This document shows, piece by piece, positions 1 through 64,000 of a stretch of DNA of 64,000 bases (its first letter is position 1; the number at the start of each line of letters is the position of its first letter). The notes beneath the pieces are model-generated. The model saw nothing but the letters and a program-made list of their open reading frames with translations. It was not told the origin of the DNA and did not search any database. Where the stretch lies: contig CAIXFY010000009.1 in the NCBI GenBank assembly GCA_903918885.1, forward strand, positions 9,472 to 73,471. The letters are read 5' to 3'. Position numbers and translations under genes: made by a program. Source of the stretch: an uncultured Verrucomicrobia subdivision 3 bacterium. GTDB lineage: Bacteria; Verrucomicrobiota; Verrucomicrobiia; Limisphaerales; UBA11358.

Positions 1-1929
1 TTTGAAACCGGTGATTTCAGCAACTGGACGTTGGTGGGAAATACGGTTAGTGGAAATACTGCCTATAATGCTGTGGAAAGTTTAAGTGCTTATCCGGATG
101 TGGTTCATACTGGAAATTACGGTGCATTTTTAGGGGATATTCAATTAGCGACGCTGACTCAATCATTGCCAACGGCTATTGGCCAAAGTTATTTGCTATC
201 GTTTTGGGTTTCTAATCGGACGGGTGGAAGCAATGAAAAATTCAAGGTGTATTGGAATAACAATCTCATATATAATTTGTCCAACCCTTCTTCCTTCGCC
301 TTGACCAATCAGAAATTTGTTGTCACCGCCACAGGCACAAACACGACCCTGCAATTTGCCGTGCAGAACAATCCCGACCACTTCGGCCTCGACGACGTCA
401 CCGTCACGCCCGTATCGGCGCCTTCCATTATTCAGCAACCGGTTAGTCAGACCAATCTAGTCGGGAGCAACGTTGTATTCACCTTGATGGCGAATGGGAC
501 AATCCCATTGAGTTACCAGTGGCGCACCAATGGCGTCAAACTTGCCAACAACACGGTTGTCTCCGGCGCAACCAGCAACATTTTGACGCTTACCAGTATC
601 ACCGCCACCAATGGCGGCAACTATACGCTCGTCGTCACTAACGCCTACGGTTTCGCCACCAGCAGCGTGGCGATTCTGGCCGTCGCGTCGCCGCCCAGCT
701 TCACCGGCAATCTCACCAACCGAACCATCGAGTGCGGCGCGAACACCAATAATTTTTCCATCATCACCGCTGGCACGCCGCCGCTGGGTATCCAGTGGAA
801 ATTGAACAGCTCGCCCGTCGCTGGTGCGACGAATGCCAGTTTCGGCATCACTAATTTGTTTTACCCCGCACCCGGTGGCTCCAATTACACAGTCATCGTC
901 ATCGTCACGAACCTTTACGGATCGGTGTCCAGCAACGTTACGCTCACCGTGCAAGACACCCGTCCGCCGGTCATCACGATACTCGGCGCGAATCCGTTGA
1001 CGAACGAACTCGGCTCCGTTTTCATTGATCCCGGCGCGACCGCCAGCGATACCTGTTCTGGTCTGGTTTTTATCTCCACCAATGGCGCGGTCAACGTGAG
1101 CGTGGTCGGAACAAATATTCTGAAATACATCGCCGCGGACGGCGGCAATAGCGCCACGAACACCCGCACCGTCATCGTCCGCGACACCACGCCGCCGACC
1201 ATTTTGTGGAGCTTCACAAATTTGATTATGGCGGCGAATTCCAACTGCGTGGCGTTGATGACTAATGTCACGGGAACCAATTTTATAATCGCCACCGATT
1301 TATCCGGCGCGCTGACGATTTCGCAAAGCCTTACGAATAATGCCACGTTGCCGCTTGGCACCAATCTCGTCGTCCTCACCGTCGCCGACGCTTCGGGAAA
1401 TAAGTCGTATTCCACCAATCGCATCGTCGTGCAGGATCAGACGCCACCCTTGATTTTAAGCCAGCCGCAAAGCCAGACCAATTTTATTGGCACCACCGCG
1501 ACTTTCAGCGTCTTTGCCACCGCCTGCACGCCGCTGACGTTCCAGTGGTATTCCAACAACACCTTGACAATTTTCACTAACAGCACGCTGACGCTATCCA
1601 ACCTCGCCGATTCAGCGACGGGAAATTATTTTGCCGTCGCCAACGCCGGTGGCGGTTCCAGCACCAGCCTCGTCGCCACGCTGACCGTGAATTTATTGCC
1701 GCCAGCCATCAGCGTCACCACGCTCAATTTCAACAGCGGATTCAACTTAAACCTCTCCGGATCGCCCAGCCACACTTACATTTTGGAAGCCGCTACCAAT
1801 CTGCTGCCGATTGGAAACTGGCTGCCCGTCGCGACGAATACGCTCGGCACGAACGGCGTCTGGTCATTTACCGATGCGTCCGCCACCAACTTCCCGTTCC
1901 AATTTTATCGGCTGAAATTTGCGCAATAA
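1..1929 (+). CDS. Cell-surface/secreted protein with tandem Ig-like domains (5'-partial; frame open from base 1)
   Basis: Frame 1 is open from the window edge (FETGDFSNWTLVGN precedes the listed start at 31). Repeated ~85-aa Ig-like modules are present (LSYQWRTNG...GNYTLVVTNAYG; LGIQWKLNS...VTNLYG; LTFQWYSNN...GNYFAVANAGG), plus PPVITILG/PPTILW HYR/DUF5011-like modules. The protein ends ...NWLPVATN...FYRLKFAQ. Confidence 0.75.
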   Translation, partial: FETGDFSNWTLVGNTVSGNTAYNAVESLSAYPDVVHTGNYGAFLGDIQLATLTQSLPTAIGQSYLLSFWVSNRTGGSNEKFKVYWNNNLIYNLSNPSSFALTNQKFVVTATGTNTTLQFAVQNNPDHFGLDDVTVTPVSAPSIIQQPVSQTNLVGSNVVFTLMANGTIPLSYQWRTNGVKLANNTVVSGATSNILTLTSITATNGGNYTLVVTNAYGFATSSVAILAVASPPSFTGNLTNRTIECGANTNNFSIITAGTPPLGIQWKLNSSPVAGATNASFGITNLFYPAPGGSNYTVIVIVTNLYGSVSSNVTLTVQDTRPPVITILGANPLTNELGSVFIDPGATASDTCSGLVFISTNGAVNVSVVGTNILKYIAADGGNSATNTRTVIVRDTTPPTILWSFTNLIMAANSNCVALMTNVTGTNFIIATDLSGALTISQSLTNNATLPLGTNLVVLTVADASGNKSYSTNRIVVQDQTPPLILSQPQSQTNFIGTTATFSVFATACTPLTFQWYSNNTLTIFTNSTLTLSNLADSATGNYFAVANAGGGSSTSLVATLTVNLLPPAISVTTLNFNSGFNLNLSGSPSHTYILEAATNLLPIGNWLPVATNTLGTNGVWSFTDASATNFPFQFYRLKFAQ

Positions 1930-1955
1930 ATTCTTGTTGTGGCGAGCCGCTTGCC

Positions 1956-3389
1956 GTGCGCGCAAAAAAAAAGCAGACTGATTGCGTGAGTGAATTTCTC
2001 CAGCGCACGGAAAACACCGTTGAAAGACGGCATCTGTTCGCGCGCGGTCAAAAAATCCTCGTCGCTGTTTCCGGCGGCGCGGATTCAATGGTGTTGCTGC
2101 ACGTTCTGAATTCGCTCGCCAAAAAAAATCGTTGGCAAATTTCCATCGCGCATTTCAACCACCAGTTGCGCGGCCGCGCCAGCGACGGGGATGAAAAGCT
2201 CGTCCGCACAACGGCCAAAAATCTTCAATTGAAATTTTTCGGCGTCAGTGCGGATGTGAAAGCCTTTGCCACGCAATCAAAGCTTTCAATCGAGATGGCC
2301 GCCCGCAAATTACGCCACGAATTTCTCGCACGCGTAGCGCGGGAACAAAAAATTCCCGTCGTCGCGCTGGCGCATCATGCGGACGATCAGGTGGAACTTT
2401 TCTTTTTACGTCTCCTGCGCGGCGCGGGTGGTGGAGGGTTGGCGGGTATGAAATGGCAGTCACTTTCGCCCGTTGATAAAAAAATCATGCTCGTGCGTCC
2501 GTTGCTTGGTTTTTCCAAAAAAGAAATTTTGGAATTTACGTGTGCGAACAACATCGAGTTTCGCGACGATGCTTCAAATTATTCCAGCAATTTTCTCCGC
2601 AACCGGATTCGGAACGAACTGCTGCCGTTGCTCCGCAAAAAATATCAGCCCGCCGTGGCTAGAACCGTTTTGCGCCTAATGGATATCGTCGGCGCAGAAG
2701 CGGAATTTGTTGGCGCCACCGCCGCTGCGTGGCGGGCGAAGCCGAAAATCGCGTTCACCAGATTGCCCGTCGCCGTGCAGCGCCGGGTTTTGCAGGCGCA
2801 ACTGGCGGAGTTGGGCGTGGTCACGGATTTTGAGTTGGTCGAACAGTTGCGCGAAGCGGCGGATAGGCCGGTGAGTATTGTGGTGGGTGTGTCGGCGGTT
2901 CGCGATCCGTCCGGAAATATTTCCTGCCTCCATACTGAAAAAGCCGGGTTCAATTCCGCCGAGCTGAAATTAAAATTGTCGGGCCGGGCCGGGCCGGTAA
3001 AGTTTTCTGGCCGGAAATTTTCTTGGGCGGTGAAAAAATTTAGCGGCTCGCGAGGATTAGGCTGCGTCCGACTTCGCCCTGACAAGTGCTCGGCACAACA
3101 GCCGGGAACGGAATTTTTTGACGCGGACAAAATTGGCGGGGAAATTATTTTGCGCCACTGGCGGGCGGGCGACCGGTTTCAGCCGATTGGAATGAAGTCG
3201 GCGGTGAAGTTGCAGGACTTGTTTGTGAACGCGAAAATCCCCGCCGCGCACCGGCGTGGATTGGCGCTGGCCACGACGGCGGAAGGAGAAATCTTTTGGG
3301 TGGCAGGCCTGCGCATTGGCGAACGGTTCAAGTTGACGCCGGGAACGAAGCGGCGGTTGCGCTGGGACTGGACAAAAATCCCGGCGTAA
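1956..3389 (+). CDS. tilS: tRNA(Ile)-lysidine synthetase
   Basis: PP-loop motif VAVSGGADSMVLL, HFNHQLRG, and a C-terminal TilS domain (GDRFQPIGM..KLQDLFVNAKIP). The GTG start at 1956 is uncertain; an alternative GTG lies near 1986. Confidence 0.88.
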   Translation: MRAKKKQTDCVSEFLQRTENTVERRHLFARGQKILVAVSGGADSMVLLHVLNSLAKKNRWQISIAHFNHQLRGRASDGDEKLVRTTAKNLQLKFFGVSADVKAFATQSKLSIEMAARKLRHEFLARVAREQKIPVVALAHHADDQVELFFLRLLRGAGGGGLAGMKWQSLSPVDKKIMLVRPLLGFSKKEILEFTCANNIEFRDDASNYSSNFLRNRIRNELLPLLRKKYQPAVARTVLRLMDIVGAEAEFVGATAAAWRAKPKIAFTRLPVAVQRRVLQAQLAELGVVTDFELVEQLREAADRPVSIVVGVSAVRDPSGNISCLHTEKAGFNSAELKLKLSGRAGPVKFSGRKFSWAVKKFSGSRGLGCVRLRPDKCSAQQPGTEFFDADKIGGEIILRHWRAGDRFQPIGMKSAVKLQDLFVNAKIPAAHRRGLALATTAEGEIFWVAGLRIGERFKLTPGTKRRLRWDWTKIPA

Positions 3390-3440
3390 TTCGCTTTACA
3401 GCGTTAATGCAAATAATTATCTTCTCGAACTCATTTAATT

Positions 3441-3698
3441 ATGGAAGCAAAGACGAAAACGATCGAACAATTCAAGACGCACGCCAAGGACACTGGTTCC
3501 GCCGACGTGCAAATCGCGCTGCTCACACACCGCATCAACCATTTGACCGAGCATCTGCAGGCCGCCAAGAAGGATCACCACTCCCGCCGCGGTTTGCTGA
3601 TGATGGTCAGCCAGCGCCGTCGCCTGCTGGACTATCTTGCTGACACCGACGTGAGCCGCTATCAGGCCGTCACCAAGAAGCTCAAGCTCCGCAAGTAA
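3441..3698 (+). CDS. rpsO: 30S ribosomal protein S15
   Basis: 85-aa protein with typical S15 sequence ([46 protein letters not shown]). Classic rpsO-pnp synteny. Confidence 0.95.
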
Positions 3699-3710
3699 TT
3701 TATCAATTTG

Positions 3711-3756
3711 CGGAAGGCGCGGCTCGGTTTTTACTTCAAGCCCGCCTTCCGTTTTT
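3711..3756 (+). terminator. Hairpin plus T-run between rpsO and pnp (terminator/attenuator)
   Basis: CGGAAGGCG (3711-3719) pairs with CGCCTTCCG (3743-3751), followed by TTTTT. It lies in the rpsO-pnp leader, where processing/attenuation hairpins are known in other bacteria. Confidence 0.6.
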
Positions 3757-3899
3757 GGAATCTGGTTGTCCGCGCGAATGCCCCGATTCCACCACCAAAA
3801 CCTCGCGTAAAAAATCCGCCTTCGGGAAATTTCATTCAGCTCCGAAAAATTTTCGGGGTTCACTGAAGTTCCTCGGGAGGCGGTGAAAGAAAGTTAGTT

Positions 3900-6044
3900 A
3901 TGTCACATAAAATTACCGCCCAGATTGGCGATAAAAGCATCACCATCGAATCCGGCAAGTTGGCCAAGCAGGCCGACGGCGCCGTGACCGTCCAGATGGG
4001 CGAAACCATCGTCATCGTGGCCGCCGTGGCCGCGACCAAGGCTAAAGACGGCCAGGACTTCTTCCCGCTCACCGTGGACTACCGCGAGAAGGCGGCTGCA
4101 GCCGGCAGATTTCCCGGCGGCTACTTCAAGCGCGAAGGCCGTCCGACGGAAAAAGAAATCCTCACCTGCCGCCTCACCGACCGTCCGATCCGCCCGCTCT
4201 TTCCGAAAGGCTGGTATAACGAAGTTCAGGTCCAGACCGTGCTGTTGAGCGCGGACGGCGAGAACGATCCCGATATTTTGAGCATCGTTGGCGCGAGTGC
4301 CGCGCTGATGGTTTCCGACATTCCGTGGGCCGGCCCACTGGGTGCCGCCCGCATAGGCCGCATCGGCGGCAAGTTCGTCGCGAACCCGACTCATGCTGAA
4401 CAGGCCGAGAGCGATCTCGACCTCGTCTACGTCGGCAACGAAAAAGACATCGTCATGTATGAAGGCGCGGCCAAGGAAATTTCCGAAGCTGATTTTGCTG
4501 CCGCGTTGAAATACGCGCAGGAAGTCATCCAGCCGCAAATCGTCGCGCAAAAAGAACTCGCCGCGAAAGTTGGCAAGACCAAGCGCGCGATTACGCTGAA
4601 GATTGTTCCGGATGAAATTCTCGCTGATGCGAAACAACTCGCTGGCGACCGTTTCGTGCCTGCTTTGCTCACGCCTGGTAAGCTCAACCGCGAAGGCGCG
4701 TGCAACGCCATCAAGAACGAAGTCGGCGCGAAGCTCGTCGAGAAATACGGCGCGGAGAAAGTCACGCAATTCGTCATCAACGACGCGTTCTACTACATCC
4801 AGAAGGAAGCCGTCCGCAAATTGATTCTCGAAAGCGGCAAGCGCCTCGATGGTCGCGCGTTTGACGTGGTGCGTCCAATCTCCAGCGAAGTCAGTATTCT
4901 CCCGCGCGCCCACGGTTCCGCGTTGTTCGCCCGTGGCGAAACGCAGGCCGTTTCCCTCGTCACGCTCGGCACCGGCGATGACACGCAGGAATTTGATTCT
5001 TACACCGGCGGTTCGAACGAGAAGAAATTCCTGTTGCACTACAACTTCCCGAATTTCTCCGTCGGCGAAACCGGTCGTATTACCGGCCCTGGCCGCCGCG
5101 AAATCGGTCACGGCGCGCTCGCCGAACGTTCGATTGAATCCATGATTCCGGCGGTGAATTATCCTTACACCATCCGCGTCGTCAGCGAAATCATGGAGTC
5201 CAACGGCTCCACCTCGATGGCGTCCGTCTGCGGCGGCACGCTCGCGTTGCTCGATGCGGGCGTTCCGATGATTCGTCCGGTCGCCGGCATCAGCGTCGGC
5301 ATCTGCACGGAATACAGCGGCGACAAGATTTCCAAATACGAACTGCTCACCGACATCATCGGCTGGGAAGACGCGTATTGCGATATGGACTGCAAAATCG
5401 CCGGCACCGAGAAGGGTATCACCGGCTTCCAGCTCGACTTGAAGCTGAAAGGTCTGCCCCACGCCATCATGGAGATCGCGGTGGAAAAGGCCCGCGTTGC
5501 CCGTCTCGGCATTCTCGCCGAAATGGCCAAGACGATTTCTGAACCCCGCAAGGACATCAGCAAATACGCCCCGCGCATCACGACGCTCAAAATCAACCCC
5601 GAGAAGATCGGTGCGATCATCGGGCCAGGCGGCAAGAACATCAAACGCCTCGTCGAAGAATCCGGTTGCGAAATCGACATCGAGGACGATGGCACGGTCA
5701 ACATTTTCTCCGTCTCGGCGGAGGGCATGAAGATTGCCGTGGATTCCATCAGCGGCATCACTGCCGAAGCGGAAATCGGCAAGATTTACCGTGGTAAAGT
5801 TGTAACCGTCAAAGAATTCGGCGCGTTCGTCGAATTCCTGCCGGGCAAGGACGGCCTCGTCCACATCAGCGAACTCGCGAACTTCCGCGTGAAGCGCACC
5901 GAAGACATCGTCAAAGAAGGCGATGAAATCACGGTGAAATGTTTGGGCGTGGACGAAAAAGGCCGCGTGAAACTCTCGCGCAAAGCCGCGATGGAAGACC
6001 GCGACAAGGAAGAAGCGGCGGCGGCTCCGGCCCCGCAGGCTTAA
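3900..6044 (+). CDS. pnp: Polyribonucleotide nucleotidyltransferase (PNPase)
   Basis: 714 aa with two RNase PH-like halves plus KH ([10 protein letters not shown]) and S1 ([28 protein letters not shown]) domains. Confidence 0.97.
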
Positions 6045-6060
6045 GTAAAAACAATTCAAA

Positions 6061-6095
6061 AGCGCGGATGGCGAAAGCCGTCCGCGCTTTTTTTG
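6061..6095. terminator. Intrinsic terminator after pnp, probably bidirectional with the convergent gene
   Basis: AGCGCGGATGGC-GAAA-GCCGTCCGCGCT stem followed by TTTTTTT. There is an A-rich flank on the other side, facing the convergent gene that ends at 6151. Confidence 0.8.
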
Positions 6096-6150
6096 TTTTC
6101 GGAAAATTGTCAGGCGTGTGTGTAGCCTATCCTCATATTAGGTGGCAGTT

Positions 6151-6600
6151 TTACCATGTCGAAACATACTTCCCATCTGTGAACTTGCCGTCTGATAACT
6201 GTGCCATCTCGAAACCATCCGCAAAACGAACGCGAACCCAAATCGCCTTCGGACTCGACTGGTCGCCTCCAAGCGAAACAGTAACCACGGCATTGCTAAA
6301 TGCTGCCACCTCGCTGTTCGAGAGATAGCGACCCGAAGCAAGCTCGCTGAAAGTCACGCTGTCAGGAACAGAAATCCCATGAGTCTTTCGATCTCCCGCA
6401 AAAGCTTGGGTCGCTGCCTTGAGCCGGCCATGAATCTCCAAATCAGAGAGCGCGCAGCCAGCATCAATCTGCCGCAAATTGTTGATACAAGCCTGCGCTG
6501 ACGATGTAGAGCGAGACCGAACAAAGCTAGGAATGGCAATGGCAATAAGAATGCCAACCACAGAACCGACAATAATCAGAATTTTTGCTTTGTGCGACAT
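6151..6600 (-). CDS. Pilin/pseudopilin-like membrane-anchored protein with degenerate prepilin leader
   Basis: The N-terminus MSHKAKILIIVGSVVGILIAIAIPSFVRSRSTSSAQACINNLRQIDAG resembles the hydrophobic helix of type IV pilin/T2SS pseudopilins, but the G/FTLIE cleavage-methylation motif is absent. Confidence 0.5.
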   Translation of the reverse strand: MSHKAKILIIVGSVVGILIAIAIPSFVRSRSTSSAQACINNLRQIDAGCALSDLEIHGRLKAATQAFAGDRKTHGISVPDSVTFSELASGRYLSNSEVAAFSNAVVTVSLGGDQSSPKAIWVRVRFADGFEMAQLSDGKFTDGKYVSTW

Positions 6601-6611
6601 ACGCTCTGCCA

Positions 6612-6708
6612 CCTAACGAAAAAAGCTGAGCCACCGCCGACTCGCGACGTGAACCGCGACAGCGGAACTGTAAGCGCCAACGGCGGTTGGCTCCGGCGAC
6701 TTGTTAGG
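6612..6708. repeat. Long imperfect palindrome (~97 nt) in an intergenic region
   Basis: CCTAAC...GAGCCACCGCCG (6612-6639) pairs with CGGCGGTTGGCTC...GTTAGG (6681-6708). Read directly from the sequence. Confidence 0.5.
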
Positions 6709-6725
6709 CTGCTCGTCGTGCAATT

Positions 6726-7133
6726 TCATATCTTCTTCCGCAAACCAAGAATCATAAAAGCCACCGCTGAAATAATGATGGCATTCAGCACCAAACCAGC
6801 AAAACAAGCAACCGGATTCGGGCCGGATGCGAATGGATGCCAAATCTGGTGGAACAACGGTAAAGACCAATAAACCACCGGCTCCAAGCTTTCAGGACAA
6901 AACCTGAAAGCCAAAACCATCGGAACTATGCCGCAACAGATGGCTATAAAAATCCTCATGCGCTCAAGCAGCCTAACAGATAATGGATGACCGCCTATGT
7001 AGCCTATCCTTTTCCATGGTTTGACTTTATTTCGACCATAAGTTGCTGTCCATCCTATTTTTACCGCAGAAACAAGCCGTGATTCTGGTTTAGCAAAGGC
7101 GACGCGTTCCACCGTTTCCGTTGGTCGCGTCAA
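6726..7133 (-). CDS. Hypothetical membrane protein
   Basis: 135-aa ORF with 2-3 hydrophobic segments (IFIAICCGIVPMVLAF; VACFAGLVLNAIIISAVAFMILGL). No recognisable motif. The region is lower in GC. Confidence 0.4.
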   Translation of the reverse strand: MTRPTETVERVAFAKPESRLVSAVKIGWTATYGRNKVKPWKRIGYIGGHPLSVRLLERMRIFIAICCGIVPMVLAFRFCPESLEPVVYWSLPLFHQIWHPFASGPNPVACFAGLVLNAIIISAVAFMILGLRKKI

Positions 7134-7149
7134 CTTCCTCGTTACTAGA

Positions 7150-8187
7150 TTATTTCTTGAACGGATTCAGGTCGCGCCATTTGTCCCGGCTGGTGAAAAT
7201 GTCCAGCGGCATTTCCACCAGGAACGCGCCTTGCACGAGGTCGGGATGGTTGCCGGTGGTGTGATCCCAGAGGCCGCGCACGAGGTAGCGGATTTCGCCG
7301 TTGTGGCTTTGGAAAATGGGCAGTTCGGCGGCGAGTTGTTGCCGGACGCCGGGGAGATTTTCCGCGCCGCCAAAGGTGTATTCGAGGTAGCCGTCGCGGT
7401 TGATGGTCAGGCGCACGCCGCCGTGGCTGAAGAGCTGCGGCGAAGTGCCGTCGAACAACTGGTCGAAACCACCGTTGAGCGTGGGGCCGAGCGCGAGCGC
7501 CACCGGACCGCTGAACGGACAAGTGGAATTGGTGTGCTGATTTGAAACCGTCCAATGTTTCCAAGGCCAGAACAAGCTAGCCTGCAACTGCACGCCTTCG
7601 TCCGTGTCGCCATTCGCGCCGCTGGATTTTTTGGCGAGGTCTTGGTGGGAAAATTCTGCATCGGCATCCGGCACGAGCCAGCCGTTTTTACCGGCGCGCT
7701 GACGCCACTGGTCGGCGTTGACAGAACCTTTGGCGCTCAACCACGCAGTGCTGTTGTTGTTGCCGTGGTTCGCGTGCTGGTAGCCGACGCGGAAATGGAG
7801 GCTATAAAATTTATTCGTCGCGATGTCGCCGGGATAAAAATTCGCGGGCGGCGGCGGCGTGGTGGCCGGCATTTCAACCACCTTCGTGACGGTCATTGGC
7901 GCGGATTGCGGCGCGGGGGTCGGCTTGGCTTCCGGCTTGGTCGGCGCGGGGGCGTCGGGAACTTTTTCTGGCGCAACCGGCTTCGCGACGGGCGTGGTCG
8001 CAGCCACCGGAGTCGCGGCTGGTGTCTCGGTCGGGGCGGCGGCGACGGGGGCGGTGTTCGTGTCCGACACCGTCGGCTGAATCACGACTGATTTCGGCGG
8101 TGTGGAGTTTCCGGGAATGAGGCTGAAGGCCGCGATGGCAAACAATAGCAGCAGGGCAATCAGCGGAACAATTCTGGATTTTTTCAT
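7150..8187 (-). CDS. Hypothetical exported protein with Pro/Ala/Thr-rich linker and beta-rich C-terminal domain
   Basis: Likely start is MKKSRIVPLIALLLLFAIAAF (signal/anchor) at 8187. A long PTAPVAAAPTETPAATP... linker is followed by a ~230-aa domain of unknown family. Confidence 0.6.
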   Translation of the reverse strand: MKKSRIVPLIALLLLFAIAAFSLIPGNSTPPKSVVIQPTVSDTNTAPVAAAPTETPAATPVAATTPVAKPVAPEKVPDAPAPTKPEAKPTPAPQSAPMTVTKVVEMPATTPPPPANFYPGDIATNKFYSLHFRVGYQHANHGNNNSTAWLSAKGSVNADQWRQRAGKNGWLVPDADAEFSHQDLAKKSSGANGDTDEGVQLQASLFWPWKHWTVSNQHTNSTCPFSGPVALALGPTLNGGFDQLFDGTSPQLFSHGGVRLTINRDGYLEYTFGGAENLPGVRQQLAAELPIFQSHNGEIRYLVRGLWDHTTGNHPDLVQGAFLVEMPLDIFTSRDKWRDLNPFKK

Positions 8188-8295
8188 TGGATTCAGGTGG
8201 CCGGAAAAACTCCGGCCAGCGCGTATGTTGAGGTTTTTTCGGCTCAAAAACAAGTTCAAAGCCGCTCACCAATGGTCGGCTTGGATTTTATTCTG

Positions 8296-9390
8296 ATGAC
8301 GACAACAAGTTTGACTCATCTGCGTGGCGAAAGTAAAATCAGGGAGATGCTGGCTGCTGAAACCAAAGTGGGCGACTCCCATTCGATTAACTCTTCAGAT
8401 CCCGCCCGTTCCTGGAAAATGATTGTGGAACCGGTGGAGCCGTTTCTCCGTGCTGTGACGCAGCAGTTGACGCGGCAGGCTCATGAGTTCGATCCACAGA
8501 TCGTGCCCTATGCCGAACACGCGCTGAACAACGGCGGCAAACATTTGCGCCCGACACTGGTTGCGCTGGCGGCCGGTTGCTTCGGCAAACCCAATGAATC
8601 CCACGTCACGGCGGCGGTCATCATCGAGATGATCCACCTTGCCACGCTCGTCCACGACGATGTGATGGACGAGGCGGAAATCCGGCGCGGCAGTCCGACG
8701 GTGGCGGCGAAATGGGGCAACGAAATCGCCGTGCTTTTCGGCGACTGCCTTTTTGCGCAAGCACTGAAACTGGCGTCCAACTATCCCACGACTGAAGTCT
8801 GCCGCGCGGTTTCGCTGGCGACGAACACGGTTTGTTCCGGTGAAATTTTGCAGACGCAGCAGCGGCGAAATTTTGCGGCGGCGCGTAAGGATTATTTTCG
8901 CGTCATCGAAATGAAGACCGGCGAGCTGTTCACGCTATCCTGCGACCTCGCGGCGTTTTTGAGCGCTGCGCAGCCGGAGCAGCGCGCGGCGCTGAAGGAA
9001 TTCGGCGCGGCGGTGGGCACGGCATATCAGATTTATGACGACTGCGTGGATTTGTTCGGCACGGAAGCGGATGCGGGCAAATCGCTCGGCACGGATTTAG
9101 CGAAAGGCAAACTGACCTGGCCGTTGCTGCTCGCGTGGGAACGTGCGTCGTCGACTGACCGGGCGGCGTTGGAAAATTTGATTATCCATTGGCAGCCAGA
9201 AAATCTAGCGGCGGTCAATGCACTGCTGGCGAAATACCAAACCTTTGCGCCGTCGGTGCAGGAGATTGAGCGTTGCTTGGAAATCGCGCGGCGCGCGTTG
9301 CGGGTGCTGCCGGCATCGCCGGGGCAGGCAGGCTTGCTGGCGTTGACGGATTTTCTTGCGCAACAAACGGCGGCTTTGGTGGTTCAATGA
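8296..9390 (+). CDS. Long-chain trans-polyprenyl diphosphate synthase
   Basis: First and second Asp-rich motifs LVHDDVMDEAEIRRG and QIYDDCVDLFG. Start is uncertain (8272/8296), because the listed 8197 start overlaps the divergent gene. Confidence 0.85.
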   Translation: MTTTSLTHLRGESKIREMLAAETKVGDSHSINSSDPARSWKMIVEPVEPFLRAVTQQLTRQAHEFDPQIVPYAEHALNNGGKHLRPTLVALAAGCFGKPNESHVTAAVIIEMIHLATLVHDDVMDEAEIRRGSPTVAAKWGNEIAVLFGDCLFAQALKLASNYPTTEVCRAVSLATNTVCSGEILQTQQRRNFAAARKDYFRVIEMKTGELFTLSCDLAAFLSAAQPEQRAALKEFGAAVGTAYQIYDDCVDLFGTEADAGKSLGTDLAKGKLTWPLLLAWERASSTDRAALENLIIHWQPENLAAVNALLAKYQTFAPSVQEIERCLEIARRALRVLPASPGQAGLLALTDFLAQQTAALVVQ

Positions 9391-10004
9391 TTATGTCTGA
9401 ACCCGCGCCCATTGTTGATGCCAATTCGCCCACCGGAATGTTGGAAGGCGATCTGGTCAAGCGCGCCCGGCGCGGCGACTTGAAGGCTTACGACGAGTTG
9501 GTGCAGCGTTATCAGCAGCGGATTTACGCGACGATTTATCACATGACGTCCAATCACGAGGATGCCAACGACATCGCGCAGGACGCATTCATCAAGGCGT
9601 ATCAAGCGCTAAAATCGTTCAAGGGCGGCTCCAGTTTTTACACCTGGCTATATCGGATTGCGGTCAACAAGACGATTAACTTTCTCAAGCAGCGCAAGAA
9701 TAAGCACCATTTCAGCCTGAACGATTTGGATTTCAATACCGAGAATAATCCCGATCTGGTGGCATTGATTTCGGACAAAACTCCTCTGCGAGATGTCGGC
9801 CTGACCGAGCTGCAAAAAAAATTGAACGAGGCGCTGCTCAAGCTGTCAGAACCTCACAGAATGGTCGTGGTGTTGCACGACGTGCAGGGGCAGTCGCATG
9901 ACGAAATTGCCGAAATCATGGGGTGCAACATTGGCACGGTGCGGTCGCGGCTTTTTTATGCGCGCCAGCAGTTGCAGGGCTTTCTAGCCGAATACATAAA
10001 ATAA
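9387..10004 (+). CDS. ECF-type RNA polymerase sigma-70 factor
   Basis: Region 2 (IYHMTSNHEDANDIAQDAFIKAY; YTWLYRIAVN) and region 4 (SHDEIAEIMGCNIGTVRSRLFYARQQL). The ATG at 9387 overlaps the upstream stop (ATGA). Confidence 0.9.
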   Translation: MIMSEPAPIVDANSPTGMLEGDLVKRARRGDLKAYDELVQRYQQRIYATIYHMTSNHEDANDIAQDAFIKAYQALKSFKGGSSFYTWLYRIAVNKTINFLKQRKNKHHFSLNDLDFNTENNPDLVALISDKTPLRDVGLTELQKKLNEALLKLSEPHRMVVVLHDVQGQSHDEIAEIMGCNIGTVRSRLFYARQQLQGFLAEYIK

Positions 10005-10006
10005 AC

Positions 10007-10522
10007 ATGAGCGAAAAAGAACAAAATTTTGAGGCGCTAAAGCAACTGCTGAAACTCAAGCAGCACGAGGTTCCGCCGCCGGGTTATTTCAACAACTTTT
10101 CCGACCAAGTCATCTCGCGCATTCGTGCGGGTGAGGTCAGCGGTGCACAGACCTTCACCGAACAATTGGAAGCAACCGCGCCATGGCTGGTTAATTTTCT
10201 GCGGATTTTTGAGACGCGTCCCGGCGTGATTGGCGCTTTTGCCACGAGCCTTTGCATCCTGCTGGTTTTGTCGGTGGTGTTCGCCGAGCGTTCAGACGAA
10301 TCTTCCAAAGCCGTGTTCTCGCTTACCGACCCGACGACGTCTGCTACCGACGGTTCCGTTGCCGCCGTGAGTGCGCCGCCGCTGCTGGCGGCCAGTGAAT
10401 CCTACGGCATCGCGGTCAGCACTAATCCTGTGGCCAGCCTCCAGCCGACGACGACGCTGTTTGGGCAGTCGGCTAATGCCGGTTTGTTCCAGTCCGCGAG
10501 CTTCGCGCCCGCCGGACAGTAA
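10007..10522 (+). CDS. Putative anti-sigma factor / single-pass membrane protein
   Basis: Starts 3 nt after the ECF sigma stop. It has one TM segment (VIGAFATSLCILLVLSVVFA). No canonical zf-HC2 motif was seen, so the call rests on position only. Confidence 0.45.
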   Translation: MSEKEQNFEALKQLLKLKQHEVPPPGYFNNFSDQVISRIRAGEVSGAQTFTEQLEATAPWLVNFLRIFETRPGVIGAFATSLCILLVLSVVFAERSDESSKAVFSLTDPTTSATDGSVAAVSAPPLLAASESYGIAVSTNPVASLQPTTTLFGQSANAGLFQSASFAPAGQ

Positions 10523-10590
10523 GATAAAAATTTTCGCTTTGACGCGGTGTGCGCTTGAAACGCCGCCGCGTTTTTCATTTAATCCTGCGA

Positions 10591-11367
10591 GTGCCAACCA
10601 AAGTCATCGCCGTCGCCAACCAAAAGGGCGGCGTGGGAAAAACCACCACCGCCGTCAACCTCGCCGCCTGCCTCGCGGCGGAAGGGCAACGCGTGCTCCT
10701 CTTCGATCTCGATCCGCAGGCCAACGCCACCAGCGGCGTAGGTTTGGAAAAGATTGACGGCGCGAGTGCCTATCAAGTTTTGCTGGGCGAAGGTTCCCTG
10801 CTCGAAAAAATCAAACCCACGAAATACGACCGGCTCGAAGCCATTCCCAGCGAAGTGGACCTGTGCGCCGCCGACCTCGAACTCGCGCGGTTGGAAAACC
10901 ATTTGCAGCGCGTCGCGCTCGCGCTCCAGCCCGTGCGTGACAGTGGGTGCTACGACCTTGTGCTGCTGGACTGCCCGCCGTCGCTCGGCATTTTATCGCT
11001 GAACGCCTTTGCCGCGTGTGACGGTGTTTTGGTTCCGCTGCAATGCGAGTATTACGCGCTCGAAGGCATCTCCATGATGAACCGCGTGCTCGACCAACTC
11101 CGCGCCGCCGGGGTGAATCCCAGTCTAAACATTTTCGGCGTGGTGATGACGATGTTCGACGGTCGCACCAAACTTTCCAACGAAGTTGTCGAGGAAGTTC
11201 GTCGGCTGCTCGGCGAAAAGGTTTTTGAAACGCTGATACCGCGCACCACGCGCCTCGCCGAAGCGCCGAGCCACGGCCAGCCAATCATTTACTACGACCA
11301 ATACAGCAGCGGCGCAGCAGCGTATCAATTGCTCGCGCAGGAAGTGATGGCGCGGCTGGCGATTTGA
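10591..11367 (+). CDS. parA: ParA/Soj-family ATPase
   Basis: Deviant Walker A motif KVIAVANQKGGVGKTTTAVNLAA, and DLDPQANAT. The GTG at 10591 is preferred over the listed 10549 start. No parB lies adjacent. Confidence 0.9.
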   Translation: MPTKVIAVANQKGGVGKTTTAVNLAACLAAEGQRVLLFDLDPQANATSGVGLEKIDGASAYQVLLGEGSLLEKIKPTKYDRLEAIPSEVDLCAADLELARLENHLQRVALALQPVRDSGCYDLVLLDCPPSLGILSLNAFAACDGVLVPLQCEYYALEGISMMNRVLDQLRAAGVNPSLNIFGVVMTMFDGRTKLSNEVVEEVRRLLGEKVFETLIPRTTRLAEAPSHGQPIIYYDQYSSGAAAYQLLAQEVMARLAI

Positions 11368-11463
11368 TTTGGTAATTCAGAAAATTGGGCGAGCGAATTT
11401 TGGATTTGTTTGCTTTTGCCTTTTGTCCGCGCCGGAAAAAGTGTTTCTTGGTTGCATCAAGTT

Positions 11464-12594
11464 ATGTTGAAGCGCACCGCACTTTTTTCCGCCCACCAAA
11501 AACTCGGCGGCAAGCTAATTGATTTCGGCGGCTGGGAAATGCCAGTTCAATACACCAGCATCACCGACGAGCACCTCGCCGTCCGCAGCGCCGCCGGTAT
11601 TTTTGACATCTCGCACATGGGCGAAGTCACCGTCAGCGGTCCGGGCGCGGAAGCGTTCCTGAATTCTGTTCTGACCAACGACGTTCGCAAGCTCGTATCG
11701 GGGCAGGGGCAATACACCCTGATGTGCAACCCGCAGGGCGGCGTGATTGACGACCTTTACGTCTATCGCTTGTCGGTGAACGTTTATCTGCTCGTCATCA
11801 ACGCCTCGCGCATCGAGGCGGACGTGGCGTGGCTCCGGGCGCAGGCCGCGAAATTCACCGGCGGCGAACTGAATCTCACCGATGCCTCGCATCATTACGC
11901 GGCCATCGCCGTGCAGGGGCCGAAGGTGAAAGATTTCATTTGCCAGTGCATTTCCGGTGCGTCGGCTTCGGTTTTTTCGGTGAACGCCGTCACGGACTTG
12001 AAGAAAAACCAGCTCGCCGGTTTTAATTTTGAGCAGCACAGTATTTTTGTCGCTCGCACCGGCTACACGGGCGAAGATGGGTTTGAGATTCTCGGCCCGG
12101 ACTCCGCCGTCCAGCATCTCTGGGACAAAATACTTTCCGTCGGCCAGCCATTCGGCATCAAGCCATGCGGCCTCGGCGCGCGCGACACGCTGCGCACGGA
12201 AGTTTGTTATCCGCTTTACGGCCACGAACTCGATGAGCAGACCACGCCGATTGAGGCGGGCGTCGGATTTTTTGTGGCGCTCGACAAAGGCGAATTCAAT
12301 GGCCGTGCCGTGCTTGCGGAGCAAAAGGCCAACGGCGTGAAGAAGAAACTGGTTGCGTTTAAAATGACCGACAAATCGGCCCCGCCGCGTCCGCATTATC
12401 CGATTTGGGTCAACGGCGTGAGCTTCGGCATCGTCACCAGCGGCACGCAAAGCCCGTCGCTGAACTGCGGCATCGGCATGGGTTTCGTGCCGATGGAACT
12501 GGCCAAGCCGGACACGACGATTGAAGTGGAGATTCGCGGACGTCGCTTTACGGCCGTGATTGTGCCGAAGCCAATTTTTAAGCCCGGCAAATGA
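11464..12594 (+). CDS. gcvT: Glycine cleavage system aminomethyltransferase (T protein)
   Basis: LKRTALFSAHQKLGGKLIDFGGWEMPVQY, FDISHMGE and ARTGYTGEDGFEI motifs. Start taken at the internal ATG at 11464. Confidence 0.93.
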   Translation: MLKRTALFSAHQKLGGKLIDFGGWEMPVQYTSITDEHLAVRSAAGIFDISHMGEVTVSGPGAEAFLNSVLTNDVRKLVSGQGQYTLMCNPQGGVIDDLYVYRLSVNVYLLVINASRIEADVAWLRAQAAKFTGGELNLTDASHHYAAIAVQGPKVKDFICQCISGASASVFSVNAVTDLKKNQLAGFNFEQHSIFVARTGYTGEDGFEILGPDSAVQHLWDKILSVGQPFGIKPCGLGARDTLRTEVCYPLYGHELDEQTTPIEAGVGFFVALDKGEFNGRAVLAEQKANGVKKKLVAFKMTDKSAPPRPHYPIWVNGVSFGIVTSGTQSPSLNCGIGMGFVPMELAKPDTTIEVEIRGRRFTAVIVPKPIFKPGK

Positions 12595-12771
12595 GGTGAT
12601 TGTGCGGTGCGGGTTGCATTATTTGATTCGATAATATTGCGCTCGCCTAAAATTGGCGTGCTAATGGCAAATTTGGGGCGGTAAAAGCTAATTTAGGTGA
12701 ATCGCCGGTGCGGACGGTCTGGTATTCGTGTTGATGTCCTTGAGCTTTTGAAGCATTTGGGATCGGTAACA

Positions 12772-13146
12772 ATGCAATCGTCCAACCCATATTTGGTTCT
12801 CCTCCTGCTGGCCGTAGCGGCTGTCGGCTTCGCGCTGACCCCGCTCGCGGCGGCGTGGGCTTGGGCGCATTTTTTTTCGCCGAACAAACCGGGCAAGGAC
12901 AAGAACGCCATTTACGAATGCGGCCTCGAATCCAAAGGCGATGCGTGGATTCATTTTCGTTCGGAATACTACCTTTATGCCATTATCTTTCTGGTGTTCG
13001 ACGTGGAGACGATTTTCCTGCTGCCCTTCGCGGTGTCATTTGCCGGCCTGCCGGTCGGCGCGTTTGTGGCGATGGTGATTTTTCTCCTGCTCCTGGTCGA
13101 GGGGCTGGTTTGGGCGTGGCGCAAGGGATTTTTGAACTGGAAATGA
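12772..13146 (+). CDS. nuoA: NADH-quinone oxidoreductase subunit A
   Basis: ~124 aa with three TM segments; YECG..., YYLYAIIFLVFDVETIFLLP signature. First gene of the nuo cluster. Confidence 0.9.
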   Translation: MQSSNPYLVLLLLAVAAVGFALTPLAAAWAWAHFFSPNKPGKDKNAIYECGLESKGDAWIHFRSEYYLYAIIFLVFDVETIFLLPFAVSFAGLPVGAFVAMVIFLLLLVEGLVWAWRKGFLNWK

Positions 13147-13233
13147 AAAATCATCGTCATCGTCATCGTCATCCTCATGAATCGCTTTTGAGCATGAGGT
13201 TGAGCATGACGATGAGGAAGAATAGATTTTGCC

Positions 13234-13845
13234 ATGATTGACGAAGGTCTAAAAAGCGAACTCCAGAAACAAGGCGTCTATGTGACGACCTTGGAGGATT
13301 TGTATAACTGGGGCCGCGCGAACTCCGTGTGGCCGCTGACATTCGGCCTCGCGTGCTGCGCCATCGAAATGATGGCGGCGTCCATGGCGCGCTTTGACCT
13401 CGCGCGCTTCGGCGCGGAAGTCTTCCGTCCCTCGCCGCGTCAGGCGGATTTGATGATTGTCGCCGGCACGGTCACAAAAAAAATGGCACCGCTCGTCGTG
13501 CGGATTTACAACCAGATGCCCGAGCCGAAATACGTCATCGCGATGGGCGCGTGTGCGATTTCCGGCGGGCCGTTCAAGCAGGGCTATAACGTGCTCAAGG
13601 GCGTGGACCGTTATCTGCCGGTGGACGTGGCGATTCCCGGCTGTCCGCCGCGGCCCGAGGCGCTGATTCACGCGATCATGACTTTGCAGGAAAAAATTCT
13701 GGCGCAGAAACTCACCGGCCCCGACCGTCCGCGCCATCTGAACGCCGATGTCGCCAGCGAATTTCCCGTGCCGGCTTATGGCCCGCATGATTTGGAACCG
13801 CCGAAGAATGACGCCGTCTGGCATCCGACGGTCATCAAACGCTAA
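13234..13845 (+). CDS. nuoB: NADH-quinone oxidoreductase subunit B
   Basis: N2 cluster ligand motifs [17 protein letters not shown] and [11 protein letters not shown]. Confidence 0.95.
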
Positions 13846-13848
13846 ACC

Positions 13849-14496
13849 GTGGAAACACTCGAACAAATCAAGGCGCGCCTCGAAGCCGCACTGCCGTCCG
13901 CGAAAATTGAAGTTCTCGCGAACGAATGCGCCGCCGGTGAACGCTCGCTGCTCGTGGATGCCGCGAGCGGTTTTACCGTGGCAAAATTTCTCCGCGACGA
14001 CGCGCAGTTGAAACTGGATTACTGCTCGAACGTCACCGGCGTGGACTGGCCGGACAAGGAATTGACGGAGAAAATCAAAGTCAAACAGGTTGTGGATGGC
14101 GTGGAAAAAGAAGTCGAGGAAGTGAAAAAAAACATTCGCCCCGGTTATCTCGAAGTCGTTTATCACCTTTATTCAATGGGATTGAAACACGGTCCGGTGG
14201 TTTTGCGGCTGCGCACGGAAAATCGTGCGGACAAGACGCATTTGCCGTCGCTCACGCCGCTCTGGCGTGGCGCGGAATTTCAGGAGCGCGAGGTTTACGA
14301 TTTGTATGGCGTAATTTTTTACGGCCATCCCGATCTGCGCCGCATTTTGATGTGGGACGAATTTGTCGGTTTTCCGATGCGCCGTGATTACATCGCGCCG
14401 GACGATTTTGAATACGAGCCGACGCCGCACGACGAAGTTTTGGTCGAGGCGAAAAAGCATTATCCGGCAGAGCCGAAAGCGGAGGTGAAACCGTGA
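13849..14496 (+). CDS. nuoC: NADH-quinone oxidoreductase subunit C
   Basis: 30-kDa subunit signature ..WRGAEFQEREVYDLYGVIFYGHPDLRRIL... GTG start. Confidence 0.92.
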   Translation: METLEQIKARLEAALPSAKIEVLANECAAGERSLLVDAASGFTVAKFLRDDAQLKLDYCSNVTGVDWPDKELTEKIKVKQVVDGVEKEVEEVKKNIRPGYLEVVYHLYSMGLKHGPVVLRLRTENRADKTHLPSLTPLWRGAEFQEREVYDLYGVIFYGHPDLRRILMWDEFVGFPMRRDYIAPDDFEYEPTPHDEVLVEAKKHYPAEPKAEVKP

Positions 14497-15662
14497 ACGC
14501 CCTCGCCACGCCGCCGAAAAATTTTGAAGTGAAGCCGAAGCTCGCCGCGAACGGCGAGGAACTCGGCGAACTGCTGGAAGTCTCCATGGGACCGCATCAT
14601 CCGTCCACGCATGGCGTGTTTCGCATGGATGTGGTGCTCGACGGCGAAAAAGTCGTGAAGCTCAAGCCGGTGTTCGGCTATCTGCATCGCAACCACGAGA
14701 AGATTGGCGAGAATATTTCGTATCTCGCCAACATGCCTTACACCGACCGGCTGGATTACTTTTGTTCGATGACAAACAACTGGGCTTACGCGCTGACCAT
14801 CGAGAAGCTCGCCGGCTTGGTCGTTCCTGAACGCGCGGAATACATCCGCGCCATCATGGCGGAACTCACGCGCCTCCAGAATCACACCTGTCTCATCGGC
14901 TTTTTCGTCCAGGACATGGGCGCGCTCGGCACGCCGATGATGTATGCCTTCCGCGAACGCGAAAAAATCCTCGACCTGTTCGAGGAGGTCAGCGGCGCGC
15001 GGATGATGTGCAATTACATGCGTTTCGGCGGCGTGCGCGTGGATGTGAACGACGAATGGATCGCGAAGACGAAAAAAGTTGTCGCCGACTACAGCAAGTT
15101 TCTCGACGAATTCGGAACATTCCTCACCGAAAACGAAATTGTCCTCGCCCGCACACAATTTGTCGGCGTGTTGCCGAAAGATTTGGCGATCAATGCGTCC
15201 ATCACCGGCCCGATGCTCCGCGCCGCCGGCGTGAATTACGATCTGCGCAAGGTGGACAAATACGGCATTTACAGCCGGTTCAATTTTCAGGTGCCGGTTG
15301 GCGAACACGGCGACATTTACGACCGCTATATGATCCGCGTTTTGGAAATGCGCGAGAGCATCAAGATTTTGGAGCAGGCGCTGCGTGACATTCCCGTCGG
15401 ACCGGTCATGGACCCGAAGGCGAAGTTGCGCGGATTCCGCCCGAAAGCTGGTGAAGTTTACGGTCGCGTTGAGGCGCCAAAAGGCGAACTCGGATTTTAT
15501 GTGATCAGCGATGGTTCGCCGAATCCGTATCGCTACCGCGTGCGTCCGCCGAGTTTCATCAACCTGACCATTTTGGAAGACATGTGTCTCGGCCACAACA
15601 TTTCCGACGCCGTCGTGATTCTCGGCAGCGTGGACATCGTGCTCGGTGAAGTGGATCGCTAA
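14493..15662 (+). CDS. nuoD: NADH-quinone oxidoreductase subunit D
   Basis: 49-kDa subunit: MGPHHPSTHGVFR, YLHRNHEKI, and a C-terminal ..VILGSVDIVLGEVDR. GTGA overlap with nuoC. Confidence 0.95.
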   Translation: MNALATPPKNFEVKPKLAANGEELGELLEVSMGPHHPSTHGVFRMDVVLDGEKVVKLKPVFGYLHRNHEKIGENISYLANMPYTDRLDYFCSMTNNWAYALTIEKLAGLVVPERAEYIRAIMAELTRLQNHTCLIGFFVQDMGALGTPMMYAFREREKILDLFEEVSGARMMCNYMRFGGVRVDVNDEWIAKTKKVVADYSKFLDEFGTFLTENEIVLARTQFVGVLPKDLAINASITGPMLRAAGVNYDLRKVDKYGIYSRFNFQVPVGEHGDIYDRYMIRVLEMRESIKILEQALRDIPVGPVMDPKAKLRGFRPKAGEVYGRVEAPKGELGFYVISDGSPNPYRYRVRPPSFINLTILEDMCLGHNISDAVVILGSVDIVLGEVDR

Positions 15663-15673
15663 AAAATATTTTT

Positions 15674-16327
15674 ATGCTCGGTGAGCAAATCATTAAAGGC
15701 ATGGCGGTGACCGCCAGGAATTTCTTCGGAAGCTACTTTTCGAAGAATCGCCTCACCACCGTGCAATATCCCGAAGAACGCCTGCCGCAAAAGGGCAACA
15801 CGCGGCAGTTCCCGTTTCTCGTGTATGACGGCGACGACGCGGAGAAGGGCCTGCGCTGCGTCGCGTGCCAGATTTGCGAAAAAGAATGTCCGCCGAAATG
15901 CATCTACATCGTCAAGAGCAAGGACAAGAAGCCCGATTACAAAGGCCAGCCGCAGATTTATCCGCTGACCTTCGACATTGATATTTCGGTGTGCATGAGC
16001 TGCCAGATTTGCGTCGAGGTCTGCCCGTTCGAGTCCATCAAGATGAACACCGAGTTTGAATTGAGCACGGCGGATCGCTTCGGCGACCTGCTGCTGACCA
16101 AGGAAAAACTCGCGAAGCCGAACAGCTATTACCAAAAGATTCATCCGGCGGACGCGGCTGAATCGGACGCCGTCATCGCCGCCGAAAAAGCCAAGGCCGA
16201 GGCCAAGGCCAAAGCCGCCGCCGAAGCAAAAGTGAAAGCGGATGCTGAAGCCAAAGCCAAGGCTGCTGCGGCTGCCGCCGCCGCGCCCATCGCACCGCCG
16301 CCGGCCAACCCGCCAACCACGACTTGA
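15674..16327 (+). CDS. nuoI: NADH-quinone oxidoreductase subunit I (2x[4Fe-4S]) with Ala/Lys-rich C-terminal tail
   Basis: CVACQICEKECPP and CMSCQICVEVCPF ferredoxin motifs. Tail reads AEKAKAEAKAKAAAEAKVKADAEAKAKAAAAAAAAPIAPPPANPPTTT. Confidence 0.92.
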   Translation: MLGEQIIKGMAVTARNFFGSYFSKNRLTTVQYPEERLPQKGNTRQFPFLVYDGDDAEKGLRCVACQICEKECPPKCIYIVKSKDKKPDYKGQPQIYPLTFDIDISVCMSCQICVEVCPFESIKMNTEFELSTADRFGDLLLTKEKLAKPNSYYQKIHPADAAESDAVIAAEKAKAEAKAKAAAEAKVKADAEAKAKAAAAAAAAPIAPPPANPPTTT

Positions 16328-16329
16328 AA

Positions 16330-17526
16330 ATGTTTGACCAGCTCGACCAAATTTTTGTGAACGCCCTGCACTGGCTCGTGGGCTTTGTGCCGGAAGTGCT
16401 GCGTCCGCTGGTAACGCCGCTCATCTGCATCAGTTTCATTCTAATGGTATTCCCGGCATTTTTTTCCATCATCACGATTTTCGAGCGCAAGGGCATTGGT
16501 CGTATCCAAAATCGCTACGGCCCGAACCGCGTCGGCATACCGTTCACCAAAATCCGTCTCGCCGGCTTCGGCCAATTTTTGCCGGACGGCCTGAAAATGC
16601 TCACGAAAGAAGACATCGTTCCGCGCGCGGCGGACAAGCTGGTTCATTTCCTCGCGCCGGTCGTGATGCTGATTCCGGTGTTGCTCTCGTATTCCGTTTT
16701 GCCATTCGGCAAGAACATGACGCTCGCCGATTATGACGCCGGTTTGTTGTTTTTCTTTGCCGTCGGTGGCGCGGTGGAGATCGCCGTGTTCATGGCCGGT
16801 TGGTCGAGTCGCAATAAATACTCGCTGCTCGGCGCGATGCGCGCCATCGCGCAGATGGTCAGCTACGAAATTCCGCTCATCCTGTCCGCCGTCAGCGTGG
16901 TGATGATTGTCGGTTCGCTGAAATTGACCGACATCATCGCGCACCAGAACCATTACACCTTCGGCATTGCGCACTGGCATGTCTTCACGCCGTGGGGTTT
17001 CATCGGCTTCGTGCTGTTTTTCATCGCGTCGCTCGCGGAATCCAACCGCACGCCGTTCGATTTGCCGGAAGCGGAATCCGAAATCATCGCCGGTTATTTC
17101 ACCGAGTATTCCGGCTTCAAGTTCGCGCTGTTTTTCCTCGGCGAATACCTCGGCATGTTCGCCATCATCGGCCTCGGCATCACGCTGTTCCTCGGCGGCT
17201 GGACCGCGCCGTTCTCCTTTCTGGCTTGGATTCCGTCGTGGATCTGGTTTTTCGGCAAACTGACCGCCATCATTTTCGTGTTCATCTGGATTCGCGCCAC
17301 GCTGCCGCGCTTGCGTATGGATCAACTGATGAATTTCGCCTGGAAATTCATGCTGCCGCTCGCGCTCATCAACATTCTCGTCGCCGGCATCTGGCATTAT
17401 ATGGCCGCCGATTGGCAACGCTGGCTCGTCTGCGGCGCGCTCATCGCTGGCGCGTATGTGCTGCTCGGTCGCGGCCTGATGCAGAATCAAAAACTCGGCA
17501 AACGCATTTATCGCTACGCGGAATAA
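16330..17526 (+). CDS. nuoH: NADH-quinone oxidoreductase subunit H
   Basis: ERKGIGRIQNRYGPNRVG, NRTPFDLPEAESE..GYFTEYSG signatures; polytopic membrane protein. The ATG at 16330 is preferred over the TTG at 16324. Confidence 0.93.
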   Translation: MFDQLDQIFVNALHWLVGFVPEVLRPLVTPLICISFILMVFPAFFSIITIFERKGIGRIQNRYGPNRVGIPFTKIRLAGFGQFLPDGLKMLTKEDIVPRAADKLVHFLAPVVMLIPVLLSYSVLPFGKNMTLADYDAGLLFFFAVGGAVEIAVFMAGWSSRNKYSLLGAMRAIAQMVSYEIPLILSAVSVVMIVGSLKLTDIIAHQNHYTFGIAHWHVFTPWGFIGFVLFFIASLAESNRTPFDLPEAESEIIAGYFTEYSGFKFALFFLGEYLGMFAIIGLGITLFLGGWTAPFSFLAWIPSWIWFFGKLTAIIFVFIWIRATLPRLRMDQLMNFAWKFMLPLALINILVAGIWHYMAADWQRWLVCGALIAGAYVLLGRGLMQNQKLGKRIYRYAE

Positions 17527-17527
17527 A

Positions 17528-18043
17528 ATGACTCTCGCCCTCATCATCACTGCGCTTGTGACCGTCCTGGCCGCCGCCACGGTCATGAGCCTGCGCAACC
17601 TCGTGCATTGCGCGCTCGCGATGGCGGTCGCGTTCTCCGGCGTCGCCGCGCTGTATTTGCAACTCAACGCCGAGTTCGTCGGCTTCGCGGAAATCTTGGT
17701 CTATGTCGGCGCCATCGCCATCCTGATCGTGTTCGCAATTTTGCTGACGCGCAGCGGCGAAACGCCGGAAAAAAGCGTGCTGACTTCCGGCTGGCTCGCT
17801 GGCGTCGCTGTCTCTGCGATGGTGTTCACGCTGCTCGGTTGGGCGGTTCTGACCAGTTCCGCGCTGCCAAAGGAAATTGCCATCGCGCCCGCCGCGCCGG
17901 TTAAAAACATCGGCGACGCGCTGATGTCGAAATTTGTTCTGCCGCTGGAAATCGTCGGCTTGGTGCTCACCGCCGCGATGATTGGTGCGGTCATCATCGC
18001 TTTGAAAGAAGACAAAAAAGACAACTCCGGAGGCCAGCCATGA
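17528..18043 (+). CDS. nuoJ: NADH-quinone oxidoreductase subunit J
   Basis: 171-aa polytopic protein in the nuoJ position (AEFVGFAEILVYVGAIAILIVFAILL). Confidence 0.88.
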   Translation: MTLALIITALVTVLAAATVMSLRNLVHCALAMAVAFSGVAALYLQLNAEFVGFAEILVYVGAIAILIVFAILLTRSGETPEKSVLTSGWLAGVAVSAMVFTLLGWAVLTSSALPKEIAIAPAAPVKNIGDALMSKFVLPLEIVGLVLTAAMIGAVIIALKEDKKDNSGGQP

Positions 18044-18351
18044 CGCCGCTGCAAGTCTGCCTGCTCGTCTCGGCATTTCTATTCGCCATCGGCTTTGCCG
18101 GTGCTGTGACGCGCCGTCACGCCATCCTCGTGCTGATTGGCATTGAACTGATGCTCAACGCCGCGAACCTGAATTTCATCGCGTTCTGGCGCTACGGTGC
18201 ACATCCCGAAGCGCTGACCGGCATTATCTTCGTTTTGTTCTCAATGGCGCTGGCCGGTGCGGAAGCAGCCGTCGGCTTGGCGCTGGTCATCGCGATTTAC
18301 CGGCACAAGAAGACTTCCAATTTGGATGAAGTGAAGGAGCTGAAAGGATGA
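18040..18351 (+). CDS. nuoK: NADH-quinone oxidoreductase subunit K
   Basis: 103 aa with three TM segments; GIELMLNAANLNF and AGAEAAVGLALV motifs. ATGA overlaps on both sides. Confidence 0.92.
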   Translation: MTPLQVCLLVSAFLFAIGFAGAVTRRHAILVLIGIELMLNAANLNFIAFWRYGAHPEALTGIIFVLFSMALAGAEAAVGLALVIAIYRHKKTSNLDEVKELKG

Positions 18352-20447
18352 TCTGGATCGTCAAAAATCTCTGGCTGATTCCTGCGTTGCCGCTGCTGGC
18401 GGCGGGCATCATCGCCGTGAACAAGCAGCCTGCACGCAAGCTGGCGGCGGGTTTGGCCATCGGTTCGATGGCGCTCGGCTTTTTGCTTTCACTCTGCGCG
18501 TTTGCCGCCACGCTCGGCCAGCATGGCGAAGGCGCGTTCCGCGAAACCTTCAGCTTCAACTGGATTCAATTCGGCGGGCAATGGATGAGCATCGGCTGGG
18601 TGCTTGATCCGCTCACGGCCATCATGCTCGTGATGGTGACGTTTGTCGGCATGTTGATTTTTATCTTCAGCGTCGGCTACATGGCGCACGACAAAAACTT
18701 CATGCGCTTCTTCAATTTCCTCGCGCTGTTCGCATCTGGCATGCTGGGCGTCGTCATCGCCAACAACCTGCTGCTGCTGTTCGTCTCGTGGGAAATCGTC
18801 GGTCTGACCAGCTATCTACTCATCGGCTTCTGGTATCACAAAGCAAGCGCGGCGGCGGCGGCGAAAAAGGCCTTCATCACCACGCGCATCGGCGACCTCG
18901 GTCTGCTGCTCGGCATGGTCTGGCTCTACGCGCAGACCGGCACGCTGAATTTTTATACGCCGGAACACACCGGCTGCCTGGAAGCGAGCGCGCTGGCTGG
19001 AATGGTTTCGAAAACAATTTTTGGCGGCATGATGGTTTCAACGGCGATTGGACTTTTGATTTTCCTCGGTGCCGTCGGCAAATCCGGCCAGGTGCCGCTG
19101 CACGTCTGGCTGCCCGACGCAATGGAAGGCCCGACGCCTGTTTCCGCTTTGATTCACGCGGCCACGATGGTCGCCGCCGGCGTGTTCCTCGTCGCCCGCG
19201 TTTATCCGCTGATGGCGGCGGGAGCCGCACCGGTGGAACATGGTGCGCCGATCACGACGGCGTTGACTGTCGTGACATGGGTTGGTGCTATCACCGCGAT
19301 TTTTGCCGCGAGCATCGCCGTCGCGCAAAACGACATCAAGCGCATCCTCGCTTACTCCACCGTTTCGCAGCTCGGCTACATGATGATGGGGCTGGGCGTC
19401 GGCGGCGTGGCGGTCGGCATGTTCCACCTCATCACGCACGCGTTTTTCAAGGCGCTGCTGTTCCTCGGTTCCGGTTCCGTCATCCACGGCTGCCATGAAG
19501 AGCAGGACGTGCGCAAAATGGGCGGACTGAAAAAATACATGCCCATCACGTTCGTGGTTTACGCGATTGGTATGCTGGCGCTCGCTGGTTTCCCGCTGTT
19601 CTTCTCCGGTTTCTGGAGCAAGGACGAAATTCTCCATCACGCGTCGCTTTGGTCGGTGTCGAAAATTCCGTTTTACCTCGGCTGCACCGGCGCGTTGTTC
19701 ACCGCGTTTTACATGACGCGGCAAATGGGTTTGGTGTTCTTCGGCAGCTATCGCGGTCATGAAAAGTCTGCCCACGGCCATTCCTCACACTCTTCCGAAT
19801 CTCACAGCCACGATCCGCATGAAAGCCCCGCCGTCATGACCGTTCCGTTGATCATCCTCGCGGGGTTCGCCATTTTATTGGGCGTCATCGGCACGCCGGC
19901 GTGGCCGTGGTTTGACGCCTATCTGAACGGCGAACTCGCCGAACTGCAAATCAAATTCAGCAACCTCGCCGAGAGCGCCGGTTTGATGGGCGCTTCCGCG
20001 CTGATCGTGCTCACCGGCATCACTGTCGGCTGGATGCTCTACGGCAAACGCCAGCGCAAAACGGCGGCGGAAAAAGACGTGCTCGAAGCCGCGCAACCGG
20101 CCATTTTCAAGCTGCTCGAAAACAAATATTTCATTGATGAAATTTACGAAGCTACGGTCATCCGCTTCAACGCCTTCGCCGCGTGGCTGTGCGATTTCGC
20201 CGACAAATGGGTTTTCGGTGGCGCGGTTTTGCTCGTTAAATATTTTACGATTGGCTCGTCTTGGCTCTACCGGCTGACCGATGAAAACGTCGTCAACGGC
20301 GGCTTTGATGCCGCCTGCGGCTCGATTCGCGGCAGCGGCGGCATCCTGTCGAAGCTGCATTCCGGCCGCGTGCAAACTTACCTCCGCATCATCGGCGTCG
20401 CGCTCGTCGCGCTCATCATTTTCCTGATTTGGGGGCGCAAAGCATGA
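18348..20447 (+). CDS. nuoL: NADH-quinone oxidoreductase subunit L (long form, 699 aa)
   Basis: Antiporter-like core (WEIVGLTSYLLIGFW; HAATMVAAGVFL), a His/Ser-rich loop (HEKSAHGHSSHSSESHSHDPHES, ~19751-19829), and a long C-terminal region. Confidence 0.93.
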   Translation: MIWIVKNLWLIPALPLLAAGIIAVNKQPARKLAAGLAIGSMALGFLLSLCAFAATLGQHGEGAFRETFSFNWIQFGGQWMSIGWVLDPLTAIMLVMVTFVGMLIFIFSVGYMAHDKNFMRFFNFLALFASGMLGVVIANNLLLLFVSWEIVGLTSYLLIGFWYHKASAAAAAKKAFITTRIGDLGLLLGMVWLYAQTGTLNFYTPEHTGCLEASALAGMVSKTIFGGMMVSTAIGLLIFLGAVGKSGQVPLHVWLPDAMEGPTPVSALIHAATMVAAGVFLVARVYPLMAAGAAPVEHGAPITTALTVVTWVGAITAIFAASIAVAQNDIKRILAYSTVSQLGYMMMGLGVGGVAVGMFHLITHAFFKALLFLGSGSVIHGCHEEQDVRKMGGLKKYMPITFVVYAIGMLALAGFPLFFSGFWSKDEILHHASLWSVSKIPFYLGCTGALFTAFYMTRQMGLVFFGSYRGHEKSAHGHSSHSSESHSHDPHESPAVMTVPLIILAGFAILLGVIGTPAWPWFDAYLNGELAELQIKFSNLAESAGLMGASALIVLTGITVGWMLYGKRQRKTAAEKDVLEAAQPAIFKLLENKYFIDEIYEATVIRFNAFAAWLCDFADKWVFGGAVLLVKYFTIGSSWLYRLTDENVVNGGFDAACGSIRGSGGILSKLHSGRVQTYLRIIGVALVALIIFLIWGRKA

Positions 20448-21979
20448 ATCACTGGTTAACCATTCTTACTCTCGTCCCGTTCATCGGCGGCATCATCATC
20501 GCCGGCCTTGGCGCGGAACGAAAAATCCTTGTTCGCGGCGTGGCGCTGGTGACCAGCCTGATCGGACTTGGCGGGGCGATTTGCCTATGGCTGAATTTTA
20601 ACGCCAAATCCGGCGATCTGCAATTCGTGGAGAAATTCGACTGGGTGCCCACGCTCGGCATCCAATATTTCCTTGGCGTGGATGGCCTCGGTGCGCTGAT
20701 GGTGCTGCTCACGGCCATTGTTACGCCGCTGGCAATTCTCGCCTCGTGGAACGTCGAAGACCGTCCACACGTTTTTCATGCGCTGGTGCTGTGGTTGCAG
20801 GCGGGATTGTTCGGCACCTTCACCGCCCTGAATTTTTTCCACTGGTTCCTGTTCTGGGAACTCGGCCTGATTCCCGCGTTCTTTCTGATCAAACTCTGGG
20901 GCGGACCGAAACGCAGTCCGGCGGCGACGCAGTTCTTTATCTACACCATGGTCGGCAGCGTGGCGTTGTTGTTGAGCTTTCTCGCCCTCCGGCTGGCGAC
21001 CGGCAGCTTTGATTTCATCGAACTCGCCGGTATGGCCAAGAGCGGTGTGCTCACGACCAAGTTGCAAGCGGCCTTTGGCTGGAAAAATATCGGCCTGATC
21101 GTCTTCTTCGGCGCATTCCTCGGCTTCGCGGTGAAAGTGCCGGTGATTCCGTTCCATACCTGGCTGCCCGCTGCGTATTCCGAGGCGCCCAGCCCAGTGA
21201 CGATGCTGCTGACTGGCGTGATGTCCAAGATGGGCGTGTATGGTTTCCTGCGCATACTGCTGCCGATTTTTCCCGACCAAATCCGGCAGGTGCTGACGCC
21301 GTTGCTCTGGCTCGCCGTCGCGACCATCGTCCTATCAGCTTGTGCCGCGTTTGCGCAAAAAGATTTGAAGCGCATGCTTGCCTACTCGTCCATCAACCAC
21401 CTCGGCTACTGTCTGCTGGCGATGTTCGCCGCGGTCAGCATGGCGACGGGTGTGAAAGATGCCGCACTCCAAAAAGCCGCCGCACTCGACGGTTGTCTGC
21501 TCCAGATGTTCAACCACGGTCTCACGGCGTCCGCGTTGTTCCTCTTCATGGCGCTGATTGAAAAACGCAGCGGCGGCTTGCGCGGATTGGAAGATTTCGG
21601 TGGATTGCGCAAAGTCGTTCCGGTGTTCACCGGCCTGATGGGCATCGCACTGTTCTCCTCGCTCGGTTTGCCCGGCTTGAACGGCTTCGTCGGGGAATTC
21701 CTGATTTTCAAAGGCGTGTTCCCGCTCGCGCCGTGGGCGGCGGCGATTTCGACCATCGGCATCTTGGTCACGGCGATTTTCCTGCTCACGCTCATCCAGC
21801 GCGTTTTCTGCGGTCCGCTGAATGAGTGCTGGGCCAAGTTCCCCGACCTCACCACCGGCGAACGTCTGCTGGTCCTCCCGAGCATCGCGCTGATGTTCAT
21901 CCTCGGCATCTGGCCGCAATTTATTTTGGGCGCGGTGGACGCGACCATGATGAAACTGGTGCAACAACTCACTTTCTAA
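20444..21979 (+). CDS. nuoM: NADH-quinone oxidoreductase subunit M
   Basis: Mrp/ND4-type antiporter-like protein (FLFWELGLIPAFFLI; HTWLPAAYSEAPSPVTMLLTGVMSKMG). ATGA overlap with nuoL. Confidence 0.9.
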   Translation: MNHWLTILTLVPFIGGIIIAGLGAERKILVRGVALVTSLIGLGGAICLWLNFNAKSGDLQFVEKFDWVPTLGIQYFLGVDGLGALMVLLTAIVTPLAILASWNVEDRPHVFHALVLWLQAGLFGTFTALNFFHWFLFWELGLIPAFFLIKLWGGPKRSPAATQFFIYTMVGSVALLLSFLALRLATGSFDFIELAGMAKSGVLTTKLQAAFGWKNIGLIVFFGAFLGFAVKVPVIPFHTWLPAAYSEAPSPVTMLLTGVMSKMGVYGFLRILLPIFPDQIRQVLTPLLWLAVATIVLSACAAFAQKDLKRMLAYSSINHLGYCLLAMFAAVSMATGVKDAALQKAAALDGCLLQMFNHGLTASALFLFMALIEKRSGGLRGLEDFGGLRKVVPVFTGLMGIALFSSLGLPGLNGFVGEFLIFKGVFPLAPWAAAISTIGILVTAIFLLTLIQRVFCGPLNECWAKFPDLTTGERLLVLPSIALMFILGIWPQFILGAVDATMMKLVQQLTF

Positions 21980-21980
21980 A

Positions 21981-23477
21981 ATGCTCGCCTGGACCATTTA
22001 CATTACGTTTTTCGGGGTGCTGGTGCTGATGCTCCTGCCGCGCGACAACGCGCGCGCGGCCCGCATCGTCGCCTTGCTCACGGCCATCGCCGGCTGCGTG
22101 GTGGCCTTGGTCGGCGCGATTCAGCAAACGAACCCCGGCGAAGTCACCACGATTGTCAAAGCGGATTGGATTCCCGCGATCGGCGCAAATTACTATCTTG
22201 CGGCGGACGGCATCAGCTTGGTGCTGGTTGTCCTGACCGGTCTCGCAGCGGTCAGCGGGATTTTATTTTCCTGGAACATTGAGAAGCGGACGAAGGAATT
22301 CTTCGCCTTCTACCTCGTGCTCATCGGCGGCGTCTACGGCGTATTCTTGAGCTTCGATTTGCTGCTGCTATTCGTGTTTTACGAGCTGACGATTATCCCG
22401 AAATATTTCCTCATCGCGCGCTGGGGCAGCACGCGGAAAGAATACGGCGCGATGAAGCTGGCGTTGTATTCCTTCGTCGGCAGCCATCTCGTGCTCATCG
22501 GCCTCATCGCCGCGTGGGTGGTGGCGAAAGGCCAGCTTGGCCATGCGTCGCTGGATTTGATCGAGCTGTCGAAAGTGCATTTCTCCGCCGGCTTCCAGCA
22601 CTGGGTGTTTCCGCTGGTGTTCGTCGGCTTCGCGATTCTCGCGGGCATGTGGCCGTTTCACACCTGGGCACCGACCGGACACGTCGCCGCACCCACCGCC
22701 GGTTCGATGCTGCTCGCCGGCGTGGTGATGAAGCTAGGCGCTTACGGCTGCCTGCGTGTGGCGATGTTGATGTTCCCCGAAGGCGTGCGCGAATGGCAAT
22801 GGGCTATCGCCGCGCTGGCCGTCGGCGGCATCGTGTATGGCGCGGGCGTGGCGCTGGTGCAGAAGGATTTCAAATTCGTCATCGGCTATTCTAGCGTGAG
22901 CCACATGGGCTTCGTGCTGCTCGGCCTCGCGACGCTCAACACCATCGGCCTCGACGGCGCAGTATTGCAGATGTTCTCACACGGCATCATAGCGGGCCTT
23001 TTGTTCGCCGTGGTCGGGCGCATGGTTTACGACCGGACGCATACCCGCGACTTCAACGACCTGGAAACGATGCAACTCGGCAAAGTCATCCCGTTTGCGG
23101 GCGTGACGTTTGTCATTGCCGGCATCGCCTCGATGGGCCTGCCCGGTTTCAGCGGCTTCATCGCCGAATTGCAAGTGCTCATGGGCGCGTGGCAGGTCTT
23201 CCCGAAAATGACGATTCTCGCCGGTGTGGGCATTCTGGTTGGCGTGGCCTACACGCTGCGCGCGATGCAAAAAGCATTTTATTCCGACGCCCCGCCGAAA
23301 CCGGTTGATCATGACCATCCGATGGAGCCGATAACGGTTGCCGAGCGTTTCGGCGCGGTGATGCTCATCAGCGCGTCGCTGGTCATCGGACTTTTCCCCA
23401 ACCTCCTGATGAACTGGATTGAACCGTGTTTCAAATCGCCGCTGTTCGCGCGGCTGTTGAGCGGAGGTGCCCAATGA
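21981..23477 (+). CDS. nuoM: Second NuoM/ND4-type antiporter-like subunit
   Basis: Paralogous ND4-family protein (FVFYELTIIPKYFLI; HTWAPTGHVAAPTAGSMLLAGVVMKLG). It starts 2 nt after the first nuoM stop. Confidence 0.85.
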   Translation: MLAWTIYITFFGVLVLMLLPRDNARAARIVALLTAIAGCVVALVGAIQQTNPGEVTTIVKADWIPAIGANYYLAADGISLVLVVLTGLAAVSGILFSWNIEKRTKEFFAFYLVLIGGVYGVFLSFDLLLLFVFYELTIIPKYFLIARWGSTRKEYGAMKLALYSFVGSHLVLIGLIAAWVVAKGQLGHASLDLIELSKVHFSAGFQHWVFPLVFVGFAILAGMWPFHTWAPTGHVAAPTAGSMLLAGVVMKLGAYGCLRVAMLMFPEGVREWQWAIAALAVGGIVYGAGVALVQKDFKFVIGYSSVSHMGFVLLGLATLNTIGLDGAVLQMFSHGIIAGLLFAVVGRMVYDRTHTRDFNDLETMQLGKVIPFAGVTFVIAGIASMGLPGFSGFIAELQVLMGAWQVFPKMTILAGVGILVGVAYTLRAMQKAFYSDAPPKPVDHDHPMEPITVAERFGAVMLISASLVIGLFPNLLMNWIEPCFKSPLFARLLSGGAQ

Positions 23478-24931
23478 ACTATCTGCAACTGCTCCAACTC
23501 TCCGCGCCGGAAACCATCGTCACCGTCACGCTGTTCGTGGTGCTGGGCGCGGATCTGACCGTGCTGCGCGGCAAATCCCTCGCGGCGCGTTTCAACGGCG
23601 GCGCGCTGATTTCCATTCTCGGCTGCGTCTCTGCCGCGCTGCTGGCGTTTGCGCGCCACACCGAAGCCAATCTGTTCAACGGTCTGCTCGTCGTGAATCC
23701 GTCGTCTGATTTCGTTAAGGTCGCCATCCTCGCGCTGACGATTTTCACCATCCTGATTTCCACCTCGGCCAAGTTCACCGACCACGTTGGCGAATATCTT
23801 TCGCTGATACTGCTCGGCACCATCGGCCTGATGTTTCTCGTCAGCACCGAGGATTTGCTGATGATCTTTGTCTCGCTGGAACTCGCCAGCTTCTCGCTCT
23901 ACATCCTCACCGCGTTCAACAAGCACAACGAGAAATCTGCCGAGGCCGCGTTGAAATACTTTTTGTTCGGCGGTATGTCGGCGGCGTTCATGCTCTTTGG
24001 TTTCAGTCTGCTCTACGGCATCGCCGGTTCGACCAATCTGCGCGACATCGCCACCGCCATCGCCGGTAAGGGATTCGATCCGCTGCTGCTCGTCGCGCTG
24101 GTGACGACCGTCATCGGCTTCGGCTTCAAAGTCGCCGCCGTGCCGTTTCATCTGTGGGCGCCCGACGCCTATGAAGGCGCGCCCACGCCGAGCGCGGCGT
24201 TCATCGGTTCCGGGTCCAAGGTCGCGAGCTTCTACGTGCTCGCCAAGATTTTCACGCTTGGGTTCGTCGGTGCGGAAGGCAATGCGGCTTATCACAGTTT
24301 CCTGTCTGGTTGGACGCCCGTTATCGCCATCATCGCCGCGCTCTCGATGATGCTGGGCAATCTCACCGCCATCGTGCAATTCAGCGTCAAGAGACTGCTC
24401 GCGTATTCGGCCATCGCCCATGCGGGTTATATGCTCCTCGGGGTTTTGTCGAACACGCCGCTCAGCGCCAGCGCGATGATGTTCTATGTCATCACCTATG
24501 CGCTGACGACGATTGGTGCGTTCGGCGTGGTCATGGTCGTGGAAGACGCCACCGGCAGCGATGCGCTTAAAAACTTCAACGGCTTGAGCAAGCGCGCACC
24601 GGGACTGGCGCTTTGCCTGATGATTTTCCTGCTGTCGCTCGGTGGTATTCCGCCGCTCGCGGGCTTCATTGGTAAATTCTTTTTGTTCAGCGCCGTCGTC
24701 AGTGCCGGGGCGAATCTCGGTCTGCTCTGGCTGGTGATTCTCGCCATCGCGATGAGCGCGGTATCGTTCTACTATTACCTGCGCGTGCTCAAGGCGGCTT
24801 ATGTGGAGGATGCCGCCGCCGATGCGCCCGCCATCCGGACGCCGCTGGTGACTTTTCTGGCGCTGGCCTTGCTCGCGTTGCTGGTGATTTTGTTCGGCGT
24901 CGCGCCGGGATTGCTGACGCAGTATTTGTAA
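23474..24931 (+). CDS. nuoN: NADH-quinone oxidoreductase subunit N
   Basis: ND2-type antiporter-like protein (FVSLELASFSLYIL; PFHLWAPDAYEGAPTPSAAFI). ATGA overlap with the preceding gene. Confidence 0.9.
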   Translation: MNYLQLLQLSAPETIVTVTLFVVLGADLTVLRGKSLAARFNGGALISILGCVSAALLAFARHTEANLFNGLLVVNPSSDFVKVAILALTIFTILISTSAKFTDHVGEYLSLILLGTIGLMFLVSTEDLLMIFVSLELASFSLYILTAFNKHNEKSAEAALKYFLFGGMSAAFMLFGFSLLYGIAGSTNLRDIATAIAGKGFDPLLLVALVTTVIGFGFKVAAVPFHLWAPDAYEGAPTPSAAFIGSGSKVASFYVLAKIFTLGFVGAEGNAAYHSFLSGWTPVIAIIAALSMMLGNLTAIVQFSVKRLLAYSAIAHAGYMLLGVLSNTPLSASAMMFYVITYALTTIGAFGVVMVVEDATGSDALKNFNGLSKRAPGLALCLMIFLLSLGGIPPLAGFIGKFFLFSAVVSAGANLGLLWLVILAIAMSAVSFYYYLRVLKAAYVEDAAADAPAIRTPLVTFLALALLALLVILFGVAPGLLTQYL

Positions 24932-24945
24932 AAAAGTTTATCCGT

Positions 24946-24991
24946 GAATTGCGCCAATTTTCGCAAATTGATTTTTAATTGGCGTCAATTC
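24946..24991. repeat. Inverted repeat between nuoN and gcvH
   Basis: GAATTGCGCCAATT (24946-24959) and AATTGGCGTCAATTC (24977-24991) form a ~13-bp stem. No T-run follows, so its function (terminator versus operator) is unclear. Confidence 0.4.
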
Positions 24992-25056
24992 GTGTAATTC
25001 GCGGAAAGAATGGAATTGAGAATTTACCTAGTCCGCGTAATCTCTCCGCACAATTT

Positions 25057-25440
25057 ATGAGCAACATTCCTTCCGATTTGAAATACGCCAAGTCCCACGA
25101 ATGGGTCCGCGTCAGCGGCGACACCGCCACCGTGGGCATCACCGACCACGCGCAGCATGAGTTGACGGACATCGTGTTTGTGGAATTGCCCGCCGTGGGG
25201 CGCCAGGTCAAAGCCGGCGAAGCTTGCGCCGTGGTGGAATCTGTCAAGACCGCCAGCGACATCTATTCGCCCGTCAGCGGCGAAATCACCGCCGTCAATT
25301 CCGCCGTGGTGGACAATCCCGCGCTGGTGAACACCGCGCCCGACAGCGACGGCTGGTTTTACAAAATCAAATTGAGCAACCCGGCGGAACTGAATGCGCT
25401 GCTCTCGCCGGAGGATTACAAGAAGCAGATTGGCGGGTAA
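25057..25440 (+). CDS. gcvH: Glycine cleavage system H protein
   Basis: [10 protein letters not shown]..., lipoyl-lysine motif [13 protein letters not shown]. Internal ATG at 25057 used as start. Confidence 0.93.
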
Positions 25441-25447
25441 TTTTTTT

Positions 25448-25960
25448 ATGGCACGGAGTGTTTATTTGATGTTGTTAAGCTGTTTATTTTTTCAAACTGC
25501 CAGCAAAGCAGATGATGAGGAGCTTAAGACAAAGCAATTTCATGTTGCTGACGCGATTGAAAAGACTCCGGTTTCTAAAATTAAATTGTTTTTTTATTCT
25601 CTCGATCCGAACGCCAAAACAGAATTTGACGGTAAGTTACAGGAAGATACCCGCAAATATTTCTGTGGCTTTAAAGTTTTAGGACGCTTTGAAGTGGTTT
25701 CATTTCAAGAAAAGACCAATTTGATGGAATCTTTCACTGAAGGAGTTCGCGAAGGCAGTAGAGGAATGTATTGTTTTGAGCCCCGCCACGGCATTCGCAT
25801 GGTTGATGGAACAACCACGAATGATTTTGTGATTTGTTTTGAATGTCACCAGGTTGAAGCGTATGGCTCTTTTCCTGAGAGTGATTTTGCCATGAGCAGT
25901 TCTCCCGCATCCACGTTTAATGAGCTTCTAGATAAACACAAAATCAAGAGGGCAGAGTGA
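25448..25960 (+). CDS. Hypothetical exported protein (AT-rich gene)
   Basis: N-terminal signal-like MARSVYLMLLSCLFFQTASKA. No recognisable domain. The gene is visibly AT-richer than its flanks. Confidence 0.5.
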   Translation: MARSVYLMLLSCLFFQTASKADDEELKTKQFHVADAIEKTPVSKIKLFFYSLDPNAKTEFDGKLQEDTRKYFCGFKVLGRFEVVSFQEKTNLMESFTEGVREGSRGMYCFEPRHGIRMVDGTTTNDFVICFECHQVEAYGSFPESDFAMSSSPASTFNELLDKHKIKRAE

Positions 25961-25964
25961 CTTC

Positions 25965-26028
25965 ATGAAAATCCGCCTCTCGTATTGCCCGTAACACCAC
26001 AAGGCGCAGCACTGGCTCGATAAGCCAG
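25965..26028 (+). pseudogene. Degenerate 5' fragment of a glutaredoxin-like gene (paralogous to 27124..27378)
   Basis: Reads MKIRLSYCP*HHKAQHWLDK, compared with MKIRLFIKPFCPWCHKAQHWLDERG for the intact gene. The nucleotide similarity is visible (atgaaaatccg.ctct..ttgcccgt...cagcactggct), and a stop replaces the CPWC site. Confidence 0.45.
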
Positions 26029-26116
26029 CCTTTGATTTGTAGAAGACGGCATGTGGAGTCTCTAACTTTTCCTCTTTAATTTGAGTCTCGTCACCTCGAC
26101 TCCTACAAGGTTTGAC

Positions 26117-26935
26117 TTACCAATACTCTTCAACATGGACGTTGCCGGGATTCTTGGCGTCGCCGCGCTTGAAACCCTTTTTCTCAAGCATCTCGGTAAC
26201 GACCTTGATCATTTCCGGATTGCCGCAGAGGAAGACATCGGCGTGTTCCGGATCGAGTTGGACGCCGGCGTCCTTTTGCAGCGCGCCCTGTTCGAGCAGC
26301 GCCTGAATGCGGCCGATGCGTCCGAGAAAATGCTGATCTTGGTCGGGCCGCGTGATGCTGGGGATGTAGGTGAAGTTCGGGCGCAGGCGTGCGAGCGATT
26401 CCAGTTCGCCGCGATAGCCGAGATCCCAACTGTAACGCGCGCCGTGCAGGACAACGAATTTGCGCTGGGTTTCGGTGGTCAGAATCGTCCGCAGCATGGA
26501 AACGTAGGGCGCGAGGCCGGTGCCGGTGGCGATGAGCACGGCGGTTTTGCCGGGCGGCGTGCGGTCGAGTGTGAAGGTGCCGCTGGCTTTCGGGCCGAGA
26601 AAAACTTTGCTGCCGTGCTTCAGATTGAACAGGCGCGGTGTGAGCGAGCCGCTGTTGACGAGCGTGATGAAAAATTCCACATAGCGGCGCTCCACGCTGG
26701 CGGAGGCGATGCTGTAGGCGCGGCGGATGAGTTTGTCGGGTTCGGCGCTCGGCTGTTCTAAATCGGCGGTCGCGACGCGCGGTGCGGAGCCGGGCAGTCC
26801 GAGCACGGCGAACTGGCCGGGCTTGAACTCAAACAGCTTGTCGTCCGGCCGGACGCGGAGCACGAGCAGGTCGCGGTGGATTTCCTCGCGGCCGATGACG
26901 GTGGCGTTTGATTGGCTGGCGGTGGCGGTGCTCAT
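26117..26935 (-). CDS. fpr: Ferredoxin/flavodoxin-NADP+ reductase
   Basis: FAD-binding RAYSIAS motif and NAD(P)-binding IATGTGLAPY motif; ends ..HVEEYW, typical of bacterial Fpr. Confidence 0.85.
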   Translation of the reverse strand: MSTATASQSNATVIGREEIHRDLLVLRVRPDDKLFEFKPGQFAVLGLPGSAPRVATADLEQPSAEPDKLIRRAYSIASASVERRYVEFFITLVNSGSLTPRLFNLKHGSKVFLGPKASGTFTLDRTPPGKTAVLIATGTGLAPYVSMLRTILTTETQRKFVVLHGARYSWDLGYRGELESLARLRPNFTYIPSITRPDQDQHFLGRIGRIQALLEQGALQKDAGVQLDPEHADVFLCGNPEMIKVVTEMLEKKGFKRGDAKNPGNVHVEEYW

Positions 26936-27123
26936 GGCGGTGACGAAAGTTTTTCTCGAAAATTATTTTTGGTTCGCGTCGTTGCGTGCTGCGAAAATTA
27001 TAGGGATGCGGCGGCGGATATCAATGCCGACCTTGCTGCAGTGATTGCCAAATTCTGCACAGGAATTGGCGTTTTGTTTTTTGAATTTTGGCGAATTGAT
27101 GTAATTTACCAGCCGATTGCCGT

Positions 27124-27378
27124 ATGAAAATCCGACTCTTCATCAAACCCTTTTGCCCGTGGTGTCATAAAGCACAGCACTGGCTTGACGAGCGCGGCAT
27201 CAAATACGAGACGCTCGACGTAATTGCCGATAGTAAAGCCATGACCGAAATGATCAATCTATCCGGCCAACGCCTCGCGCCGGTGATTGAGGTGGACGGG
27301 AAAATCCTCGCCGACTTCGGCCCGGACGAACTAGCAAAGTTCTGGGAAAAGATTTCCGCCACCGCTGGGCAGAGCTGA
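27124..27378 (+). CDS. Glutaredoxin-like (NrdH/Grx family) small redox protein
   Basis: 84 aa with a CPWC active site near the N-terminus and a thioredoxin-fold pattern (..APVIEVDGKIL..). Confidence 0.8.
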   Translation: MKIRLFIKPFCPWCHKAQHWLDERGIKYETLDVIADSKAMTEMINLSGQRLAPVIEVDGKILADFGPDELAKFWEKISATAGQS

Positions 27379-27398
27379 AACTCTGTGGTTGAACAAAA

Positions 27399-29138
27399 AT
27401 GAAATACCGTTGGTCATTGGCCACGCCGCAACCGCTGCTGGCGGAACAGCTGGCAGCGCAACTCAAGATTTCCCCGCTGCTGGCGCAATGTCTTTTGAAC
27501 CGCGGTTTTGACGAGCCGGCGGCGATTGAGAATTTTCGCTCGCCGCGACTTAAAAATTTGGCGGATCCGTTTCTGCTGCCGAACATGGACGCCGCCGTTG
27601 CACGGCTGCTGCTCGCGCACGAACGCGATGAACCGCTCGTCATCTTTGGTGATTACGATGTGGACGGCGTGACCTCGACGACGATTCTGCTCGAAGTTCT
27701 CCGCAAGCTGGGCTGGCGCGCGGACGCATATCTGCCCAACCGCATGGACGAAGGCTACGGATTGAGTCACGACGGAGTGGAGAATTGCCTGAAGAAATTT
27801 CCCGTAAAACTTCTGCTGGCCGTGGACTGTGGCTCGACGGCGGTGGAAACGATTGCGTGGCTGAAAGGGCAGGGCGTCGAAGTCATCGTGCTCGACCATC
27901 ATCAAGTTTCCCATCCCGCGCCCGAAGCGGTGGCGTTGGTTAATCCGCAACTCTCCGAGAAAATCGGAAATCGGAAATCGGAAATCGGAAATTTTCAGGA
28001 GCTTTGCTCCGCCGGCCTCGCGTTCAAGCTCGCGCACGCACTGGTGAAACGCGGGCGCGAGACTGGTCTGCCCGGTGCGGCGGATTTTGATTTGAAGCCG
28101 CTGCTGGACTTGGTCGCGCTCGGCACGATTGCGGATTTGGTTCCGCTGATTGGCGAAAACCGAATTCTCGTCACCGCCGGTTTGGAAAAACTGAACACGA
28201 CGAAGCGCCCGGGAATACTTGCGTTGAAGGAAGTTGCAGACTCGCCGGAAAAGCTCGGCACGCACGAAGTCGGGTTCCAACTCGCGCCGCGTTTGAATGC
28301 GGCTGGACGATTGGAAACGGCGGAGGAATCCTTGAACCTACTGCTCGCGGAAACTTTGGACGCCGCACTGCCGTTGGCGCAAAACCTCGACGCGCGGAAT
28401 CGCGAGCGGCAGAAAATCGAGAAGGGCATTACCGAGGAAGTCAGTGGCGTGGTGCGCTCCAAGTTCGACGCGAAAAAGGATTTTGTCATCGTCGAGGGCC
28501 AGTTGCTGTGGCACATCGGCGTCGTCGGCATCGTGGCGTCGCGCGTGCTATCTGAATTTTATCGTCCGACCTTTATCATCGGCGGCGAGAACGGCGAGAT
28601 GCGCGGTTCCGGGCGCAGTATCGCGGGTTTTGATTTGGCGGCGGCGTTGCGCGATTGTGACGACTTGCTGCTGCGCCACGGCGGGCACGCGATGGCGGCG
28701 GGCTTGAGCATTTTGCCGGAGAAGATTGATTTACTGCGCGAAAGGTTGAACGAACTGGCGAAGCGTCAACTGAAGCCGGAAGATTTACAACCGCCGTTGC
28801 GGCTGGATGCGGAGATTCAATTAAAAGATTTGAATCTGGATTCGCTGGCGGAGCTGGAGAAGTTGAAACCGATCGGGCAGGGGAACCCAGCGCTGCAATT
28901 CTGCACACGCGGGCTTTCGCTAAAAAAGCCACCGTTCCGCATGGGCGCGAACAAGCAGCATGTCAAACTTTCAGTGACGGATGGCACGGCGACGCATGAA
29001 GCGGTCTGGTGGAATGTTGGCAACGCGCCGTTGCCTGACGGGAAGTTTGATCTGGCGTTCGCGCCGGGTGTGAATGAATACAACGGCCGGACGACCGTGC
29101 AATTGAAGTTTTTGGACTGGCAGCCGGTAGACAATTAA
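27399..29138 (+). CDS. recJ: Single-stranded-DNA-specific exonuclease RecJ
   Basis: DHH motifs (IFGDYDVDGVTS; VDCG; VLDHH) and DHHA1 (GGHAMAAG). Confidence 0.93.
   Translation: MKYRWSLATPQPLLAEQLAAQLKISPLLAQCLLNRGFDEPAAIENFRSPRLKNLADPFLLPNMDAAVARLLLAHERDEPLVIFGDYDVDGVTSTTILLEVLRKLGWRADAYLPNRMDEGYGLSHDGVENCLKKFPVKLLLAVDCGSTAVETIAWLKGQGVEVIVLDHHQVSHPAPEAVALVNPQLSEKIGNRKSEIGNFQELCSAGLAFKLAHALVKRGRETGLPGAADFDLKPLLDLVALGTIADLVPLIGENRILVTAGLEKLNTTKRPGILALKEVADSPEKLGTHEVGFQLAPRLNAAGRLETAEESLNLLLAETLDAALPLAQNLDARNRERQKIEKGITEEVSGVVRSKFDAKKDFVIVEGQLLWHIGVVGIVASRVLSEFYRPTFIIGGENGEMRGSGRSIAGFDLAAALRDCDDLLLRHGGHAMAAGLSILPEKIDLLRERLNELAKRQLKPEDLQPPLRLDAEIQLKDLNLDSLAELEKLKPIGQGNPALQFCTRGLSLKKPPFRMGANKQHVKLSVTDGTATHEAVWWNVGNAPLPDGKFDLAFAPGVNEYNGRTTVQLKFLDWQPVDN
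27961..27992 (+). repeat. (AAATCGG)x4 heptanucleotide tandem repeat inside recJ
   Basis: aaatcgg aaatcgg aaatcgg aaatcgg aaat, read directly. It encodes ..KIGNRKSEIGN.. Confidence 0.9.
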
Positions 29139-29312
29139 GGGTTAAAAAAGCGCTTGCCAAGTTTGGACACGCGGCTACCATTTCCCAGTCTGTAAGATAA
29201 ATTGACCTTTCGACCATGGAAAATCTTCAAGTGAACTTCCGTTCAGTGATGATTTGAAACCCGATAGTCGGGAACAGACGAAAACGGTTAGTATTGAGCA
29301 GCAAATCATCGA

Positions 29313-29684
29313 ATGAGCACGAAACTGTTTGTGGGAAATCTTTCCTTCAACACCACGGAAAACGACCTGCAGGAGGCTTTTGCCGCCCACGGTCAAGTCG
29401 TCGAAGCGAACCTTATGATGGACCGGATGACCGGTCGTTCACGCGGTTTCGCGTTCGTCACCTACTCCACCCCCGACGAAGCGCAGAAAGCGATTGCGGC
29501 CATGAACGGCGCGCAGCTCGATGGTCGCGCTTTGACGGTCAACATCGCCCGCCCGAAGGAAGAACGTCCTCCCGGTGGCGGTGGTCGCGATCGCGGTCCG
29601 CGCCGTGAATACGGTGGTGGTGGCGGTGGCAGCCGTGGCGGTTACGGCGGTGGCGGCGGTGGTGGTGGCCGTGAACGCTATTAA
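29313..29684 (+). CDS. RRM-type RNA-binding protein with Gly/Arg-rich tail
   Basis: RNP-2 (KLFVGNLSF) and RNP-1 (RGFAFVTY) motifs, then a GGGGRDRGPRREYGGGGGGSRGGYGGGGGGGG tail. Confidence 0.9.
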   Translation: MSTKLFVGNLSFNTTENDLQEAFAAHGQVVEANLMMDRMTGRSRGFAFVTYSTPDEAQKAIAAMNGAQLDGRALTVNIARPKEERPPGGGGRDRGPRREYGGGGGGSRGGYGGGGGGGGRERY

Positions 29685-29702
29685 TTTTTAAGATAATCAC
29701 TG

Positions 29703-29743
29703 GCTTGGGCAGCATCCTCAAAAAATGTTGCCCAAGCTTTTTT
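29703..29743 (+). terminator. Intrinsic terminator after the RRM-protein gene
   Basis: GCTTGGGCA (29703-29711) pairs with TGCCCAAGC (29729-29737), followed by TTTTTT. Confidence 0.7.
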
Positions 29744-29757
29744 GCTAGAAAAGTTCA

Positions 29758-29970
29758 ATGGAAGAGCACATTGAAGTTGAAGGAAAGATTTTAACAGTTC
29801 TCGCGGGAACAATGTTCCGCGTCGAGCTCGACAACAAGCATCAAGTGCTGGCGACCATTTCCGGCAAGATGCGGAAACGCTTCGTCCGCCTCACTTCCGG
29901 CGACCGCGTGAAAATGGAGATGTCCCCATACGACCTCAACAAGGCGCGCATCGTCTGGCGCATCGGTTGA
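29758..29970 (+). CDS. infA: Translation initiation factor IF-1
   Basis: 70 aa; the S1-like IF-1 sequence (..[48 protein letters not shown]) is highly typical. Confidence 0.95.
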
Positions 29971-29983
29971 ACACCAGTTCAAA

Positions 29984-30048
29984 GTCTCAAGCCCAAAGTC
30001 CAAAGTCGCGCGTTTTGACTTTGGACTTTGGGCTTTGGCCTTTAGACT
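29984..30048. repeat. GC-rich palindromic element downstream of infA
   Basis: GCCCAAAGTCCAAAGTC (29991-30007) and GACTTTGGACTTTGGGC (30017-30033) form a perfect 17-bp stem with partly complementary flanks. Confidence 0.8.
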
Positions 30049-30054
30049 CGCAAA

Positions 30055-30732
30055 ATGATTTCTGCCATTATCGTTGCCGCCGGCAAGGGCACGCGCATGG
30101 GCGCAAACGTGGACAAGCTTTGGCTCGAAGTCGCCGGTCGTCCGGTCGTCGCGCACGCTTGGCAAAAATTCAACGACGCGACTTGCGTGGATGAAATCAT
30201 TCTCGTTGTCCGCGACGGGATGCAGCCGCACTTCACGGAACTTGCGGAGAAATATCAATTTCAAAAGCCGTTCCGCATCGTCGTCGGCGGCGCGGAACGG
30301 CAGGACTCGGTTTGGAACGGACTCGCAGCACTTTCGCCGAAAACGGAAATCGTGGCCATTCAGGACGCCGCGCGACCGTGCACGACGGCGGAGTTGATTG
30401 CCGACACCATCCAAGCCGCTCGTGAAACTGGCGCGGCGGTTGCGGCGCAGCCGGTGACGGACACGATCAAGGAAACCGCCGACGGCAAAACGATTGCCCG
30501 CACGGTGGACCGCTCGAAATTGTGGTCGGTGCAGACGCCGCAGACTTTTCGCATTGAAGTCATCCGCAAAGCCATCGCCATGGCGCGCGAGAAAGGCTTG
30601 CAGCTAACGGATGACACGGCGGCGTGCGAACTAATTGGCCAGCCGGTCCGGCTGGTGCAAAGTGCGACGCCGAATCCAAAGGTCACGGTTCCGGCGGATC
30701 TACCGTTCATCGAAAACCTGCTGCGGGCGTAA
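30055..30732 (+). CDS. ispD: 2-C-methyl-D-erythritol 4-phosphate cytidylyltransferase
   Basis: AIIVAAGKGTRMG N-terminal motif, ..VAIQDAARP.. and ..VQTPQTF.. motifs. Confidence 0.92.
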   Translation: MISAIIVAAGKGTRMGANVDKLWLEVAGRPVVAHAWQKFNDATCVDEIILVVRDGMQPHFTELAEKYQFQKPFRIVVGGAERQDSVWNGLAALSPKTEIVAIQDAARPCTTAELIADTIQAARETGAAVAAQPVTDTIKETADGKTIARTVDRSKLWSVQTPQTFRIEVIRKAIAMAREKGLQLTDDTAACELIGQPVRLVQSATPNPKVTVPADLPFIENLLRA

Positions 30733-30750
30733 TTTGAGATTTTTCCACAA

Positions 30751-30800
30751 GGAAAGCAGGAAGGCAGGAATGAATTTTCCTCAATTCCTGCTTTCTTTAT
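30751..30800 (+). terminator. Hairpin after ispD (terminator-like)
   Basis: GGAAAGCAGGAA (30751-30762) pairs with TTCCTGCTTTC (30785-30795), followed by TTTATT. Confidence 0.55.
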
Positions 30801-30854
30801 TAAAAACTCAAAAACTTTGTGTCTTCGCCGCTTCGTGGTAGAGTTCCGCCGCTC

Positions 30855-32168
30855 ATGAAACGGCGTTTCATTTTCGGTCTTGTGCTCGTCGCGCTGCTGC
30901 TCAATCTCGCAGTCGGCACGAAGATATATTTGAGCGCTGTCCATGCCGGTAATGACGAGGATAACATCCACACCAACCTAGACTTGTTCACCGATGTGCT
31001 CCGGAAAATCCGCAGCGAATATGTGGACGGCACGAATCTTACTTATCAGGCGCTCGTCTATTCCGCGCTCAAGGGCGCCGTCGGTAAACTCGACCCGCAC
31101 AGTGAATTTCTCGACGCCGATTCGTTTCAGGAATTGCAGGACGACACCGAAGGTCAGTTCGGCGGCCTCGGCCTCGTCGTCGCGCTGAAGAACGGTTTCA
31201 TCACCGTGGTGTCGCCGATGGACGACACGCCGGGTTTTCGCGCGGGCATTCTGGCGGGCGATTGCATTACCAAGGTCGAGGGCAAAAGTGTTGAGCATCA
31301 AGATCTCTCCGATGTCGTCAAACAACTCCGCGGCGAACCCGGTTCCACCGTGACGCTCACCGTTGAACGACCGTCCACCGGCGCGGTGAAAAACTTTACG
31401 CTTGCCCGCGCCATCATCCAGATGACGATGGTCAAGGATATCCACGGGCGAAAAGAATTTTCCCTCGACGCGAATAAAATTGGCTATGTTCACATCACGC
31501 AATTCGGCGACAACACCGGCAACGAACTGGAATCGGCTTTGGCCAAACTGAATCAGCAAGGCATGAAGGGTCTTATCCTTGATTTACGCTGGAATCCCGG
31601 CGGTTTGTTGGAACAGGCCGTGGAAGTCTGCCAAAAATTTCTCCCGCGTGGCCAGTTGGTCGTCTCCACGGAAGGCCGGCGCACGGTGGATAAATATTTT
31701 GCAAAAGGCAACGGCGACGAATTGAAAAATATTCCGGTGGTGGTGCTCGTGAACCTCGGGACAGCCAGCGCGGCGGAAATCGTCAGCGGCTGTTTGCAGG
31801 ATTTGCACCGCGCCGTGGTGCTCGGCGAAAAAACTTTTGGCAAAGGCTCCGTGCAGACAATTTTTCCGCTCGATGACGGCTCCGCGCTCAAGCTGACCGT
31901 CGCCAAATATTATACGCCCAGTCACAAGGTCATTCATCAGCACGGCATCATGCCGGACATCCTCGTGCCCGTCAGCGACCGCGAAGAGGCCGCGCTGCTG
32001 CTGCAACGCTCGCCTGGCGGTGTGGCCGCGCTGCCCGACAAGGAGCGCGCCGCCGTTCAAGCGGTGCACGACGAGCAGTTTGAGCGCGCCGAGGATTTGC
32101 TTAAAGGTCTGATTCTTTACAACCGTCTCGCCGAAGTCCGGCCGCCGCAAAAAATAGCCGTAAAGTAA
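30855..32168 (+). CDS. ctpA: Carboxy-terminal processing (S41) peptidase with PDZ domain
   Basis: Signal anchor MKRRFIFGLVLVALLL, PDZ (GGLGLVV..GF.AGILAGD), Ser motif NLGTASAAEIVSG, and Lys motif TFGKGSVQT. Confidence 0.9.
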   Translation: MKRRFIFGLVLVALLLNLAVGTKIYLSAVHAGNDEDNIHTNLDLFTDVLRKIRSEYVDGTNLTYQALVYSALKGAVGKLDPHSEFLDADSFQELQDDTEGQFGGLGLVVALKNGFITVVSPMDDTPGFRAGILAGDCITKVEGKSVEHQDLSDVVKQLRGEPGSTVTLTVERPSTGAVKNFTLARAIIQMTMVKDIHGRKEFSLDANKIGYVHITQFGDNTGNELESALAKLNQQGMKGLILDLRWNPGGLLEQAVEVCQKFLPRGQLVVSTEGRRTVDKYFAKGNGDELKNIPVVVLVNLGTASAAEIVSGCLQDLHRAVVLGEKTFGKGSVQTIFPLDDGSALKLTVAKYYTPSHKVIHQHGIMPDILVPVSDREEAALLLQRSPGGVAALPDKERAAVQAVHDEQFERAEDLLKGLILYNRLAEVRPPQKIAVK

Positions 32169-33236
32169 ATGACCCTCCTCGCGCTTGAAACTTCCTGCGA
32201 CGAAACCAGCGCTGCCGTCGTGCGTGACGGCGCGGTTCTGTCCAATGTCGTTTCTTCGCAAATTAAATTGCACGCGGAATACGGTGGCGTCGTCCCGGAA
32301 CTTGCCGCGCGCGAACATCTGAAAAATCTCCTGCCCGTCGCACAAGCGGCGTTGACTGAAGCCAAAATTTCTCCCGCACAACTCGACGCAGTGGCCGCTA
32401 CGCAGGGGCCAGGACTCGGCATTGCATTGCTCATTGGATTCAAAGCCGCGCAAGCGGTGGCGTTTGCATTGAACAAGCCGTTCATCGGCATCAACCATCA
32501 TGAGGCGCATCTTTATTCGCCGTGGATTCAAAATACTTCTCCCTCGCCCCTGCAAGGGGAGAGGGCTGGGGTGAGGGGTGGACTTTGTGCCGATTTCAAA
32601 AATTTCCAGCCCAACATTTCGCTCATCGTCAGTGGCGGGCACACGATGCTTGTGCTGGTGGAATCCGAGCTGAAACATCGCGTGCTTGGCGGCACCATCG
32701 ATGACGCCGCCGGCGAATGTTTTGACAAGACCGGCAAGCTCATGGGTCTGCCGTATCCCGCTGGACCATTGATTGACAAGCTGGCGGAGCGGGGGAATCC
32801 CAGTGCCTACGACTTTCCGCGTCCGCTGCTCAACGAGCCGAATGACGATTTCAGTTTCAGCGGACTCAAAACTTCCGTGCGTTATTTCATCCGGGACAAT
32901 CCGACCATTCTCGACGACCCGCTAAAAAGCCGCGACCTCTGCGCCAGCGTGCAGGCGGCGATTGTGGAAGTGCTCGTGAAGAAAACTATCCGCGCCGCCA
33001 AGCGCGATGGCGTCCGCTGCGTCACCGCGTCCGGCGGCGTGACCTGCAATTCCGGTCTACGGAAGGAGCTGGAACGCGCCTGCCGGAACAACGGTTTCAC
33101 CTTGCGTCTAGCGGAAAAGAACCTCTGCACCGACAACGCCGCGATGATTGGCATTCTCGCCGAACGGAAATTGCTCACCGGCGCGCCCTTGCCGCCGCTG
33201 GACGAAGAAATTAAACCCGGCTGGCAACTTGCTTGA
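32169..33236 (+). CDS. tsaD: tRNA N6-adenosine threonylcarbamoyltransferase
   Basis: LALETSCDETSAAV, GINHHEAHLYSP (metal-binding His pair), SGGHT and SGGV.CN motifs. Confidence 0.93.
   Translation: MTLLALETSCDETSAAVVRDGAVLSNVVSSQIKLHAEYGGVVPELAAREHLKNLLPVAQAALTEAKISPAQLDAVAATQGPGLGIALLIGFKAAQAVAFALNKPFIGINHHEAHLYSPWIQNTSPSPLQGERAGVRGGLCADFKNFQPNISLIVSGGHTMLVLVESELKHRVLGGTIDDAAGECFDKTGKLMGLPYPAGPLIDKLAERGNPSAYDFPRPLLNEPNDDFSFSGLKTSVRYFIRDNPTILDDPLKSRDLCASVQAAIVEVLVKKTIRAAKRDGVRCVTASGGVTCNSGLRKELERACRNNGFTLRLAEKNLCTDNAAMIGILAERKLLTGAPLPPLDEEIKPGWQLA
32538..32578 (+). repeat. Short GC-rich palindromic element embedded in frame in tsaD
   Basis: tctccctcgcccctgcaaggggagagggctggggtgagggg. CCCCT/AGGGG and CTC/GAG arms flank a GCA loop. 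It encodes ..SPSPLQGERAGVRGG.. Confidence 0.7.
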
Positions 33237-33240
33237 TTTC

Positions 33241-35778
33241 ATGGCTGACCGTCTGCCCATTTACGAAATCGAGCGCGACATCATCGCCCGGCTGCAAGCC
33301 GACCGGCGACTAATTTTGTCCGCACCCACAGGTTCCGGAAAATCTACGCAGGTTCCGCAGATGCTGCTCAAGCACGGTCTGCTCGGCGACGGCCAAGTTG
33401 TCGTTTTGCAACCGCGCCGGCTCGCCACGCGCCTGCTCGCCAAACGCGTCGCGTCGGAACTCGGCGTCAAACTCGGCGAAGAAGTCGGCTACCAAATTCG
33501 TTTCGAGAACTTCACTTCCGCGAAGACGAAAATCCGTTTCGTGACCGAAGGCGTCTTGCTGCGCCAGATGATTGACAACCCGAAGCTGCCGGGTGTCACC
33601 GCGATTTTGTTCGATGAATTTCACGAGCGGCATCTTTATGGCGACATCACACTCGCCCGCGCGCTGGATTTGCAGGAGCAATTTCGTCCCGACCTGAAGC
33701 TCTGCGTGATGTCGGCGACGCTCAATGCGGGTGAGTTGGAAAAATATCTTTCGCCGTGCGCCACGCTCGCCTCCGAAGGCCGCACATTTCCGGTGGAAAT
33801 CGAATACCTGCCGCATCGTATCGGTCTCAACGGTCCGCCGGTGTGGGAACTCGCAGCGGAAGAATTTTCCCGCTACGTCAATGCCGGCGGCGAAGGCGAT
33901 GTGCTCGTCTTTATGCCCGGCGGCTTTGAAATTTCTCAGACCATCGAAGCCATCCGCAGCACGCGCGAAGCGAAGGGTTTTATCGTGCTGCCGCTGCACG
34001 GCGAACTTCAGCCGAAAGATCAGGACGCCGCCGTCGCGCGTTACGACCGGCGCAAAGTCGTCGTCGCTACTAACGTCGCGGAGACGAGCATCACGATTGA
34101 CGGCGTGCGGTTGGTGATTGATTGCGGTCTTGCGCGCATTGCTCGCTACGATTCCAATCGCGGCATCAACACGCTGCTGATCGAAAAGATTTCGCAGGCG
34201 AACGCCGACCAGCGCACCGGTCGCGCGGGACGCACCGCACCGGGAACGTGTGTCCGGCTGTGGTCGCGCCCGGAACATGACGAACGCGCGCCGCACGAAA
34301 TGCCGGAAATTCGCCGGCTAGATTTGTCCGAAGTCGTGTTGACGCTGAAGGCATCGGGCGTGGATGATTTGCGGAAATTTCGCTGGCTGGAAAAGCCGGA
34401 TGAAATTTCGCTGACGCATGCCGAGGAATTGCTCGAAGACTTGGGCGCGATTGGCCACGACAAAAAGATCACGCCGGTCGGCCGCAAGATGCTGGCGTTT
34501 CCGCTGCACCCGCGTTACGCACGAATGCTGCTAGCGGCGCAGGAATACGGCTGCGTCTATCAGGCGTGCCTCGTTGCCGCGCTGACGCAGGGGCGCGATT
34601 TGCTTTTGCGGAACTGCGGCAAGGATGTGGAAACGTTGCGCGAAGATTTGCTTGGCGAAAAGGCGAGTTCCGATTTTTGGATTGTCATGCGTGCGTGGAG
34701 CTATGCATTCAACAACCAGTTCCGCGTGGACGCTTGCCGCAAGCTGGGCATTCATGCCGTGACGGCGAAACAAGTCGGACCGCTGTTTGAGCAATTTCTC
34801 CGCATCGCAAAGGATGAAGGTCTCGACACGCGCCCGAACGAGGTGAAGGACGAGAATTTGCAGAAGTGCATTTTGATCGGCTTCAGCGACCGCGTGGCGC
34901 GGCGTATGGATCAAGGCACGTTGCGCTGCGAACTCGTCCACGGACGGCGCGGTGTGCTGGCGCGCGAGAGCAAGGTGCAGGACAATCCGCTCTTCGTCGT
35001 CGCGGAAATCCGCGAAGTCGAAGGCCGCGACCGCGAAGTGAACACCATTTTGTCGCTCGCGACCGCGATTGAAGTTGAGTGGTTGAAGGAATTGTTTCCC
35101 GATGACATCAAGAGCGATGTTCATGTGCAGTTTGATGCGCGCGAGAAACGCGTTTTGGCCGCAGAATTACTGCGCTTCCGCGACTTGGCGCTGGCGGCGA
35201 AACGCATTGACCCGCCACCGGCGGAAGCGGCGGCGCGTTTGCTCGCGGATGAAATAATAGCCGGACGTTTGTTGCTGCCGAACTGGGATCATTCCGTGGA
35301 GCAATGGCTCGCGCGTTTGAATTTGTTGTGCAAGGAGTGCGCGGATTTGCAACTGCCCGCCATCACGGACGATGACAAGAAGGCCATCATCGAACAGCTT
35401 TGCCACGGCGCGGCGAGTTACAAGGACATCAAGGAACGCGAAGTGAAACCCATCGTGATGTCGTGGCTCTCGCACACGCAGCGCGAGCTGCTGGACAAAC
35501 ATGCGCCGGAGCGGCTCACGCTGCCGAACGGTCGCACGCCGAAGGTGAATTACGAGCCGGGCAAGACGCCGTTCATCTCGCTGCGCATCCAGGAACTTTA
35601 CGACGTGAACCAAACGCCGAAGATTGCGCTGGGGCGCGTGCCGGTGACGGTGCATATTTTGACGCCGGGCATGAAGCCGATTCAAGTCACGCAAGATTTG
35701 GCGAGCTTTTGGCGTGAGCACTATCCAAATATTAAATCAGAACTCGCGCGGAAGTATCCGAAGCATTTATGGCGATGA
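33241..35778 (+). CDS. hrpB: ATP-dependent RNA helicase HrpB (DEAH-box)
   Basis: Motif I APTGSGKSTQVPQ, motif II DEFHERH, SAT, QRTGRAGR, plus a long HrpB-type C-terminal region. Confidence 0.9.
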   Translation: MADRLPIYEIERDIIARLQADRRLILSAPTGSGKSTQVPQMLLKHGLLGDGQVVVLQPRRLATRLLAKRVASELGVKLGEEVGYQIRFENFTSAKTKIRFVTEGVLLRQMIDNPKLPGVTAILFDEFHERHLYGDITLARALDLQEQFRPDLKLCVMSATLNAGELEKYLSPCATLASEGRTFPVEIEYLPHRIGLNGPPVWELAAEEFSRYVNAGGEGDVLVFMPGGFEISQTIEAIRSTREAKGFIVLPLHGELQPKDQDAAVARYDRRKVVVATNVAETSITIDGVRLVIDCGLARIARYDSNRGINTLLIEKISQANADQRTGRAGRTAPGTCVRLWSRPEHDERAPHEMPEIRRLDLSEVVLTLKASGVDDLRKFRWLEKPDEISLTHAEELLEDLGAIGHDKKITPVGRKMLAFPLHPRYARMLLAAQEYGCVYQACLVAALTQGRDLLLRNCGKDVETLREDLLGEKASSDFWIVMRAWSYAFNNQFRVDACRKLGIHAVTAKQVGPLFEQFLRIAKDEGLDTRPNEVKDENLQKCILIGFSDRVARRMDQGTLRCELVHGRRGVLARESKVQDNPLFVVAEIREVEGRDREVNTILSLATAIEVEWLKELFPDDIKSDVHVQFDAREKRVLAAELLRFRDLALAAKRIDPPPAEAAARLLADEIIAGRLLLPNWDHSVEQWLARLNLLCKECADLQLPAITDDDKKAIIEQLCHGAASYKDIKEREVKPIVMSWLSHTQRELLDKHAPERLTLPNGRTPKVNYEPGKTPFISLRIQELYDVNQTPKIALGRVPVTVHILTPGMKPIQVTQDLASFWREHYPNIKSELARKYPKHLWR

Positions 35779-36278
35779 ATGGTATTGAACAACTTTGTCC
35801 GAATTGCGGTTTATGCTGCGACAGCACGCTGTTTGCGGACGTGGAATTGCGCGCCAGCGACAAGCCGGCGCGCTTGAATCAGCTCGGGCTGACGCTCTTT
35901 AGAAAAACCAAGACGACGACGGCCTTCACCCAGCCGTGCGCGTGCTTTGACGGCAGGCTATGCAAAATTTACGCCGATCGGCCGAAGCGTTGCGGGCTGT
36001 TTGAATGCGGATTGCTCAAGCGGGTCGAGACGGGAGAAGTGACCGTGAGCGCCGCGCTGAAGAAAATTTCCACGGCCAAGAAACAGGCGGAGCGGGTGCG
36101 CGGGTTGCTGCGTTCACTCGGCCAGCGCGAGGAGCGGATGGCGTTGACGCATCGTTACGCGGCGGCGATGAGTGCGCCGATTGACCTAGCGGACGAAGCG
36201 GATGCAGAACAACGCGGGGAATTGATGCTGGCGGTGAATGATTTGATGACCGCGCTGCAACGGGATTTTCTGCGCTGA
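35775..36278 (+). CDS. YkgJ-family Cys-cluster (CxxCxxCC) protein
   Basis: CPNCGLCCDSTLF... and ..CACFDGRLCKIYADRPKRCGLFEC match the UPF0153/YkgJ zinc/iron-chelating pattern. The start overlaps the hrpB stop (ATGA); 35769 is an alternative. Confidence 0.7.
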   Translation: MNGIEQLCPNCGLCCDSTLFADVELRASDKPARLNQLGLTLFRKTKTTTAFTQPCACFDGRLCKIYADRPKRCGLFECGLLKRVETGEVTVSAALKKISTAKKQAERVRGLLRSLGQREERMALTHRYAAAMSAPIDLADEADAEQRGELMLAVNDLMTALQRDFLR

Positions 36279-36280
36279 CT

Positions 36281-38017
36281 TCAACTGATGCCGACGTCCT
36301 TGGAAATTTTTTCGGCGGCGGCAGGATCCACCCATTTGGCGAGCGCGATGAAATTCACCAGTGCTGGGCTGTCGGCTTTGACCTTGAAAAGATTTTTCAG
36401 CGCGTGCACGACCTTGGTGTAGGTGGCCGCGTATTTTTCGTGCGTGAGGCGGGATACGAAAGTTTCCAAAATTGGACGGGCAATCGGATCGGTTGAGCCG
36501 TCGGCCAGATAGGGAAATAGGCAGAACACGCGGACAAAAACCATCGCGTCGACCTCGGTAAGAACGATCCAGCAAGCTTTCAACTCTTCGGCATCGTAGT
36601 GGGATTGAAAACGCTTGCGGATGACGCCGATGATTTCATTCGGTGTGGCGCGGCTGCCGATCAGATCCTTGATGTGGTTCCACGCCAGCTCGCGCTCCTT
36701 TTCCGGGGAAAGATTGGAGTGCTGGCTGATGCGCGAGACAACTTCTTCCTGACCGAGTTCCTTGGCGAGGGCTTTGGCGATTTTTTCCGCTTCCTCCTTG
36801 CGCAGGCGGTCACAATTGGCGATGGCGCGGAGGCAGGCTTGCTGCATGTGCGGATTAAAAAAGCGCAGGACGCCGGCGAGTGCTGCGGGCGTGGGCGTTT
36901 GGCCCTGCGGAATCAAATGCTTCACGCACTCCATCGTCAGCGGATCAATGTCGGAAAGTTTTTCCGCGCGGAACGTGAGCGTGTAACGCAGAGTGCGCGC
37001 GAGGCCGCCGGGCTTACCGATGTTATTGATGACGGATTTGCGTTGGTCGGGTGAAATCACCAGCGCAAGCATTGCCTCGGCGGATAAAATCAATTTTTCG
37101 TCCAGCGCATCGCGATCCACCGGAATGGCGACCTGCTCAATCAATGGCGGCAACCGCTGCGCGAAAACCACGTCCGGCGATTCGGTGCTTTGGTTCTCGT
37201 AGTAGTGCAGCAGTTCGAGAAAAAACGAAAGCCGCGCAAAGGCGTTTTTCTGGGCGCGCGCCAAATCCGAGTTTTCGCGGCTGGCGCGGATTTTTTGCTG
37301 CAATGACTGGAGTTCGCTTCGTTTGGCGGCAACGGCGTTCGGATTCTGCTGGAGCAGCTCGGCAAACTCCGGCTTGAACGCCAGCATGATTTCCTCCGGC
37401 TTCGGCCGCGGATTGAACTTCACGTCCGTCGTCACGTCCTTAAAAAACAGCAGCGCCTCTTCGCCGAATTCCCGCAGGATGCGCTCGCGCGCGACCTGGC
37501 CCTTGACGAAACCGCGATTCGCGCGGCTGAATGCGGGCGAGAAAAAATGATCCGGTTTTTCCAGCAGCGACTGGAGCAAGCCCGCTTCATACGGCGCATC
37601 AGCTTTGATCAACGCTGCCACTTCCGGTTGGTAAGCCGCCGCAAGATCGCGTTTGGTCTTGTCGAGTTGCTTGAGAATAGCGGGCTGGAGGAGATTGTCG
37701 TCGAGCTTGCCTTTGACGAGCTTGGCACAGACTTCGTTGACTTGCTGGTTGTGTTCCACGAGCCGCGCGACGACGACGCCGATGTCATTGATTGGCAACC
37801 GGCTCACAAGCGTGGCGAGCAGGTTGACCAATTCGCTGTGGGATTTCTGGCGATGCTCGATGACGCGTTCGACGAGCGAGCGCAATGCCTTGTTCTCCTG
37901 TTCCAGCGCGGCGTTGCCCGTTTCCAATTGCGCCACCCGCAAGGTCAAGTCCTGCCAGCTCCGCTGAATTTTATCAACGGACACAATGGCAATGGTGTTG
38001 TCTTGCGGGTCGGACAT
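36281..38017 (-). CDS. Hypothetical 578-aa predominantly helical protein with N-terminal coiled coil
   Basis: Long uninterrupted ORF with host-like codon usage. N-terminal heptad-like segment (WQDLTLRVAQLETGNAALEQENKALRSLVERV). No catalytic or binding motif recognised. Confidence 0.7.
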   Translation of the reverse strand: MSDPQDNTIAIVSVDKIQRSWQDLTLRVAQLETGNAALEQENKALRSLVERVIEHRQKSHSELVNLLATLVSRLPINDIGVVVARLVEHNQQVNEVCAKLVKGKLDDNLLQPAILKQLDKTKRDLAAAYQPEVAALIKADAPYEAGLLQSLLEKPDHFFSPAFSRANRGFVKGQVARERILREFGEEALLFFKDVTTDVKFNPRPKPEEIMLAFKPEFAELLQQNPNAVAAKRSELQSLQQKIRASRENSDLARAQKNAFARLSFFLELLHYYENQSTESPDVVFAQRLPPLIEQVAIPVDRDALDEKLILSAEAMLALVISPDQRKSVINNIGKPGGLARTLRYTLTFRAEKLSDIDPLTMECVKHLIPQGQTPTPAALAGVLRFFNPHMQQACLRAIANCDRLRKEEAEKIAKALAKELGQEEVVSRISQHSNLSPEKERELAWNHIKDLIGSRATPNEIIGVIRKRFQSHYDAEELKACWIVLTEVDAMVFVRVFCLFPYLADGSTDPIARPILETFVSRLTHEKYAATYTKVVHALKNLFKVKADSPALVNFIALAKWVDPAAAEKISKDVGIS

Positions 38018-38075
38018 GAAAACAATTTAACAACCGCCGGGATTCTTGCCATCCAATTTTTTGCGATTCGGCCAA

Positions 38076-38102
38076 ATAAAAAAGCCGCGATTGCTCGCGG
38101 CT
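38076..38102 (-). terminator. Intrinsic terminator after the aminotransferase gene
   Basis: The minus strand reads AGCCGCGA-GCAA-TCGCGGCT followed by TTTTT(A)TTT. Confidence 0.7.
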
Positions 38103-38121
38103 TGAAAGGTGGCGGCAAAAA

Positions 38122-39297
38122 TTATTTTACCAGCGCCTTGCAGAATTTTTCGATGCGGTCGAGACCCTTCTCGATGTTCGCCATGCTGGTCGCGTAGCTC
38201 AACCGGATGTAATCGTCCGCGCCAAACGCGATGCCGGGCACGGCGGCGACTTTTTCCTGCTCCAGCAATTTTGCGCAGAACTCGGCGGACTTGAGGCCGG
38301 TCTTGGAAATATTCGGGAACAGGTAGAACGCGCCCTTGGCGTTCACGCAGGTCAGTCCGGGCATGGCGCTCAACTTCGCGTGGGCGTAGCGGCGGCGCTT
38401 GTCGAATTCCGCGAGCCAGACCGGCAAATGTTCTTGCGAACCGGTCAGCGCGGCCACGCCGCCTTTTTGCGCAAAGGAAGTCGGATTGCTCGTGCTGTGC
38501 GATTGGATGGCGTCAATCGCCTTGGCGATCGGTTCCGGCGCGGCGAGAAAGCCGAGGCGCCAACCGGTCATGCTCCACGCCTTCGCGAGGCCGTGGACGA
38601 TGATGGTGTGGTCGTAATGCGCTTGCGAGAAGCTGGCGACGCTCTTCACTTTCGCTCCATCGTAAAGCAGGTGCTCGTAGATTTCGTCGCTCATGATGAG
38701 CACGCCTTTTTCCACGCAGATGTCGCCGAGCGCCTTGGTTTCTTCGGGCGTGTAAACGCTGCCGGTTGGATTGCTGGGCGAATTCAAAACGAACAGCCGC
38801 GTGTTCGGCGTGATGGCAGCGCGAAGTTGCGCGGGAGTGACTTTGAATTCCGTTTTGTCGGTCGTTTCAATGATGACGGGTTTCGCGCCCGCGAGCTTGA
38901 CCATTTCGGGATAGCTCAACCAATACGGCGCGGGAATAATCACTTCGTCGCCGGGTTCGCAAGTGGCGAGAATGACGTTGTAGCAGGAATGTTTGCCGCC
39001 GCACGAAACGATGCACTGGGACGGTTTGTAAATCAGGCCGTTGTCATTTTTGAATTTGGCGGCGATGGCCTCGCGCAATTCGGGAATGCCGCTGCTCGGC
39101 GTGTATTTGGTGAAGCCAGCGGCCAGCGCTTTGGCGGCGGTATCTTTGATGTGCTGCGGCGTGTCGAAATCCGGTTCGCCCGCGCCGAAGCCGACCACAT
39201 CTTCGCCGGCTGCTTTCATCGCCTTGGCCTTGGAATCAATAGCTAAAGTGAGGGACGGAGCTAGTGACGCGGCGCGTTGAGAGATTTTGTAGTTCAT
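38122..39297 (-). CDS. aspC: Class I PLP-dependent aminotransferase (aspartate aminotransferase-like)
   Basis: PLP-lysine motif GLAKAWSMTGWRLG, NSPSNPTG, and a ..YATS.. C-terminal motif. Start taken at the internal ATG (39297). Confidence 0.88.
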   Translation of the reverse strand: MNYKISQRAASLAPSLTLAIDSKAKAMKAAGEDVVGFGAGEPDFDTPQHIKDTAAKALAAGFTKYTPSSGIPELREAIAAKFKNDNGLIYKPSQCIVSCGGKHSCYNVILATCEPGDEVIIPAPYWLSYPEMVKLAGAKPVIIETTDKTEFKVTPAQLRAAITPNTRLFVLNSPSNPTGSVYTPEETKALGDICVEKGVLIMSDEIYEHLLYDGAKVKSVASFSQAHYDHTIIVHGLAKAWSMTGWRLGFLAAPEPIAKAIDAIQSHSTSNPTSFAQKGGVAALTGSQEHLPVWLAEFDKRRRYAHAKLSAMPGLTCVNAKGAFYLFPNISKTGLKSAEFCAKLLEQEKVAAVPGIAFGADDYIRLSYATSMANIEKGLDRIEKFCKALVK

Positions 39298-39388
39298 AAA
39301 ATTTGAGCGCAAAAAGAATAAATCGAATCAGCTTCCTTGCAAGAAGGGAAATTGCCGCGCCCGCATTCCGAAAAATTCTCCGCGCGAA

Positions 39389-39748
39389 TCAGGAACCCTT
39401 CGCGGCCTCGATGAGTTGCCAGAACTTCGGGTTTTCCTGCAAAGCCTGATCTTCGCCGACCTTGATGCCGGAGCGGAAGAAAAAATCCTTTAGCGTGTGC
39501 CGGCTCATGACGCGATGGACAAGCACGCCGAGCGGATGGCGTTCAAAATAAACCCGGTAATCGCCGACGCGGAAGCGGTGGAGGATGTGGCCGTCGCTTT
39601 CCAGCTTGCCGAAATCTTCCAGTTCGCTGCCGACGACCTGCTGCGGCAGACCGCGAAAGTCACCGAGAATTTGCAGTTGCAGTTCCTTCGGCATCCGTGC
39701 CAGTTCGGACGCGGCGGTCGGGGTGAAGATGATTTGAAACGCGGTCAT
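39389..39748 (-). CDS. RelE/ParE-superfamily toxin-like protein with C-terminal extension; no adjacent antitoxin
   Basis: FQIIFTPTAASELARMPKELQLQI...HRFRVGDYRVYFERHPLGVLVHRV follows the RelE/ParE pattern (..YR.RVGDYR[IV]xY..), followed by ~35 extra residues. Confidence 0.5.
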   Translation of the reverse strand: MTAFQIIFTPTAASELARMPKELQLQILGDFRGLPQQVVGSELEDFGKLESDGHILHRFRVGDYRVYFERHPLGVLVHRVMSRHTLKDFFFRSGIKVGEDQALQENPKFWQLIEAAKGS

Positions 39749-39807
39749 GTTGTCTTGAGGAAAATTATAGGGCGTGAACGCGGCGGAGTTCAACTCTTCA
39801 TTGTGGT

Positions 39808-39863
39808 GGTAGGGCTGACCTGCCGGTCAGCCGGGGAAGGCGGCGCAGCAACGCCGCCCTACC
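39808..39863. repeat. Bracketed double-hairpin REP-like element (copy 1)
   Basis: GGTAGGG-[CTGACC tgcc GGTCAG]-ccggggaa-[GGCGGCG cagcaa CGCCGCC]-CTACC. Confidence 0.75.
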
Positions 39864-39868
39864 AAGTT

Positions 39869-40936
39869 TCAGCCGAGCAGTCCCTTTTTCAGGAAATATC
39901 CGTAAGCCGCGACCAAGGCAAAACCGGCGATTCGCGGCAACCGCCCGAACAGCGCCACGAATAGCATGTGCAGCGCCGTCGCGCCGAGCAGCAGGAACAT
40001 CGCCGTCTGGAAATACGCCGGCACGGCCATCTTGTGGTAGAGGCAATAGACGCCGAGGCACAGCGGAATGGAAACGTGCGCGTCGCCGACCTGCGAGGCG
40101 TAGACGATCTCCGGCTGTTTGCGCCATGCGTAGTAAAACGCCAGCACGGCGTTCGGCAGCACCATCAGCCAGCCGCTCAACCAGCCGAGATGTTTCGCGC
40201 TGATGAAGCCGGCGTTTTGTTGCTGCACCCAAGCGACCAGCCAGTCCGTGCTGACGTAAATCGCATACGCGCCCACGGCAAGCAGCGCGAGATTCACCGG
40301 CAGCATCAGGCTGAAATGAGATTTTCCCTGGCGCACATTTGCCTTGAGCACTTCAAAAATATGAAACACCTGCCAGAACAGAAACAAGCCCACCAAAACC
40401 AAACCATCGTTGAAGTTCAAACTGCCTTTGCGACCTAGCGCCCAGACCGCACCGGTGAAAAACAGAACCGCCGTCAGCGTCAGCAACAACGACAGCCGGT
40501 TCAATTCGTGTTCCTTGCCGCCTTTGCCGCCGGTCTTGGCTTCGGCTTTCGCTTTGGCCTTGGCGGAAAGTTTGACCTCGGATTTTTTCATTTTGCCCGC
40601 CGCCGATTTCTTTTGCGGCAGCACGTGCATGCCCCAGAAAATCGCCGGCAGACCGAGCACGAGCGTCATGTTCGTGATGTTGTTGACGAGCGAATTGATC
40701 ATCACGTCCGCGCCGTTGCCGCCGGTCTGGCCGAGGATGAACGCAAAAATCAAATTGCCCATGCCCGAGCAGTAGGGCATCACCAGCGTGCCGAGCACCG
40801 TGCCCTCGAAACCGCCCGCGCTCATCGCCTCCAGCCGCCAAAGCATCAGGAGCGACGCCACGAGGAACAGCGCCAGAAACAGCCACGGCGTCCAATGGCC
40901 CTGGCTCTCCATCCAATGAATGAACGGCTTCAACAC
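39869..40936 (-). CDS. Polytopic membrane protein, divergent Ca2+/cation antiporter (CaCA)-like
   Basis: ~10 TM segments in two halves separated by a Lys/Ala-rich loop. Both halves carry alpha-repeat-like segments (GTLVMPYCSGMGNLIF...SLVNNITN; LMVLPNAVLAF...QVGDAHVSIPL). Similarity was judged by eye only. Confidence 0.45.
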   Translation of the reverse strand: MLKPFIHWMESQGHWTPWLFLALFLVASLLMLWRLEAMSAGGFEGTVLGTLVMPYCSGMGNLIFAFILGQTGGNGADVMINSLVNNITNMTLVLGLPAIFWGMHVLPQKKSAAGKMKKSEVKLSAKAKAKAEAKTGGKGGKEHELNRLSLLLTLTAVLFFTGAVWALGRKGSLNFNDGLVLVGLFLFWQVFHIFEVLKANVRQGKSHFSLMLPVNLALLAVGAYAIYVSTDWLVAWVQQQNAGFISAKHLGWLSGWLMVLPNAVLAFYYAWRKQPEIVYASQVGDAHVSIPLCLGVYCLYHKMAVPAYFQTAMFLLLGATALHMLFVALFGRLPRIAGFALVAAYGYFLKKGLLG

Positions 40937-40951
40937 GCGGCGAAGTTTAAG

Positions 40952-40990
40952 GAAAATAAAAACGGCGCGAAGAAAATTCTTCGCGCCGTT
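40952..40990 (-). terminator. Intrinsic terminator ending the riboswitch-controlled operon
   Basis: Perfect palindrome AACGGCGCGAAGAA/TTCTTCGCGCCGTT (40961-40990), with a TTTATTTTC tract on the minus strand. Confidence 0.8.
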
Positions 40991-41011
40991 TGTTTTGTCC
41001 CCACAAATTAT

Positions 41012-41296
41012 TTAACCAGCAATCACGCCGAGATCCACCGGTTCCACGTTCACGCCTTGTTTCTCCAGCCAGGTGATGGCCTTGGCCACTTCGCCGTGGG
41101 TGCCGTCCAGTTCCAGACAGACAATGCCGATTTCATCGGTGATCGTGGCTTGCCGGATGTTTGTCACGACCTTGAATTTCTTGGCGACTTCCCAGATGAA
41201 CGGCTTCTTGATGAGCTTGGGCGGATACATCAGCCACAGGCGCTGCTGCGTGGGTGAAGTGGATTTCGTCGCCGGTGATTTTTTCTTGGTGGCCAT
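41012..41296 (-). CDS. Stand-alone NIL-domain protein
   Basis: LWLMYPPKLIKKPFIWEVAKKFKVVTNIRQATITDEIGIVCLELDGTHGEVAKAITWLEKQGVNVEPV matches the NIL (MetN C-terminal-like) pattern. Start taken at the internal ATG (41296). Confidence 0.7.
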   Translation of the reverse strand: MATKKKSPATKSTSPTQQRLWLMYPPKLIKKPFIWEVAKKFKVVTNIRQATITDEIGIVCLELDGTHGEVAKAITWLEKQGVNVEPVDLGVIAG

Positions 41297-41326
41297 AATA
41301 AAATAAGAGTTCAGTTGGTGATTGGT

Positions 41327-41377
41327 GTAGCGTTCGGCCTGTGGCCGAACCAAGTCGAGCCACAGGCTCGACGCTAC
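41327..41377. repeat. Bracketed double-hairpin REP-like element (copy 2, variant)
   Basis: GTAGCG-[TTCGGCC tgt GGCCGAA]-ccaag-[TCGAGCC aca GGCTCGA]-CGCTAC, lying between the carrier and NIL genes. Confidence 0.75.
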
Positions 41378-41380
41378 AGC

Positions 41381-41656
41381 CTAGCCTCCCGCGATCGCCG
41401 GGATGATGCTGATTTCGTCTCCGTCTTTGAGCGGCGTCTCGCGGTTTTTGAGGAAGCGGATGTCCTCCTCGTTGACATAGACGTTGACGAAGCGGCGCAC
41501 CTCGCCTTTTTCATCCACGAGGCGTTCCTGGATGCCGGGGAAGCGCGTCTGCAATTCGACGAGCGCCTCGCCGATGGTGGCGGCGTTGATTTCGATGAGC
41601 TCCTCGTTGTTGGTCAACTTGCGGAGCGGCGTGGGGATGCGGACTTTTTTTGGCAT
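41381..41656 (-). CDS. MoaD/ThiS/CysO-type sulfur-carrier protein (C-terminal Gly-Gly)
   Basis: 91 aa with a beta-grasp pattern, ending ..DGDEISIIPAIAGG immediately before the stop. Confidence 0.85.
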   Translation of the reverse strand: MPKKVRIPTPLRKLTNNEELIEINAATIGEALVELQTRFPGIQERLVDEKGEVRRFVNVYVNEEDIRFLKNRETPLKDGDEISIIPAIAGG

Positions 41657-41666
41657 AAATTAAATT

Positions 41667-42131
41667 TTAATTTTTTGATTTCTCTGAAGTCGTGCGAACC
41701 GGAAATTGCGCTGTAACTTTTTCTAGCTCTCGAACAGATGTCCCCAATTGTGACTGGTCAAATTGCAAAGTAAAGTTGAGACGATTTCCAATTCCTGCTT
41801 GGTCTGCAACTTCGCCGCGAAGTTCAATGTGTCCTTTGCCATCGCCATTTAATCGCAAACTCAATTGCTCTTCTAAAGTTGTAAATGTTGCTGTCCCATT
41901 TAGCTTTTCGTGAAGCGCTTTAAGCTCCGATAAAAACTTCTCCAATTCACTCGTGATAATTGTGGCAGACGCTTTGCCGCGAAATCCGCCTGCACGAATA
42001 CTGATTTCCACATTTAGCCAATTATCGTCCCAATATTCTCCAACCGGTGCACGTTCATAATTGAGCACATTGATTTCAATGCGCTCATTCTCCGATTGGC
42101 CGAACGAAAATGGTGTGCCGTAGTTACGCAT
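41667..42131 (-). CDS. Hypothetical 154-aa protein, AT-rich gene inside the operon
   Basis: Uninterrupted ORF whose start overlaps the upstream stop by 8 nt. Its composition is clearly AT-richer than its neighbours. No known motif recognised with confidence. Confidence 0.6.
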   Translation of the reverse strand: MRNYGTPFSFGQSENERIEINVLNYERAPVGEYWDDNWLNVEISIRAGGFRGKASATIITSELEKFLSELKALHEKLNGTATFTTLEEQLSLRLNGDGKGHIELRGEVADQAGIGNRLNFTLQFDQSQLGTSVRELEKVTAQFPVRTTSEKSKN

Positions 42132-43383
42132 TCACTTTTTCTTCATGCGCCAGCAGCGCCTCGAACTCGCGCAGGCTCGGCTTGATTTCGCGCGGTTTGC
42201 CGCAATGACCTTGCACGGCGTCGAGCGTCTTCAATCCGTTGCCGGTAACGCAGATGACGGCAGAAGAATCGCGGGGGATTTTCCCAGACGCAATGAGTTT
42301 CTTCGCCACGCCCACGGTCACGCCGCCGGCGGTCTCGGCAAAAATGCCTTCCGTCTCGGCCAGTAGCTTGATCGCGTCGCGGATTTCGTCGTCGGTCACG
42401 TCGTCGGCTGCGGCGCTGGTTTCGCGCATCACCTTGAGCGCGTAAAAACCGTCGGCGGGCGTGCCGATGGCGAGCGACTTCGCAATCGTGTCGGGCTTCA
42501 CCGGCTTGAAGAAATCGAGTCCGGCCTTTTGCGCGACGGAAATCGGCGAACAGCCCGTGGCCTGCGCGCCGTGGATGTGCGTCTCGGAATTCGCGACGAG
42601 GCCGAGCTTCATAAATTCCTGGTAGCCCTTGTGGATTTTCGTCAGCAACGAGCCGCTTGCCATCGGCACGATCGTGTGCTGCGGCAGCCGCCAGCCGAGT
42701 TGCTCGGCGATCTCATACGCCATGCTCTTGGAGCCTTCGGCGTAGTAGGGACGCATATTGACGTTCACAAACGCCCAGCCGAATTTGCCGGCGATCTCGG
42801 CGCAGAGACGGTTCACTTCGTCGTAATGGCCTTTGATGCAAATGACGTTCGCGCCGTAGATGAGCGAATTCAAAATTTTGCCCTGTTCCAAATCCGACGG
42901 AATGAAAACGTAAGATTTTAATCCCGCACTCGCGGCGTTGGCAGCGACGGAGTTGGCCAGATTTCCCGTGGACGCGCACGCGACAGTTTCAAAACCAAGT
43001 TCCTTCGCGCGGATCAAGGCGACACTGACAACACGGTCTTTGAACGAGAGCGTGGGATAATTCACCGCGTCGTTCTTGACGTAGAGTTCGCGGATGCCGA
43101 GAGCCTTCGCGAGGCGGTCGGCCTTTACGAGCGGCGTGAAACCGACGAGCGGGCCAACGGTCGGCTCGCCCGCGATGGGCAGCAGCTCGCGATAACGCCA
43201 CATGGTCTTCGGGCGCGACTCGATGGCCGTTTTGGTCAGCGATTTTTTGATGCGGTCGTAATCGTAGGCGACTTCGAGCGGGCCGAAGTCGAATTCGCAC
43301 ACGTGCGTGGCCTCGAGCGGATATTCGCGCGCACACTCGCGGCACTTGAGCGCCTTCATGAACCCTTGATGCTTTTCACTCAT
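42124..43383 (-). CDS. Threonine synthase-family PLP enzyme (ThrC paralogue; possible O-phosphohomoserine-dependent homocysteine synthase)
   Basis: PLP-lysine motif PTLSFKDR, Gly-rich PLP loop, and an N-terminal Cys-rich ribbon (CRECAREY...HVCE). Sits directly behind a SAM-I riboswitch. Confidence 0.9.
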   Translation of the reverse strand: MSEKHQGFMKALKCRECAREYPLEATHVCEFDFGPLEVAYDYDRIKKSLTKTAIESRPKTMWRYRELLPIAGEPTVGPLVGFTPLVKADRLAKALGIRELYVKNDAVNYPTLSFKDRVVSVALIRAKELGFETVACASTGNLANSVAANAASAGLKSYVFIPSDLEQGKILNSLIYGANVICIKGHYDEVNRLCAEIAGKFGWAFVNVNMRPYYAEGSKSMAYEIAEQLGWRLPQHTIVPMASGSLLTKIHKGYQEFMKLGLVANSETHIHGAQATGCSPISVAQKAGLDFFKPVKPDTIAKSLAIGTPADGFYALKVMRETSAAADDVTDDEIRDAIKLLAETEGIFAETAGGVTVGVAKKLIASGKIPRDSSAVICVTGNGLKTLDAVQGHCGKPREIKPSLREFEALLAHEEKVNA

Positions 43384-43395
43384 AATAAATTATTT

Positions 43396-43461
43396 GGTAG
43401 GGCGGCGTTGCTGCGCCGCCCAAATTTTTCCACGAAGGCCGAGCGGCAGCTCGGCCCTACC
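43396..43461. repeat. Bracketed double-hairpin REP-like element (copy 3)
   Basis: GGTAGGG-[CGGCG ttgctg CGCCG]CC-caaatttttccacgaa-[GGCCGAGC ggca GCTCGGCC]-CTACC, located in the leader between the riboswitch terminator and the ThrC-like start. Confidence 0.75.
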
Positions 43462-43479
43462 GGGTTTGATCCGGGTAAC

Positions 43480-43645
43480 AAAAAAGCCCCGACTCACAAG
43501 GAGAAGGGGCCACAAAACGGTTGTGCTCTTCTCATTTTTTCCCAAGCTAATGATGCTCGAGCTGGAATTGGCACCTGTCATTGAAATTAAATTCAATCGG
43601 TTGCCGTGGTGTCAGCGGGCCAGTCCCTCAACCACTCTTTATGAG
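43480..43645 (-). ncRNA. SAM-I (S-box) riboswitch with terminator/antiterminator expression platform
   Basis: The minus strand reads CUCAUAAAGAGUGGUUGAGGGACUGGCCCGCUGACACCACGGCAACC...GACAGGUGCCAAUUCCAGC...AAAAAAUGAG. That matches the conserved SAM-I core and the P1 closure. A GGCCCC...GGGGC stem plus UUUUUU follows at 43511-43480. Confidence 0.87.
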
Positions 43646-44016
43646 TCCGTCAAATCAACGGATGCGGATAGATTGATGCTTAAAGATAAAAAGTCAAATG
43701 GAATTTTCTTGGCGAACAAAGCGCGTCAAAAATGTTGTCCACCGGCGGAGAATAAGTCGCGCATTTTTAATCAGGGCGGGACAATTGCCTTGATTCTATT
43801 TGTGAATAACGATTGCGTAACTTTTTTGTAAAATATTCTTGAAACATACAACCAGTGGTATCATCATGGCGTCCGTTCCCCAATTAGTAGGGGGGATGGC
43901 AATTTTAGCAAAAAACCCGTTTTTCTGTTGAAATTGATTGTTTTTGTGTTCCGGCAGGTTCTGTCTCGCTTGAAGCTGACCGGGTGAATGTTTGAAAATT
44001 AAACCTGGAGATTACC

Positions 44017-47000
44017 ATGATTGATGCCCGTGAAGATGTCTTGTCCCCGGCTCCCAAGGCCGCCAACCGCCGCACCCCCAAAGTTTCCGCGACCCGCGCC
44101 ATGAAACCTACCAAATCCGAAGCTAAAAAGTCGTTGCGCATTGAGCGCGTTTTCAGCGACGCAAAAGTGAAGCCGTTCGACCAGATTGAATGGGATAAGC
44201 GCACCGCCGAAATCACCGACGATGGCGGCAAAGTGATTTTCAAACAGGAAAACGTCGAGGTGCCGAAGTCCTGGTCCGTGCTCGCCACGAAAGTGGTCGT
44301 CTCGAAATATTTTTACGGCGAGCAGCACACCAGCGAGCGCGAAACTTCTGTGCGCCAGCTCATCCATCGCATCACGCGGACGATTTCCGATTGGGGTATT
44401 GCGGATGGTTATTTCTCCAAGGCGGACGGTGAAATTTTCTATGAAGAACTCACTTGGCTCTGTCTAAACCAATACGGCGCGTTCAACTCGCCCGTCTGGT
44501 TTAACGTCGGCTTGTATCACGAATACGGCATCGGCAAAAATTCCAGCAAGGGCAACTGGTTTTACAACCGCCAGACCAAAGTCGCCGAACGCGCCGCGAC
44601 GCAATACGAATACCCGCAGGGCAGCGCGTGCTTCATCCAATCCGTGCAGGATAATATGGAAGACATTATGCACCTCGCCTACAGCGAAGCGATGTTGTTC
44701 AAGTATGGTTCCGGCACCGGCACCGATTTGACGCCGATTCGTTCCAGCCGCGAAAAATTGAGCGGTGGCGGTCGTCCAAGCGGTCCGATGAGTTTCCTAA
44801 AAGTTTATGATCAGGTCGCCAACGTCGTGAAGTCCGGCGGTAAAACCCGCCGCGCCGCAAAGATGAATACGCTCCGCGACTGGCACGGCGACATTGAAGA
44901 ATTTATTGACGCCAAGCAGAAGGAAGAGAAGAAGGCGTGGGCATTGATCGAGCAGGGTTATGACGGTTCTTACAACGGCGATGCCTACGGCAGCGTAATG
45001 TATCAAAACGAAAATCTTTCCGTGCGTGCGAGCGATGAATTTTTTGAAGCCGCCCTGTCCGGCAAGGAATGGTGGACGAAGAGCGTCAAAGGCATTCCGC
45101 TCCAGAAGAAGGACGCGAGCACGTTGCTGGATAAAATTGCCCAAGGCACGCACATCTGCGGCGACCCCGGCATCCAATACGACGGCGCGATCCAGAAATG
45201 GCACACGTGCAAAGGCACCGAGCCGATTCACTCCACGAATCCGTGCAGCGAATACGTTTTCGTCAATAACACCGCGTGCAATCTCGCGTCGCTGAACTTG
45301 ATGAAGTTCAAGCGCGACGACAACAAGTTCGACGTGGACCGCTTCAAAGCCGCGTGCCGCATCTTCATCACCGCGCAGGAAATTCTCGTGGACAACGCGA
45401 GCTATCCGACGAAGGACATCGCGGAAAATTCCCACATCTTCCGCACGCTCGGCCTCGGCTTCGCGAACCTCGGTTCGCTCTGCATGAGCTACGGTTTGCC
45501 CTACGATTCCGACGAAGGCCGCGCGCTCGCCGGGGCGATCACGTCCATCATGACGGGTCACGCCTACGAACAGAGCGCGGACATCGCCGCGAACATCGGC
45601 GCGTTTGCTGGTTACCGCGATGCGCGTTGCGCCGGTGTTGCGAAGACGGTGGCGAAGGACAACGTCGAATCCATGCTCGGCGTCATCAAGCTCCACCGCG
45701 ACGCCGTGGAAACAATCCAGCCGAGCGCGGAATTTAATTATCTCAAGACCGAAGCCCGCAAAACGTGGGATAGCGCGCTCGCCAAGGGCAAGCAACATGG
45801 CTACCGCAACGCGCAAGTCACCGTGCTTGCGCCGACCGGCACCATCGCCTTCCTCATGGATTGCGACACCACCGGCGTGGAGCCTGACATCGCGCTGGTG
45901 AAATACAAATTGCTCGCCGGCGGCGGCATGTTGAAGATCGTTAATCGCGGCGTGCCGGACGCGTTGCACCGCCTTGGTTACAGCGAAGCGAACGTTACCA
46001 AGATCATCGCGCACATCGAGAAGTTCGACACGATTGAAGACGTCGAAGAAAATGGCCAGACCATTACCAGCGGCCTCAAGCCGGAACATCTGCCGATCTT
46101 CGATTGCGCCTTCAAGCCCGCCCGGGGCACGCGTAGCATCGGTTACATGGCGCACTTGAAGATGATGGCCGCTGCGCAGCCGTTCATCAGCGGCGCGATT
46201 TCCAAGACAGTCAACATGCCCAGCGAATGCACCGTCGCTGACATCCGCGACACCTATGTGCAGGCGTGGAAAATGGGCTTGAAATGCGTGGCGATTTATC
46301 GCGACGGCTCCAAGCGCTCCCAGCCGCTCAACACTAAAAAGACCAATGAAGCCGGTGACAAAACTGCCGTTGCCCCCGCGCTCGACGCCCGCATCAAGGA
46401 ACTCGAAGCGCAGGTCGAACAATTGCAGGACGAATCCGGCAAGCCGCTGCGCCGCCGTTTGTCCGACACGCGCACGGCCGTCACGCACAAGTTCGACATT
46501 GCTGGCCACGAAGGTTATCTCACTGTCGGCCTGTTTGATGATCACCAGCCCGGCGAATTGTTCATCACCATGGCCAAGGAAGGTTCCACCATCGGCGGTT
46601 TGATGGACAGCATCGGCACGCTCACCAGCATGGCGCTCCAATACGGCGTGCCGCTGGAAGCGCTCGTCAAGAAATTCGCGCACCAACGCTTCGAGCCGAG
46701 CGGCTTCACCAAAAATCCGGAAATCCGCAACGCCGCGTCCATCACCGACTACGTGTTCCGCTGGATGGCGTTCCAGTTCATTCCCGGCTACCGCGAAAAC
46801 ATCACCGCCGCGCGCAATCAACCGGAACTCGTCATGCCCGGCCTCGCCGAGGAGATAAAAAAAAAGGTGAACCGGCCCGTGGCTGACCTGCCGATTTCCG
46901 AAGACACGGATTTGATCGAGCTCAAGGCCAGTCAGAAGCATGAGCGCCGCGCGGCATCGCTCACGCAGATGATTACGAATCAGCAGGACGCCCCGACGTG

Positions 47001-47082
47001 TCCGAACTGCGGCAACGTCGTTGTCCGCAACGGCGCGTGCTACAAATGTTTGAACTGCGGCGAAAGCCTCGGTTGCTCGTAA
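44017..47082 (+). CDS. nrdJ: Adenosylcobalamin-dependent (class II) ribonucleotide reductase
   Basis: 1021 aa. Active-site region HSTNPCSEYVFVNNTACNLASLNL, and a C-terminal Zn ribbon CPNCGNVVVRNGACYKCLNCG typical of NrdJ. Confidence 0.92.
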   Translation: MIDAREDVLSPAPKAANRRTPKVSATRAMKPTKSEAKKSLRIERVFSDAKVKPFDQIEWDKRTAEITDDGGKVIFKQENVEVPKSWSVLATKVVVSKYFYGEQHTSERETSVRQLIHRITRTISDWGIADGYFSKADGEIFYEELTWLCLNQYGAFNSPVWFNVGLYHEYGIGKNSSKGNWFYNRQTKVAERAATQYEYPQGSACFIQSVQDNMEDIMHLAYSEAMLFKYGSGTGTDLTPIRSSREKLSGGGRPSGPMSFLKVYDQVANVVKSGGKTRRAAKMNTLRDWHGDIEEFIDAKQKEEKKAWALIEQGYDGSYNGDAYGSVMYQNENLSVRASDEFFEAALSGKEWWTKSVKGIPLQKKDASTLLDKIAQGTHICGDPGIQYDGAIQKWHTCKGTEPIHSTNPCSEYVFVNNTACNLASLNLMKFKRDDNKFDVDRFKAACRIFITAQEILVDNASYPTKDIAENSHIFRTLGLGFANLGSLCMSYGLPYDSDEGRALAGAITSIMTGHAYEQSADIAANIGAFAGYRDARCAGVAKTVAKDNVESMLGVIKLHRDAVETIQPSAEFNYLKTEARKTWDSALAKGKQHGYRNAQVTVLAPTGTIAFLMDCDTTGVEPDIALVKYKLLAGGGMLKIVNRGVPDALHRLGYSEANVTKIIAHIEKFDTIEDVEENGQTITSGLKPEHLPIFDCAFKPARGTRSIGYMAHLKMMAAAQPFISGAISKTVNMPSECTVADIRDTYVQAWKMGLKCVAIYRDGSKRSQPLNTKKTNEAGDKTAVAPALDARIKELEAQVEQLQDESGKPLRRRLSDTRTAVTHKFDIAGHEGYLTVGLFDDHQPGELFITMAKEGSTIGGLMDSIGTLTSMALQYGVPLEALVKKFAHQRFEPSGFTKNPEIRNAASITDYVFRWMAFQFIPGYRENITAARNQPELVMPGLAEEIKKKVNRPVADLPISEDTDLIELKASQKHERRAASLTQMITNQQDAPTCPNCGNVVVRNGACYKCLNCGESLGCS

Positions 47083-47102
47083 CGGGTCAGTTGGAACCAG
47101 CA

Positions 47103-47141
47103 AGCCGGAGAATTTTCGAATTCTCCGGCTTGTTTCATTTT
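47103..47141 (+). terminator. Intrinsic terminator after nrdJ
   Basis: AGCCGGAGAATT-TTCG-AATTCTCCGGCT followed by TGTTTCATTTTT. Confidence 0.8.
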
Positions 47142-47164
47142 TGCGGCGGGATTATGTTCAGGCC

Positions 47165-47842
47165 ATGAGCGAAAGCACTCCCTACATTCACGAAGATCCG
47201 TGGCGGATTTTCCGTATCATGGCCGAGTTCGTGGACTCGTTTCACACGATGTCGCAAGTTGGCCCCGCCGTGACCATTTTTGGCTCCGCGCGCACGAAGC
47301 CGAGTGACAAGTATTATCGCGCCGCGCAGGACATCGCCAAGGGGCTGGCGAAACATAATCTTGCCGTCGTCACCGGCGGCGGCCCCGGCATCATGGAAGC
47401 CGCAAACAAAGGCGCTTCGCACGCCGGCGGCAAATCCGTCGGCCTCAACATCGAACTGCCGTTTGAGCAGGCGGGTAATAAATTCGCCAACGTGCCGGTT
47501 CACTTCCATTATTTTTTTGCGCGCAAAGTTTGTTTCGTGAAATACAGTCTGGGCTTTGTTTATATGCCCGGCGGCTTCGGCACGTTGGATGAATTATTTG
47601 AAGTGCTGACGCTGGTGCAGACGCAGCGCATCCCGCAATTTCCGATCATCCTGTTCGGCAGGGAACATTGGAAAGGTTTGTTCGCGTGGATGAAATTGCG
47701 GCTTGATAAGGAAAATCTCATTAGTCCCAGCGACCTCGACCTCGTCAAAATCACGGACGACGTGGATGAAGTCATCCAGATTATCCGCGACTACGAACGC
47801 CGCGTCGGCCCGCCGGGAGCGTTGCCGGTCGCGTTTGCGTGA
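47165..47842 (+). CDS. LOG-family (TIGR00730) nucleotide phosphoribohydrolase
   Basis: GGGPGIMEA and PGGFGTLDELFE motifs. Confidence 0.85.
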   Translation: MSESTPYIHEDPWRIFRIMAEFVDSFHTMSQVGPAVTIFGSARTKPSDKYYRAAQDIAKGLAKHNLAVVTGGGPGIMEAANKGASHAGGKSVGLNIELPFEQAGNKFANVPVHFHYFFARKVCFVKYSLGFVYMPGGFGTLDELFEVLTLVQTQRIPQFPIILFGREHWKGLFAWMKLRLDKENLISPSDLDLVKITDDVDEVIQIIRDYERRVGPPGALPVAFA

Positions 47843-47860
47843 ACCGCGCCGGATTTTCAC

Positions 47861-48067
47861 ATGAAACTGACCAACGACAGCTATGTCATTTTGATGGGCA
47901 CAAAAAATTTCACCGAACGCTATTACCGTGACCAAACCGGTTGGTTGAAAATTTCTGCACGTGGCCGAACGTTTCGGATGACCGCCGAACAGGTTCTGAA
48001 CCACGTTCTGCCCGCACTCGCTGGCGTCAAACCAGGCTTGGCCATCAAAGTCGAACATCAAGTCTAA
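47861..48067 (+). CDS. Small hypothetical protein (68 aa), apparently coupled to pabB
   Basis: ATG-initiated ORF. Its TAA stop overlaps the pabB ATG (TAATG at 48065-48069). No known motif. Confidence 0.45.
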   Translation: MKLTNDSYVILMGTKNFTERYYRDQTGWLKISARGRTFRMTAEQVLNHVLPALAGVKPGLAIKVEHQV

Positions 48068-49575
48068 TGCGCCCGCTGATTCAGGAAATCCCGACCGCGC
48101 ACACGCCCGAAACACTCGTCGAGCAACTGCGGGACGCCGGTTGCGGCTCGCGGCTGGTGTTGTTGCGCACCACGCAATTTGATTCGCCAGCCGCACGTTA
48201 TTCGTTCATTGCCGCCAATCCGTTTCTTACTTTTCGCAGCTTCGGCTCGCGCTGCGAAATTCTTTTCCCCAACTCCCAACTGCCATCTGCCATCTCCCAA
48301 ACCCAATTCGGCAATCCGTGGCATCTGCTTGATGCGCTCATGGCGCGCTACGAATTGCTCGATGAAATTGATTCGCCCTTTCCGCTCGGCGGCGCGTTCG
48401 GCTGCTGGGGCTACGACCTGAAAAATTTCACCGAACCCAAACTCCCGCGCCGCGCCGTCAACGATCTGGAATTGCCCGACTGCCACGTCGGTTTTTACGA
48501 TAGCCTTGTCGTCTTCGATCATCGTCTCGGCAAGGTTTATGTCGTTTCCACTGGCTTGAATGCGGATGGTTCGCGCACAGAATCGCGGGCGAAAGAGCAA
48601 TTGGACTTCTGGATCTCAAAAATTATCGGACAAGAATTGCCACAGAGGCACAGAGACACAGAGGAAATAAATAAATTCAATTCTCTGCGTCTCAATGACT
48701 CTGTGGCGAAAATTGCTTCCAATTTGGCGCGCGCCGATTTCATCGCTGCCGTCGAACGCGTCCAGCAATACATCCGCGCCGGTGACATCTATCAGGTCAA
48801 TCTTTCGCAGCGGCTGACAGCGCAATGCGATTTCAATGGCTGGGAATTATTTGGCAAGCTAAGTGCCGTTTCACCCGCGCCGTTCTCTGCGTTTCTCGAC
48901 TGCGGCGAATTCCAACTCGCCTCGTCCTCGCCGGAACAATTTTTGTGTTTGAGCGGTTCGCACATTGTCACGCGCCCAATCAAAGGCACGCGCCCGCGCG
49001 CGGCGGATGCGACGCGCGACGCGCAGCTCGCCTACGAACTCCAGACCAGCGCCAAGGAACTCGCCGAACTGGTGATGATTACAGACCTATTGCGAAACGA
49101 TCTGGGCCGAGTCTGCGAATATGGTTCCGTGCAAGTGCCGGAGCTGGCCAAGCTGGAAAAATTCGCGCAAGTGCAGCATCTCGTTGCCACCGTCGAAGGT
49201 CGGTTGCGAGAGGACGTCACGCATTTCGCCGCGTTCGCTTCCTGTTTTCCCGGCGGTAGCATCACCGGTGCGCCGAAATTCCGCGCGATGGAAATCATTG
49301 ATGAACTCGAGCCAATTTCCCGTGGCTCATATTGCGGCGCCATCGGCTACCTTGGCTTCAACCGCGAAAGCCAGTTGAGCATCGCCATCCGCACGGCAGT
49401 GTGCACGGATGGGAAAATCCATTTCAACGTCGGTGCCGGCATCGTGGCGGATTCCGATTCCGAAGCCGAATACGAGGAAACGCTGGCCAAGGCGCGCGGA
49501 TTTTTGGCGGCGTTGAATCTGCAATCGCGGACGAACGGGGAAAATTTGCTCGCGAAAAATTTGCCCGTCGCGTAA
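48067..49575 (+). CDS. pabB: Aminodeoxychorismate synthase component I
   Basis: Chorismate-binding family motifs (IRAGDIYQVNLSQR; SSSPE.F; PGGSITGAPK; RG.YCGAIGY..; IRT.; GAGIVADSD...E). Followed by a pabC-like gene. Confidence 0.88.
   Translation: MRPLIQEIPTAHTPETLVEQLRDAGCGSRLVLLRTTQFDSPAARYSFIAANPFLTFRSFGSRCEILFPNSQLPSAISQTQFGNPWHLLDALMARYELLDEIDSPFPLGGAFGCWGYDLKNFTEPKLPRRAVNDLELPDCHVGFYDSLVVFDHRLGKVYVVSTGLNADGSRTESRAKEQLDFWISKIIGQELPQRHRDTEEINKFNSLRLNDSVAKIASNLARADFIAAVERVQQYIRAGDIYQVNLSQRLTAQCDFNGWELFGKLSAVSPAPFSAFLDCGEFQLASSSPEQFLCLSGSHIVTRPIKGTRPRAADATRDAQLAYELQTSAKELAELVMITDLLRNDLGRVCEYGSVQVPELAKLEKFAQVQHLVATVEGRLREDVTHFAAFASCFPGGSITGAPKFRAMEIIDELEPISRGSYCGAIGYLGFNRESQLSIAIRTAVCTDGKIHFNVGAGIVADSDSEAEYEETLAKARGFLAALNLQSRTNGENLLAKNLPVA
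48639..48708 (+). repeat. Imperfect palindromic element embedded in frame in pabB
   Basis: GCCACAGAGGCACAGAGACACAGAGG (48639-48664) and CTCTGCGTCTCAATGACTCTGTGGC (48683-48707) flank an AT-rich loop. It encodes ..LPQRHRDTEEINKFNSLRLNDSVA.. Confidence 0.7.
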
Positions 49576-49604
49576 ATCTTCGCCACCCGGAGACGGGACT
49601 TTTC

Positions 49605-50450
49605 ATGCAGGTTTTTTTGAACGGAAAATTTTTGCCGGAAGCGGAAGCCTTCGTGCCCGTGAGCGACCGCGGCTTTCTGCTCGGCGACGGTTTGTTTGAA
49701 ACGATGCGCGTGTCGAACGGCCGGCCGTTCCGTTGCGCGCAGCATTTGGAGCGGTTGTCTCGCGGCGCGGAATTTCTGAAGATCAAACTGCCGTTTGAGC
49801 CGAAGGAAATTCAGAAATTCGCCACGCAGCTCATCGAGAAAAATCAATTGCCCGAAGCCATCCTGCGGCTGACGCTCACGCGCGGCGCGGGTGCTCGCGG
49901 GTATTCGACCAAAAGTGCAGATAAGCCCACGCTGGCAATGGTTTTACATCCGCTGCCTCTGCAAAATTCTGACGAACCGCTGTGTTGGAGCCTGGTCACG
50001 GCGTCGTTCCGTATTCCCGCAAGTGACGCGCTGGCGGCGTTTAAGACGACCAGCAAAATTCTCAATGTGCTGGCGCGCGCCGAGGCGGAGGAACGTGGCG
50101 CGGATGAAGCGTTGCTGCTGAACACCAACGGTGAGGTCGCCGAGACGGCGGGCGGAAATATTTTTTGGGTCTACAACGAGAAAATTTGCACCGTGCCGAC
50201 GGGTCGCGGCGTGTTGCCGGGCATCACACGGGCGGTGGTTTTGGAAATCTGCCAGGGGCTCGGCTTGGCGGTGAACAAGTGCATCATCAAGCCGGAACAC
50301 TTGCGCAACGCGGAAGGCATCTTCGTGACGCAGAGCGCACTGGGCATTGTGCCGGTCGTGGCGTTCGATGGTGTGCCGGTCGCACCGTCGCCGCTCGTGG
50401 ATCAGATTGCCGGTGCTTACAACGAGATTATTCGGCGCGAGGCGGTTTAA
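49605..50450 (+). CDS. pabC: Aminodeoxychorismate lyase / class IV aminotransferase
   Basis: Fold-type IV pattern (VSDRGFLLGDGLFET; ..K.TSKILNVLA..EA...GADEALLLN..G.V.E....NIF; LPGITR). Confidence 0.8.
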   Translation: MQVFLNGKFLPEAEAFVPVSDRGFLLGDGLFETMRVSNGRPFRCAQHLERLSRGAEFLKIKLPFEPKEIQKFATQLIEKNQLPEAILRLTLTRGAGARGYSTKSADKPTLAMVLHPLPLQNSDEPLCWSLVTASFRIPASDALAAFKTTSKILNVLARAEAEERGADEALLLNTNGEVAETAGGNIFWVYNEKICTVPTGRGVLPGITRAVVLEICQGLGLAVNKCIIKPEHLRNAEGIFVTQSALGIVPVVAFDGVPVAPSPLVDQIAGAYNEIIRREAV

Positions 50451-50541
50451 TTCGTCGAATTAGTTTTTTATAAATCGTCTGCCGGGGCTTGATATTTAGG
50501 GAGATGCGGGCGTAAGGTTAATCAGAACCAAAAGGTGATTT

Positions 50542-51234
50542 ATGATTAACGCATCACTCGACCGCTGCCTCTCCTTCATCAACAGTCAAAGCGCCCCCGC
50601 CAAGCGCGCGATGACGCCGGTGGGTTTGCGCCGGGCCGTGACCATCTCCCGGCAGGTGGGTTGTGGCGCGGTGCACATAGCCGAAAAACTCGCCGCGCAT
50701 CTCCAGCAACACGCGCCACCACAGAACGCGCCGTGGACCATTTTTGACCGCAACCTGATGGATCAGGTGCTGGCCGATCACAACCTGCCGGCGTATCTCG
50801 CGAAGACTTTGCCGGAAGATCGGATGTCGGCGCTGGAAGACATGATTGCGGAACTCGTCGGTGCACGGCCGACGGTGCAAAAACTGGTGTTGCAGACGAC
50901 GGAAACGGTTTTGAAATTCGCCGATCTGGGTGGCGTCATTATCATCGGTCGCGGTGGAAATATCATCACCGCCAAATTGCCGCATGTCTTACATGTTCGG
51001 CTGGTCGCGCCGCTGGAAGACCGCATCGAACGCATTTGCCGCGACGATCACAAGACGCCAGCCGAGGCGCGGAAATTTTGCGTGGAAGAGGAGCAAGCTC
51101 GTTTGCGCTACCTCAAAACTTATTTCAACGCCGACATCAATGACCCGATGGACTATCACCTCGTCATCAACACCAGTCGCGTGGGATACGAAAACACGGC
51201 GAAGCTGATTGGCGACGCGGTGCTGCGGCTCTGA
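50542..51234 (+). CDS. Cytidylate kinase-like family protein
   Basis: VTISRQVGCGAVHIAEKLAAHL N-terminal pattern and overall ~230-aa layout typical of the CMK-like (AAA_28/PF13189-type) family. Recognised by eye only. Confidence 0.65.
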   Translation: MINASLDRCLSFINSQSAPAKRAMTPVGLRRAVTISRQVGCGAVHIAEKLAAHLQQHAPPQNAPWTIFDRNLMDQVLADHNLPAYLAKTLPEDRMSALEDMIAELVGARPTVQKLVLQTTETVLKFADLGGVIIIGRGGNIITAKLPHVLHVRLVAPLEDRIERICRDDHKTPAEARKFCVEEEQARLRYLKTYFNADINDPMDYHLVINTSRVGYENTAKLIGDAVLRL

Positions 51235-51282
51235 CGCGAAATCAAACTTGGGTCGGCGGGCGTGGCGCGGTAGATTGGCCGC

Positions 51283-52380
51283 GTGCCGATTTTGGAAAAA
51301 GCCTCTTCCCGCCGCCGCAGTCGGTTCGGCGATTATTTGGCCGTGCTGCTGCTGCTGGCGGTAATCGCCGGAATCGGCTGGCTTTGGTGGCATTCCCGGC
51401 ATCCGCAAAAAAATTCCCGGCGCAAAAATCCTGCCGCCGTTGCGGCCGCTTCCGTTGCCAAAACCGAAAAAAGGCGGGAGTCAAAACCCATCGTCATCGC
51501 GCCGCAGTCGCCGGCGGATTTTCCGCGCCCGGTGCGCGATGCGTTCGAGGCGCAGGTGGCGCTGGCGCGGCGGGCGATTTCGCCGGGCTCGCTGGACGCG
51601 GCCATCGGCTCGCAGACGCGCGCGGCCATCGCGGCGTTCCAGCGGGCGCAGAATTTGCCCGCGACCGCCGCGCTTGACACGAACACGCGGCCGGCGCTCA
51701 CGCTGGATGCGCCGCTGCTGGCGGATTACGCGGTGACGACCAACGACCTCGCGCGGTTGCAGCCGCTGGGCAAAACCTGGCTCGCCAAATCGGAGCAAAC
51801 CGCGCTGGATTACGAAACGATTTTGGAATTGGTCGCGGAAACGGCGCACGCGCATCCGCTGTTGATTCAAAAACTGAATCCGGGCGTTAATTGGACGAAC
51901 GTCACCGCCGGAACAATTTTGAAAGTTCCTGACGTAAATTACCCTGAACCGGCGGAGCAAGCGTCGTTCGTTGTCATCCATCTCTCGCAGAAATTTCTCG
52001 AAGCGTTCGGCGCGGCGACCAACCTGCTGTTGCATTGTCCGTGCAGCATCGCGGCGAAAGTGGAGAAGCGGCCGGTCGGCGAACTGCGCGTGGTCGTCGT
52101 CGCGCCGCATCCGAATTACACGGTGAACCCGGAGCTTTTTCCGGAATCCGACGAGCTGCGGGCGATTGGCCACAAGCTGATTTTGCCGCCCGGCCCGAAC
52201 AATCCCGTCGGCGTCGCGTGGATCGGCCTCGACCGGCCGGGCTACGGCATGCACGGCACGCCGGTGCCGGAGCAGGTCGGGCGCACGGAATCGCACGGCT
52301 GTTTCCGGCTGGCGAACTGGGACGCGGAATATTTGGTCAAACTCGTCTGGGTTGGGATGCCGGTGACGGTTGTGCCATGA
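51283..52380 (+). CDS. L,D-transpeptidase (YkuD) with peptidoglycan-binding domain
   Basis: PG_binding-like GSQTRAAIAAFQRAQNLPATAALD; catalytic HGTPVPEQVGRTESHGCFRL motif. GTG start. Confidence 0.88.
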   Translation: MPILEKASSRRRSRFGDYLAVLLLLAVIAGIGWLWWHSRHPQKNSRRKNPAAVAAASVAKTEKRRESKPIVIAPQSPADFPRPVRDAFEAQVALARRAISPGSLDAAIGSQTRAAIAAFQRAQNLPATAALDTNTRPALTLDAPLLADYAVTTNDLARLQPLGKTWLAKSEQTALDYETILELVAETAHAHPLLIQKLNPGVNWTNVTAGTILKVPDVNYPEPAEQASFVVIHLSQKFLEAFGAATNLLLHCPCSIAAKVEKRPVGELRVVVVAPHPNYTVNPELFPESDELRAIGHKLILPPGPNNPVGVAWIGLDRPGYGMHGTPVPEQVGRTESHGCFRLANWDAEYLVKLVWVGMPVTVVP

Positions 52381-52463
52381 GCCTTCCAACCCACTTGAAA
52401 GATTATTATTGCCCGGTGGCGTAGTTCGGTAAAACTGTCAGTGAACTTAACGAAAGAAAAATT

Positions 52464-53066
52464 ATGATTCCAATGCTTATCGTCCTTGGTGTGCTTGTCC
52501 TCATCGTGCTGGTTATCGGCGGCAGCGTCGTCGGCATTTACAACAAGCTCGTCACGATGCGCAACCGTTACAAGAACGCCTACGCGCAGATTGACGTGCA
52601 GCTCAAGCGCCGCTACGACCTCATTCCGAATCTCGTCGAGACCGCCAAGGGCTACATGGCGCACGAACGCGGCACGCTCGAAGCCGTCACCGCCGCGCGT
52701 AACATCGCCTACGCCGCGTCGAAGGCCGCCGCCAGCAATCCCGGCGACGCCACCGCGATGAAAAATTTGACCGCCGCCGAATCTGGCCTCGGCGGCACGC
52801 TGAGCCGTTTGATGATGGTGAGCGAACAGTATCCCGACCTGAAGGCGAACCAGAACATGATGCAGCTCACCGAGGAACTCACCTCGACGGAAAATAAAAT
52901 CTCCTTCGCGCGCCAGGCCTACAACGATTCCGTCATGACCTACAACACCGACCGCGAAGTGTTTCCGAGCAACCTCATCGCCGGCATGTTCAACTTCGCG
53001 GCGGCGGAACTCTTCGTCGTGGACAAGCCGGAGCAGAAGGACGCGCCGAAGGTTTCCTTCTCCTGA
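52464..53066 (+). CDS. lemA: LemA family protein
   Basis: N-terminal TM segment, then YNKLV..RN....A.IDVQLKRRYDLIPNLVETAKGYM.HE signature. Confidence 0.9.
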   Translation: MIPMLIVLGVLVLIVLVIGGSVVGIYNKLVTMRNRYKNAYAQIDVQLKRRYDLIPNLVETAKGYMAHERGTLEAVTAARNIAYAASKAAASNPGDATAMKNLTAAESGLGGTLSRLMMVSEQYPDLKANQNMMQLTEELTSTENKISFARQAYNDSVMTYNTDREVFPSNLIAGMFNFAAAELFVVDKPEQKDAPKVSFS

Positions 53067-53102
53067 TTTTCGTTGGGACGACGGCAAATCGTCTCCGCCA
53101 AA

Positions 53103-55073
53103 ATGGACTTTTTCGCGCGACAAGACCTCGCCCGGCGCAAGACCAAGTGGTTGGTGCTTTATTTTGTCGTCGCCGTCGCGCTGCTCATCGTCGCCGTTTA
53201 TTTCATCGCGCTGATTGCGTTTGCCGGGATTCAAGCCAAGACCCATCGCGCCTACGACGACGCGCCGGTGCAATTGGTTTTGTGGAATGCGAAAATTTTC
53301 CTCGGTGCGGTCATCGGCGTGCTGACGGTGATTTTTTGCGGCAGCGCCTACAAGACGAATGAGCTTTCCGGCGGCGGCGGTTGCGTGGCCACGCTGATGG
53401 GCGGACGGCTGGTCAGTCAAAACACCACCGACGCCAACGAGCGCAAGCTGCTCAATGTCGTCGAGGAAATGTCCATCGCCTCCGGCGTGCCGATGCCGCA
53501 GGTTTACGTGCTCGAAGACGAACGCGGCATCAACGCCTTCGCCGCCGGCCATTCGCCCAGCGACGCCGCCATCGGCGTGACGCGCGGCTGTGTCGAAATG
53601 CTGTCGCGCGACGAGTTGCAGGGCGTCATCGGCCACGAATTCAGCCATGTTTTGAACGGCGACATGCGGCTCAACCTCCGGCTCATCGGCATCATTTTCG
53701 GACTGCTCTGCATCGCCACGATTGGCCGGATTTTATTCCGTGTTCGCAGCGGTAAAAACAGCGGCGCAGTGGTCATGGGTGGGTTGGGGCTTGTGATTCT
53801 TGGTTCCGTTGGCGTTTTCTTCGGCCGGCTGATTCAAGCCGCCGTCAGTCGCCAGCGCGAATTTCTCGCCGACGCCTCGTCCGTGCAATTCACGCGCAAT
53901 CCCGGTGGACTCTCCGGCGCGTTGCAAAAAATTGGCCGTTACGGTTTTGGTTCAAAGTTGGAATCCGAACACGCGCCTGACCTCTGCCATATGTTTTTCG
54001 GCAATGGCCTCGGCGAGGCGATCTTCGGTGCGCTGGCCACGCATCCGCCCATTCCCGATCGCATCCACGCGATTGACCCGGCGTGGGACGGCAAATTCCC
54101 GCCGTTGAAAGCGGAACAGATTGAAACCGTCAAACGCGCCGCGCTCGACTCGCTCCAGCCGTCGCCGCTGCCGGGAATTTTGCGCAACGTCGGAACCGCC
54201 ATGATCGGCGCGGCGGTGCTGGACGAGGCCGGTCGCCCGCCCGTCATCCAATCCGCTTCCGTCATGCCGAGCCTCGGCAATCCCACGCCGCTGCATTTGC
54301 GCTACGCCGAGCAGTTGCGCGACGCGCTGCCGGAAGCGCTCAAGGCCGCCGTGCGCGATCCGCTGGACGCCACCGCGCTGATTTACGCGCTGCTGCTGGC
54401 CGCCGACGAACAACTGCGTTCGCAACAACTCGCCGAAATCGCGCGTCGCACAACCAATTCCGTTTCGGAAAAAGCTGGCGCGTTGTTTCCCGCCGTGGCC
54501 GCCGTGGCGAAGCGCGCGCGGCTGCCGCTCGTGAACATTGCCAATGGCGCGCTGCGAAATCTGACGAAGGACGAGTTCAAACGCTTTGCTGAAACACTGG
54601 AATGGCTCGTCGGCAGCGACGGTAAAATCGAGTTATTCGAGTTTGTCCTGCAAAAAATCGTGCTGCGCCACCTCGCCGCGAAGTTCGGCGACGCGCGGCC
54701 GGCGGCGATCCAGTTTTACACGCTCAAGCCGCTCGTGCCGGATTGCGCGGTGGTGTTGTCCGCGCTCGCGCACGCGGGCAGCGACAACGCGGCGGAAATT
54801 CAGAAGGCCTTCGCCGCCGGTGCGCCGTGGCTCCGCGCGCCCGCGAACGCGCCGCTGGATTTGCTGCCGCAAGAAGGTTGCGGCATTGATGCGCTGGACG
54901 CCGCGCTGAACCGGCTGGCGCTCGCCGTGCCGATCATCAAGAAGAACCTGTTGGAAGCCGCCGCCCGCGTGGTGGGCGCGGACGGCGTGATTCTGGAAGG
55001 CGAAGCGGAACTGCTGCGCGCTGTGGCCGACACACTGGACTGCCCGATCCCGCCGCTCGGCGTGGCGGTTTGA
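53103..55073 (+). CDS. M48-family (HtpX-like) membrane metallopeptidase with large C-terminal domain
   Basis: HEFSHVLNGD zinc motif, REFLADASSVQFTRNP downstream motif, TM segments, and ~330 additional C-terminal residues. Start taken at the MDFFARQDL ATG (53103). Confidence 0.85.
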   Translation: MDFFARQDLARRKTKWLVLYFVVAVALLIVAVYFIALIAFAGIQAKTHRAYDDAPVQLVLWNAKIFLGAVIGVLTVIFCGSAYKTNELSGGGGCVATLMGGRLVSQNTTDANERKLLNVVEEMSIASGVPMPQVYVLEDERGINAFAAGHSPSDAAIGVTRGCVEMLSRDELQGVIGHEFSHVLNGDMRLNLRLIGIIFGLLCIATIGRILFRVRSGKNSGAVVMGGLGLVILGSVGVFFGRLIQAAVSRQREFLADASSVQFTRNPGGLSGALQKIGRYGFGSKLESEHAPDLCHMFFGNGLGEAIFGALATHPPIPDRIHAIDPAWDGKFPPLKAEQIETVKRAALDSLQPSPLPGILRNVGTAMIGAAVLDEAGRPPVIQSASVMPSLGNPTPLHLRYAEQLRDALPEALKAAVRDPLDATALIYALLLAADEQLRSQQLAEIARRTTNSVSEKAGALFPAVAAVAKRARLPLVNIANGALRNLTKDEFKRFAETLEWLVGSDGKIELFEFVLQKIVLRHLAAKFGDARPAAIQFYTLKPLVPDCAVVLSALAHAGSDNAAEIQKAFAAGAPWLRAPANAPLDLLPQEGCGIDALDAALNRLALAVPIIKKNLLEAAARVVGADGVILEGEAELLRAVADTLDCPIPPLGVAV

Positions 55074-55087
55074 GCGGAAAAGTTTTT

Positions 55088-55167
55088 TAACCGCGAAATA
55101 CGCGAACCACGCGAACGGGAAAATTGAATTGTAACCGTTCGCGTATTTCGTTTGGTTCGCGGTTAAA
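55088..55167. repeat. Long imperfect palindrome downstream of the M48 gene
   Basis: TTAACCGCGAA...ACGCGAACGG (55088-55118) versus CCGTTCGCGTATTTCG...TTCGCGGTTAA (55135-55167). Confidence 0.7.
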
Positions 55168-55239
55168 ATCTCGTCGGGATTCCCACTCCTCGAAATGTCA
55201 CGGCGGGGACGGTGGTGCTGCGCAAAAGAATACTCTTAA

Positions 55240-55530
55240 TCCGCCGCTCCGCCGTTAGGCTGAAAAAAGCCTCGTTTTGCCCTGATGGGGACAAATCACC
55301 ACTGACCGGACGCTCGTTTTACTCCGGTTTGGACAAATCACCACCGGACGGCGCTCGTTTCAGACTGATGGGGACAAATTACCGCCGCGCGAGGCTTGGC
55401 TTGACCTGATGGGGACAAATCAGGGCGGCACGACGCTTGGCTTGGGCAGATTGGGCCAAATCAGCATGGCGCGACGTTCGTTTGCCGCTGATTTGTGTCA
55501 ATCTGTGTGAAACAACCGTCGTTTCGACCT
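55240..55530. repeat. Degenerate tandem repeat array, ~41-bp period, 6-7 units, non-coding
   Basis: G(G/C)(A/C)CAAAT(C/T)A cores start at 55290, 55332, 55373, 55414, 55454 and ~55496. CG(C/T)TCGTTT / GCTTGGCTT sub-motifs recur at the same phase. Confidence 0.8.
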
Positions 55531-55654
55531 GAAAAGTGCGGATTTGGGAAAAAATGGCGAAATATTCGAGAATTTAGTGCAATTCATTGCTCAACGACGA
55601 TTGGGACGGAGCTGAAACAACCCGTAAAGAGTTGAATCCATCCGGTGGCGCGGT

Positions 55655-55775
55655 GATGCAACCCCGTTGGGGTTGTGATTTTGTTTGGACGATGACCCAG
55701 GGTAGCGCAGTCCTCACCCGTCCGGCTCGAACCGCGCAACCCTGGGCTGAAAGATGGAATCCCGTTGGGATTCAT
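55655..55775. repeat. Structured ~120-nt element (two NNNCCC-GTT-GGGNNN hairpins flanking a long stem)
   Basis: CAACCCC-GTT-GGGGTTG (55658-55677), CCCAGGGT...ACCCTGGG (55696-55746) and GAATCCC-GTT-GGGATTC (55756-55773). Confidence 0.6.
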
Positions 55776-55843
55776 GGCAAACGGCGGTGACGGAGGTGAA
55801 GGCACGACACGGGACGGATTGAAAGCCAGCCTACTGCGGAGAA

Positions 55844-56341
55844 TCAATGACTGATGTTTCCAGTGATATGCGAGTGAGTCGATAAAAGTGCAAATGCTCC
55901 TATGCTACAGCCGACGATAAAACAAATAAAAGACATCCACGGAAGTCGACGAACCCATTTCTCACCATCAACTTTTTTGTTGTCGGCTTCGATAATTTCC
56001 TCCCAAGACTTTTTGTCAGTGAAGAATTCATTTGTAAGCAACTTCCACTGATCAAAAAGACCTCTCAAGTGGTAGAATTCTCTTGCTCTGGCGAAGCCGA
56101 CCAATATGACTCCCAACACAAAAAATCCGAGAGCCAATTTTGCTTCACAGCTAATTCTATCTACTCCGACCGTTCCGATGAATGCCAGAGTTGTGGCTGC
56201 GCCTCCAGAATTTGTAAGGAAGAGATATTGGAAAGCCGCTTTTCCAGAATCTTGTTGCAATTCTAAAAGCTGTTTCCAGCGGGTATCGGTATAATCAATC
56301 CGTAATTTTTTTAGAGGTTCTTGTGTTTCTGAAAATTTCAT
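55844..56341 (-). CDS. Hypothetical membrane protein (low-GC gene)
   Basis: 165 aa with three hydrophobic segments (GGAATTLAFIGTV; LALGFFVLGVILVGFA; MSFICFIVGCSIGAFALL). AT-rich composition. Confidence 0.5.
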   Translation of the reverse strand: MKFSETQEPLKKLRIDYTDTRWKQLLELQQDSGKAAFQYLFLTNSGGAATTLAFIGTVGVDRISCEAKLALGFFVLGVILVGFARAREFYHLRGLFDQWKLLTNEFFTDKKSWEEIIEADNKKVDGEKWVRRLPWMSFICFIVGCSIGAFALLSTHSHITGNISH

Positions 56342-56383
56342 GCGGAGTTATGATTTTAGGACGCGCTGATCAAATAATTGAAC

Positions 56384-56866
56384 TTAGTTTGCATACCTAA
56401 TGACTGCGGCTTTTGTAATCTTGTTATTGATCGGATCGCTTGAAGAACCGTAATCCTGATAGGTTGTGTTTCCGTGATAGTAAGCTGTATTGCCGATTAC
56501 GGATGCGCTTCCGGTCGTCGTGGCCGTGCCAATGCTTCCAGAATTGTAGAAGCCAACCAGCTCGCTATGTGCGTCAAGGATGATTATTCCATCGCCTCCA
56601 GCTTCTTTTGCTTTCTTTACCAATGCGTTTTCGTAACCAGCCATGCCAAGTGGGGTTTGACGACGTGAATCATCAATGATTCCAATAACCTTGTATTTCC
56701 GAGGAGGTGAACCATTGTTCCAAATGTCTATGCCATTGATTGTCTTTTTTGTCCCACCCGTCCCTTCAACCACGCCGCCGCCTTCATATGCGGAATAGTT
56801 TGTAGAGGCGCAGCCCGCAAAAAAAACTGAAAAGATGACCAGCAGAATGTGAATTACATTTTTCAT
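56384..56866 (-). CDS. Hypothetical lipoprotein (low-GC gene)
   Basis: Signal peptide with lipobox (LLVIFSVFFAGC). Mature part has no confidently recognised domain. Confidence 0.65.
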   Translation of the reverse strand: MKNVIHILLVIFSVFFAGCASTNYSAYEGGGVVEGTGGTKKTINGIDIWNNGSPPRKYKVIGIIDDSRRQTPLGMAGYENALVKKAKEAGGDGIIILDAHSELVGFYNSGSIGTATTTGSASVIGNTAYYHGNTTYQDYGSSSDPINNKITKAAVIRYAN

Positions 56867-56909
56867 AAGTCAAAAAACTATTTTGCTAGTTCTTTTTGTC
56901 CAGAACGTT

Positions 56910-57040
56910 TTACCGCATCACCGCCAGCGCCTTCTCAATCCTTGCCAGCACGCGTTCTTTGCCGAGGGCTTGGAGTAGGTGGTAGAGGCTCGGGCCGGAG
57001 GTTTTGCCGGTCACGACCAGCCGGCATCGGTTTGAACTGC
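56910..57040 (-). pseudogene. Displaced/duplicated 3' end of a gltX gene
   Basis: The minus strand encodes ..CRLVVTGKTSGPSLYHLLQALGKERVLARIEKALAVMR*, compared with the intact GltX C-terminus ..CRLAVTGKTSGPSLYHLLEVLGKERVMARIEKALATIG*. About 80-85% nt identity includes a 33-nt perfect block. The frame is broken upstream. Confidence 0.75.
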
Positions 57041-57155
57041 TTTTCAATTTCATCGCCCAAGACCGAAAGCGCCGGGCGCGGGCGCGGATCGTTGATAATG
57101 CGTTGCCATTTCAAATCGCCATCCGTTTCGGGAAGTTGCATGGCGGAGGACATTT

Positions 57156-57425
57156 TCAAGCCAAAGCTTTTGCGCGGCGCAAACCCGGCGCTTCAGGCAG
57201 GCCTTGAATCAATCCCTCGACGCTCAAATGGTAGTCCAAGTCCGGCCATTCGATGCCGTAGCCCGCGCCGATGGGCTGGCAGTTGTTCCGCTCGGCGTCG
57301 GTCGCGTGCAGCAGCGTGGGATAATACGCCAGCGGCACGGTCAGCACGCGGCCATCCATCAGCTCGACGGTCAGCGTGTCGGCGGAGGTTTCGATGCGTT
57401 TGATTTTAAGGTCTGAAAAACTCAT
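57156..57425 (-). CDS. DUF2442-family protein (putative antitoxin-like partner)
   Basis: ..LTVELMDGRVLTVPLAYYPTLLHATDAERNNCQPIGAGYGIEWPDLDYHLSVEGL matches the DUF2442 pattern as I recall it. Overlaps the upstream gene by 20 nt. Confidence 0.7.
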   Translation of the reverse strand: MSFSDLKIKRIETSADTLTVELMDGRVLTVPLAYYPTLLHATDAERNNCQPIGAGYGIEWPDLDYHLSVEGLIQGLPEAPGLRRAKALA

Positions 57426-57642
57426 TCCATTTCTCCAGTATCAGGGTTTCGTGTTCTTCAATGATTCCGGCAATCTCCCGTAAATCATGCGGTCTGAATC
57501 CGTGATTGACCGCGAGTCGCGCGGGCGACATCCAAAATTTGGCATCAAACCCGCCTTTTGCAACGTGAATGTGCGGCGGCTCACTGCCTTCTTCGGCATA
57601 GAAATAAAACTGGTAGCCGTTAATTCTTAAAATCGTGGGCAT
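57406..57642 (-). CDS. DUF4160-family protein (putative toxin-like partner)
   Basis: MPTILRINGYQFYFYAEEGSEPPHIHVAKGG..AKFW is the typical DUF4160 N-terminus. Usually paired with DUF2442. Confidence 0.75.
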   Translation of the reverse strand: MPTILRINGYQFYFYAEEGSEPPHIHVAKGGFDAKFWMSPARLAVNHGFRPHDLREIAGIIEEHETLILEKWNEFFRP

Positions 57643-57660
57643 GACGGATTGTTGGCAATT

Positions 57661-59010
57661 TCATCCAATGGTGGCAAGCGCCTTCTCAATCCGCGCCATG
57701 ACGCGTTCTTTGCCAAGCACTTCCAGCAGGTGATAGAGGCTCGGGCCGGAGGTTTTGCCGGTCACGGCCAAACGGCAGGGATGCACGAGCACACCGGCTT
57801 TCACACCCAGCATCTTGGCGGTTTCCTTGAGCGTGGCTTCCAGCGTCTCGGCGTTGAAAGCCGGGGCGTGCGCAAAAGCGTCTCGGAGCTTTTCCAAGCG
57901 CGGCTTGGCTTCCGGCACGAAATCTTTCTTCGCCGCTTCAGCGTCGTAAACTATCTCGTCGGTGAAATAAAAGCCGGCGTAGGCGGGCAGTTCGGCAAAG
58001 GTTTTGATCTTGCCGCGACAGGTGTCGAGCGCGGCTTTGACGTAGTGAACGTCCAGCTTGTTCGTATCAATGCCGGCTTTGGCGAACGCGTGCACGCCGA
58101 GTTCGTAGAAACGGTCGCCAGCGAGTTCGCGGCAGTATTCGCCCTGCAACCACGTGAGCTTTTCGTAATCGAACTTGGCGTTGTGCCGGAGAATCTGCGG
58201 CAGGTCAAAGCGTTCGACGACATCGGCGAGCGGCATTTTTTCCAGATTGTCCTTGGGCGACCAGCCGAGGAGGCAGAGATAATTGTTCACGGCTTCGGCC
58301 AGAAAACCGTCGTCGAGATAGCTGGTGAGGGATGCGCCTTTGTCGCGCTTGCTCATCTTGGAACCGTCGGCATTCAGGATGAGTGGAATGTGCGCATACT
58401 TGGGCGGCTCCACGCCGAACGCGCGGAAGAGCGCGATGTGCTTGGCGGTGTTGCTCAAATGATCTTCGCCGCGAATGACGTGCGTGATGCCCATTTCCAA
58501 ATCGTCCACGACGTTCACGAAATGAAACACCGGCTGGCCGTCGCTGCGGACAAGCACCCAATCGGGATCAGCCTCCTCGCGGTCGGTGAGCGGACGGAGA
58601 ACATCGCCGACAACGAGGTCAGGAATGAGTATCGGCTCGCGCGTCATCCGGAATTTAATCGTGCCGTCGGCGTGTTTGTAGGCGAGGTTGCGCGACATGA
58701 GCGCTTCGATGCGGCGCAGATAATTTTCTTTGCGCTGGGATTGGAAATACGGGCCGCGATCGCCTTTGCTCGTGCCGGTGGCGTCGCCGGTGAGCGGACC
58801 TTCGTCCCAATCCAGCCCGAGCCAGCGCAGGCCGTTGAGGATGACGTCCACGGCTTCCTGCGAATTGCGCGCAGCGTCGGTGTCTTCGATGCGGAGCACG
58901 AACGTGCCGCCGGTGTGGCGAGCGTAAAGCCAGTTGAACAAAGCGGTGCGCGCACCACCAATGTGCAGATAGCCGGTGGGTGAAGGAGCAAAGCGGACGC
59001 GTGGTTTCAT
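57661..59010 (-). CDS. gltX: Glutamate--tRNA ligase
   Basis: RFAPSPTGYLHIGGARTALFNW (HIGH) and KMSKR motifs; 449 aa. Confidence 0.95.
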   Translation of the reverse strand: MKPRVRFAPSPTGYLHIGGARTALFNWLYARHTGGTFVLRIEDTDAARNSQEAVDVILNGLRWLGLDWDEGPLTGDATGTSKGDRGPYFQSQRKENYLRRIEALMSRNLAYKHADGTIKFRMTREPILIPDLVVGDVLRPLTDREEADPDWVLVRSDGQPVFHFVNVVDDLEMGITHVIRGEDHLSNTAKHIALFRAFGVEPPKYAHIPLILNADGSKMSKRDKGASLTSYLDDGFLAEAVNNYLCLLGWSPKDNLEKMPLADVVERFDLPQILRHNAKFDYEKLTWLQGEYCRELAGDRFYELGVHAFAKAGIDTNKLDVHYVKAALDTCRGKIKTFAELPAYAGFYFTDEIVYDAEAAKKDFVPEAKPRLEKLRDAFAHAPAFNAETLEATLKETAKMLGVKAGVLVHPCRLAVTGKTSGPSLYHLLEVLGKERVMARIEKALATIG

Positions 59011-59109
59011 AAATTATTGCCCGCAGATTACGCGGATTGGCGCGGATAAAAAATAAAAATCACCGCGTTGTCACTTTGGGTTTCCGGTCGGCGCGGTTAT
59101 GCTGGCGGC

Positions 59110-59754
59110 ATGAAATGGATTTTCGCAGCGATTTTATATTTCGCGTTGGCGTCCGCTGGTGCGGCGGCGGAGAAGGTTTTATTCGCGGAAAATTTTTCGC
59201 GCGGCATTTCCAAGGATTGGGAGAACGTGGCGTTTTTCAAAACGCCGACGCCTTACGCGGTGGTGCGTGAGGGAACGAACTGCTTCGTTCGCGGCGTGGC
59301 GGACAATTCCTGCTCCGGTCTGACGACAAAGCTGGACGTCGCGCCGCCGGAAAAATTGAAGTTGCACTGGCGCTGGCGGATTACGGGCGTGAACACCAAT
59401 GGCTCGGAGCGCGACCTGAAAAAATTTGACCACGCGGCGCGCGTGTTCGTGGCGTTTGACACGTTCATCGGGCCGCCGCGTTCGCTGAATTATATGTGGG
59501 CCAACGTCGAGCCGGTGGGCGCGGTGCTGGAACATCCGAAGTCGAGCCGCGCGCAGATATTTGTTTTGGAGTCCGGGAACACGAAGGCGGGCGAATGGAT
59601 TTCCGAAGAGCGTGATGTGGCGGCGGACTGGAAAAGAGTTTTTCCCGACCGGCTGATGCCGAAAATCGTCGGGCTTGGTGTGATGACGGACAGCGACAGT
59701 CTGGGGCAGGCACTGACGGGCGATTACGCGGACATTGAATTGATTGGGGAATAA
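59110..59754 (+). CDS. DUF3047-family exported protein
   Basis: Signal peptide MKWIFAAILYFALASAGAAA, then ..LHWRWRITGV...DHAARVFVAFD.. as in DUF3047 (recollection, not searched). Confidence 0.6.
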   Translation: MKWIFAAILYFALASAGAAAEKVLFAENFSRGISKDWENVAFFKTPTPYAVVREGTNCFVRGVADNSCSGLTTKLDVAPPEKLKLHWRWRITGVNTNGSERDLKKFDHAARVFVAFDTFIGPPRSLNYMWANVEPVGAVLEHPKSSRAQIFVLESGNTKAGEWISEERDVAADWKRVFPDRLMPKIVGLGVMTDSDSLGQALTGDYADIELIGE

Positions 59755-59786
59755 AAAAAGCGCCCCGTTGCCGGAGCGCTTCTTTG
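59753..59786. terminator. Bidirectional terminator-like hairpin between convergent genes
   Basis: AAAAAAA-GCGCCCC-gttgcc-GGAGCGC-TTCTTT. Short GC stem with A-run and T-run flanks. Confidence 0.5.
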
Positions 59787-59800
59787 AAAGTAATAAAAAA

Positions 59801-60088
59801 TTACTTGGTGCCGAGGATCGCGTCCTTCGCGGCTTTGGCCACGCGGAATTTCACGACGCGCTTGGCTTTGATCTGGATGGCTTCCCCGGTCTTGGGGTTG
59901 CGGCCCATGCGCGCGGCGCGGTTCTTCAAGACGAGCTTGCCGATGCCGGGCAGGGTGAAAGTGTCCTTCGCGTGCTTGTAAGCGAGCGCGGCGATGCAGT
60001 CGAGGATTTCGACGGCTTGTTTCTTGGAGAGACCGTTCTTCTCGGCGACGAGCGAGGCGATCTGAGCTTTGGAGAGGGCTTTGGCCAT
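59801..60088 (-). CDS. hup: HU-family DNA-binding protein
   Basis: 95 aa; ..LPGIGKLVLKNRAARMGRNPKTGEAIQIKAKRVVKFR.. has the typical HU/IHF arm. Confidence 0.92.
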   Translation of the reverse strand: MAKALSKAQIASLVAEKNGLSKKQAVEILDCIAALAYKHAKDTFTLPGIGKLVLKNRAARMGRNPKTGEAIQIKAKRVVKFRVAKAAKDAILGTK

Positions 60089-60263
60089 ATATGTTCTCTT
60101 TTGTTGTTGGTTGTTGTTGTTTGTTTAGTCCGAAAAAATCACGAACTTAAGACGAATTAAAAGCCTTCGCGCGAATCGTGCAAGCGAAAAAGTAAAAAAA
60201 ATCAAAGTTTTTTCAGAGGTCGTGCGCTGCGGGGCTTGACAACGCAAGACAATTTCCGACCAT

Positions 60264-61277
60264 TTGCGCGTGCCGCTGTTCACCATCCAGAACGAATTTC
60301 GCTACGAAATCACCCGGAAAATCTTCGAGGGCGGCATGGGCATCGTGTATGAGGCAGACCAGCACGGCGCCCGCAATTTCGTCAAGCGCGTCGCCATCAA
60401 GATCATCCGGCCAAACTTCGCGAGCCAGAAAATGTTCATCGAAAATTTCGTCGGCGAGGCCAAGCTCGTCGCCAACTTGATTCATACGAACATCGTCCAG
60501 ACCTACCACCTCGGCGAGGCGAACGGCGTCTGTTTCATTGCCATGGAACTGATTCGCGGCGTAAATATCGAGCAGTTCACCCACCAGCTCGCCGAGAAAA
60601 AACGCACGCTGCCCAAGGAACTTGCGGTGTTTATCACCAGCCGCGTCGCCCGCGGGCTGGCTTACGCGCACAACAAGCCGGACAAGGACGGCAAGCCGAT
60701 GGGCATCGTCCACCGTGACGTGAGCTTTAAAAACATCATGATCGCGTTTGAGGGCGACGTGAAGCTCACCGACTTCGGTATTGCCAAGGCGAAAGGCTTT
60801 TTGACCGATCAGGAAGGCGAAGTCGTTGCCGGCAAGCCGGATTACATGAGTCCTGAGCAGGCGGATTTTCAGGTGACGGACAAGCGTTCGGATATTTTTT
60901 CCGCCGGCGTCGTGTTGTCCAACCTGCTGCTGGGCCGGAATATTTTCAAAGGCGCCAGCGCGGAGGAATCCCGCCAGCGTATCATCAACCAACCCGTTCC
61001 CGATTTTCGCGCGCTCGACTCGCGCATCGACGACAAGCTGAACGACCTTCTGCACCACTGCCTTTCGCGCGATTTGCACCGGCGCTATGCCACGGCTGAC
61101 CAGTTGTTGACCGAGCTGGAATCCTACATTTACAGCGTGGGCTACGGGCCGACCAACGAGACGCTCGGCAAATACATCCGCGAACTTTTCGGGCAGGAAC
61201 CTGCCAAGCCGTTGCCGCCAGAATTGCACGGCCAGACCATCGTCCTCGACGAAACCACGCGGCAAAACCCGCGCTAA
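60264..61277 (+). CDS. Ser/Thr protein kinase (catalytic domain only)
   Basis: Gly loop GGMGIVYEA, VAIKII Lys, HRDVSFKNIMI catalytic loop, DFGIAK, SPEQ. Start TTG 60264 or GTG 60270. Confidence 0.88.
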   Translation: MRVPLFTIQNEFRYEITRKIFEGGMGIVYEADQHGARNFVKRVAIKIIRPNFASQKMFIENFVGEAKLVANLIHTNIVQTYHLGEANGVCFIAMELIRGVNIEQFTHQLAEKKRTLPKELAVFITSRVARGLAYAHNKPDKDGKPMGIVHRDVSFKNIMIAFEGDVKLTDFGIAKAKGFLTDQEGEVVAGKPDYMSPEQADFQVTDKRSDIFSAGVVLSNLLLGRNIFKGASAEESRQRIINQPVPDFRALDSRIDDKLNDLLHHCLSRDLHRRYATADQLLTELESYIYSVGYGPTNETLGKYIRELFGQEPAKPLPPELHGQTIVLDETTRQNPR

Positions 61278-61286
61278 GCTGATTGC

Positions 61287-62186
61287 ATGAAACGCTCCGC
61301 CTCCCATCAATTGAAACTTGGGCTCATCCAAACCGATGTGTCGGCCAATCCCGACGCGAACCTCAAAAAAACAATTTCGCTCATCGAACGTGCCGCCAAG
61401 TCCGGAGCGAAGATTATTTGCACGCAGGAACTGTTTCGCTCGCAGTATTTTTGCCAGAGCGAAGACCATGCAAACTTCAAGCTCGCCGAAAAAATTCCCG
61501 GTCCGACGACCGACGCGTTGCAGAAACTTGCGAAGAAACACAAAGTTGTCATCGTCGCCTCGCTGTTTGAGAAACGCGCCAGCGGCGTTTATCACAACAC
61601 CGCTGCCATCATTGATGCGGACGGCTCGCTGCTCGGCATCTACCGCAAGATGCACATTCCCGACGATCCGTTATTCTACGAGAAATTTTATTTCACGCCC
61701 GGCGACCTCGGGTTCAAAACTTGGCAGACGCGCTATGGCAAGATCGGTGTGTTGATTTGCTGGGATCAATGGTATCCCGAAGCCGCGCGCCTGACCGCGA
61801 TGCAGGGCGCGGAAATTCTTTTCTACCCGACCGCCATCGGCTGGCATCCGAGCGAGAAAAAAGAATACGGCGAACGCCAGCACGGCGCGTGGGAAACCAT
61901 CCAGCGCAGCCACGCCGTCGCGAACGGCTGCTTCGTCGCGTCCGTCAACCGCATCGGCCACGAAGTTATCCAAGGCGTGGGCGGCGACGGTTTGGAATTC
62001 TGGGGCCAAAGTTTTGTGGCCGGCACCTCCGGCGAAATCCTCGCCAAAGCCTCGGCGGACAAGGAAGAAATTCTGATCGTGCCCGTGGATCTCGCCAAAG
62101 TGGACACCACGCGCACGCACTGGCCCTTCCTGCGCGACCGCCGGATTGACGCCTACGGCAACCTGACAAAGCGGCTGGTGGATTGA
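61287..62186 (+). CDS. aguB: N-carbamoylputrescine amidase (nitrilase superfamily)
   Basis: CTQELF (Glu), YRKMHIP (Lys), ICWDQWYPE (Cys) catalytic triad contexts. Close overall resemblance to AguB. Confidence 0.88.
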   Translation: MKRSASHQLKLGLIQTDVSANPDANLKKTISLIERAAKSGAKIICTQELFRSQYFCQSEDHANFKLAEKIPGPTTDALQKLAKKHKVVIVASLFEKRASGVYHNTAAIIDADGSLLGIYRKMHIPDDPLFYEKFYFTPGDLGFKTWQTRYGKIGVLICWDQWYPEAARLTAMQGAEILFYPTAIGWHPSEKKEYGERQHGAWETIQRSHAVANGCFVASVNRIGHEVIQGVGGDGLEFWGQSFVAGTSGEILAKASADKEEILIVPVDLAKVDTTRTHWPFLRDRRIDAYGNLTKRLVD

Positions 62187-62237
62187 AGAGATTATAATTA
62201 TTTACAAACGGGGTTAAGTGGTAGATTTTTTGACGTT

Positions 62238-63008
62238 GTGAAGAACTTCCTTGTTTCAGTAGTAATGCTTCTCGGTTTTTTCATTTCATTACAGGCCGAA
62301 ACTTTCTCGACCTCGACGAATTCTGTTCAGACTCTAACTATTGGGACAAATGAGGCAATTTTCATAACAACCCTAAAGCACACTGGCAATCTTTCAGACC
62401 CATTGTTGGCAACAGTGACGCAAAACTTTAATACATCTGTTCTGCCGTTGTTAACAAAGTTGGGATGGGGAACTACTCCGGCTTACGCCTTTGCAGGGCC
62501 GATGACTATCCAGTTTCAACAAGCAAACGTAGTCATGGAGTTTCAGAGGGTTCAAACCACAAATGTGTTTACAACCATCTTCAACGCTTCGAACGGTGTG
62601 GTAATCAATGTGCCTACAAACAAAACAGTGAAATTCTTACAGCCGATTTCTTGGTTTTATTTGAATGATGTGGATAATGCCTATCCGGCAGCTTTGCTGA
62701 CCCTCTCAAATAGCACCACGGTTGTTAAAGACTCACTAGATGGCGGTGAGAACTTTTCTGAACCTGTGGATATTACACTCATTGCTGGTTATTCTGGCAT
62801 TGGCAATACATTTACCAACGGATGGGTTACCTATTATTTTACCGAAGAATTCGCCGCGCTTCCTATTGTCGGAGCTACGACTGTTCCTGCTGGAACTAGC
62901 ATGATAGCCATCGAAAAGTCACAAGATTTAGCGCATTGGAACACGATTTTTTTCAAACTTGTCGGAACCGATCAGACGGGTTTTTATCGGTTTAAGGTTT
63001 CAAACTGA
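62238..63008 (+). CDS. Hypothetical exported protein (low-GC gene)
   Basis: Signal peptide MKNFLVSVVMLLGFFISLQA. Thr/Asn-rich and beta-looking. Ends ..LAHWNTIFFKLVGTDQTGFYRFKVSN. Confidence 0.55.
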   Translation: MKNFLVSVVMLLGFFISLQAETFSTSTNSVQTLTIGTNEAIFITTLKHTGNLSDPLLATVTQNFNTSVLPLLTKLGWGTTPAYAFAGPMTIQFQQANVVMEFQRVQTTNVFTTIFNASNGVVINVPTNKTVKFLQPISWFYLNDVDNAYPAALLTLSNSTTVVKDSLDGGENFSEPVDITLIAGYSGIGNTFTNGWVTYYFTEEFAALPIVGATTVPAGTSMIAIEKSQDLAHWNTIFFKLVGTDQTGFYRFKVSN

Positions 63009-63685
63009 TTTTCTATAACTAATACTTTCCCTATGATTAAAGAGAAGGATTTCATTCTTAACCTGAGCGATTCGTTGTTTCTAAAAACTATTTTGTAGAT
63101 GAAATGCTTGCCTTGAAATGTTTCCGAGTGCTCTCGCTCACCAAGCTCCTCAATAGTTTTCTCGGAAAAACGGAAAGATTCAAAGCAATAAACAGCACTT
63201 CGTTTTATTGTTTTCAAATCATACCAGACCAACTCCTTTCGTAATTTCAAATCAGTTATTTTTCTGCCTTCGGAAAACTGGTTGATTCTTGTCAAAATTT
63301 CTTCGTCTGTTTCAGGCAGGACAAAGCCACGATTGCTGTGCTTGTGTCCGGGGAAGATGGATAACCGATGATAAATTCGCCGCGAAAAATTTCTGTCCGC
63401 TGGAGTTTCAATCGTCATCGGTAAGTCTGATTTGCGAATTTGCTCATCAAATTCAGTCGTTTTAAGGCTGTCTTTAACAAGTGATTTCTTTAATGGCAGC
63501 AATATAGAAAAATCCCTTTCGACGATTGATTCTACGCGACGATAAACAGACAAAAGGCATTTGTTTGAATCAAAATAGTCTGACAACTGCTGAATTGTAT
63601 CCTGATGATTTAGCCAAGCATCCATGCATCCATTTATGGGTTTTCCAAAATTCTTAACTGATTTTTTAGGTGTTCGCAATGGCAT
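62984..63685 (-). CDS. Hypothetical 233-aa cytoplasmic protein (low-GC gene)
   Basis: Uninterrupted ATG ORF, AT-rich, with no recognised motif. Its 3' end overlaps the convergent gene by 25 nt. Confidence 0.5.
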   Translation of the reverse strand: MPLRTPKKSVKNFGKPINGCMDAWLNHQDTIQQLSDYFDSNKCLLSVYRRVESIVERDFSILLPLKKSLVKDSLKTTEFDEQIRKSDLPMTIETPADRNFSRRIYHRLSIFPGHKHSNRGFVLPETDEEILTRINQFSEGRKITDLKLRKELVWYDLKTIKRSAVYCFESFRFSEKTIEELGEREHSETFQGKHFIYKIVFRNNESLRLRMKSFSLIIGKVLVIENQFETLNR

Positions 63686-63739
63686 TTGGGTTAGAAGTTT
63701 AGTTTGGCTTTGACTGTCTTGGTCGTAACATTTCCGGAC

Positions 63740-64000
63740 ATGAATCTAGCTTGGATCACCGGCGCGAACGGGCTGATTGGCAATTATCTCGTCCAGACCG
63801 CCCCGCAGTTTGCCCCACGCTGGCGCGTGCGGGCGCTGACGCGCGCGGATTTTGATTTGCTCGACTTCGCCGCCGTCGAACGCGAATTCCAGAAGGACAA
63901 ACCGCAACTCATCATTCATTGCGCCGCCATCACCGTTGTCAGCGAAGCCCAAAAAAATCCAGCGCTGGCGCGGCGGGTGAATGTGGAAGTTACAAAATTC
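63740..64000 (+). CDS. NAD-dependent epimerase/reductase (RmlD/dTDP-4-dehydrorhamnose reductase-like), 3'-partial
   Basis: MNLAWITGANGLIGNYL (GxxGxxG Rossmann) ...LIIHCAAIT. The frame is open to the window end. Not in the ORF track because no stop is reached. Confidence 0.7.
   Translation, partial: MNLAWITGANGLIGNYLVQTAPQFAPRWRVRALTRADFDLLDFAAVEREFQKDKPQLIIHCAAITVVSEAQKNPALARRVNVEVTKF

What the first reader, a model, noticed from the sequence alone, without database searches (positions are those of the whole stretch)
41012..43645. SAM-I riboswitch driving a ThrC-paralogue / GG-tailed sulfur carrier / NIL-domain operon: candidate thiocarboxylate-dependent homocysteine (methionine) pathway
Seen in the sequence: the minus strand from 43645 to 43531 carries the invariant S-box core (GAGGGACUGGCCC..CUGA..GGCAACC...GGUGCCAAUUCC...AUGAG closing P1 with CUCAU). 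A GC stem plus U6 follows at 43511-43480. The 5' flank of that stem (CUUCUC) can alternatively pair with the P1 3' strand (GAGAAG), which gives classic terminator/antiterminator logic. The transcript then encodes four proteins. The first is a 419-aa threonine-synthase-family PLP enzyme (SFKDR). The second is a 154-aa unknown. The third is a 91-aa beta-grasp protein ending in AIAGG. The fourth is a 94-aa NIL-domain protein. The operon stops at a strong terminator (40990-40952). Established knowledge: SAM-I riboswitches gate Met/Cys/SAM genes. MoaD/ThiS/CysO-type GG tails carry sulfur as thiocarboxylates. ThrC chemistry acts on O-phosphohomoserine. NIL domains occur in MetN and in NIL-ferredoxin proteins tied to homocysteine synthesis. 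Inference: this is a SAM-repressed route making homocysteine from O-phosphohomoserine plus carrier thiocarboxylate. It resembles the ThrC-like/sulfur-carrier (MetM/MetO-type) pair I recall being reported in Streptomyces, which I could not verify here. It differs in having an additional NIL partner, an inserted unknown ORF, and no E1-like activase or JAMM protease in cis.
Basis: partly seen in the sequence, partly recalled or inferred. Interest (0 to 1): 0.8.

Follow-up and report, generated by a model that had tools for sequence, protein, structure and literature searches.

The report
SAM-repressed MetM/MetO-like homocysteine operon with NIL
A soil Verrucomicrobium carries a SAM-riboswitch-controlled operon that most likely makes the methionine precursor homocysteine with a threonine-synthase-like enzyme and a sulfur-carrier protein, a route found in Streptomyces in 2024, here with a conserved extra small NIL-domain protein and an unrelated immunity gene inserted in the middle.

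Summary
RF00162 (SAM-I) matches 43647-43529 (-) at 70.8 bits (gathering 44.4). A terminator/antiterminator follows, then four co-directional ORFs and a strong terminator.

In 80 related Limisphaerales loci, riboswitch and terminator precede the ThrC-like gene in all 78 loci with enough upstream DNA. The order ThrC-like, ThiS-like, NIL holds in 66 of 68 informative loci.

The 419-aa enzyme is not a canonical threonine synthase. Ten positions invariant in five solved ThrCs, including T88, S155, R160 and N188 (T. thermophilus numbering), are replaced across its clade. Members 40-58% identical elsewhere lie beside ThiS-like carriers, a ThiF-rhodanese E1, sulfite reductase, NIL proteins or SAM-I riboswitches. 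Nonomuraea has riboswitch, ThrC-like (57%) and a GG carrier (49%), the layout reported for S. albulus metM/metO.

The carrier is CysO-like. The NIL protein keeps the Asn that binds methionine in E. coli MetN.

The "unknown" 154-aa ORF is a WapI-like immunity gene of low GC, one of many cargos (toxin-antitoxin, immunity and other genes) at a hotspot between the two genes.

It is a variant of the known MetM/MetO pathway. The NIL partner is the new element; I found no report of it. No biochemistry was possible.

The parts
43529..43647 (-). SAM-I (S-box) riboswitch aptamer. P1 is formed by 43645-43641 pairing with 43535-43531.
   Evidence: RF00162 at 70.8 bits (gathering 44.4), E = 1.5e-14, full-length model match. 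The same aptamer lies upstream of the orthologous gene in 78 of 78 loci with enough upstream sequence. The five P1 pairs are kept in 78-79 of 79 distinct leaders.
43480..43533 (-). Expression platform. The antiterminator strand GAGAAG (43533-43528) competes with the terminator hairpin (43510-43486) for CUUCUC (43506-43501). A U6 tract follows at 43485-43480.
   Evidence: The unconstrained fold (-55.4 kcal/mol) shows the antiterminator. The P1-forced fold (-52.7 kcal/mol) shows the terminator. A hairpin plus U5-8 is present in 78 of 78 loci. The pairs are kept in 76-79 of 79 leaders, with a few compensatory changes.
42124..43383 (-). ThrC-family PLP enzyme of 419 aa: a MetM-like candidate thiocarboxylate-dependent homocysteine synthase. 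It has a Zn-ribbon-like N-terminus (C14, C17, C29, D32) and the Schiff-base Lys in SFKDR.
   Evidence: PF00291 at 1.5e-67. TIGR00260 at 277 bits, above its 167 cutoff; PRK08197 at 285 bits, below its 303 cutoff. Nearest solved structures are short ThrCs at about 1e-55, which lack residues 1-60. Ten clade-specific substitutions at positions invariant in solved ThrCs. 57% identical to the Nonomuraea riboswitch-linked paralogue.
41667..42131 (-). WapI-like immunity-family protein of 154 aa. It is horizontally acquired cargo inserted between the enzyme and carrier genes, and is not part of the pathway.
   Evidence: PF24716 at 1.6e-32, 113 bits against a cutoff of 27. GC is 0.40-0.44 against 0.56-0.63 in the flanks. 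Homologues are present in only 2 of the 80 related loci. The same junction holds unrelated cargo, including toxin-antitoxin and immunity genes, in 41 of 68 loci. Its ATG overlaps the ThrC-like stop (ATGCGTAA), and it ends 10 nt before the carrier ATG.
41381..41656 (-). CysO/MetO-type sulfur-carrier protein of 91 aa. The C-terminus AIAGG is followed directly by the stop codon, so no processing is needed.
   Evidence: PF02597 at 3e-18. TIGR01687 at 55.6 bits, above its 49.5 cutoff. Best solved relatives are CysO of A. orientalis (4n6e_B, 3e-20) and of M. tuberculosis (3dwg_C, 1.8e-19). 49% identical to the Nonomuraea carrier that sits beside the ThrC-like gene.
41012..41296 (-). Stand-alone NIL-domain protein of 94 aa with no ferredoxin domain. 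It is the conserved third gene of the module and a candidate methionine/homocysteine-binding accessory subunit.
   Evidence: PF09383 at 1.4e-12. It aligns to the E. coli MetN C2 domain at residues 271-339 (3dhx_A, 5.5e-4). The Asn equivalent to MetN N295 is invariant in 64 of 64 distinct orthologues. It follows the carrier in 66 of 68 loci, at a spacing of 3-261 nt. NIL also follows clade members in L086 and L089.
40952..40991 (-). Intrinsic terminator that ends the operon.
   Evidence: 14-bp stem with 8 GC pairs at 40991-40960, followed by TTATTTT.

Best explanation
This is a self-contained, SAM-repressed homocysteine (methionine) biosynthesis module of the MetM/MetO type.

Regulation. When SAM is scarce, the leader folds into an antiterminator and the operon is transcribed. 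When SAM binds the aptamer, P1 forms. This frees CUUCUC to complete the terminator hairpin, and transcription stops before the first gene. The RNA elements are shown; the switching itself is predicted.

Chemistry (inferred).
- The ThrC-like PLP enzyme takes O-phosphohomoserine and eliminates phosphate.
- It does not add water at C-beta as ThrC does. Instead it accepts the C-terminal thiocarboxylate of the 91-aa CysO-like carrier at C-gamma.
- This yields homocysteine, either directly or through a carrier-homocysteine adduct.
- The carrier is charged by a MoeZ/ThiF-rhodanese E1 encoded elsewhere in the genome.
- Because the carrier gene ends in GG-stop, no maturation protease is needed.

NIL protein (inferred, weaker). 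The 94-aa NIL protein is a third component. By analogy with the MetN C2 domain it most likely binds methionine or homocysteine. It would then give protein-level feedback on, or assist product hand-off from, the enzyme-carrier pair.

The 154-aa WapI-like gene is a passenger.
For: Shown in the sequence:
- SAM-I aptamer at 70.8 bits.
- Mutually exclusive terminator and antiterminator folds.
- Both are conserved in 78 of 78 related loci, with pairs kept in 76-79 of 79 leaders.
- The riboswitch-ThrC-like-ThiS-NIL order is conserved in 66 of 68 informative loci, while the flanking genes are not syntenic.

Shown for the enzyme:
- Its clade differs from five solved ThrCs at M65V, T88L, F134Y, S155N, N157R, R160Y, Q164S/A, G187A, N188S/G and A240S.
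- This signature holds in about 50 representatives of 50%-identity clusters, down to about 40% identity.

Shown in contexts from other lineages:
- Nonomuraea: SAM-I, then ThrC-like (57% identical), then a GG carrier (49% identical).
- Micromonosporaceae: SAM-I, then ThrC-like.
- L084: SAM-I, ThrC-like, ThiS.
- L088: ThrC-like, ThiS, ThiF+rhodanese.
- L090: SAM-I, ThrC-like, sulfite reductase.
- L086 and L089: NIL partners.

Other support:
- The carrier's closest solved relatives are CysO proteins.
- Literature: the MetM (ThrC homologue) + MetO-thiocarboxylate + O-phosphohomoserine pathway in S. albulus (cited in 10.1101/2024.10.14.618325). metM there has a SAM riboswitch (PMC12172450).
- NIL: MetN N295 hydrogen-bonds L-Met and N295A abolishes binding (PMC6233128). 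The equivalent Asn is invariant here.
- NIL/ferredoxin proteins are required for a different homocysteine pathway (PMC5764234).
Against: - No biochemistry or genetics was possible. Substrate, product and carrier use are all inferred.
- The S. albulus MetM sequence could not be obtained, so orthology rests on actinobacterial relatives with the same layout.
- NCBI's thrC model TIGR00260 still scores the protein above its cutoff.
- I could not check whether these genomes hold a second, canonical thrC.
- No E1, JAMM hydrolase, homoserine kinase or any other met gene lies in the 64-kb window.
- The functional roles I assign to ThrC residues T88, S155, R160 and N188 (phosphate pocket) come from my memory of Omi et al. 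2003 and Murakawa et al. 2011. I could not re-read these papers.
- If the pocket no longer binds phosphate, the substrate could be something other than O-phosphohomoserine.
- For NIL the only evidence is conserved linkage and one conserved ligand-contact residue.
Confidence: 0.72

Rival explanations
1. The 419-aa protein is the cell's ordinary threonine synthase. Its neighbourhood with a ThiS-like gene and a NIL gene is incidental.
For: TIGR00260 thrC scores 277 bits, above its cutoff of 167. All public sources name the orthologues 'threonine synthase'. Its nearest solved structures are ThrCs.
Against: - A SAM riboswitch that shuts off the only threonine synthase would starve the cell of threonine whenever SAM is high, yet it is conserved in 78 of 78 loci.
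- Ten positions invariant in solved ThrCs are replaced across the whole clade.
- The clade is linked to carriers, an E1 and sulfite reductase in unrelated lineages.
- The GapMind authors state that MetM is often misannotated as threonine synthase.
Confidence: 0.05
2. The enzyme-carrier pair makes cysteine or another thio-amino acid rather than homocysteine. It would work like CysM/CysO, for example from O-phosphoserine.
For: The carrier's best solved relatives are CysO proteins, which work with CysM. SAM-I riboswitches also control some cysteine and sulfur genes (general knowledge). The remodelled pocket leaves the substrate open.
Against: The enzyme belongs to the ThrC family, not the CysK/CysM family. 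The only characterised ThrC-like partner of such a carrier (MetM) uses O-phosphohomoserine and gives homocysteine. NIL domains occur in methionine and homocysteine contexts.
Confidence: 0.1
3. The ThrC-like enzyme uses free sulfide (or methanethiol) directly. The carrier and NIL proteins then serve a separate function such as sulfur storage, sulfur relay or protein modification.
For: In Micromonosporaceae, L090 and L091 the enzyme gene has no adjacent carrier. L090 pairs it with sulfite reductase, a source of sulfide.
Against: Carrier genes are adjacent in 5 of 10 non-Limisphaerales contexts and in 68 of 80 Limisphaerales loci. An E1 gene lies in cis in L088. S. albulus MetM is described as MetO-thiocarboxylate-dependent.
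Confidence: 0.1
4. The NIL protein is not a ligand sensor. It is instead a structural adaptor or sulfur-relay partner, for example docking the carrier onto the enzyme or onto an E1. That would match its unexplained role next to DUF39 in the other homocysteine pathway.
For: NIL/ferredoxin is genetically required for homocysteine synthesis with DUF39, and its molecular role there is unknown (PMC5764234). NIL recurs with the ThrC-like clade even without an adjacent carrier, as in L089 with its tandem double NIL.
Against: The Asn that contacts methionine in MetN is invariant in 64 of 64 orthologues, which fits ligand binding. The protein has no Fe-S motif and only one Cys, so redox or persulfide chemistry is unlikely.
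Confidence: 0.25

Closest known systems
MetM/MetO thiocarboxylate pathway of Streptomyces albulus (Hasebe et al. 2024, as cited in bioRxiv 10.1101/2024.10.14.618325 and PMC12172450)
   Same: A ThrC-homologous enzyme is paired with a ThiS/CysO-type sulfur carrier, and a SAM riboswitch lies upstream of the enzyme gene. An actinobacterial relative with exactly this layout (Nonomuraea) is 57% identical for the enzyme and 49% for the carrier.
   Different: - It occurs in Verrucomicrobiota (Limisphaerales).
- A conserved third gene encodes a stand-alone NIL protein, which is absent from the three actinobacterial loci examined.
- The carrier ends in GG-stop, so the Mec-dependent maturation listed for MetO is not needed.
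- No MoeZ or Mec gene lies in cis.
- The enzyme-carrier junction is an insertion hotspot.
- The S. albulus sequences themselves were not available for comparison.
CysM/CysO/Mec cysteine pathway of Mycobacterium tuberculosis (PDB 3DWG)
   Same: The carrier is a close homologue of CysO (1.8e-19) with the same VAGG/IAGG tail. It uses the same logic: a fold-type II PLP enzyme accepts a protein thiocarboxylate.
   Different: The enzyme belongs to the ThrC family, not the CysM (CysK-like) family. The expected substrate is O-phosphohomoserine, not O-phosphoserine. There is no JAMM hydrolase gene nearby.
HcyS/HcyF/HcyD/MetY thiocarboxylate-dependent homocysteine synthesis of Wolinella succinogenes (Krishnamoorthy and Begley 2011, from memory)
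   Same: Homocysteine sulfur is delivered by a ThiS-like protein thiocarboxylate. Sulfite reductase linkage is seen in one clade member (L090).
   Different: The PLP enzyme there is MetY (O-acetylhomoserine sulfhydrylase, Cys_Met_Meta_PP family), and the activated homoserine is acetylated. Here the enzyme is ThrC-like.
DUF39 + NIL/ferredoxin (MA1821/MA1822, DvMF_1464/DvMF_0262) homocysteine pathway (PMC5764234)
   Same: A NIL-domain protein is genetically tied to homocysteine formation.
   Different: There is no DUF39 and no ferredoxin domain. The NIL protein here is 94 aa with the NIL domain alone, and the partner enzyme is unrelated. Public annotation of the orthologues as 'L-aspartate semialdehyde sulfurtransferase ferredoxin' is therefore unsupported.
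C2 (NIL) regulatory domain of the E. coli methionine importer MetN (PDB 3DHW/3DHX/3TUZ; PMC6233128)
   Same: It has the same domain family, and the methionine-contacting Asn (N295) and A299 are conserved. It suggests feedback sensing of methionine.
   Different: The protein is free-standing, not fused to an ABC ATPase. Its target would be a biosynthetic enzyme or carrier rather than a transporter.

Membership tests
SAM-I riboswitch (Rfam RF00162) | Covariance-model score at or above the curated gathering score, over the full four-helix model | tested here: met
   70.8 bits against 44.4, model positions 1-108 of 108, E = 1.5e-14
SAM-I riboswitch (Rfam RF00162) | Expression platform in which P1 formation and an antiterminator are mutually exclusive, followed by an intrinsic terminator | tested here: met
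   Alternative folds at -55.4 and -52.7 kcal/mol. The terminator is present in 78 of 78 loci, and the helices are kept in 76-79 of 79 leaders.
SAM-I riboswitch (Rfam RF00162) | SAM binding and SAM-dependent termination | not testable with these tools
   Needs in-line probing or single-round transcription assays
MetM (ThrC-like, MetO-thiocarboxylate-dependent homocysteine synthase) | Fold-type II PLP enzyme homologous to threonine synthase, with the Schiff-base lysine | tested here: met
   PF00291 at 1.5e-67, with the SFKDR motif aligned to K61 of T. thermophilus ThrC
MetM (ThrC-like, MetO-thiocarboxylate-dependent homocysteine synthase) | Sequence orthology to the characterised S. albulus MetM | tested here: inconclusive
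   The S. albulus sequence and the primary paper were not obtainable. As a proxy, the protein is about 53-57% identical to actinobacterial riboswitch-linked paralogues (Nonomuraea 57%; Micromonosporaceae 53%). All carry the same 10-position signature.
MetM (ThrC-like, MetO-thiocarboxylate-dependent homocysteine synthase) | Genetic linkage to a GG-tailed sulfur-carrier gene (metO) | tested here: met
   The carrier lies downstream in 68 of 80 related loci and in L083, L084, L086, L087 and L088
MetM (ThrC-like, MetO-thiocarboxylate-dependent homocysteine synthase) | SAM riboswitch upstream, as reported for S. albulus metM | tested here: met
   the S. albulus report is in PMC12172450
MetM (ThrC-like, MetO-thiocarboxylate-dependent homocysteine synthase) | Catalyses O-phosphohomoserine + carrier-COSH to homocysteine | not testable with these tools
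   Needs an enzyme assay
Canonical threonine synthase (ThrC) | Match to the curated thrC model | tested here: met
   TIGR00260 at 277 bits, above its 167 cutoff. PRK08197 at 285 bits, below its 303 cutoff.
Canonical threonine synthase (ThrC) | Residues invariant in solved ThrCs around the substrate phosphate: T88, S155, N157, R160, Q164, G187, N188 (T. thermophilus numbering; roles recalled from memory) | tested here: not met
   These are L, N, R, Y, S, A, S in the window protein and throughout its clade
Canonical threonine synthase (ThrC) | It is the genome's only thrC and is needed for threonine | not testable with these tools
CysO/MetO-type sulfur-carrier proteins (ThiS/MoaD superfamily) | Beta-grasp ThiS-family domain with a C-terminal Gly-Gly | tested here: met
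   PF02597 at 3e-18. The protein ends AIAGG-stop. CysO structures match at 3e-20 and 1.8e-19.
CysO/MetO-type sulfur-carrier proteins (ThiS/MoaD superfamily) | Adenylation and thiocarboxylation by a ThiF/MoeZ-type E1 | not testable with these tools
   No ThiF or rhodanese gene lies in the window. An E1 gene lies in cis in the related locus L088.
NIL domain (PF09383), MetN-C2-like ligand-binding type | Domain match, and conservation of the Asn that hydrogen-bonds L-methionine (MetN N295) | tested here: met
   PF09383 at 1.4e-12, alignment to MetN residues 271-339, Asn invariant in 64 of 64 orthologues. The role of N295 is taken from PMC6233128.
NIL/ferredoxin (MA1822-type, 'L-aspartate semialdehyde sulfurtransferase ferredoxin') | NIL domain fused to a 4Fe-4S ferredoxin domain, partnered with DUF39 | tested here: not met
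   The protein is 94 aa with a NIL domain only and a single Cys. No DUF39 gene lies in the window.
WapI-like immunity proteins (PF24716) | Domain match above the gathering score | tested here: met
   113 bits against a cutoff of 27
WapI-like immunity proteins (PF24716) | Adjacent cognate polymorphic toxin gene | tested here: not met
   Its neighbours are the ThrC-like and carrier genes. No toxin domain was found in the window scans. It is therefore an orphan immunity gene.

The most novel reading that the evidence does not exclude
The stand-alone NIL protein is a genuine third subunit of thiocarboxylate-dependent homocysteine synthesis. It would act as a methionine/homocysteine-sensing brake on, or a product or sulfur hand-off adaptor for, the MetM-like enzyme and its carrier. 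That would give the NIL domain one common job across MetN transinhibition, the DUF39/NIL-ferredoxin pathway and this pathway. It would also provide a minimal three-protein system in which the NIL function, unexplained in the DUF39/NIL-ferredoxin pathway (PMC5764234), can be tested directly. A second unexcluded novelty is that the enzyme-carrier junction is a dedicated capture site. There, diverse small genes (toxin-antitoxin, immunity and others) are inserted precisely and in the same orientation, which puts them under SAM-riboswitch control.
Probability: 0.3. Interest if true: 0.7.

Novelty: new variant of a known kind. Interest (0 to 1): 0.5.

Why it matters
- **Wider reach of the pathway.** The finding extends the recently discovered O-phosphohomoserine/thiocarboxylate route to methionine from Actinomycetota to abundant, uncultured soil and peat Verrucomicrobiota.
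- **A practical annotation tool.** A 10-residue signature separates MetM-like enzymes from true threonine synthases. Public databases currently call all of them 'threonine synthase', and call the NIL partner 'ferredoxin' or 'ABC transporter ATPase'. Such errors distort predictions of threonine and methionine prototrophy in metagenome-assembled genomes.
- **A new component.** A small NIL protein is identified as a conserved third member of the module. The molecular role of NIL is still unknown in the DUF39 homocysteine pathway, so this compact system could make the question testable.
- **An unusual hotspot.** The insertion hotspot shows selfish or defence-related genes sitting inside a riboswitch-controlled biosynthetic operon.

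Tried and rejected
- **Primary paper and MetM sequence.** I tried to obtain the MetM/MetO paper (Hasebe 2024) by DOI and it is not held. The supplements of PMC12172450 hold no MetM sequence. Direct comparison with S. albulus MetM was therefore impossible.
- **ThrC residue roles.** I tried to verify the phosphate-pocket roles in Murakawa 2011 and Petronikolou 2019. Neither is held, and a full-text search found nothing usable. These roles are flagged as recalled from memory.
- **NIL profile search.** A search with a NIL profile returned only close Limisphaerales orthologues and no new contexts.
- **Plasmid collection.** Searching for Streptomyces homologues gave only a Nonomuraea chromosome filed as a plasmid (which proved useful) and distant haloarchaeal thrC genes.
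- **Integron cassette idea.** I rejected this for the 154-aa ORF. The ORF overlaps the upstream stop codon and ends 10 nt before the next start, so there is no room for an attC site.
- **The 154-aa ORF as a pathway component.** I rejected this. Homologues are in 2 of the 80 related loci, its GC is foreign, and the same slot holds unrelated cargo elsewhere.
- **Conserved wider synteny.** I looked for it (aminotransferase, Na/Ca exchanger, ribonucleotide reductase). It is not conserved beyond the closest relatives.
- **Cysteate synthase and threonine dehydratase.** Their models score far below cutoff.
- **Second thrC or E1 in Limisphaerales genomes.** I could not search for these because only +/-6 kb per genome was retrievable.

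Full report
**1. Observation**

- Rfam's only hit in the 64-kb window is RF00162 (SAM-I) at 43647-43529 on the minus strand. It scores 70.8 bits against a gathering score of 44.4, E = 1.5e-14, over the full model.
- Downstream lies the hairpin GCCCCuuCUC-CUUGU-GAGucGGGGC (43510-43486), followed by U6 (43485-43480).
- Four co-directional ORFs follow:

| ORF | Coordinates | Pfam hit | Note |
|---|---|---|---|
| 419 aa | 43383-42124 | PALP 1.5e-67 | SFKDR motif |
| 154 aa | 42131-41667 | WapI 1.6e-32 | |
| 91 aa | 41656-41381 | ThiS 3e-18 | ends AIAGG-stop |
| 94 aa | 41296-41012 | NIL 1.4e-12 | |

- A terminator with a 14-bp stem (40991-40960 plus a T-run) closes the unit.
- The organism is a subdivision-3 Verrucomicrobium (Limisphaerales), judged from the names attached to near-identical proteins and loci.

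**2. Riboswitch mechanism**

- The unconstrained fold of the leader (-55.4 kcal/mol) pairs GAGAAG, the 3' flank of P1, with CUUCUC, the 5' arm of the terminator. It also pairs the P1 5' strand with the terminator's 3' side.
- Forcing P1 gives a fold at -52.7 kcal/mol in which the terminator forms.
- The 2.7 kcal/mol gap is of a size that ligand binding could plausibly offset. The architecture is that of a transcriptional OFF switch.
- In 80 related loci fetched from GTDB species genomes, the aptamer lies upstream of the ThrC-like gene in all 78 that hold enough upstream sequence. All 78 have the hairpin plus U5-8.
- In 79 distinct leaders, the P1, terminator and GAGAAG:CUUCUC pairs are kept in 76-79 sequences, with a few compensatory changes such as A-U to C-G in four.
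- The RNA elements are shown. SAM responsiveness is predicted.

**3. The module is conserved and self-contained**

- The ThrC-like, ThiS-like, NIL order holds in 66 of the 68 loci that reach far enough downstream.
- The flanking genes (Na/Ca exchanger, aminotransferase, class II ribonucleotide reductase) are shared only by the closest relatives.
- The carrier-to-NIL spacer is always short (3-261 nt) and never holds extra genes.

**4. The enzyme is not a canonical threonine synthase**

- NCBI's thrC model scores it above cutoff (TIGR00260, 277 against 167). PRK08197 does not (285 against 303). Every public source calls it threonine synthase.
- Its nearest solved structures are the short ThrCs of Aquifex, Bacillus, Thermus and Mycobacterium (about 1e-55). 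These lack the first 60 residues, a Zn-ribbon-like CxxC...CxxD/C segment.
- I aligned it with five solved ThrCs and with ten clade relatives. Ten columns are invariant in the ThrCs and different in the whole clade: M65V, T88L, F134Y, S155N, N157R, R160Y, Q164S/A, G187A, N188S/G and A240S (T. thermophilus numbering).
- I recall T88, S155, R160 and N188 as the pocket that holds the substrate phosphate. ThrC needs that phosphate to direct water to C-beta (Omi 2003, Murakawa 2011). I could not re-read these papers.
- The signature persists in about 50 of 74 full-length representatives of 50%-identity clusters, down to about 40% identity. The canonical signature reappears in the solved ThrCs and one distant representative.

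**5. What the clade does elsewhere**

I looked up the genomic context of representatives.

| Locus | Identity to window enzyme | Context |
|---|---|---|
| L081, L082 (Micromonospora; Micromonosporaceae MAG) | 53% | SAM-I (69 and 77 bits), then the enzyme alone |
| L083 (Nonomuraea gerenzanensis) | 57% | SAM-I (68.7 bits), enzyme, 91-aa carrier ending AVAGG (49% identical), then groEL |
| L084 | 54% | SAM-I (71.5 bits), enzyme, ThiS |
| L086 | 58% | enzyme, ThiS, NIL |
| L087 | 51% | enzyme, ThiS |
| L088 | 52% | enzyme, ThiS, ThiF+rhodanese E1 |
| L089 | 42% | enzyme, then a tandem double-NIL protein |
| L090 | 45% | SAM-I (66.4 bits), enzyme, sulfite reductase |
| L091 | 44% | no partners |

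This pattern points to a sulfur-incorporating enzyme that responds to methionine status.

It matches the S. albulus pathway. There MetM, a ThrC homologue often misannotated as threonine synthase, converts O-phosphohomoserine to homocysteine with MetO-thiocarboxylate. MoeZ and Mec act as helpers (10.1101/2024.10.14.618325). The metM gene has an upstream SAM riboswitch (PMC12172450).

**6. Carrier**

- The 91-aa protein's best solved relatives are CysO of Amycolatopsis orientalis (4n6e_B, 3e-20) and of M. tuberculosis (3dwg_C, 1.8e-19). Both are thiocarboxylate carriers that work with PLP enzymes.
- It ends in GG-stop, so no C-terminal processing is required.

**7. NIL protein**

- It aligns with the C2 regulatory domain of E. 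coli MetN, residues 271-339.
- In MetN, L-methionine bound at the C2 dimer interface hydrogen-bonds N295, and N295A abolishes binding (PMC6233128).
- The equivalent Asn (in TNIRQA) is invariant in 64 of 64 distinct Limisphaerales orthologues and is present in L086. A299 is also kept.
- The protein has no ferredoxin domain. Public labels such as 'ferredoxin' or 'L-aspartate semialdehyde sulfurtransferase ferredoxin' are therefore unfounded.
- NIL/ferredoxin proteins are required, in an unknown way, for the unrelated DUF39 homocysteine pathway (PMC5764234).
- The simplest reading is a methionine/homocysteine-binding accessory that gives protein-level feedback or assists hand-off. This step is inferred, and I give it roughly 0.35-0.4.

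**8. The 154-aa ORF is a passenger**

- It is a WapI-like immunity-family protein (113 bits against a cutoff of 27).
- Its GC is 0.40-0.44, against 0.56-0.63 in its neighbours.
- Homologues occur in only 2 of the 80 related loci.
- Among the 68 loci, the enzyme-carrier gap is under 100 nt in 27 and 0.3-4.6 kb in 41.
- The inserts encode PIN, HEPN/nucleotidyltransferase, ParE, Phd/YefM, HigA-like, WapI, Imm32 and other small proteins.
- About 80% of the insert ORFs are co-oriented, and the first often starts at or overlapping the enzyme's stop codon.
- The right-hand junction keeps the sequence AAATTTAATTT-ATG. One locus (L074) shows a 33-nt duplication of the enzyme's 3' end.
- There is no room for integron attC sites.
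- In the window the passenger must be co-transcribed with the operon and is therefore SAM-regulated.

**9. What is missing**

- Pfam scans of about 60 window ORFs found no ThiF/MoeZ, rhodanese, JAMM, second PALP/ThrC, homoserine kinase or other met genes.
- Whether the genome has a separate thrC could not be tested, because only +/-6 kb of each related genome was available.
- A SAM-repressed sole threonine synthase would be physiologically perverse. That argues indirectly for a paralogue.

**10. Verdict**

- The system works like, and most probably belongs to, the MetM/MetO thiocarboxylate pathway. Confidence is 0.72 for the pathway assignment. Membership by direct orthology to S. albulus MetM is untested.
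- It is not categorically new. The pathway, its riboswitch control and its wide distribution are already reported.
- What I found no report of (the primary paper was not available to me):
  - the conserved stand-alone NIL third gene, seen in Limisphaerales and in at least two other lineages;
  - the residue signature that separates MetM-like enzymes from ThrC;
  - the cargo hotspot inside the operon.
- I rate it a new variant of a known kind, with interest 0.5.

Noticed in passing
window 41657-42131 (junction between the ThrC-like and carrier genes); L002-L080 at the equivalent junction: This is an insertion hotspot. In 41 of 68 related loci, 0.3-4.6 kb of variable and mostly co-oriented small genes sit exactly between the ThrC-like stop codon and the conserved AAATTTAATTT-ATG of the carrier. 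The genes include PIN, HEPN/MNT, ParE, Phd/YefM, HigA-like, WapI, Imm32 and DUF4279. L074 carries a 33-nt duplication of the ThrC-like 3' end at the right junction. The insertion mechanism is unknown.
   Followed up: partly
window 43384-43480: Between the riboswitch terminator and the start codon lie three further GC-rich hairpins: CCGGAUCAAACCCGG, GGCCGAGCUGCCGCUCGGCC and GGGCGGCGCAGCAACGCCGCCC. The distance from the aptamer end to the start codon varies from 76 to 218 nt among related loci, so this stretch is variable. Its role is unknown (REP-like element, RNA stability or translation control). There is no obvious Shine-Dalgarno sequence before the ATG.
   Followed up: no
L019, L020, L025, L043, L064, L069, L073, L075, L078, L032, L034: These GenBank MAG records are titled 'uncultured Bifidobacteriaceae/Bifidobacterium', 'Dongiaceae' or 'Candidatus Aquilonibacter'. 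They nevertheless carry this verrucomicrobial locus at 86-95% amino-acid identity. The bins are probably mislabelled or contaminated.
   Followed up: no
L083 (NZ_LT559118.1): The 11.85-Mb Nonomuraea gerenzanensis chromosome is filed as 'plasmid I' in PLSDB with almost no gene table. It holds a textbook SAM-I, ThrC-like, GG-carrier locus next to groEL.
   Followed up: yes
P0413-P0532 (orthologues of window 41012-41296): The 93-96-aa NIL-only proteins are named inconsistently by public sources. The names include 'ferredoxin', 'ABC-type methionine transport system ATPase subunit', 'L-aspartate semialdehyde sulfurtransferase ferredoxin' and 'NIL domain-containing protein'.
   Followed up: partly
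window 43296-43342 (residues 14-32 of the ThrC-like protein): In the N-terminal Zn-ribbon-like motif, the fourth ligand is Asp in Limisphaerales (C14-x2-C17...C29-x2-D32). Most other clade members have CxxC...CxxC.
   Followed up: no
window 39389-39793 (-): This 134-aa ORF has no Pfam hit at 1e-4, but contains a ...HRFRVGDYRVYFERH... stretch that I recall as typical of RelE/ParE-type toxins. It is conserved next to the Na/Ca-exchanger gene in 6 related loci. Its identity was not verified.
   Followed up: no
window 44017-47082 (+): A class II (B12-dependent) ribonucleotide reductase with a C-terminal TSCPD domain and a terminal CxxC...CxxC motif is transcribed divergently from the riboswitch operon. 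No cobalamin riboswitch or other Rfam family was found in the window.
   Followed up: no
L089 6960-7535: A 191-aa protein made of two tandem NIL domains follows a 42%-identical ThrC-like gene, with no carrier gene in between. NIL linkage to this enzyme clade therefore does not depend on an adjacent carrier.
   Followed up: partly

Follow-up and report, generated by a model that had tools for sequence, protein, structure and literature searches.

In an integron, small promoter-poor cassettes stand in a row at a single place in the chromosome, and toxin-antitoxin genes are common among them. In Neisseria, minimal mobile elements exchange cassettes by homologous recombination through conserved flanking genes. 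Other elements use the 3' end of a gene as their target, such as phage 21, which integrates in the 3' end of icd. SGI1 does so in the 3' end of trmE (PMC8409611). Closest to the locus described here are restriction-modification units with long target duplication (Nobusato et al. 2000, Gene 259:99; Furuta, Abe and Kobayashi 2010, PMC2853133). The mechanism behind these duplications has been left open, with double-strand breaks being favoured (PMC2853133).

The locus lies in the window, i.e. the whole stretch of 64,000 nucleotides that was analysed, which is part of an 82-kb contig in a genome of 2.46 Mb (called G000 here). It shares several properties with long target duplication. In both cases a small "addictive" unit without a mobility gene is bracketed by direct repeats of more than 30 bp and of variable length, which are copies of the target and often overlap the 3' end of a neighbouring gene, and in both cases the units are recognised by comparison with genomes that do not have them. 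On balance we lean towards reading the locus as an integrase-free cassette insertion of this kind, moved by homologous or homology-facilitated recombination.

Anatomy of the locus

The features of the locus are listed in Table 1. Orthologues of GltX, the glutamyl-tRNA synthetase, occur in 39 of 41 relatives at 70-96% identity, and in the window the 3' end of the gene is present twice. Positions 56923-57026 are a copy of 57674-57777 (104 nt, 86% identity, spacing 751), and the Pfam matches together with the repeat comparison identify both copies as the gltX 3' end, that is, as target-derived repeats of more than 30 bp. An earlier note on this DNA had described such a repeat about 750 bp downstream, containing a perfect 33-nt block, and this holds up: the block is exact in both places, the second copy lying within the remnant at 56983-57015. 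Among relatives, it is the best conserved part of the duplicated segment. There is no third copy of the 33-mer in the 2.46-Mb genome, even with up to three mismatches allowed. The remnant reads through VTGKTSGPSLYHLLQALGKERVLARIEKALAVMR to a stop codon and matches the end of the Anticodon_2 profile (E 1.4e-9), in agreement with the GltX-like C-terminus that the note had ascribed to it. Coordinates and Pfam also agree with an overlapping DUF4160/DUF2442 pair behind gltX, the first ATG of the DUF4160 gene following the gltX stop after 18 nt. What needs correction is the statement that only these two genes lie between the copies, since a fragment of another antitoxin gene is encoded there as well. 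Scans for tRNA genes and Rfam families found none in the region. Beyond the remnant there is a low-GC islet of two genes.

Table 1. Features of the gltX locus, with positions in the window
Feature	Position	Strand	Evidence
gltX (glutamyl-tRNA synthetase), intact, 449 aa	57661..59010	-	ORF; Pfam tRNA-synt_1c E 2e-73, Anticodon_2 E 1e-32
33-nt block, copy within gltX; likely crossover zone	57734..57766	-	exact repeat, 2 genomic copies
gltX tail (ending in LLEVLGKERVMARIEKALATIG and stop), probably imported with the cassette	57661..57733	-	tail affinities
Spacer and tail end with promoter-like site	57643..57677	-	-35 TTGCCA 57677-57672, -10 AACAAT 57653-57648
dhiT-like toxin gene (DUF4160), predicted, 78 aa	57406..57642	-	PF13711, E 4.7e-19, 68.8 bits (cut-off 23)
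dhiA-like antitoxin gene (DUF2442), predicted, 89 aa	57156..57425	-	PF10387, E 6.5e-18
Fragment (aa 30-69) of a gene for an 82-aa antitoxin-like protein	57016..57135	-	BLASTP 70% identity, E 5e-20
gltX 3' remnant, from Cys412; probably the native tail at 56910-56982	56910..57026	-	ORF, Pfam, repeat, tail affinities

The two genes of the pair share 20 nt (57406-57425), and the toxin gene comes first. Both the order and the overlap are those of DhiTA, where a DUF4160 toxin precedes a DUF2442 antitoxin and the proteins are about 80-90 aa long. The DhiT family is a proven toxin in Dickeya (dadantii 3937) and in Thermus (a plasmid module), as stated in parts of PMC8198452 and PMC12724237. With the NCBIfam model toxin_DhiT (NF048015) the window toxin scores 33.5 bits, which is far under the 100-bit cut-off and places it in the DhiT superfamily, not with the equivalogs. 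The toxin of the predicted toxin-antitoxin pair in the window is probably toxic as well.

The spacer in front of the pair and the adjoining end of gltX contain a promoter-like site with 9 of 12 consensus matches. It is a weak one, because 0.8 such matches are expected by chance. The same segment forms the conserved left flank of the DhiTA cassette: a gltX tail ending in IG before the stop, together with the spacer AATTGCCAACAATCC, is found again to the left of DhiTA in other genomes. The gltX tail and spacer probably act as a promoter for the cassette.

The gene from which the antitoxin fragment derives is known in complete form. Intact pairs of the 82-aa antitoxin and a ParE-like toxin are found at gltX in G284, G380, G058, L073 and L141, and the toxin partner matches ParE_like with E 6e-7; in G000 this partner was not found. 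The composite of DhiTA and antitoxin fragment also occurs in L081/G423, L146 and L161. L146, a moderately close metagenome relative with 88% GltX identity, has the whole composite.

The gltX end as an insertion site

Within the genus, 5/25 genomes have a cassette that is flanked by the gltX stop on one side and by a gltX-end copy on the other. In an even sample of the order Limisphaerales the number is 12 of 357, and these genomes belong to nine families. In this order of soil Verrucomicrobia the gltX end is a recurrent insertion site, and the locus in the window is no one-off. The cargo is diverse and includes a ParE pair, a ParE_like pair, DUF6883 with a partner, a single 79-aa gene, REP-associated tyrosine transposases, an HNH gene and DhiTA, the inserts being 0.2-4 kb long. 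Cassettes can also be arranged in rows. G018 and G424 have two remnants each, the row in G423 spans 4 kb, and the longest row, in G058, has five remnants besides gltX's own end. Seen from the side of the cargo, 42 of 73 close metagenome relatives of DhiTA adjoin gltX or a gltX remnant, with a flanking repeat in 33 of these 42. The starts of many remnants fall sharply on either Val401 ('GTGAAAGCC') or Cys412 ('TGCCGGCTGG'), with varied types of cargo; these starts could reflect a defined recombination site, not shared ancestry of the frame. An assembly artefact was rejected as an explanation, since many independent assemblies show the pattern, some of them in contigs of 0.15-1.2 Mb.

The remaining 20 of the 25 genus genomes have neither cassette nor remnant behind gltX, and the closest relative (GltX 96% identical) is among them. 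One of the 20 (G024) has just a stray antitoxin fragment in this place. In G008, G003, G010, G001 and others there is a single gltX end without a cassette, followed by downstream flanks that are not syntenic with the window. The genes downstream in the window were common to none of eight relatives, and no empty site was found that aligns on both sides.

Co-travel and horizontal movement

Comparison of carrier loci shows which parts of the locus belong together. When G007 is compared with L064, the 3' part of gltX has an identity of 0.64-0.80. The value jumps to 0.84-0.96 at the start of the DUF4160 gene, reaches 1.00 in the remnant's first 100 nt and falls off sharply about 40 nt past its stop. 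Over 12 complete loci, the downstream copy of the gltX end correlates with the toxin-antitoxin genes with r 0.85 and with the host gene body with r 0.62, and for the upstream copy the correlation with the host is r 0.87. Where two hosts are less than 75% identical, mean identity is 0.75 for the upstream copy, 0.88 for the toxin-antitoxin genes and 0.90 for the downstream copy. The downstream copy travels with the cassette, and it can be of a foreign gltX type. As an example, the two copies in G007 are 72% identical to each other, and its remnant matches gltX from other lineages at 92-94% identity.

The cassette as a whole is incongruent with gltX in both directions. At fourfold-degenerate sites, L064 and L066 have an identity of 0.84 in gltX versus 0.69 in the toxin-antitoxin genes, and for L064 and L074 the values are 0.65 and 0.82. 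A DUF2442 protein that is 92% identical occurs in another family, where GltX is just 77.5% identical. These comparisons indicate that the cassette moves horizontally. Crossover points differ among genomes, lying at about aa 414-424 (the 33-nt block) in the window and at about aa 440 in G007. Past the block, the gltX of the four closest relatives is nearer to the remnant tail (0.85-0.95) than to the working tail (0.79-0.85), and in distant relatives the order is reversed. In the window, the displaced remnant is probably the native tail and the tail of the working gltX an imported one, a distinction based on 61 nt. The suggestion in the earlier note that the incoming DNA restores the reading frame of gltX fits with this difference in affinity.

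A quite different history would be that of an old pair inherited vertically beside gltX, or of the last piece of a decayed island with the repeat as a relic of its attachment site. The decayed fragment of a second cassette, the low-GC islet past the remnant and the presence of the whole composite in L146 could be taken in this way. However, most members of the genus, including the closest, have no cassette, the trees of cassette and host gene are incongruent, and about 400 genomes yielded no integrase-bearing island at gltX, with inserts of only 0.2-4 kb. We regard this history as highly improbable. Of the two proposals made in the earlier note, a small mobile toxin-antitoxin cassette agrees with this incongruence and with the cassette-free relatives. 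The other, the last remnant of a decayed island, does not agree with relatives that carry small cassettes and no islands, although a decayed fragment of a second cassette is indeed present here. Vertical conservation of the pair at gltX, which the note had named as evidence against insertion, was not seen, and the gltX loci without cassette for which it had advised a search exist in most of the genus.

Other target genes and possible enzymes

Genes other than gltX are also found with a duplicated end that brackets a cassette. DhiTA occurs behind argA, where 92 nt are duplicated and the remnant is followed by another, divergent DhiTA, behind a radical-SAM gene, with a 39-nt duplication of that gene's end, and behind further targets; at the new targets there is no trace of gltX sequence. 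The search for other copies that had been advised thus gave none of the 33-mer within the genome and several of DhiTA elsewhere. G000 itself has at least seven more small cassettes, each lying between 57-88-nt copies of a gene end or of sequence next to it; in five cases the gene is a named one (rplQ, purC, pheS, scpB and a PEP-CTERM protein gene). Among the genes they carry are DUF433/DUF5615, DUF2283, DUF4258/MqsA-like, HicB-like, DUF559 and Y1_Tnp genes. Among ten bracketed cassettes in G000, no shared motif was found at the boundaries of the duplications.

The genome-wide search for recombinases covered the tyrosine type (PF00589), and the ORFs of cassettes and rows were compared with all of Pfam. 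The window insert holds just the DhiTA pair and the gene fragment, with no mobile-element gene, and the 82-kb contig has no match to Phage_integrase (PF00589), which bears out the earlier remark that there is no integrase. No recombinase was found in or beside any array examined, including rows on contigs of 150 kb to 1.2 Mb. Eight tyrosine-recombinase genes are present elsewhere in G000.

It is conceivable that one such enzyme, encoded elsewhere, recognises the gltX 3' segment in trans, the cassettes being integrase-less hitchhikers comparable to cis-mobilisable elements or integron cassettes. This would suit the eight genes, the rows in which each cassette ends in the same kind of repeat, and the two sharp 5' boundaries of remnants that are common to different cargo. 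It is at odds with crossover positions that vary between events, with the same cassette at argA and the radical-SAM gene and others at rplQ, purC, pheS and scpB without a boundary motif, and with the fact that no recombinase adjoins any row, even on the 150-kb to 1.2-Mb contigs; we consider it quite unlikely. For the same kind of reasons, the site-specific insertion into the gltX 3' end proposed earlier stands in one half only: the geometry is that of an insertion, whereas variable crossovers, the missing boundary motif, the other targets and the missing recombinase speak against site specificity.

REP-associated transposases were also considered as the inserting enzyme and rejected, because they are themselves cargo between gltX copies and are missing from most rows, and because to our knowledge HUH Y1 enzymes make no target duplication. 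With regard to vectors, plasmid and phage collections contain nothing that matches the 0.9-kb region, and no relative of the DUF2442 protein was found in IMG/VR. Homologues of ComEC and DprA are present in G000; this says little, because the same families match in 10-11 of 14 control genomes.

Duplication of the target in place is another option. Here the cassette would come in through a double-strand break with staggered or resected ends, or when replication switches its template, and the target would be copied on both sides without any homology tag. Such a process would account for the sharp-edged duplications of 34-108 nt with 92-100% identity at several unrelated targets and for DhiTA at new targets without gltX sequence, and it is the mechanism favoured for restriction-modification genes (PMC2853133). 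It does not account for the two gltX copies of different lineages (in G007 with 72% mutual identity, the remnant being 92-94% identical to others), for the co-inheritance of the downstream copy with the cassette, or for the differing phylogenetic affinity of the two tails in the window. As an explanation of this locus we think it unlikely.

A proposed mechanism

In the recombination model that we prefer, the mobile unit would be a DhiTA-type addiction module travelling with pieces of gltX. On its far side it would carry a copy of the conserved gltX 3' end, and on its near side a short gltX tail and a spacer that probably holds a promoter. Before it entered an ancestor of G000, the unit would already have contained the dead fragment of a second antitoxin gene. 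It would then have recombined with the resident gltX in or beside the 33-nt block, leaving a working gltX that is native up to the block and continues with the imported tail, and pushing the native tail 751 nt downstream, beyond the cassette. The recombining enzymes would be those of the host, the element having none of its own. This could take place either by RecA-type crossing-over between gltX-like segments, with a circle or a linear piece with two arms, or by homology-facilitated illegitimate recombination. Both the dependence on host recombination and the route of DNA entry are what we infer. Because every related genome has the conserved gltX end, such a tag would admit varied cassettes and rows would build up, and the toxin-antitoxin function would make insertions hard to lose. 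The homology arms are about 100-145 nt long and 72-92% identical; RecA works poorly on such short and diverged arms, and only a high tolerance of mismatches would keep the efficiency from being low. It is worth noting that the model covers the spread of an existing tag, not the first duplication at a new target, and in-place duplication may make the first tag.

A wider reading, which we offer tentatively and as possible more than probable, is that housekeeping-gene ends (gltX above all, but also argA, pheS, purC, rplQ and scpB) are integron-like, recombinase-free capture platforms in Limisphaerales. A copy of a gene end would turn any small unit into a self-targeting cassette that enters the orthologous sites of relatives by host recombination, stacks up and swaps its cargo, with the tail maybe doubling as a promoter. 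If this is true, toxin-antitoxin pairs, REP-associated transposases and nucleases would together make up a class of enzyme-free mobile elements that has not been described before. By what means toxin-antitoxin modules in chromosomes spread when they lack a mobility gene is an old open question, and long target duplication around restriction-modification genes has been without a mechanism since 2000. The loci described here offer a natural series with one target, many cargos and rows, in which donor and recipient tags can be distinguished and crossovers mapped, so that a mechanism becomes testable. They also suggest a simple design for enzyme-free targeted gene delivery to conserved sites. For annotation, they account for short "pseudo-gltX" ORFs and for fused DUF2442-GltX tails in Limisphaerales assemblies.

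Comparison with known systems

A literature search for gltX as an attachment site returned nothing specific, and one for toxin-antitoxin cassettes flanked by duplicated housekeeping-gene ends returned nothing relevant. For DhiTA, chromosomal insertion with a duplicated gene end, as seen here, is not described in those parts of PMC8198452 and PMC12724237 that are used above. The loci differ from long target duplication in their cargo, which consists of toxin-antitoxin pairs and small genes in place of restriction-modification genes, in the reuse of one gene end across an order with rows being built, and in the distal repeat, which comes from the previous host and is not copied from the new target. 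As with SGI1 and phage 21, the incoming DNA brings a new 3' end that keeps the target gene whole, and the displaced native end forms the direct repeat. Those elements have their own integrase and a fixed core, whereas at gltX no integrase is present, crossover points vary and inserts measure 0.2-1 kb. With minimal mobile elements, the cassettes would share exchange by homologous recombination via conserved sequence; the difference is that only one conserved flank is chromosomal here, the second homology arm being on the cassette itself. Integrons are similar in that promoter-poor small cassettes, many of them with toxin-antitoxin genes, line up at a single place in the chromosome. However, IntI, attI and attC were not seen at gltX, neither the window nor any row examined has a recombinase beside this gene, and the repeats between the cassettes are gltX coding sequence.

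The cassette behind gltX

The duplicated gltX 3' end, the perfect 33-nt block and the overlapping DUF4160/DUF2442 pair 18 nt behind the gltX stop, all described in the earlier note, are borne out. The direct repeat is 104 nt long at 86% identity, and its downstream copy, the remnant, still encodes the 37 C-terminal residues of the synthetase and matches the end of the Anticodon_2 profile. The 33-nt block is exact in both copies, and a search of the whole 2.46-Mb genome with up to three mismatches gave no third site. For the pair, coordinates and Pfam matches agree; the two genes overlap by 20 nt. They are not the only content between the copies, as had been claimed, since a fragment of an antitoxin gene is also present. 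Elsewhere, the 82-aa protein that it resembles is partnered by an 89-aa ParE-like toxin (Pfam ParE_like, E 6e-7; other genomes), which was sought in the window's genome and not found.

[quoted passage not shown] Two papers report that DhiTA function was demonstrated in Dickeya dadantii and E. coli (PMC8198452) and that DhiTA stabilises plasmids in Thermus (PMC12724237). Judged by sequence, the window toxin is a distant member of the superfamily, as its match to the NCBIfam DhiT model is weak (33.5 bits, with a cut-off of 100).

Directly behind the remnant there is a two-gene islet of low GC, with a lipoprotein-like and a membrane-protein gene that have no family match; the islet is absent in all relatives examined. 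Just past the window end a second GltX-like sequence is found, probably a paralogous synthetase or GluQ-like gene.

Coordinates of the features discussed (bare positions are in the window; C, contigs of the window's own genome; L, loci or contigs compared; G, related genomes)
Feature	Location	Strand	Remarks
gltX	59010-57661	minus	449-aa class I synthetase with anticodon-binding domain
DUF4160 gene	57642-57406	minus	78 aa; Pfam E 4.7e-19
DUF2442 gene	57425-57156	minus	89 aa; Pfam E 6.5e-18
Antitoxin fragment	57135-57016	minus	residues 30-69 of 82-aa antitoxin-like protein; 70% identity, E 5e-20
Direct repeat	57674-57777; 56923-57026		
Candidate promoter	-35, 57677-57672; -10, 57653-57648		weak match
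Two-gene islet	55844-56866		GC 0.40-0.46 (surroundings 0.56-0.63)
Second GltX-like sequence	C9:74064-74870		33% identity over 276 aa; ~5.6 kb from gltX
gltX, DhiTA, remnant, start of second DhiTA	L151 1090-1792		second DhiTA 80% identical, at contig end
DUF2442 gene running into remnant	L035 3831-4246 (G007)		also L063, L068
Middle part of 82-aa antitoxin	L037 8931-9047 (G024); L045 (G413)		
REP-associated transposase cargo	L033 3637-4101; L034 2380-2853; L062 224-685; L096 10877-11338; L097 7625-8086		
argA, DhiTA, argA remnant, second DhiTA	L142 1146-3676		
rplQ end + terminator duplicated	C2 7797-8541		cargo DUF433 / DUF5615
purC end duplicated	C56 18035-18674		cargo DUF2283
scpB start duplicated	C58 3404-4158		cargo DUF4258 / MqsA-like
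pheS end duplicated	C66 41255-41886		95% identical, ends exactly at stop; cargo HicB-like
PEP-CTERM protein gene end + terminator duplicated	C85 11566-12179		cargo DUF2283 + partner
Nucleotidyltransferase gene start duplicated	C30 998-1921		cargo DUF559 nuclease
Another gene start duplicated	C30 102410-103494		cargo IS200-like transposase
Unnamed stretch duplicated	C75 4255-4963		

Origin of the two gltX ends

The related genome G007 carries the same pair and a remnant. When it is compared with another such locus, L064, identity is 0.64-0.80 over the last 450 nt of gltX, rises to 0.84-0.96 exactly at the start of DUF4160, is complete (1.00) in the opening 100 nt of the remnant and collapses ~40 nt past its stop. 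The G007 remnant belongs to a gltX type ('..TGNPHGPSLYHLLEV..') known from intact genes of other lineages, to which it is 92-94% identical, versus 72% to G007's own gene end. Across 12 complete loci, the downstream copy varies in identity more closely with the toxin-antitoxin genes (r 0.85) than with the host gene body (r 0.62), and the upstream copy tracks the host (r 0.87). By these comparisons the downstream copy demonstrably travels with the cassette from host to host. The different origins of the two copies make a purely local "target duplication" a poor fit at gltX. At fourfold-degenerate sites gltX and the pair are incongruent: gltX is the more similar of the two in one comparison (0.84 vs 0.69 for L064-L066) and the less similar in another (0.65 vs 0.82 for L064-L074), each gap being about 2.5-3 standard errors, which points to horizontal movement of the cassette.

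In the window, the four closest relatives match the remnant tail past the 33-nt block at identities of 0.85, 0.87, 0.95 and 0.90, and the working gene's tail at 0.79, 0.80, 0.84 and 0.85; against distant relatives the order is inverted. Other genomes, too, have the '..ALATIG*' tail of the working gene and the spacer AATTGCCAACAATCC on the left side of DhiTA. Since the two tails behave differently past the 33-nt block, the exchange likely took place in or beside it, so that gltX would end in imported sequence with its native end displaced, much as the earlier note had proposed; with 61 nt as the basis, this assignment is likely rather than certain. The exchange in G007 lies near residue 440, which means that crossover points are not fixed but vary between genomes. 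A promoter-like site falls within the imported tail and spacer, and as the match is weak, a role of the gltX tail as promoter of the cassette is only a suggestion.

The gltX end as a recurrent site

Among the 25 genomes of the genus, the cassette is missing and the gltX end is present once in the closest, G008 (GltX 96% identical), and in most others. The exceptions are four: G007, described above; G012, which has the pair on a contig that ends ahead of any remnant position; G004, with a REP-associated transposase and a remnant; and G018, where gltX is followed by an antitoxin and ParE toxin and a remnant, and these in turn by a REP-associated (IS200-like) transposase with a further remnant behind it. 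Extra gltX-end copies occur in 12 of 357 genomes sampled evenly from the order Limisphaerales, in nine families, a count that leaves out one weak match resembling a paralogue. The inserts are 0.2-0.8 kb long and carry a 62-aa antitoxin with a ParE toxin, the 82-aa antitoxin with a ParE-like toxin, a DUF6883 protein with an 83-aa partner, a single 79-aa gene, or a DUF2442 that is 92% identical to the window's in a host family whose GltX is just 77.5% identical.

The 79-aa gene ('MFTAxQLKERM..') has no Pfam or NCBIfam match and forms a single-gene cassette that follows gltX in six or more genomes (L044, L046, L048, L043, L049, L071) from at least three families; the stop of this gene falls within the codon (GTG/ATG-AAA) that opens the gltX copy behind it. 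REP-associated or IS200-like tyrosine transposase genes, commonly viewed as single domesticated genes, are cargo between gltX-end copies in five genomes and are 84-94% identical across families; the orientation of one such family relative to gltX is not the same in G004 and G316.

Several cassettes can be stacked behind one gltX. In G058, five remnants are found in addition to the end of the gene itself, on three contigs, and the rows in G424 and G423 span 1.5 kb of a 149-kb contig and 4 kb of a 1.2-Mb contig. No recombinase lies within these three rows, where the sole enzymes are REP-associated transposases and an HNH nuclease.

Other copies of the pair were sought on metagenome contigs, where 42 of 73 close relatives of the window toxin sit directly behind gltX or a gltX remnant (flanking repeat in 33, none in five, flanks too short in four). 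The same composite of pair, antitoxin fragment and remnant from Cys412 is present in L146 and L161 (metagenome) and in G423; similarity between the window and L146 ends at the stop codon of the remnant. The second DhiTA in L151 may be a tandem amplification via the cassette's flanking repeats. Three loci have a DUF2442 gene that has lost its stop and continues in frame into the remnant, yielding a DUF2442-GltX C-terminal fusion ORF (..ENGRIDSRVKAGVLIHPTRLAATG..). In further genomes, a piece from the middle of the 82-aa antitoxin ('..WQRII.DPRPRPAL..LGDEIE..') is present behind gltX, as an orphan or joined to the N-terminus of another antitoxin, and would be either a recombination-prone joint or a piece retained for a reason.

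Targets other than gltX

The 3' end of argA is another such site: DhiTA also occurs behind this gene, whose last 92 nt are repeated at 92% identity. At one argA locus (L142), a second, divergent pair (~40% identical to the first) begins 8 nt past the stop of the argA remnant. Behind a 409-aa radical-SAM gene the last 39 nt of the gene are repeated, further targets have repeats of 34-285 nt, and about 15 loci have no repeat. Self-comparison of the window's genome gave at least seven further small cassettes between 57-88-nt copies of gene ends or neighbouring sequence. Eight loci outside the window are tabulated; cargo, mostly of toxin-antitoxin families, is seen in seven, and five of the duplicated pieces come from nameable genes. 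A shared motif was sought at the duplication boundaries of these cassettes, and none was found.

How the cassettes may be inserted

The earlier note read the locus as a site-specific insertion, possibly the remnant of a decayed island. Its geometry and mobility hold; site-specific integration and the decayed island do not. Insertion by a dedicated recombinase fits poorly, because the targets are many and unrelated, the crossovers vary, a shared core is absent and no such enzyme is nearby: the genome has eight tyrosine recombinases, none on the window's contig, in keeping with the integrase noted as missing.

Insertion by host recombination is the best fit and moderately probable. The conserved gene-end piece carried by the cassette would act as a homology tag, and host recombination would place the cassette at the orthologous site, either from a circle by a single crossover or from a linear piece by two crossovers, with gltX as the left arm and the carried copy as the right arm. 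Both routes would give a native head with an imported tail, the cargo, and an imported head with a native tail, which is the structure seen; repeated entry would build rows. At a new gene, the structure could arise de novo by homology-facilitated illegitimate recombination that is anchored in the gene and makes its illegitimate join within the recipient's gene end; this would also account for similarity often ending at the stop codon. ComEC and DprA homologues are present in the genome, and control genomes commonly have them too.

Relation to known systems

Among described phenomena, the closest concerns restriction-modification units and is called "insertion with long target duplication" (Nobusato et al. 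2000; Furuta et al. 2010, PMC2853133). Both involve small addictive units without mobility genes and long direct repeats of the target, variable in length and often at gene 3' ends. The cargo differs, being toxin-antitoxin pairs and other small genes instead of restriction-modification units. Unlike in the restriction-modification case, one conserved gene end is here reused across an order, building rows, and the distal repeat is, by sequence comparison, demonstrably carried from host to host.
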